Of a stretch of DNA of 20,000 nt, positions 1-20,000 are shown in pieces (the stretch's first letter is position 1; the number at the start of each line of letters is the position of its first letter). The translations under genes and the position numbers were made by a program. The notes beneath the pieces were generated by a model. The model was not told the DNA's origin and did no database searches. It saw only the letters and a program-made list of their open reading frames with translations. This stretch comes from an uncultured virus (IMG/VR IMGVR_UViG_2061766007_000155) (taxonomy: Duplodnaviria; Heunggongvirae; Uroviricota; Caudoviricetes): the IMG/VR virus record IMGVR_UViG_2061766007_000155; one strand, written 5' to 3'.

Positions 1-1
1 C

Positions 2-307
2 CGTGCCGCGTCCGTATGGAACTACCTCATCGAGAACGACCCGGTGCTGTCCAAGGAGCCGTACGAGCCGATTACGGCCGGCGAGAAGATGAAATTTCTA
101 AAGAAAGCGGACGAGGACTATGGTGTTAGCATCATCTGCTATACCGGAAACGAATGCCCGCAGCGTCTTATCGACCTGTTCCATATCAACTGGGATGAGC
201 AGTGGAAGGTTTCCGTTGCCCAGATTCTCGGCCGTCTGTTCACTGCAGTCGGCTGGCCGGAAGAACTGGAATATGACGAGAGCGACGCGATGCTCGAACT
301 GATTTAG
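2..307 (+). CDS. polB: Family B DNA polymerase, C-terminal end (T4 gp43-like); runs off the window's 5' edge
   Basis: Frame open from base 2: RAASVWNYLIENDPVLSKEPYEPITAGEKMKFLK...INWDEQWKVSVAQILGRLFTAVGW resembles the PolB thumb pattern (RAA..YN..L...Y..I..GEK.K...IDY...F...L......GW); T4-like replication genes follow. Confidence 0.8.
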   Translation, partial: RAASVWNYLIENDPVLSKEPYEPITAGEKMKFLKKADEDYGVSIICYTGNECPQRLIDLFHINWDEQWKVSVAQILGRLFTAVGWPEELEYDESDAMLELI

Positions 308-315
308 GAGACATT

Positions 316-833
316 ATGAGCGAATTTAAGATAGAGGTGCTGAAGCACCCTACTGAAGAGGATTGGCAGTGGGTGAAGCTGCTGGCGTTGAATACGATGG
401 GAAAGGGCTATATGATGGACAAGGAAATGTCCCTCGAGCTGAAACGTAAATACCTGAAATCCGACCATTCACCTATCCGTACGTTGACATTTATCATCAA
501 GATGGAAATTCCGTACTGTGATTCCGTATGCTTTGTCCGGCACAAGACTGGTGTTGAACACTTCGTTCAGTCACAACGTAACGACCGTCAGGACAAGTAC
601 GACCGGTATGCCGCTCCGCAGGGTGCACTTGTATCCCATATCATGTATGTCAATGCCCCGGAACTGATATTCATGGCCCGTCGTAGATTGTGCGGTAAGG
701 CCTCCGTGAACTGCCAGAAAATTATGCGGGAGATAGTCAAGCAGGTCATTGCAACGAACCCGGAATTTGACGGGCTTCTTGTGCCGAACTGCCAGTATCT
801 CCACGAATGTCCCGAGTTCCAATCATGTGGCCG
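316..833 (+). CDS. thyX: Flavin-dependent thymidylate synthase ThyX, allele A (truncated by N-gap)
   Basis: HSPIR, RHKTGVEHFVQSQR (variant of the RHRx7-8SxR ThyX motif), RRRLC and C-terminal PNC..L..CPE..SCG; AGGAG RBS upstream. Confidence 0.85.
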
Positions 834-843
834 NNNNNNNNNN

Positions 844-1192
844 CCATTTCCGCACCCATAAGTTTGGTGTGGAACATTTCGTGCAGTCGCAGAGGAATGA
901 CCGTCAGGACAACTATGACCGCCGGAAGGCGCCCCAGGATTCTCCGGTGTCGCATATCATGTACATCGACGCCCCGGAGCTGATGTACATCGCCAGGAAG
1001 CGCCTCTGCGGCAAGGCCGATGTCGATACACAGAAGGTTATGCGTGCAATAGTGCGGGAAGTGCTAAAGACTAACCCGGAGTTCGCCGATGTCCTGGTCC
1101 CGAACTGCCAGTATCTCCACGAATGTCCCGAGTTCCAATCATGTGGCCGCTGGCCGGTCAAGGAAAAGGAGGAAAAATCCGATGACAAGTAA
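844..1192 (+). CDS. thyX: ThyX, divergent allele or paralogue B (C-terminal part)
   Basis: HFRTHKFGVEHFVQSQR...PNCQYLHECPEFQSCGRW; 73 of 101 aligned residues identical to allele A; 1100-1149 identical to 784-833. Confidence 0.8.
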
Positions 1193-1259
1193 ATCGACAA
1201 AGTCCGGCATATGGCGGAAAGATTCGATGACAAGTAAAATGACAAAGTCAGGCAAATGG
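1180..1259 (+). repeat. Imperfect tandem duplication, period 45 bp
   Basis: cgatgacaagtaaatcgacaaagtccggcatatgg vs cgatgacaagtaaaatgacaaagtcaggcaaatgg, with no N-gap between them. Confidence 0.75.
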
Positions 1260-1514
1260 ATGGTCGACATGGTGTTCCATGCATGTATTGCGGCATTCTT
1301 CCTGGAAATTGCCATTGTGTTTCTGGCAAACTATGTGGTCAATATCATGGAACCTACTGTCCGTGCTAACATGGAAGCGTTTGATATTGCCGGAAACATG
1401 CTGTTGACAATAGCGGCGTTAACGGCATCCGCCTACAATGCTTTCATGTCGTTGCACAGGTTCCTCCTGTGGCATAACTACTGGAAAGACCTCAGGAATG
1501 TATTGGATGACTAG
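1182..1514 (+). CDS. Small membrane protein with two predicted TM helices
   Basis: ATG at 1182 (or 1227) after AGGAGG; hydrophobic stretches MVFHACIAAFFLEIAIVFLANYVV and MLLTIAALTASAYNAFMSL. Confidence 0.6.
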   Translation: MTSKSTKSGIWRKDSMTSKMTKSGKWMVDMVFHACIAAFFLEIAIVFLANYVVNIMEPTVRANMEAFDIAGNMLLTIAALTASAYNAFMSLHRFLLWHNYWKDLRNVLDD

Positions 1515-1985
1515 GATGCCGGCGCGTCCGTAGAAGCGTTTACGTTCTGCGGGCCGGTTCCACCCCACATACCGAGCGATGTGCGTCCCGGGTTCACAAC
1601 CGGACCAGCTCCGCGTCCGAACCTGGAAGCATAGGAATTCTGCATTAGNNNNNNNNNNGACGTTCTGCGGGCCGGTCCCGCCCCACATGCCGAGCGATGT
1701 GCGTCCCGGGTTCACGACCGGGCCAGCTCCGCGTCCGAACCTGGAAGCATAGGAATTCTGCATTAGAGCCGCCACTGTTTCATCTTCTGGCGGTTCTTTG
1801 TCGTTTGCCAGGTTCTCGTTTGGAACGATACCCTGCTGACAGGTACCCGGCTGTGCTGCAATCTGCTTAACGTTGATGTCGGTGGCGGAATTTTCGAAAA
1901 GTCCACGGTAAATACCTGTAACCTGTTCGTAAAGTTCCCGGTCTGAGCCGGTAATTCGCCTGATAAATTTCGCCATCGTTTTCAT
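1511..1985 (-). CDS. Hypothetical protein, possibly a late/virion protein; 3' part duplicated across the N-gap
   Basis: MKTMAKFIRRITG...GPQNV; the copy at 1511-1648 completes it as ...GPQNVNASTDAPAS-stop (TAG at 1513-1511); ATAAACT motif just upstream. Confidence 0.65.
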
Positions 1986-1992
1986 AATAGGC

Positions 1993-2009
1993 AGTTTATT
2001 GCTATATTT
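1993..2009. promoter_or_regulatory. Overlapping divergent promoter-like motifs: ATAAACT (minus) and TTGCTATATTT (plus)
   Basis: agtttat at 1993-1999 and ttgctatattt at 1999-2009; both recur upstream of other genes in the window. Confidence 0.6.
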
Positions 2010-2027
2010 AAGTAAAAGGAATGACTT

Positions 2028-3285
2028 ATGGCTGACGAATTAGACTTGATTACAGGCATGCCGGTTCAGGCTAGTGCCGAAGTTGATATATCCGATGACC
2101 GTACCCTGGCTTGGGTAGAGAAGCACCGTGGCAGGAACCTGGATGAGATTATTCTTCCAAAGAAACTCGATACCATAGTCCGCAATGCCCTCAGGCTTGG
2201 CGGTTACAACAACTACATATTCCACTCCGGCGTACCGGGGACAGGCAAGACCAGTCTGGCCGAGGCTTTCCCGCTTATGCTCGGTGCCGAGCGTGTAGTC
2301 CTGTATGCACAGAGGGACTCCGAAATCCTTGACAGCATCGAGGAAGGCGGCATGTACCGTTCCGGTAACGGGCTTCCGAAGTATTACGTTATTGATGAAG
2401 CCGACCACCCCAGCAACCCCGAGAGCTTCTACCGTAAGCTCCAGTCACTTATCGAGGCNNNNNNNNNNCCTTGACAGCATCGAGGAAGGCGGCATGTACC
2501 GCTCCGGTAACGGGCTCCCGAAGTATTACGTGATTGATGAAGCTGACCATCCCAGCAACCCCGAGAGCTTCTACCGTAAGCTCCAGTCACTTATCGAGGC
2601 AACCTCGTCCAACCTCCGCTTTATCCTTACCTGTAACGAGATTTGGCGAATCCCCGATGCCATCAGGTCACGCTGTACCCCGATTGCGTTCGACCATCCA
2701 GGCGATGACAGCGAGTACAAGAAGCGCATCTTCAAGCGACTCAAGCATATCGCACTCGAGGAGACCAAGTTCACCGGCGGTACAGTCTCCAAGGATACCC
2801 TGGTGGAGACAATCCAGGCATGCTACCCGGACATCCGTTCGATGATTAACGCGATGCACCTTACGTTCCTCGAGAACAACGGAAGCATCGTCGGCCACCC
2901 GAACGTCATCCGCGAGGAGACCATCAAGAACATCTACCAGCTGACCATCATGATGGACCCGAGGAAGCTCCGGTATTTCATCTCGGCCAACATAAACGAC
3001 TTCCGCAGCGTATACATCCCGTTCGGCCTGTACTTCATGAACCGCATCCCGCTTCCGACCAACGGGCAGATTGACTTCATGTACATCCAGTTTGCCTCCA
3101 TGCTCGGCAAGGCCGTCCGCGCCACTCAGTCCCAGGTGAACCAGGAGGTGACGCTAATGGAATTCCTTTCGGATGTCATGATGATGATTGCCCAGTGCCA
3201 GATGATTGGCAAGATGCCGTTGGACCCGGTGCAGCAGCCGGTCCAGGCGGAACAACCGGTACAGCAGGTGCAGAATGGCGTTTGA
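2028..3285 (+). CDS. gp44: Clamp loader AAA+ large subunit (T4 gp44/RFC-like); ~130 bp duplicated across the N-gap at 2459-2468
   Basis: WVEKHR (RFC box), Walker A GVPGTGKT, Walker B VIDEAD, FILTCN, IRSRC arginine-finger motif, PDIRSMIN. Confidence 0.92.
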
Positions 3286-3748
3286 CCCGTTCAGGTTTCT
3301 GGAGGAGCGAAGACAGGGGCTCCCGGTGACGGAACTCGACAAGGACGAGTTCCAGCTGTACAACGTCGTCCAGGCCATATCTATGGACCAGAAAATGCGC
3401 AAGGTCGCCCACGAGTTCAACGAACTCTCGTTCTCCCATCTTCCGAAGGACATACAGGCCATGGCCATGCAGGGACTCAACCGTGTCCGCATGGATACCC
3501 GGTGGTGCAGGGCCAAGGGTAGCGCCATCAAGGAGAAGAAGGAACAGATTGAGCATATCATGAAGGTTACCGGTCTCAGCAACAACGACGTGGTCCGCAG
3601 CATGCGCTACGGAGTGTTCGACCTGGAAAAGATAGAGGAGCAGTACATAAGGGTGTTCGAGCCCGAAAAGCTGCTGGAGCTTTATGGCAAGAAGAAAACA
3701 ACCAACAGAAAAGTCCACGCAGCCAAAGTCAACGGAAAGGGGAAGTAG
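3275..3748 (+). CDS. gp62: Clamp loader small subunit (T4 gp62-like)
   Basis: Overlaps the end of gp44 as in T4-like phages; 157 aa; FQLYNVVQAISMD...AHEFN...LPKDIQ...RW.RAK resembles the gp62 pattern. Confidence 0.75.
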   Translation: MAFDPFRFLEERRQGLPVTELDKDEFQLYNVVQAISMDQKMRKVAHEFNELSFSHLPKDIQAMAMQGLNRVRMDTRWCRAKGSAIKEKKEQIEHIMKVTGLSNNDVVRSMRYGVFDLEKIEEQYIRVFEPEKLLELYGKKKTTNRKVHAAKVNGKGK

Positions 3749-3749
3749 C

Positions 3750-3965
3750 GTGGACGAGAACGTCAGGTTCATGATGGAGAAGTTCGGCCTGGACGAGGAG
3801 AAGGCCCGCCTGGCAATAGAGAAGGGCTTCCGAGTGGAAGCCCTCCGCGACGGCTCTGCAATGCGTCAGTTTGTCGAGGATTCCGGTATCGCCGCCGGGG
3901 TGAACCGGGTGAAGCGGGAGATATCGAAGGCCACTAAATCATCCCGAGAAGGGTCTCCAGGATAG
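3750..3965 (+). CDS. Small hypothetical protein (71 aa)
   Basis: GTG start 1 nt after the gp62 stop; codon usage like its neighbours; 3' end overlaps the convergent gene by 32 nt. Confidence 0.55.
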   Translation: MDENVRFMMEKFGLDEEKARLAIEKGFRVEALRDGSAMRQFVEDSGIAAGVNRVKREISKATKSSREGSPG

Positions 3966-4836
3966 GCGACTCCTTGTCGTCCTTTTCAGTCGGCTTGCCG
4001 TTGGCGGCAGCCTGCGCGACCGGTGCGGCCGCGCTTATTTCTTTTTCTGAGCCCGGCGCAGGCTTTTCCGGTGCGGCCCCGGCGTTGACCGCGTCCTGCT
4101 GCTTCTGCGCAGTGGAGAGGTCCGGGGTGTCCGGGAGGTTCGACTGGGGTTCCTGCTGGACCGCCCCGGGGTTGACCTGGCCGTCCGGGCCGACCCCGTT
4201 CTGCTGGTCGACGGCCATGAGCTGTTCGTCGGTGACGGGCATCTGCGGGGTGTTGTCCACCGGGGGTTCCACGGCCGGTTCCGAGCCGAACGCGTACAGC
4301 ATCTGCTGCAGCCTCTCGTCGGGTGCGGCGTCGCCGTCCCCGTTGGCGAAGTCTACCAGGTAGTCCATCGGTGTCTTCTGGAGGGCGTCCTTGCATACCC
4401 AGGCGTTCCCCTCGACCTTGGAGTTCACGTTGTTGGGTATGGTCATCTCTATATAGCTCATGTTCTTGTCCAGGAGCTTCTGGATGAGGTCGTAGTTCAC
4501 CATCTGGGTGAACCGGCCAGTCGCGGCGAACACCAGCGAGTGCAGAACGGACTCGCCCTTCGAGTTGGTGCAGGTGAGGATTAGCGGGTCGATTTCCAGC
4601 AGGGTGTCGACCATGTTGTCCGCCCACATGTGGAGGGTGGTCGTCCATTCACCGTCGCCGAGGCTTACCCGGCGGGTGAACTGCATCGGGAACTGCCGGA
4701 GTGCCTGGCGGTTCTTCTCAGAGATTACCTCAACCTTCTTGTTGAGGAGGTCCTGGATACCCTCGATGAGGGCCAGTTCGTCCGGATAGGCGTCCTTCAG
4801 GCCGTTTATTCTCCTGTTGAGTTCCCTTTTGTCCAT
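3934..4836 (-). CDS. Ankyrin-repeat-like protein with an acidic Pro/Ala/Gln-rich tail
   Basis: GEWTTTLHMWA, NSKGESVLHSLV..YDLIQKLLD and DALQKTPMDYL resemble the ANK consensus G.TPLH.A...V..LL; low-complexity C-terminal ~110 aa; GGGGGT RBS. Confidence 0.6.
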   Translation of the reverse strand: MDKRELNRRINGLKDAYPDELALIEGIQDLLNKKVEVISEKNRQALRQFPMQFTRRVSLGDGEWTTTLHMWADNMVDTLLEIDPLILTCTNSKGESVLHSLVFAATGRFTQMVNYDLIQKLLDKNMSYIEMTIPNNVNSKVEGNAWVCKDALQKTPMDYLVDFANGDGDAAPDERLQQMLYAFGSEPAVEPPVDNTPQMPVTDEQLMAVDQQNGVGPDGQVNPGAVQQEPQSNLPDTPDLSTAQKQQDAVNAGAAPEKPAPGSEKEISAAAPVAQAAANGKPTEKDDKESPILETLLGMI

Positions 4837-4869
4837 ATATTCTACCCCCGATTTGGGCCGTTTTTACCA

Positions 4870-4924
4870 AGTTTATTGCCTTTTGCCCCGAAAAGTGGAA
4901 AAAAATGTGACCACGGCATAAACT
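4870..4924. promoter_or_regulatory. Back-to-back ATAAACT motifs (putative late promoters)
   Basis: agtttat at 4870-4876 (minus strand GCAATAAACT) and gcATAAACT at 4918-4924 upstream of the sheath gene; resembles the T4 late promoter TATAAATA. Confidence 0.55.
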
Positions 4925-4960
4925 TCCGCCAGAATATTTAACCAAACCGTGAGGTAGATT

Positions 4961-5715
4961 ATGGCAACACGTATGGGAGCGCCCGGGGTACGCATTGAAC
5001 TCCACGACCGTTCCGGATATAGCCTGGTCGAGAACCCGAATGCGACTGCCGGTGTCGTTGGTTTCGCCCCGAGGGGCGAGCTGAACAAGATTCAGCTCCT
5101 TACCAACACCGCCCAGCAGGACACGTATTTTGGCCTCGGATTCAACAACAGTCGTTACAACCAGGGCATGTACGCGGCCCGCGCAGTCTTGAACGCGGGT
5201 GGCTACGTCGAGTTTGTGCGTCCATACGGCGAGGAAATCGACCGTACCGACGACTTCAAGCGTGACCTGAAGACGGATACCTTCGTGGTGTCCTTCGACC
5301 GTAACGCGGTCAACAACCCGGAAAACACGGCAAAGACCTCCATGAAGGTGGACTTCTTCGCCTCCACGAGGTACAAGACCGACGGTGCGGCAAGGTACGG
5401 CGTTACGCGTAAGATTAACAACGTCGCCGAGACCATCGTCAACAACAGCAACGTGAACTTCAACGTCGACGCTGCCGACGATGTGTTCAACGACAAGAAG
5501 AACTACGTCAGCAAGGGCGGTTCCGCACGTGGCGAGACCGACATGGTCATGTTCGCGTTGATGAACGCCGACCCGAGCGGTGCAAACCGTGCCTACACCA
5601 GCTTCGAAGTGGATACTGATTGGGACGGCATGGATGAATCTCATCGTGCGAATGGCGAGCTTACTGTCTTGCTTAAGGGTAAGGTCGGGTTTGCGGTAGA
5701 TGATATCGTATATGG
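4961..5715 (+). CDS. Tail sheath N-terminal fragment
   Basis: Conserved sheath N-terminal motif PGV.I...D.S; ends GFAVDDIVYG at an N-gap. Confidence 0.9.
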
Positions 5716-8700
5716 NNNNNNNNNNCAAGCGACTCATCTTTCTTCGGATTCCAGCTAAGGTACTTGAATGCTGCGGAATCATCCGATGCTACAAATACGC
5801 CATCAACAGCGACTGCAGGGGTAGTATTCTGAACATTGACCGGCACCATGACCGTGTAGTTGCCAATCATGTAGATGTCAGCGAACCCTTCAGTTACGGT
5901 AACCGTCAGGCCAGTAACATCAGACGTAGATGCTGTCGGAGGAACNNNNNNNNNNCCTGGATACGGACATGGAGGACGACGCTAATCGTGCTTCCGGCGA
6001 ACTTACCGTCGTTACCAAGGGCAAGGTCGGCTTCGCCATCGACGATATCGTCTACGGCCCGGCTTCCGGCCATGTTACCACAATCAGCACGTTCCGCGTA
6101 ACCAACATCGTGGACAAGATTGTTACGCTCAAGGCCGAGGACGAGCAGACCAAGACCAACCTGAATCTCAACTATAGTCCTAAAACGCTCCTCTATCACG
6201 ATGACGCCAACGCCATCGCCGACGGGTATGACTACCTGTCCGTCAAGACGGCAGTTGCCGGCCAGGGTGCCAAGACGTTCGGCTCCCTCCATCTCGACGA
6301 GGAAGGGCTCGCAAAGCTCAAGGCAATCCCGTCCGGAAGCTCCATCGTATTCCACGACCAGGACTCCAACGACGTGTATGTCCGCGTGGCCACCAAGGCG
6401 ACGATGAGTGGTACCATCTCCGCCGGCAGCGGCCAGGTCGCTACGGCAACGGTTGCTGCACCCGATTCCATCTGGGTCGGCGATACGATTATCGTCGGGT
6501 GGGATGACAAGTCCGCCAAGTTCAAGGTTACCGGNNNNNNNNNNCGATTCGTTTCGTGTACCCTCAAGGTCAAACCCAGCAATTAACCGAATAGTATAAA
6601 TACCGTCTTCAATCTTGACAACGGTACCATCGAGTGTCGTACCGGTCGCGGCGAAGGTTGCCGTTGCAGGTTGGTTCACCTTCAAATGCTTCGCGGTCGT
6701 AGTCGCCTTGACATCAATGTTTTTAACCGTGTACACCGGCATCACATCATCTTCAGCAGGAGTCTTAACAGCAGTCCTGAATGTCGTGCCGGTAATCTCT
6801 GCTGTAGCACCAGCTATCGTTGCCGCAACAGTGCCAGACGGCTGTTCGGTATCAGACGTTGGACGTTCACCTTCAGCATACGTGACAGTGAATTTTCCAT
6901 CATCGCCAACCGTAGCTGTCTTAGTGAAGCCCCCATTGTAAGTCACCGTAATTTCATCACCAGCCGNNNNNNNNNNCCAGGACGGAGAAACATTCCAGCT
7001 TACCTATGCCGGTGAAGATACCCTTGACCAGAGCATTTTTGCCGCCACCGAATTGACTATTGACAATACCGTTGCATCCACATGGGTCGACAGTGTCGGC
7101 ACGAAGGTGCTTACTGTCGGTAAAGAATCTACGGTCGCTGACGTGACCAACGACCTCGTCGCAATCATGCGCGGTGAGGAACTCGGTTACGGGCATGCAA
7201 ACATTCTCGGTGACATCGCCAAGAATGAAGACGGCACGCTCAGCATCAGCGAAGACAAGACCAGCGTCAAGCTCGCCCCGGGTGGCGCGCTCGAGTTCGT
7301 CACCGACGACATCGTTGCGATTACCCGCGCAAGCGTGGANNNNNNNNNNCGGTCGCAGTCATTGTTGCAGGAGAAGTGCATGTATCGGTAGACGCATACA
7401 CGACCTTGTTAGTCTGGGTCAAGTTGAGAAGCTGGAAGTTGAGTTCCGTGGCATCCACTGGAATTGTGTCAGAGACAATAGCATCGTAGAACTCGACCGT
7501 GTCCGTAATCGGGTCAGACTGCTTTACCTTACCAATCCACAGTATGTTGTCACCATCAAGGCCACTATCCTGACCTTCGGCAACGTTGAGGTTAACACTG
7601 GCACGAGTAATCGCGACAATGTCGTCGGTGACAAACTCGAGAGCGCCACCCGGTGTAAGCTTGAGCGTCTTCGAATCATAATCGATAGCCAGCTTTCCAT
7701 CAGTGTCCTTAGCTATATCACCGAGGATGTTGGCATATCCGTACCCGAGTTCCTCAGCACGCATAATGTCAACAATGTCGCTTGTCACGGAAGCCACAGT
7801 CGCATTATCTGCAACCGANNNNNNNNNNNNNNNNNNNNNTCAACCCAGTTGGCTGGCTGGACGTTCTTCAGGGTCCATTCCGTTGCATCGAAGATAGCCT
7901 CATCGAGAGCGCCTTCCCCATCGTAGGCAACCTGGAATTCAGAACCATCCTGACCAGTCACCTTGAAACGGTCAGTTTTGGTGGTAGTCTCAGTAGGTTT
8001 CCATACGATATCGACCTTATCACCAACCCACACCGCATCGGGGTCATCCACCGTTACAATGATAACATTATCGGCCTTTGACAGCGTAGCCTTCGTACCA
8101 GTAGTGTTAGCAATACGGACATAGACGTCGTTCGACTCCTGGTCATGGAACACAATGGAGCTACCGGACGGTATCGACTTCAGCACAGCCAGACCATCCT
8201 CGTTGAGGTGGAGTGAGCCGAAGGTCTTCGCACCCTGTCCGGCTACAGCAGTCTTGACGGTCAAATAATCATAGCCATCGGCAACCGCATTAGCATCATC
8301 GTGATACAGGAGAGTGGGGGGAACATAGCCAAGTGTTGCCACGTTGGTCTTCGTCTTGTCATCCTCCGCCTTCAAGGAAACTTCCTTGTCGACTATATTT
8401 GTCACGCGGAACGCACTCAGTGCAGTAGTCCGGCCTGCGGCAGGTCCATATACGATATCATCTACNNNNNNNNNNCCCGGACGGTGCAACCAAGCTCAAT
8501 TTCCAGTTGCTCAACCTGACACAGACGAACAAGGTAGTGTATGCCGCGACCGATACGTGCAAGACTCCTGCCGACTTGACTGTTTCAGCAGTTACCGGCA
8601 CGCCGACTTACACCAAGAAGACCGCCGGCAGTCTGGCCGTCTACAAGGTCATCGACATTAAGGGTACCGTAACGGATACGGGTTCGTTCACCGCAGACGA

Positions 8701-11700
8701 TACGATTACCGTTACCTATGCTGGCGTCACCGCAACGGGTACCGTCGATTCCGAAGGCAAGTTCACGGCCACGTTCGCCGAAGGCAGCGAGCCGACGACC
8801 TCCGAGGAACACCCGGTTGCACCTGTAACGGGCACAATCGGTGGGAATACGGTTGCTATCGACGCAACGGTGGAGAAGGCACAGACACCCGATACGCCTG
8901 AGGTGAAGCCAATCTATACCGTCACGAACCTCAAGGTTACTGTAACCACAGGTTCCGAGTACGTGAAGGCCAAGGACAAGGTGACTGCAACAATCACCGG
9001 CGTAACGGGCAAGGCAACCGGTTCCATCGACTCTGTCGGTGAAACTATCACGGCTGTCTTCGACAAGGTCGACGTGGAAGGCTCCATTGCTGATGGCGCC
9101 GATGTTCCCCCGGAAATTGCTGCCGGAGACATCACCAAGGCCACCGTCATGGTGTCCAAGGGCTACTCCGATATCTACATTATCGGCAACTACACGGTCA
9201 TGGTTCCTGTCAANNNNNNNNNNAGACGTCCGACCCGATTACCGACACCGTGACGTTCTACGACGCCATCGTGTCCGATGTGCTTCCGGCCGGCGCAACC
9301 AAGCTCAATTTCCAGTTGCTCAACCTGACGCAGACCAACAAGGTCGTGTACGCATCAACGGATACAGGCAAGCGTCCGGCGACGATGACTGTTAGCGATG
9401 TCAAGTATACCTACAAGAAGAAGTCCGATGGTAAGGATGCCGTTGCTGCCGTGTACGAAATCACGACAGTGACGGGTAGGGTTACTGATGCGGTTACCGG
9501 TGGTGAAATTGTCGAAGTGACTTACGATGGCAAGACTGCAAGCGGTGCCGTTGATGCAAACGGTAACTTCTCCGCAGCTTTTACCGACAAGCCGACTACA
9601 AGCTCAGCTCAGCCTACCTGCAATATCCAGCAGGGTACAATCAATGGTTCTACCGTGGCTATCTCCGGTGCAGCCTTCGTGACTGCAGAGAAGACCCCGG
9701 CCGAAGAAGCGGTCATGCCGGTGTACACCATCACCGCTATTGACGTTACCGCGACCACTACTGCAAAGTACATGTGCGCTGGTGACCAGGCTACGGCAAC
9801 GGTTACCGCCATTGGTGAATCTCGCGTTGGCGAAGTCACAAAGGTAAACGAGGACGATACCTATACGATTAGTCTCGAGGCCGGCTTCGACCTCGAAGGT
9901 ACTCGTAGCTCAGGTGCTGACGTGCCTCCTGCTGCCACGACTGGCTCTGTATCTGGTGTGACTGTTACTGTGACCGAAGGATACTCCGATATCTACATTA
10001 TCGGCAACTACACGGTCATGGTTCCTGTCAATGTGCAGAACAAGACCCCGGCTGTCCTGCTCGACGGCACGTTCGTCAAAGATGACGGCACGGCAGTGTT
10101 CAAGTACCTCAACCTGGTGGACAAACTCGTTGTCGACCACTCCGAGAAGGTCCTTACCGATACCAACATCGGTGCCACCTTCGTGGGTCTCGGTCTCGCC
10201 AACATCCGCTACATCGACGTCAACTTNNNNNNNNNNTCAGGACGGAGAAACATTCCAGCTTACCTATGCCGGCGAAGATACCCTTGACCAGAGCATCTTT
10301 GCTGCCGACGAATGGACTATCGACAATACCGTTGCATCCACATGGGTCGACAGTGTTGGCACGAAGGTGCTTACTGTTGGTAAAGAATCTACGGTCGCTG
10401 ACGTTACCAACGACCTCGTTGCAATCATGCGCGGTGAGGAACTCGGTTACGGGCATGCAAACATTCTCGGNNNNNNNNNNNNNNNNNNNNNNNNNNNNNN
10501 NNNNNNNNNNNNNNNNNNNNNNNNNNNNNNNNNNNNNNNNNNNNNNNNNNNNNNNNNNNNNNNNNNNNNNNNNNNNNCCTGGAACTCGATGCAGTAGGCG
10601 ATGGCGGTCTCGGCGAGGCCAACATCCTCTGGCTCGGCAAGGTGANNNNNNNNNNGGTGTACGACCTCACCGACGAGGGCGAGGCGGTCGCAAGGCTGTA
10701 TCTCTCCGTCGCCTACATGTACAACGGCGTTCTCTACGAGTTCGACGGTACCGTGGTGAAGTATGTCTACAATGACATGCAGCTCTACATCGGCGATTCC
10801 GCCGAAGTCGAACTGGAAGGTTCCGGTGTCTACTTCGTCCTGAACGACAGCGGCGTCATGGAAATGTTCCGCGAGGACAACTCCTACGACCTCTCCGCTA
10901 CGGTCGCCGGCGAAGTCCAGCTCGACGGAACCGTCAAGGCCATCCCGTCCAGCACGACGATTGCCCCGGCCTTCAACACGGAAGACCCGGCAATCATCAA
11001 CAACGCAGTCTGGACCTATGACCCGTTGAAGAACATGTCCACGAGCACGCTCTCCAACGCCTTCAACCTGTACCTCGACAAGGACAAGTCCGACGTGACC
11101 TTCTTCGTCGGTGCCGGTCTCGGCCTGAACAACTTCGGGCTGAAGGGTTACGAGACGCTCAACACCCAGCTCATGCAGGCTATCCTCAGTATCTGCGAAC
11201 TCCGTAAGGACTGCTTCGCTCTGTTCGACGGTGTGGCCGACGCCCGCATCGAGAAGGTGCTCAAGCTTGACTCTCCGGCAAGCCGCTTCGGTTCTGCCCT
11301 CGGCCGCTGGGGCGCAATCTATGACGCTCGCCCAATCTTCTACGATTCCATCATCACCAAGTCCAACGTGGAAATCGCCCCGTCCATCCCGATGGCTTCG
11401 CTCATCACGACGAACCGTAGGGCCGCAATCTTCTGGCATGTTCCGTCAGGCGAGGACACGGGTATGATTCCTGGCGCATGGTGCCGTAAGCTGAAGTACG
11501 AACGCAAGTTCAACTACCCGGAAGACCCGGATTCCGATATCGCAAGGCTTTGCGACATCCACGTGAACCCGTTCCGCTCCAACAAGAAGGGCATCTACTG
11601 CTACGGTGACTACACGATGCAGATGGAAGACACCGCGTTCAATGCGATTAACGTCACTATGCTCGTCGCAGGCATTCACAAGATGTTCTACAACTACCTC

Positions 11701-11994
11701 GACTCCCGCGTGTTCCGCATCAACACCACGGCTCTCCGTGCGCAGATTAGCGGTGACCTCCAGGATAAGCTCGACCAGTTCATGGCTGAAAACCCGGCCG
11801 GCCTGGAAGAGGGTAGCCACGTCATCTGTGATGACACCAACAACCCGCCGGAAGTCATCGAGGCCCATAAGCTCTATGTGGACCTGATGCTGTATCCGAC
11901 AACCAGTACCCGTTACATCTACCTGAGGACCAACGTTCTCAGCAGGACTAACGGGAACGTCATCTCAACCGACATCTCTACGGGTGCCCGCTAA
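4961..11994 (+). CDS. gp18: Contractile tail sheath protein (gp18-like), fragmented into multi-allele pieces; ~1,340 aa when collapsed
   Basis: N-terminus APGVRIELHDRS..AGVVGFAPRGELN..FG; C-terminus CELRKDCFALFD, PSIPMA, FWHVPSG, VNPF, YGDYT, INVTML, VICDDTNNPPEVIEAHKLYVDLMLYPT; followed by the tube gene. Confidence 0.92.
5726..5945 (-). CDS. Tail sheath internal fragment, inverted allele (piece 4)
   Basis: VPPTASTSDVTGLTVTVTEGFADIYMIGNYTVMVPVNVQNTTPAV aligns with the plus-strand fragment around 9922-10100. Confidence 0.85.
5956..6534 (+). CDS. Tail sheath internal fragment, alternative allele
   Basis: NRASGELTVVTKGKVGFAIDDIVYG...FKVTG overlaps the N-terminal fragment and parallels 8465-7840. 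Confidence 0.85.
6545..6966 (-). CDS. Tail sheath variable module, inverted allele (piece 3)
   Basis: EITVTYNGG..DGKFTVTY..KTPAEDDVMPVYTV..AGFDLEGTRN aligns with about 9500-9910. Confidence 0.85.
6978..7339 (+). CDS. Tail sheath internal fragment (near-identical copy at 10238-10470)
   Basis: QDGETFQLTY..EELGYGHANILGDIAK..LEFVTDDIVAITRASV. Confidence 0.85.
7350..7818 (-). CDS. Tail sheath internal fragment, inverted allele (piece 2)
   Basis: EELGYGYANILGDIAK..LEFVTDDIVAITRASV..NFQLLNLTQTNKVVYA. Confidence 0.85.
7840..8465 (-). CDS. Tail sheath internal fragment, inverted allele (piece 1)
   Basis: Begins with gtagatgatatcgtatatgg, identical to 5696-5715; VDDIVYGPAAG...FKVTGQDGSEFQV. Confidence 0.85.
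8476..9213 (+). CDS. Tail sheath variable module, allele 1
   Basis: Bounded by NFQLLNLTQTNKVVYA and GYSDIYIIGNYTVMVPV; Thr/Val/Gly-rich beta-strand pattern. Confidence 0.85.
9224..10226 (+). CDS. Tail sheath variable module, allele 2, plus downstream segment
   Basis: Same two boundary motifs with a divergent interior; continues to GLANIRYIDVN. Confidence 0.85.
10637..11994 (+). CDS. Tail sheath conserved C-terminal fragment
   Basis: Sheath C-terminal domain motifs (RKDCFA, VNPF, CDDTNNPPE). Confidence 0.92.
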
Positions 11995-12012
11995 TCAAAG
12001 GAGGATACATAA

Positions 12013-12759
12013 ATGGCGAACAAACCTTATGGCGTTGAAGTGACAGACAAGAAGAAGATTTTCTTCGCGTCTAACATCGACCACCTGCCGGACCCGGTGC
12101 GAAGCACCCGCTGGCGTCTCTGTGTGGACCAGGGTATCTTCAAGGCAATCGGCCTCAAGCCGACCAACGGTTATGGATTCGGTGAAACCCTCGCTAGCTC
12201 GAAGGAGTTCACCCTCCATATTTCCGATGGCGCCAAGATTCCTGATGCCGTCATCAAGTCCGAGCCAATCTGGTACATGGGCTACGAGAAGAAGTATCCC
12301 GTGCAACAGCAGCAGCTCGCCGGGACGACGACGCTCAACGCCCTCCTCCTCGAAGACGGCAGGGCTTACGAGACGATGCTTGCATGGAACCAGTGCTGCT
12401 TGAACAGCGGTATCCTCAACAAGACTGGCGAGGGGGACACGAACCCCGAGCGCAACCGTCTTGAAGTGGATAGCACGAACAAGCTGTACCTCGGCCTCGG
12501 CCAGCAGGAGAACTACCTGAACTCCACGGCGGTTCTCCTCCGTAACCACCACGTGACACTCGAGCTGTACGACTGGATGTACGGCAACGTAATCATGGGC
12601 ATCCGCTATATCAACGCATGGCCTTCCAAGGTCACCGTTGGCAAGACCCTCGATTACAGCAACGCCACGCTCATGAAGTTCGGCTTCGAGCTCACGTACG
12701 ACCGCTGGAACATCTGGTTCAACCCGGATTACAAGGTCATCAAGCCCGGCCAGCAGTAA
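12013..12759 (+). CDS. gp19: Tail tube protein (gp19-like)
   Basis: Directly after the sheath; DPVRSTRW, IPDAVIKSEPIWYMG, LELYD, NAWPSKVTVG.LDYSN..MKFGFELTYDRW typical of T4-like tube proteins; GGAGGA RBS. Confidence 0.88.
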   Translation: MANKPYGVEVTDKKKIFFASNIDHLPDPVRSTRWRLCVDQGIFKAIGLKPTNGYGFGETLASSKEFTLHISDGAKIPDAVIKSEPIWYMGYEKKYPVQQQQLAGTTTLNALLLEDGRAYETMLAWNQCCLNSGILNKTGEGDTNPERNRLEVDSTNKLYLGLGQQENYLNSTAVLLRNHHVTLELYDWMYGNVIMGIRYINAWPSKVTVGKTLDYSNATLMKFGFELTYDRWNIWFNPDYKVIKPGQQ

Positions 12760-12777
12760 TCTACAGGCAAAATCATC

Positions 12778-12809
12778 AAGGGGCCCGGTTTCCGGGCCCC
12801 TTTTCGTTT
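12778..12809 (+). terminator. Rho-independent terminator after sheath-tube operon
   Basis: GGGGCCCGG-TTT-CCGGGCCCC stem-loop followed by TTTTCGTTT. Confidence 0.9.
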
Positions 12810-12829
12810 GCATTTTGATATAAAAGTTT

Positions 12830-12856
12830 CTAGTTTTCCTGGCGAGGAAACCTATG
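12830..12856 (+). promoter_or_regulatory. CTAGTTTTCCT element forming a hairpin over the uvsY RBS
   Basis: TAGTTTTCCT-GGCG-AGGAAACCTA, 9 of 10 pairs, covering AGGA and the A of the ATG. Confidence 0.55.
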
Positions 12857-13372
12857 GCATCATTTCATATAGACGAAGACGCGATTAACGAGATGGTCGG
12901 CGACCAGAACGCCCCGGTGAACATCCAGATGCAGCGGCTGCGCTCCTGGTGTGCCGAGGCGTTGCGCACCACGAACGACTCCGGGGAACCGGACGCCAAC
13001 ATCGTGTACAAGCAGGGCAATTACAACATGGGCGAGAACGCCATCCATATCGCGATGCTCGCGTTCAAGAACAAGCTCAAGCTCATCGCCCTGAAGAAGG
13101 AATACTCCAAGAAGCGCTGCGAGGTCTACATCCGCATCTCCACCACCAAGCACAAGTGGATTCCCTCCAAGGAAGGGGAGACCATCATGGTGGAGGGTGA
13201 CCCGGACCTCGCCGACCTCAAGGAACGCCTGGAATGCCAGGAGGAGTTCGTGAAGTTCCTGGAGGACATACAGGACAAGATTAGGTACTACCCGAGGAAC
13301 GCCGACGCGATGACCAGGGTACACAACTTCGGCCAGGAAATCGGCCAGATTATAGTGGGGGTAAGAAAATGA
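12854..13372 (+). CDS. uvsY: Recombination mediator UvsY-like protein
   Basis: Helical 172 aa; K.G...MVEGDPDL..LKERLE.QEEFVKFLEDIQDKIRY..RN resembles the UvsY C-terminal pattern (aD.d...l..ki......fLe..lk.I..r...ikN). Confidence 0.7.
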   Translation: MASFHIDEDAINEMVGDQNAPVNIQMQRLRSWCAEALRTTNDSGEPDANIVYKQGNYNMGENAIHIAMLAFKNKLKLIALKKEYSKKRCEVYIRISTTKHKWIPSKEGETIMVEGDPDLADLKERLECQEEFVKFLEDIQDKIRYYPRNADAMTRVHNFGQEIGQIIVGVRK

Positions 13373-13659
13373 TAGGGAACGAGCAGTTCTGTAATGTATG
13401 CTGGCGAGACCAACGCGTTCAGCGACATGTTATACAGATGGTACCGAGATGTCCACATTGCGATGAACCGTACTCTATCAATCTTGACGGAAAGAATGTG
13501 AAGGGTGCGACTCCTGGGCAGACAACGACGGCTGAGTGTGGAAAGTGTGGAAAAGCGTTCAAGTACGTACTCTTTATGTCTCACTACCAAGAGACACCGG
13601 ACATTCCAATATTCAATGGCTTCACGGCCAAGGATGAGGACAGATTATCGGAGGAGTAA
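13369..13659 (+). CDS. Small Zn-ribbon protein; partial second allele at 13755-13956
   Basis: Three CxxC pairs: CNVC, CPHC, CGKC; ATGA overlap with the uvsY stop. Confidence 0.7.
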   Translation: MIGNEQFCNVCWRDQRVQRHVIQMVPRCPHCDEPYSINLDGKNVKGATPGQTTTAECGKCGKAFKYVLFMSHYQETPDIPIFNGFTAKDEDRLSEE

Positions 13660-13663
13660 AGAA

Positions 13664-14171
13664 ATGATTGGAAAGGGATTGCTTAAGATACTTGCCCGCA
13701 AGGGCTGGTGCAAGGACCCCGAAGCACAGGAGGAACTACCGGANNNNNNNNNNTTTGCGGTGAACCGTACTCTATCAATCTTGACGGAACGAATGTGAAG
13801 GGTGCGACTCCTGGGCAGACAGCGACGGCTGAGTGCGGAAAGTGTGGAAAAGCGTTCAAGTACATACTCTTCATGTCTCACTACCAAGAGACACCGGACA
13901 TTCCAATATTTAATGGCTTCACGGCCAAGGATGAGGACAGATTATCGGAGGAGTAAAGAAANNNNNNNNNNGCAGACCACGAGGGCCCTGGCGGAAGGGA
14001 AGAAGCCGGTAGTCGACGGGGTTCCCGTCGAACAGAAGAAGGCGGTACTCGGATGAGCGAACTGAACGAGAAGGATNNNNNNNNNNGCAGACCACGAGGA
14101 CCCTGGCGGAAGGGAAGAAGCCGGTAGTCGACGGGGTTCCAGTCGAACAGAAGAAGGCGGTACTCGGATGA
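13664..14171 (+). CDS. Small hypothetical protein, broken by gaps and duplicated fragments
   Basis: MIGKGLLKILARKGWCKDPEAQEELP (13664-13743) ... LAEGKKPVVDGVPVEQKKAVLG-stop (two copies, ending 14056 and 14171); GGAGGAG RBS; joining of the two halves is inferred. Confidence 0.5.
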
Positions 14172-14935
14172 GCGAACTGAACGAGAATGATACGGTTGAC
14201 GCCGAGACCGTGTTCGACGTGGACTTCACGTCAAACCCGGTATCCGCCGACAAGCCGAAGAAGGAGAAGCCCAAGCAGGTAACCCAGGAGAACCCGTTCG
14301 AGGGGGTCGAGGAGACGCTCGGCCTGCCGAAGGGCTCCACAAAGGAAGGGCTCGCATCGGCCAAGAAGGAAGTCAAGAGGATTACCGACGAGGCGAAGAA
14401 CCTCAAGACGCAGGCGAAGATTGTCGCCACCAAGCAGAAGATGGCGGAGTCGGACGACGGGCTCGTTCCCGGCTTCAGCCTGGAATCGCTCGAGGAGGAC
14501 CGCAAGGCTCTCCGTAACCACTACATGGAGCTGTTCGCTAGGGGCAAGAAGGTGCTCGACCGCATCGAGGAGGACCTGGAGGACCTGGTCAACCCGGAAC
14601 CGGACGACTACGCCAACTACCAGCGACAGTATGCAATCATACTGAAGACCCTGGACAGCATCCGGGAGACCCTGGTCACCCTCCGCAAGGAGGAGGAAAT
14701 CCATTCCCAGAAGACCACCGCCGCGGTGGGCCCGGGAGGGGCCGTCGCCGAGGCAGGCGCGGGCGGCACGAAGGTCAACGAGGACGGCTCGATAGAGGTC
14801 ACCGCACAGGACACCAACGCCTGGATTGCCAAGTGGACCGAGGAGCTCGACAAGGAGACCGCCGCGGACATCCAGAGGGAGTTCGACGAGCGCAACGCGC
14901 CGACGGCCATCGAGGACAAGTCCGGCACGCCATGA
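14168..14935 (+). CDS. Acidic coiled-coil protein, possibly small terminase subunit (gp16-like)
   Basis: EEDRKALRNHYMELFARGKKVLDRI....P....Y...LKTLDSIRETLVTLRK resembles the T4-like TerS two-helix core (DY...R.N...L...G...L.......P...E....L.K........L..L.K). Confidence 0.45.
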   Translation: MSELNENDTVDAETVFDVDFTSNPVSADKPKKEKPKQVTQENPFEGVEETLGLPKGSTKEGLASAKKEVKRITDEAKNLKTQAKIVATKQKMAESDDGLVPGFSLESLEEDRKALRNHYMELFARGKKVLDRIEEDLEDLVNPEPDDYANYQRQYAIILKTLDSIRETLVTLRKEEEIHSQKTTAAVGPGGAVAEAGAGGTKVNEDGSIEVTAQDTNAWIAKWTEELDKETAADIQREFDERNAPTAIEDKSGTP

Positions 14936-14945
14936 CGCATAAATT

Positions 14946-14956
14946 TTGCTATATTT
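14946..14956 (+). promoter_or_regulatory. Extended -10-like promoter motif TTGCTATATTT
   Basis: TGn-TATATT fits the sigma70 extended -10; identical 11-mer at 1999 and 15281/15997. Confidence 0.65.
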
Positions 14957-14995
14957 GTTTCATCATAAACAAAAACTCAACGAAAGGAATGAACA

Positions 14996-15226
14996 ATGTC
15001 TAAAAAAGTCGCATCCGCATGCTGCTGCTCCGTAGCCGACAAGGAAGCCAAGGCAACCATCAAGAAGCTCACCGCCGAAAACGCTAAGCTCCAGAAGGCC
15101 CTCGCCTCCGCCACGGCAAAGCTGGCAAAGAACTCCGAATCCGCCGCCACGAAGCTGGCTAAGGCACAGGATACCATCGCCAAGCTCAAGGATACAGTCG
15201 CCGCCCTCAAGGCCAAGAAGAAGTAA
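14996..15226 (+). CDS. Small basic Lys/Ala-rich coiled-coil protein with N-terminal CCC; extra alleles at 15327-15521 and 15745-15942
   Basis: MSKKVASACCCSVADKEAKATIKKLTAENAKLQKALASATAKLAK...; AAAGGA RBS, own promoter motif and terminator. Confidence 0.75.
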   Translation: MSKKVASACCCSVADKEAKATIKKLTAENAKLQKALASATAKLAKNSESAATKLAKAQDTIAKLKDTVAALKAKKK

Positions 15227-15251
15227 TTTTTCGGCTATTTCCATGACGATG

Positions 15252-15291
15252 ACGGTCGGCATCAGTGATGCCGGCCGTTTTTGCTATATTT
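15252..15291 (+). terminator. Rho-independent terminator whose T-tract runs into a TTGCTATATTT promoter motif (copies at 15547 and 15968)
   Basis: ACGGTCGGCATC-AGT-GATGCCGGCCGT-TTTT then GCTATATTT. Confidence 0.8.
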
Positions 15292-16041
15292 GGGGTTGAG
15301 CATCCCATACGAAAAGNNNNNNNNNNGCAACCGACAAGGAAGCCAAGGCAACCATCAAGAAGCTCACCGCCGAAAACGTTAAGCTCAATAAGGCCCTCGC
15401 CTCCGCCACGGCAAAGCTGGCAAAGACCTCCGAAACCGCAGCCACAAAGCTGGCAAAGGCACAGGATACCATCGCCAAGCTCAAGGATACCATCGCCGCC
15501 CTCAAGGCCAAGAAGAAGTAATTTTTCGGCTGTTTCCATGACGATGACGGTCGGCATCAGCGATGCCGGCCGTTTTTGCTATATTTGGTGTTGAGCATCC
15601 CATACGAAAAGGAGATTACCATGCCCATAGGATTAGTAGNNNNNNNNNNAACGGCCATCGAGGACAAGTCCGGCACGCCATGACGCGTAAATTTTGCTAT
15701 ATTTGTTTCATCATAAACAAAAACTCAACGAAAAGGAATGAACAATGTCTAAAAAAGTCGCATCCGCATGCTGCTGCTCCNNNNNNNNNNNNNNNNNNNN
15801 NNNNNNNNNNNNNNNNNNNNNNNNNNNNNNNNNNNNNNNNNNNNNNNNNNNNNNNNNNNNNNNNNNNNNNNNNNNNNNNNNNNNNNNNNNNNNNNNNNNN
15901 NNNNNNNNNNNAATCGCAGCCCTCAAGGCCAAGAAGAAGTAATTTTTCGGCTGTTTCCATGACGATGGCGGTCGGCATCAGCGATGCCGGCCGTTTTTGC
16001 TATATTTGGGGTTGAGCATCCCATACGAAAAGGAGATTACC

Positions 16042-17228
16042 ATGCCCATAGGATTAGTAGGCGACCTTCACCTCGGGCCGAAGTGCGAGCGTTCAGGAAT
16101 CAAGGAGCACGTGGTGGCCGGACAGGTCGCTTTGCACCAGAAGATGATTGCCGACTTCAGGGTGCGCGGTATCAAGACCGTCCTGTTCTCGGGTGACGTA
16201 TTTACAATCCACGCGTTCATGACGATAGAGGTGATGTCGTATGCAATCAAGCTGTTCCGCGACGACATGAAGGACTTCGATATCCACATCATCGCCGGCA
16301 ACCACGACTACCTCTACGAGAACAAGTCCTCCCTCAGCTCCCTGCAGCTCCTTGAGCTCATCCCGAACGTCCANNNNNNNNNNGTCCTCAATCCTCTACA
16401 TGGGAACCCCGTATCACCTGAGCTTCGCCCACGTGGACACGACGGCCGGATACTACGTNNNNNNNNNNGCTGGAGCTCCTCGGAAAGACCTGGTACATGG
16501 TGCCCTGGATTTTCCCGGACAAGATGGAGGCCACTAGCGAATGGCTGGCAAAGCTTGCAAAGAAGCCTAAGGCAACGAAGGCGAATACGGTATTGTTCGG
16601 GCATTTCGACATCATGGGCTGCCTGATGGAGGCCGGACAGATTTCCGAGGTCGGCCTGCCCGCCGAGAAGTTCTACAAGGCGGCGAACTACGTGTTCAGC
16701 GGCCATTACCACTGCCGTTCCTACAACAAGGGAAAGGACCCGGACGCCTCGATTCTCTACATGGGGACGCCGTACCACCTGAGCTTCGCCCACGTGGACA
16801 CGACGGCCGGATACTACGTCATCAATGACGACATGGGCATCGAGTTCATCGAGAACGACCTTTCCCCGAAGTTCGTCGACGTGGACGACGAGCACCTGGA
16901 GGGTCTCGGCGACCTGACCAACTGCTTCGTCCGCTACTACCACAGGAACGACCGGCCGTACGACGAGTCCAGCGCCCGCAAGAAGAGGCTCATGGAGTAC
17001 AAGCCGCTCTACGTCAAGAGCGTCCCTTACGGCGGTGACGTGGAGACAATCGAGGACGCCAAGAGGCTCGACGACGAGGAGGCACGGCAGCTCCTGAAGG
17101 CCGACAGCCTGACCATGGCCGAGATGTACATGGACCGCTACCCCGAACAGTTGCCCACTTTCTGGTCCGGCGAGGACCCGAAGCAGAAAATTTTGGGGAT
17201 TTTGGCCACCTACGGTAAAAAACTTTAG
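16042..17228 (+). CDS. gp47: Mre11/SbcD-family nuclease (T4 gp47-like); a stray duplicate fragment sits at 16384-16458
   Basis: Metallophosphoesterase motifs GDLHLG, SGDVF, AGNHD, FGHF, FSGHYH, YMGTPYHLSF; AAGGAG RBS. Confidence 0.9.
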
Positions 17229-17234
17229 TAAATG

Positions 17235-17312
17235 CACTAGTTTTCCTTGCAAAGAAGGTTACGGCAGCACAGATTGCTTTGCGCCGGGACACAAAGAGCA
17301 AGGAAACTAGTG
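17235..17312 (+). promoter_or_regulatory. Long inverted repeat sequestering the RBS of the downstream gene
   Basis: CACTAGTTTTCCTTGC (17235-17250) pairs with GCAAGGAAACTAGTG (17298-17312), 15 bp with one bulge; ATG at 17315. Confidence 0.7.
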
Positions 17313-17314
17313 AT

Positions 17315-19486
17315 ATGATGGATTTCTCCAAGAAAATCGAAGACCGGATTGCACAAATCCTGGAAACGAAGCGCGAATTCAACGTCCTCTACGTGACGGA
17401 CGACAATTCCCGTCTCGCATGCGTGCGCGGCTACAACGCCATGCAGCAGTTCAAGCAGTTCTACAGCTCCATCGCCGAGGTGACGCTCACCTCGATGGAC
17501 AGCAAGACTTTCTGCCGTACCAAGCCGGACCTCTCCGGCTACAGCGTCGTGTGGGTCGACAACATCATCAACCGCCAGTTCAACGACATCATGATGGAAC
17601 GCATGCGCGAAGCCTTCTCGAAGGTCGCACCGGGCTGGAAGGAAGAGGCCGAATCCCTCAAGGCCGACCAGGAAAAGTACGACGAGTACATGAAGGGCGC
17701 TAACGAGTTCCGTTCACTCACTCTCCGCGTAGTGTACGCGCTCGATGAATTTGTCTGGGATGCCCCGGCAGCCCGCAACAAGACCATTATCGAAGCCAAG
17801 CTCGTGGCAGACTGCCTCGACTACGCCGATACCATCGTTGTCCCGAATAACGAGCTCCGTACCGCCCTCGTGCAGCTCGAGCTCGTCGCCGAGGACAAGG
17901 ACGTCGTCATCATCCCGTCCTTCGTGTCAAGCTACTTCTACCCGACGCACAAGGTATTCCTGAAGTCCAAGGGCGGCTTCACCGCCATCCGCAAGCCGAA
18001 GATTCTCGTGAAGGGCACGGACATCCCGCAGAACGTCCAGAACCTCATCATCCACGGCACCGACGAATACGACTTCACCATCTCCACCGTGGCCGACCTC
18101 GACCCGCGCCTGATGGAACTCCTCCGTCCGCGCAGCAAGAAGGAAGGNNNNNNNNNNGCCCATCCTGAAGGTGAGCGCGGAATCGTCGTATACCCAGTAC
18201 AGCAGGTCTCCCGGTAGGGACGAGCGTACGATTACGTTGAGGAGGTGTTCCGGGAGGGTCCCGGCNNNNNNNNNNCTACGCCAAGTTCATGGACTCGGCC
18301 AACGAGTACCGTTCCCTGAGCCTTCGCGTGGTCTACGCCCTCGACGAGTTCGTGTGGGACGCCCCGGCAGGCCGCAACAAGACAATCGTCGAGGCCAAGA
18401 TGGTCGCGGNNNNNNNNNNNNNNNNNNNNNNNNNNNNNNNNNNCGAACAACGAGATGCGCACCGCGCTCGTCCAACTCGGCCTCGTGTCCGAGGAGAAGG
18501 ACGTGGTAATCATCCCGACCTTCGTGTCCGGCCAGTTCTACCCGACCCACAAGGTGTTCCTCCGTTCCGCCAACTCCTCCACGGTCATCCGCCGCCCGAA
18601 GATTCTCGTCAAGGGCACGGAAATCCCGAAGAACGTGCAGAACTTCATCATCCACGGCACCGACGAGTACGACTTCACCATCTGCACGGTGTCCGAGCTC
18701 GACCCGCGCCTGATGGAACTCCTCCGCCCGCGCAGCAAGAAGGAAGGACCGCTCGTCCGTCACATTATGCACTGGGCAAACCCGTACGTCACCAGCAAGA
18801 ACGCCATGGAGACCATGGCAATGGAACGTGACGCCGGTTTCGACTTCGTGCTCCTCACGGAACCCGAACATGTCGACGAGGATATCTACAACATCACCGA
18901 CACNNNNNNNNNNAACGGACATCCCGCAGAACGTCCAGAACCTAATCATCCACGGCACCGACGAATACGACTTCACCATTTCCACCGTGGCCGANNNNNN
19001 NNNNCGACACTGACGCAATCCTGGCCATCTCGTCCGGTTCCGTCGTGTTCGCCCAGATTGCCGAGGCCGAGTTCGCACCTGGCGTGCACATCTGCAACGA
19101 ATGCGGCAAGGACTTCGTGTTNNNNNNNNNNTGACACCGACGCAATCCTGGCAATCTCGTCCGGTTCTGTCGTGTTCGCCCAGATTGCCGAGGCCGAATT
19201 CGCACCTGGCGTGCACATCTGCAACGAATGCGGAAAGGACTTCGTGTTCGGCACGGACACGAGCGTCAAGGAACTCATGGCCATGCTCGAGAAGTGGCGA
19301 ATCACCGTCAACTGGGACGAGGCCTACACCAAGCAGCGCACCCTCCTCGAACACCGCCTGGTGTCCGACCCCCAGGTGCTCGCGGGATACTTCCACGCGA
19401 TGCTCGGCAAGCGCGTGAGCTCCGAACTCAAGACCAAGTTCGACGCCGCCACGGCTAAACTGAAGGCAAAGAAGCAGGAAGAATAG
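17315..19486 (+). CDS. GT-B-fold glycosyltransferase-like protein (divergent), multi-allele fragments; ~445 aa collapsed
   Basis: NVLYVTDD..ACVRG, RVVYALDEFVW, ADTIVVPNNEL, DVVIIPSFV, DFVLL....DIYN...AISSG parallel GT4-like motifs (vvyDiDD, aD.v.vst..L, v.viPN, FN..KS..K.lE...G). Confidence 0.5.
18158..18265 (-). other. Orphan coding fragment between N-gaps, unrelated to the flanking gene
   Basis: Minus strand reads AGTLPEHLLNVIVRSSLPGDLLYWVYDDSALTFRMG; may belong to the minus-strand gene at the window's right end. Confidence 0.45.
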
Positions 19487-19487
19487 A

Positions 19488-19603
19488 ATGGCCGAGTCGC
19501 GGTTCTACGTAGTGAAGTACGACGCGCTTAGTTTCGAGGCCGACCCGGACAGACCGGGCCGGTCCCGTTCTTATGCGTACGACGAGGTGTCTCCCCCGAC
19601 GCC
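19488..19603 (+). CDS. Hypothetical protein, N-terminal fragment truncated by a gap
   Basis: ATG 1 nt after the preceding stop; MAESRFYVVKYDALSFEADP... Confidence 0.45.
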
Positions 19604-19674
19604 NNNNNNNNNNGTCGATTTCCTGTGCAGCGAACAGCTTGTTCACGGCGTCGACGCTTGTACCNNNNNNNNNN

Positions 19675-20000
19675 CTCGATTTCCTGTGCAGCGAACAGCT
19701 TGTTCACGGCGTCGACGCTGGTGCCTTCCAGCGCGATGGACTCCATGACACTCTGCAGCTTCTCGTGCCCGAGGGTGAACTCGAGGTCGAGACTGACTAC
19801 TTCCTGCGAGATGTTGTTCCGGACGAGGGAATTCACGTAGATTGGTAGCTCCATCACCTTTCCCCCGGGAAGCAGACCGTCCACGAACAGCTTGCCGTAA
19901 CTTCCGCTGCTCGGGTTGCCGACGACCCCGGCGTCACACACAATCTTGGTGCGTCCTGCCGGCAGCCCGTTCATGGGCACGATGAACTCGAACGCGTGCA
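19675..20000 (-). CDS. Partial hypothetical protein, possibly structural (baseplate hub-like)
   Basis: Open frame entering from the window's edge: HAFEFIVPMNGLPAG...SIALEGTSVDAVNKLFAAQEIE; a second allele fragment at 19614-19664; function is a guess from the beta-rich pattern. Confidence 0.5.

Follow-up and report, generated by a model that had tools for sequence, protein, structure and literature searches.

Introduction

In T4-type phages, homologous recombination at conserved junctions swaps the variable, surface-exposed segments of mosaic tail-fiber adhesins and hyperplastic regions, and host-range variation is usually sought in fibers and baseplates. Each tail contains well over a hundred copies of the sheath protein, whose gene is commonly regarded as a conserved marker. 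In flagellin, a protein unrelated to the sheath, the N- and C-terminal ends form the core of the filament and the exposed central domain is highly polymorphic and exchanged by recombination; the selective agents are known to be immunity and phages. The analogy between flagellin and sheaths is drawn in a sheath survey (Evseev et al., 2022; PMC9230969), which describes multi-domain (“type 3”) T4 gp18-type sheaths with a conserved core made from N- and C-terminal parts and extra, mostly beta-rich domains inserted in this core, away from the tube. More such domains are found in phages with large genomes (PMC9230969). The survey compares distant phages and proposes a gradual acquisition of domains, and the word “recombination” is absent from its text (Evseev et al., 2022). 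Hoc-like decoration domains with Ig-like folds are horizontally mobile, and weak carbohydrate binding has been suggested for them (Fraser et al., 2006, cited in PMC9230969). Our literature search returned no paper on allelic cassette exchange within a sheath gene, which is not proof that such exchange is unpublished.

We analyzed a 20,000-nucleotide stretch (hereafter, the window) from an uncultured Caudoviricetes virus (IMG/VR IMGVR_UViG_2061766007_000155) that carries divergent versions of a module inside a sheath gene. The original prediction, made from the sequence without database searches, held that a phage population shuffles this module as a surface-display cassette by recombination at flanking DNA anchors. 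As in type 3 sheaths, the C-terminal part of the protein matches T4 gp18 and the relatives are carried on contigs of up to 466 kb. Unlike the distant phages compared in the survey, the genomes studied here are 87-99% identical, their outer sheath domains are the main island of divergence and old alleles appear to be swapped as blocks. Whereas the known mosaic systems of T4-type phages involve fibers, adhesins and accessory genes, here the protein is the sheath. The module resembles Hoc-type domains in being an accessory beta-rich surface domain that would move horizontally between phages, but it is inserted within an essential protein and is neither a stand-alone decoration protein nor an extension at a terminus.

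Sheath alleles in a gapped scaffold

The window consists of 31 short pieces scaffolded together across 30 runs of N, 26 of them exactly 10 N long. Sheath sequence occupies 12 of the 31 pieces and represents three types of allele, of which A resembles L001, B resembles L002 and C resembles P0006, L001, L002 and P0006 being related sequences. The features are as follows, with V1 denoting a variable block upstream of the module.

4961..5715, plus strand: N-terminal core of the sheath, aa 1-251; nearest to the type C relative P0006 (96%), with L001 at 93%
5727..5945, minus strand: type C right anchor and following stretch (P0006 aa 800-872, 94.5%)
5957..6532, plus strand: type A variable block V1 (L001 aa 217-408, 95%)
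6545..6964, minus strand: type C module (P0006 aa 652-791, 91%; L002 only 50%)
6978..7337, plus strand: type A middle part (L001 aa 410-529, 98%)
7351..7818, minus strand: type C middle part with the left anchor at its end (P0006 aa 462-617, 98.7%)
7842..8465, minus strand: type C variable block V1 (P0006 aa 246-453, 97.6%)
8477..9211, plus strand: type A module, from within the left anchor to the right anchor (L001 aa 574-814, 89% amino acid and 92% DNA identity)
9226..10224, plus strand: recombinant piece, with type A flanks (9224-9329 and 9982-10226) and a type B module (9330-9981); bridged in sequencing run X3
9295..9329, plus strand: left anchor, 35 nt identical to 8486-8520, coding for part of the conserved strand motif QLLNLTQTNK
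9982..10031, plus strand: right anchor, 50 nt identical to 9164-9213, coding for the conserved strand motif DIYIIGNYTVMVP
10238..10468, plus strand: middle part, second type A copy (L001 aa 410-486, 97%; 95% DNA identity to 6977-7210)
10578..10645, plus strand: type A fragment of 68 nt that in L001 lies directly before the left flank (98.5%)
10657..11994, plus strand: conserved C-terminal core of the sheath, 445 aa, single copy in the window, with phrog_23 and gp18 matches
12013..12759, plus strand: probable tail tube gene, from its position directly 3' of the sheath and a weak match to Pfam Phage_T4_gp19

The three divergent module versions described originally (8476-9213 and 9224-10226 on the plus strand, and 6545-6966 plus 5726-5945 on the minus strand) were confirmed at these coordinates. 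Each version is exactly one piece bounded by N runs. Thus, the versions are separate scaffold contigs, some of them reversed, and not one DNA molecule. The final 20 nt of the N-terminal piece (4961-5715) are the exact reverse complement of 8446-8465, where a type C piece begins. The ends shared exactly by the two plus-strand versions (the anchors) are a sign of co-assembly, as are the gap-bounded copies, the single module per gene in all 20 complete relatives and an assembly bubble in sequencing run X1 (see below). Allelic redundancy at 72-98% identity also extends beyond the sheath (e.g., 1-833 versus 844-1648, and 16469-18147 versus 18444-18903). With one piece per version and single-module relatives, the triplication reflects co-assembly and is neither a tandem repeat nor a store of cassettes. 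Related phages contributed the three versions, which are alleles of a single giant tail-sheath gene that were stitched into a gapped scaffold. The idea that shuffled cassette copies lie together in one genome was therefore abandoned, and for versions A and B the contiguous relatives, with one module per gene, also contradict tandem repeats within a gene. The sheath C terminus and tube had been described as single copies; the window holds no second copy of 10656-13743, except for a 207-nt duplicate at 13754-13961.

A T4-type sheath with variable, putatively outer domains

The C-terminal core of the sheath matched phrog_23 (“tail sheath”, E 1.9e-28) and phrog_10581 (E 3.2e-17). Annotated gp18 genes matched this core at 26-28% identity (tblastn, E down to 1e-13), and positions 950-1242 of the family profile matched T4 gp18 chains at 354-641 (E 3e-13). 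By homology of its C-terminal domain, the gene is thus predicted to encode a contractile tail sheath of the T4 gp18 type. The five best Foldseek matches of a whole-protein model of the relative L014 were all T4-type sheaths (E 9e-7 to 3.8e-4), but with TM scores of 0.08-0.16; the model has a mean pLDDT of 63.8, falling below 50 in the core. The open reading frame at 12013-12759 matched Pfam Phage_T4_gp19 with an E of 0.0059 and 16.9 bits, below the cut-off of 28.2, and had no match in PHROGs.

All 23 related viral loci that we identified have 0 N. Of these, 20 have a complete sheath frame (1174-1392 aa) that contains a single module, with no additional copy in the gene; the remaining 3 are truncated at contig ends. 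The related sequences all come from metagenome assemblies. Close type C DNA was absent from the metagenome scan (best match, 69%), and a scan of genome contigs with the type C V1 piece returned no relative. Conservation is high over residues 1-230 and 851-1331 and low between them, a pattern that fits a core built from N- and C-terminal parts. We propose one large sheath of about 1330-1360 aa whose conserved core would comprise the N-terminal ~200 and C-terminal ~480 residues. The extra domains in the middle would form three independently varying blocks: V1 (aa ~205-490), the module (~600-795) and V3 (~815-850). The module (L001 aa 614-793), located between two conserved strands, is the least conserved part of the protein in a comparison of 42 relatives. 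Its mean pairwise identity is 6-11% versus 46-78% over nearly all of the core (17 sequences), and nine sequences with 96-100% identical C termini have 6 module types with a mutual identity of at most 65%.

The module was modeled as an all-beta structure of ~200 residues (pLDDT 80-96) and may be an autonomous unit held between the two conserved long strands, or “anchors.” The best Foldseek matches were the C region of Bap (E 8.1e-4, probability 0.92) and an RTX adhesin (E 3.4e-3), at TM scores of only 0.12-0.23. VIA-align placed efflux adaptor beta-barrel domains first (Z 8.5, 86 aligned residues), a match that the tool rates as middling. Pfam Big_6 reached a non-significant E of 0.069 on one module allele, and an Atlas lead to an Ig-like cluster scored 0.77, under the trust level. 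Searches of the PDB (Foldseek), PDB representatives (VIA-align) and BFVD yielded no decisive fold match for the module, and the Ig-like or lectin fold anticipated in the original prediction is not established. By tblastn, it had no match among 50,697 phage records; the middle pieces matched nothing in Pfam or PHROGs at E 0.01, and a lenient Pfam scan gave no significant match. We infer that the module lies on the tail exterior; because the core of the whole-sheath model is of low confidence, this outward position follows from the core-plus-insertion topology of sheaths and the literature and not from the model.

Recombinant junctions at the anchors

The two anchors quoted in the original prediction are exact repeats that had 0 matches in 200 shuffles, and the plus-strand versions do differ strongly between them (35-58% identity in 60-nt windows). 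The anchors are near-identical within the window because the piece with the type B module has type A flanks. Between L001 and L002 they are only moderately conserved in DNA, with dS values of 0.93 and 1.16. In the recombinant piece (9224-10226), 68 of the 69 informative sites in the flanks are of type A, and 289 of the 303 in the module are of type B. Counted along the piece, the ratios of type A to type B sites are 21:0 on the left, 3:0 in the left anchor, 14:289 in the module, 6:0 in the right anchor and 38:1 on the right. The type therefore switches at the two anchors, where identity also changes sharply and where breakpoints had been predicted. This A-flank/B-module piece is mosaic linkage between versions A and B, and for this pair the notion of alternative modules exchanged at the anchors of one backbone held. 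It did not extend to type C, which differs from A over aa ~210-850, well beyond the module.

Mosaics of this kind could also be a pure assembly artifact, in which distinct phages each retain their own flanks and the assembler creates chimeras at conserved stretches. The window is indeed a jumble of co-assembled variants, interrupted by N gaps and with some pieces in reverse orientation, and the metagenomic origin of every relative favors this explanation too. We nonetheless consider it unlikely. Identical runs of DNA common to L001 and L002 measure at most 20 nt in this kilobase and at most 14 nt at the left junction, and are thus too short for a k-mer graph to mis-join the two types. Furthermore, allele phasing in the contigs of public sequencing runs recovered two modules between common flanks in one run, X1: a flank contig (depth 28.5) forks into two module contigs (11.5 and 24.5) that then merge (32), so that the depths of the branches add up to about that of the flank. 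X1 may derive from the very sample that yielded the window. Two contigs of X3, a run of another study, span both A-flank/B-module junctions and are unbranched at k=31. Runs X6 and X7, from a third study, have the same flanks and, as they carry the other module, do not cover 9394-9971 at 90% likeness. The linkage evidence comes entirely from short-read assemblies and phases the runs over at most about 1 kb. The recurrence of block patterns across several independent contigs also counts against an artifact.

Divergence along the sheath gene

Estimates of dS between L001 and L002 were 0.29 and 0.15 at the ends of the gene, 1.50 in V1 and 3.2 in the module, where dN/dS was 0.19. The analysis of divergence along the gene, as proposed with the original prediction, revealed a module dS that is saturated and 10-20 times that of the conserved ends of the same gene pair. 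Saturation in the module next to values of 0.15-0.29 at the ends indicates that old alleles have been moved by recombination. The module alleles are also separated by many indels.

Blocks vary independently in other pairs. P0004 and P0005 are ~100% identical outside aa 205-490; of the clade-variable columns, 94 of 185 in V1 differ between them versus 10 of 201 in the module (p 4e-26), and for P0009 and P0010 the numbers are 129 of 204 versus 15 of 195 (p 1e-33). The mosaics among these four sequences are seen at the protein level only, and assembly chimeras could be among them. Some pairs combine a 93-95% identical module with a V1 that is half different, and the converse was also found. AU tests on the V1 tree did not reject keeping module-defined pairs together (p 0.137, 0.328 and 0.127). 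Formal tree incongruence is therefore not shown, and the evidence for mosaicism is the block-wise difference in divergence. In the comparison of L002 with L029, identity was 87-99% in 20 of 20 upstream windows of 300 nt and 56-85% in seven windows over the variable middle. Identity also reaches a local minimum at this position in a second lineage (L006 and L007). Additional islands of divergence nearby (L001 nt 1334-1933 and 11620-12114) indicate that the sheath is not the sole mosaic spot. Over the 12-20 kb compared, in genomes otherwise 87-99% identical, the island of the outer sheath domains is at least as sharp as any. Comparably low identity occurs only in a short stretch ~4 kb downstream, which is unscorable in the closest pair.

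Fast point mutation of the outer domains under positive selection, with no block exchange, would explain why the module is least conserved at every depth of comparison, and less constraint is expected on exposed domains. We regard this explanation as very unlikely, given a dN/dS of 0.19 at such an excess of dS over the ends of the same genes, the many indels, the near-identical modules beside half-different V1 blocks (and the reverse) and the sharp switch in identity at the anchors. Programmed variation in one genome, by a diversity-generating retroelement or by invertible or shufflon cassettes with silent copies, is considered highly improbable: although the window has several module copies with common conserved ends, some inverted, N gaps separate them, they are the only module repeats in the window and are these allelic pieces, the 20 complete contiguous relatives have a single module, and the alleles differ by indels and saturated synonymous change rather than adenine-directed substitution. 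The window contains no near-identical template copy for a retroelement, only divergent allelic pieces on separate contigs. An invertible or shufflon cassette is disfavored as well, as the inverted copies are on separate contigs and the contiguous relatives lack spare copies in the sheath gene.

Implications for T4-type phages

The best explanation for the locus, to which we assign a probability of roughly 80%, is that contigs of at least three related T4-type phages were co-assembled and that these phages exchange sheath domains as blocks. The contigs would derive from co-occurring, closely related, uncultivated phages and would have been placed side by side in the gapped scaffold. Homologous recombination at conserved junctions would swap the blocks among related phages, with the result that old, deeply diverged module alleles circulate among nearly identical backbones. 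The many alleles may have persisted over the long term through selection on a surface interaction. Weak multivalent adhesion would be the most likely such interaction, with escape from a host sensor as an alternative.

Short-read assemblies break in regions of this type, and scaffolding of the allelic contigs can then create false duplications resembling repeats or cassette stores. The system also offers a simple test bed for the role of the extra domains of sheaths. Old outer-domain alleles exchanged as blocks point to selection on the tail surface itself. A broader and tentative reading, which we consider possible but doubtful, is that in these large uncultivated gut phages the outer domains of the sheath form a balanced polymorphism, much like flagellin or O-antigen types, and that the sheath surface is a determinant of host range or survival. 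Frequency-dependent selection would then maintain many ancient alleles, which would be reshuffled among near-identical genomes. The sheath, with hundreds of copies on a long tail, could serve as a multivalent first-contact adhesin for variable glycans of the host or habitat, or its surface may be the part of the virion that is sensed by host defense.

Assembly of the window and identity of the sheath gene

The window contains 30 N runs, 26 of them of exactly 10 N, which divide it into 31 pieces. The original prediction had recognized three versions of a module in the tail sheath gene, and the coordinates assigned to them (8476-9213, 9224-10226, 6545-6966 and 5726-5945) are exactly four of these N-bounded pieces. 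When we compared all the pieces against each other with blastn, redundancy was evident throughout the window and beyond the sheath gene (1-833 and 844-1648, 72.5%; 14087-15316 and 15327-15639, 95%; 16469-18147 and 18444-18903, 84%), and many genes have allelic duplicates that are 72-98% identical. Thus, given the redundancy and the N-bounded pieces, the record is a scaffold in which variant contigs from a mixed population were set end to end, some of them reversed. The three module versions are real and lie where predicted, but as N-bounded, co-assembled alleles rather than as parts of one genome. False duplications would inflate any gene count or repeat analysis based on the record.

The piece at 10657-11991 matches PHROG tail-sheath families (phrog_23, E 1.9e-28) and is 26-28% identical to gp18 genes annotated in cyanophages and rhizobiophages. 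Further, the sheath family profile matched T4 gp18 chains at E 3e-13, its positions 950-1242 corresponding to residues 354-641 of gp18. Among the neighboring genes are a clamp loader, an SbcD-like nuclease and a ThyX-like protein, which identifies the phage as a distant T4-type one. Upstream of the sheath gene and on the opposite strand is a 300-aa ORF (3934-4836, minus strand) whose C-terminal half is rich in proline, alanine and glutamine and which had no match in Pfam or PHROG. A scan of viral contigs retrieved 24 related loci, 23 of which were analyzed. None of the 23 has N runs, in 20 the open frame is complete, at 1174-1392 aa (contig ends cut the other three), and there is one module per sheath gene. 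The single module in these contiguous relatives rules out a tandem repeat or a cassette store as the source of the three copies in the window.

We assigned the pieces to three sheath alleles, named after relatives L001 (type A), L002 (type B) and P0006 (type C). Two other blocks of the gene, V1 (aa ~205-490) and V3 (aa ~815-850), vary independently of the module in relatives.

Sheath gene pieces of the window and identity to the relative that names each type
4961-5715, N-terminal sheath piece, closest to P0006 (type C), 96%
5727-5945, minus strand, type C, V3 piece, 94.5%
5957-6532, type A, V1 piece, 95% (aa)
6545-6964, minus strand, type C, 91%
6978-7337, type A, 98%
7351-7818, minus strand, type C, 98.7%
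7842-8465, minus strand, type C, V1 piece, 97.6%
8477-9211, type A module piece, 89%
Inside 9226-10224, type B module, 87% across the entire piece
10238-10468, type A, 97%
C-terminal sheath core, type A, 98%

Within the type A module, two 60-nt windows at 8839-8890 are 70-74% identical to L001 versus 82-100% elsewhere, a local dip that hints at sub-block mosaicism.

Evidence for module exchange at the conserved anchors

Comparison with L001 and L002 in 60-nt windows identified piece 9224-10226 as a recombinant carrying a type B module between type A flanks.

Identity of piece 9224-10226 to L001 and L002, and informative sites (type A:type B)
First 60-nt window, at the alignment edge: 85% to L001, 67% to L002
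Windows starting at 9245 and 9275: 95-98% to L001, 67-77% to L002
9335-9970: 33-70% to L001, 88-100% to L002
9972-10226: 93-100% to L001, 58-90% to L002
Informative sites: left flank 21:0; left anchor 3:0; module 14:289; right anchor 6:0; right flank 38:1

The switches between types fall within 9321-9336 and 9982-9987, inside the two conserved anchors where recombination breakpoints had been predicted. The anchors are identical between this piece and the type A piece (35 nt and 50 nt) because piece 9224-10226 has type A flanks. The longest identical runs between L001 and L002 do not exceed 14 nt near the left junction or 20 nt across the whole kilobase, too short for such parents to have been mistakenly joined in a k-mer graph.

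Public sequencing runs were compared as Logan contigs (k=31), with linkage spanning only a few hundred bases per side. Run X1, in which 0.93 of the sampled words were present, may be the window's own sample. In it, a flank contig (depth 28.5) stops at 9329 and two contigs begin at 9300: one (depth 11.5) is the type B module with zero differences and the other (depth 24.5) carries 600 letters of different sequence from 9372 to 9982, where the second flank contig (depth 32) begins. This is a bubble of two modules between common flanks, their depths adding up. Two contigs of X3, from another study, cover 9224-9655 (8 differences) and 9631-10226 (15 differences) and bridge both junctions of the form with type A flanks and type B module. 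In X6 and X7, which come from a third study, the same flanks carry the other module, and the sequence of a loose end before 9982 agrees with how the window's type A module ends. Independent contigs and runs thus support the predicted swappable surface module, exchanged at the anchors, for types A and B. Type C differs over the whole variable middle.

Divergence of the blocks among relatives

The DNA of L001 and L002 around the sheath gene is mostly 85-99% identical, but identity is down to 72% across the middle of the sheath and 51-62% in the module. Similarly, L002 and L029 are 87-99% identical upstream (20 of 20 windows of 300 nt) and 91-99% downstream, with 56-85% in seven 300-nt windows across the variable middle. 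Between L001 and L002, dS is 0.29 (aa 1-200), 0.15 (aa 1001-1331) and 1.50 (aa 205-490), and reaches 3.2 (saturated; dN/dS 0.19) in the module. With dS so far above that of the conserved ends, the alleles are much older than the backbone that carries them.

The blocks also diverge separately. P0004 and P0005 have ~100% identity in aa 1-200 and 490-1331 yet 41-85% in aa 205-490; the modules of P0009 and P0010 are 93% identical, whereas identity is 12-75% over aa 210-470 and 33-50% over aa 818-845. For clade-variable columns, Fisher tests returned p 4e-26 and 1e-33, respectively, and no block contrast in the control pair L002/P0003. In the module tree these pairs have support of 100/99 or above; the star-like V1 tree does not recover them, and AU tests on V1 did not reject the module-tree pairs (p 0.137, 0.328 and 0.127). 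Hence, the argument for exchange rests on block-wise divergence and not on tree conflict.

Two other regions of the window also vary. A second divergence island lies at 1-1648 (L001 nt 1334-1933), where L001 and L002 are 71-76% identical within surroundings of ~95%, and where the DNA of two alleles of the ThyX-like gene (Pfam Thy1, E 8e-6) is only 72.5% identical. The region 15001-16500 (L001 nt 11620-12114) has a GC content of 0.43-0.44 versus 0.50-0.60 elsewhere, a gap of 131 N and several overlapping pieces that are almost identical; there L001 and L002 are 63-76% identical and L029 apparently has an indel.

Module diversity and predicted structure

Among 17 distinct full-length sheaths, mean pairwise identity is 46-78% nearly throughout aa 1-230 and 851-1331, and 6-11%, with 39-69% gaps, in the module (L001 aa 614-793). 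A large protein search added 25 distinct sheaths. Nine of the resulting 42 have C-terminal cores 96-100% identical and carry six module types no more than 65% identical to each other. Module length ranges from ~57 to ~250 residues across the family, and a second lineage has a similar but milder identity dip at this position. The contigs that carry relatives P0006, P0009, P0026 and P0016 are 351-466 kb long, and very large phage genomes are therefore probably present in the group. NCBI lists P0006 under a Fibrobacter sp. MAG, as a hypothetical protein, which gives no more than a hint of the host.

An AlphaFold model of 9226-10224 from a 19-row alignment is all beta, with pLDDT 80-96 over most of residues ~45-255 and below 50 in the flanks, as expected because the parent domain is missing. 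Among solved structures, Foldseek ranked adhesin repeats highest, at low TM (E 8.1e-4 for the Bap C region and 3.4e-3 for an RTX adhesin). VIA-align favored beta-barrel domains of efflux adaptors and MreC over ~66-101 residues (Z 7.1-8.5, a range that the tool itself rates middling), BFVD returned weak matches to phage structural proteins, and Pfam and Atlas yielded no firm family. As no match was decisive, we describe the module as a predicted all-beta insertion without a firm fold class. The family-conserved stretches that bound it (QLLNLTQTNK and DIYxIGNYTVxVP) form long strands (598-617 and 670-690) in the whole-sheath model of L014, a related locus, whose five best PDB matches are T4-type sheaths despite a poor core (mean pLDDT 63.8).

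Implications

T4-type phages recombine readily in co-infection, and the window has a gene for an SbcD-like nuclease, a type of enzyme that takes part in such recombination. Most probably, structural constraint keeps the junction strands similar enough to serve as crossover sites, and the autonomous domain between them can be replaced without upsetting the core of the tube-binding sheath. Extra sheath domains are, in one account, placed away from the tube, with suggested roles in adhesion or virion stability (PMC9230969). The many old alleles on near-identical backbones, together with the milder dip in the second lineage, suggest that a surface interaction is under balancing or frequency-dependent selection. 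This case is a variant of two known phenomena, multi-domain sheaths and mosaic exchange of exposed phage domains, in a protein usually held to be conserved.
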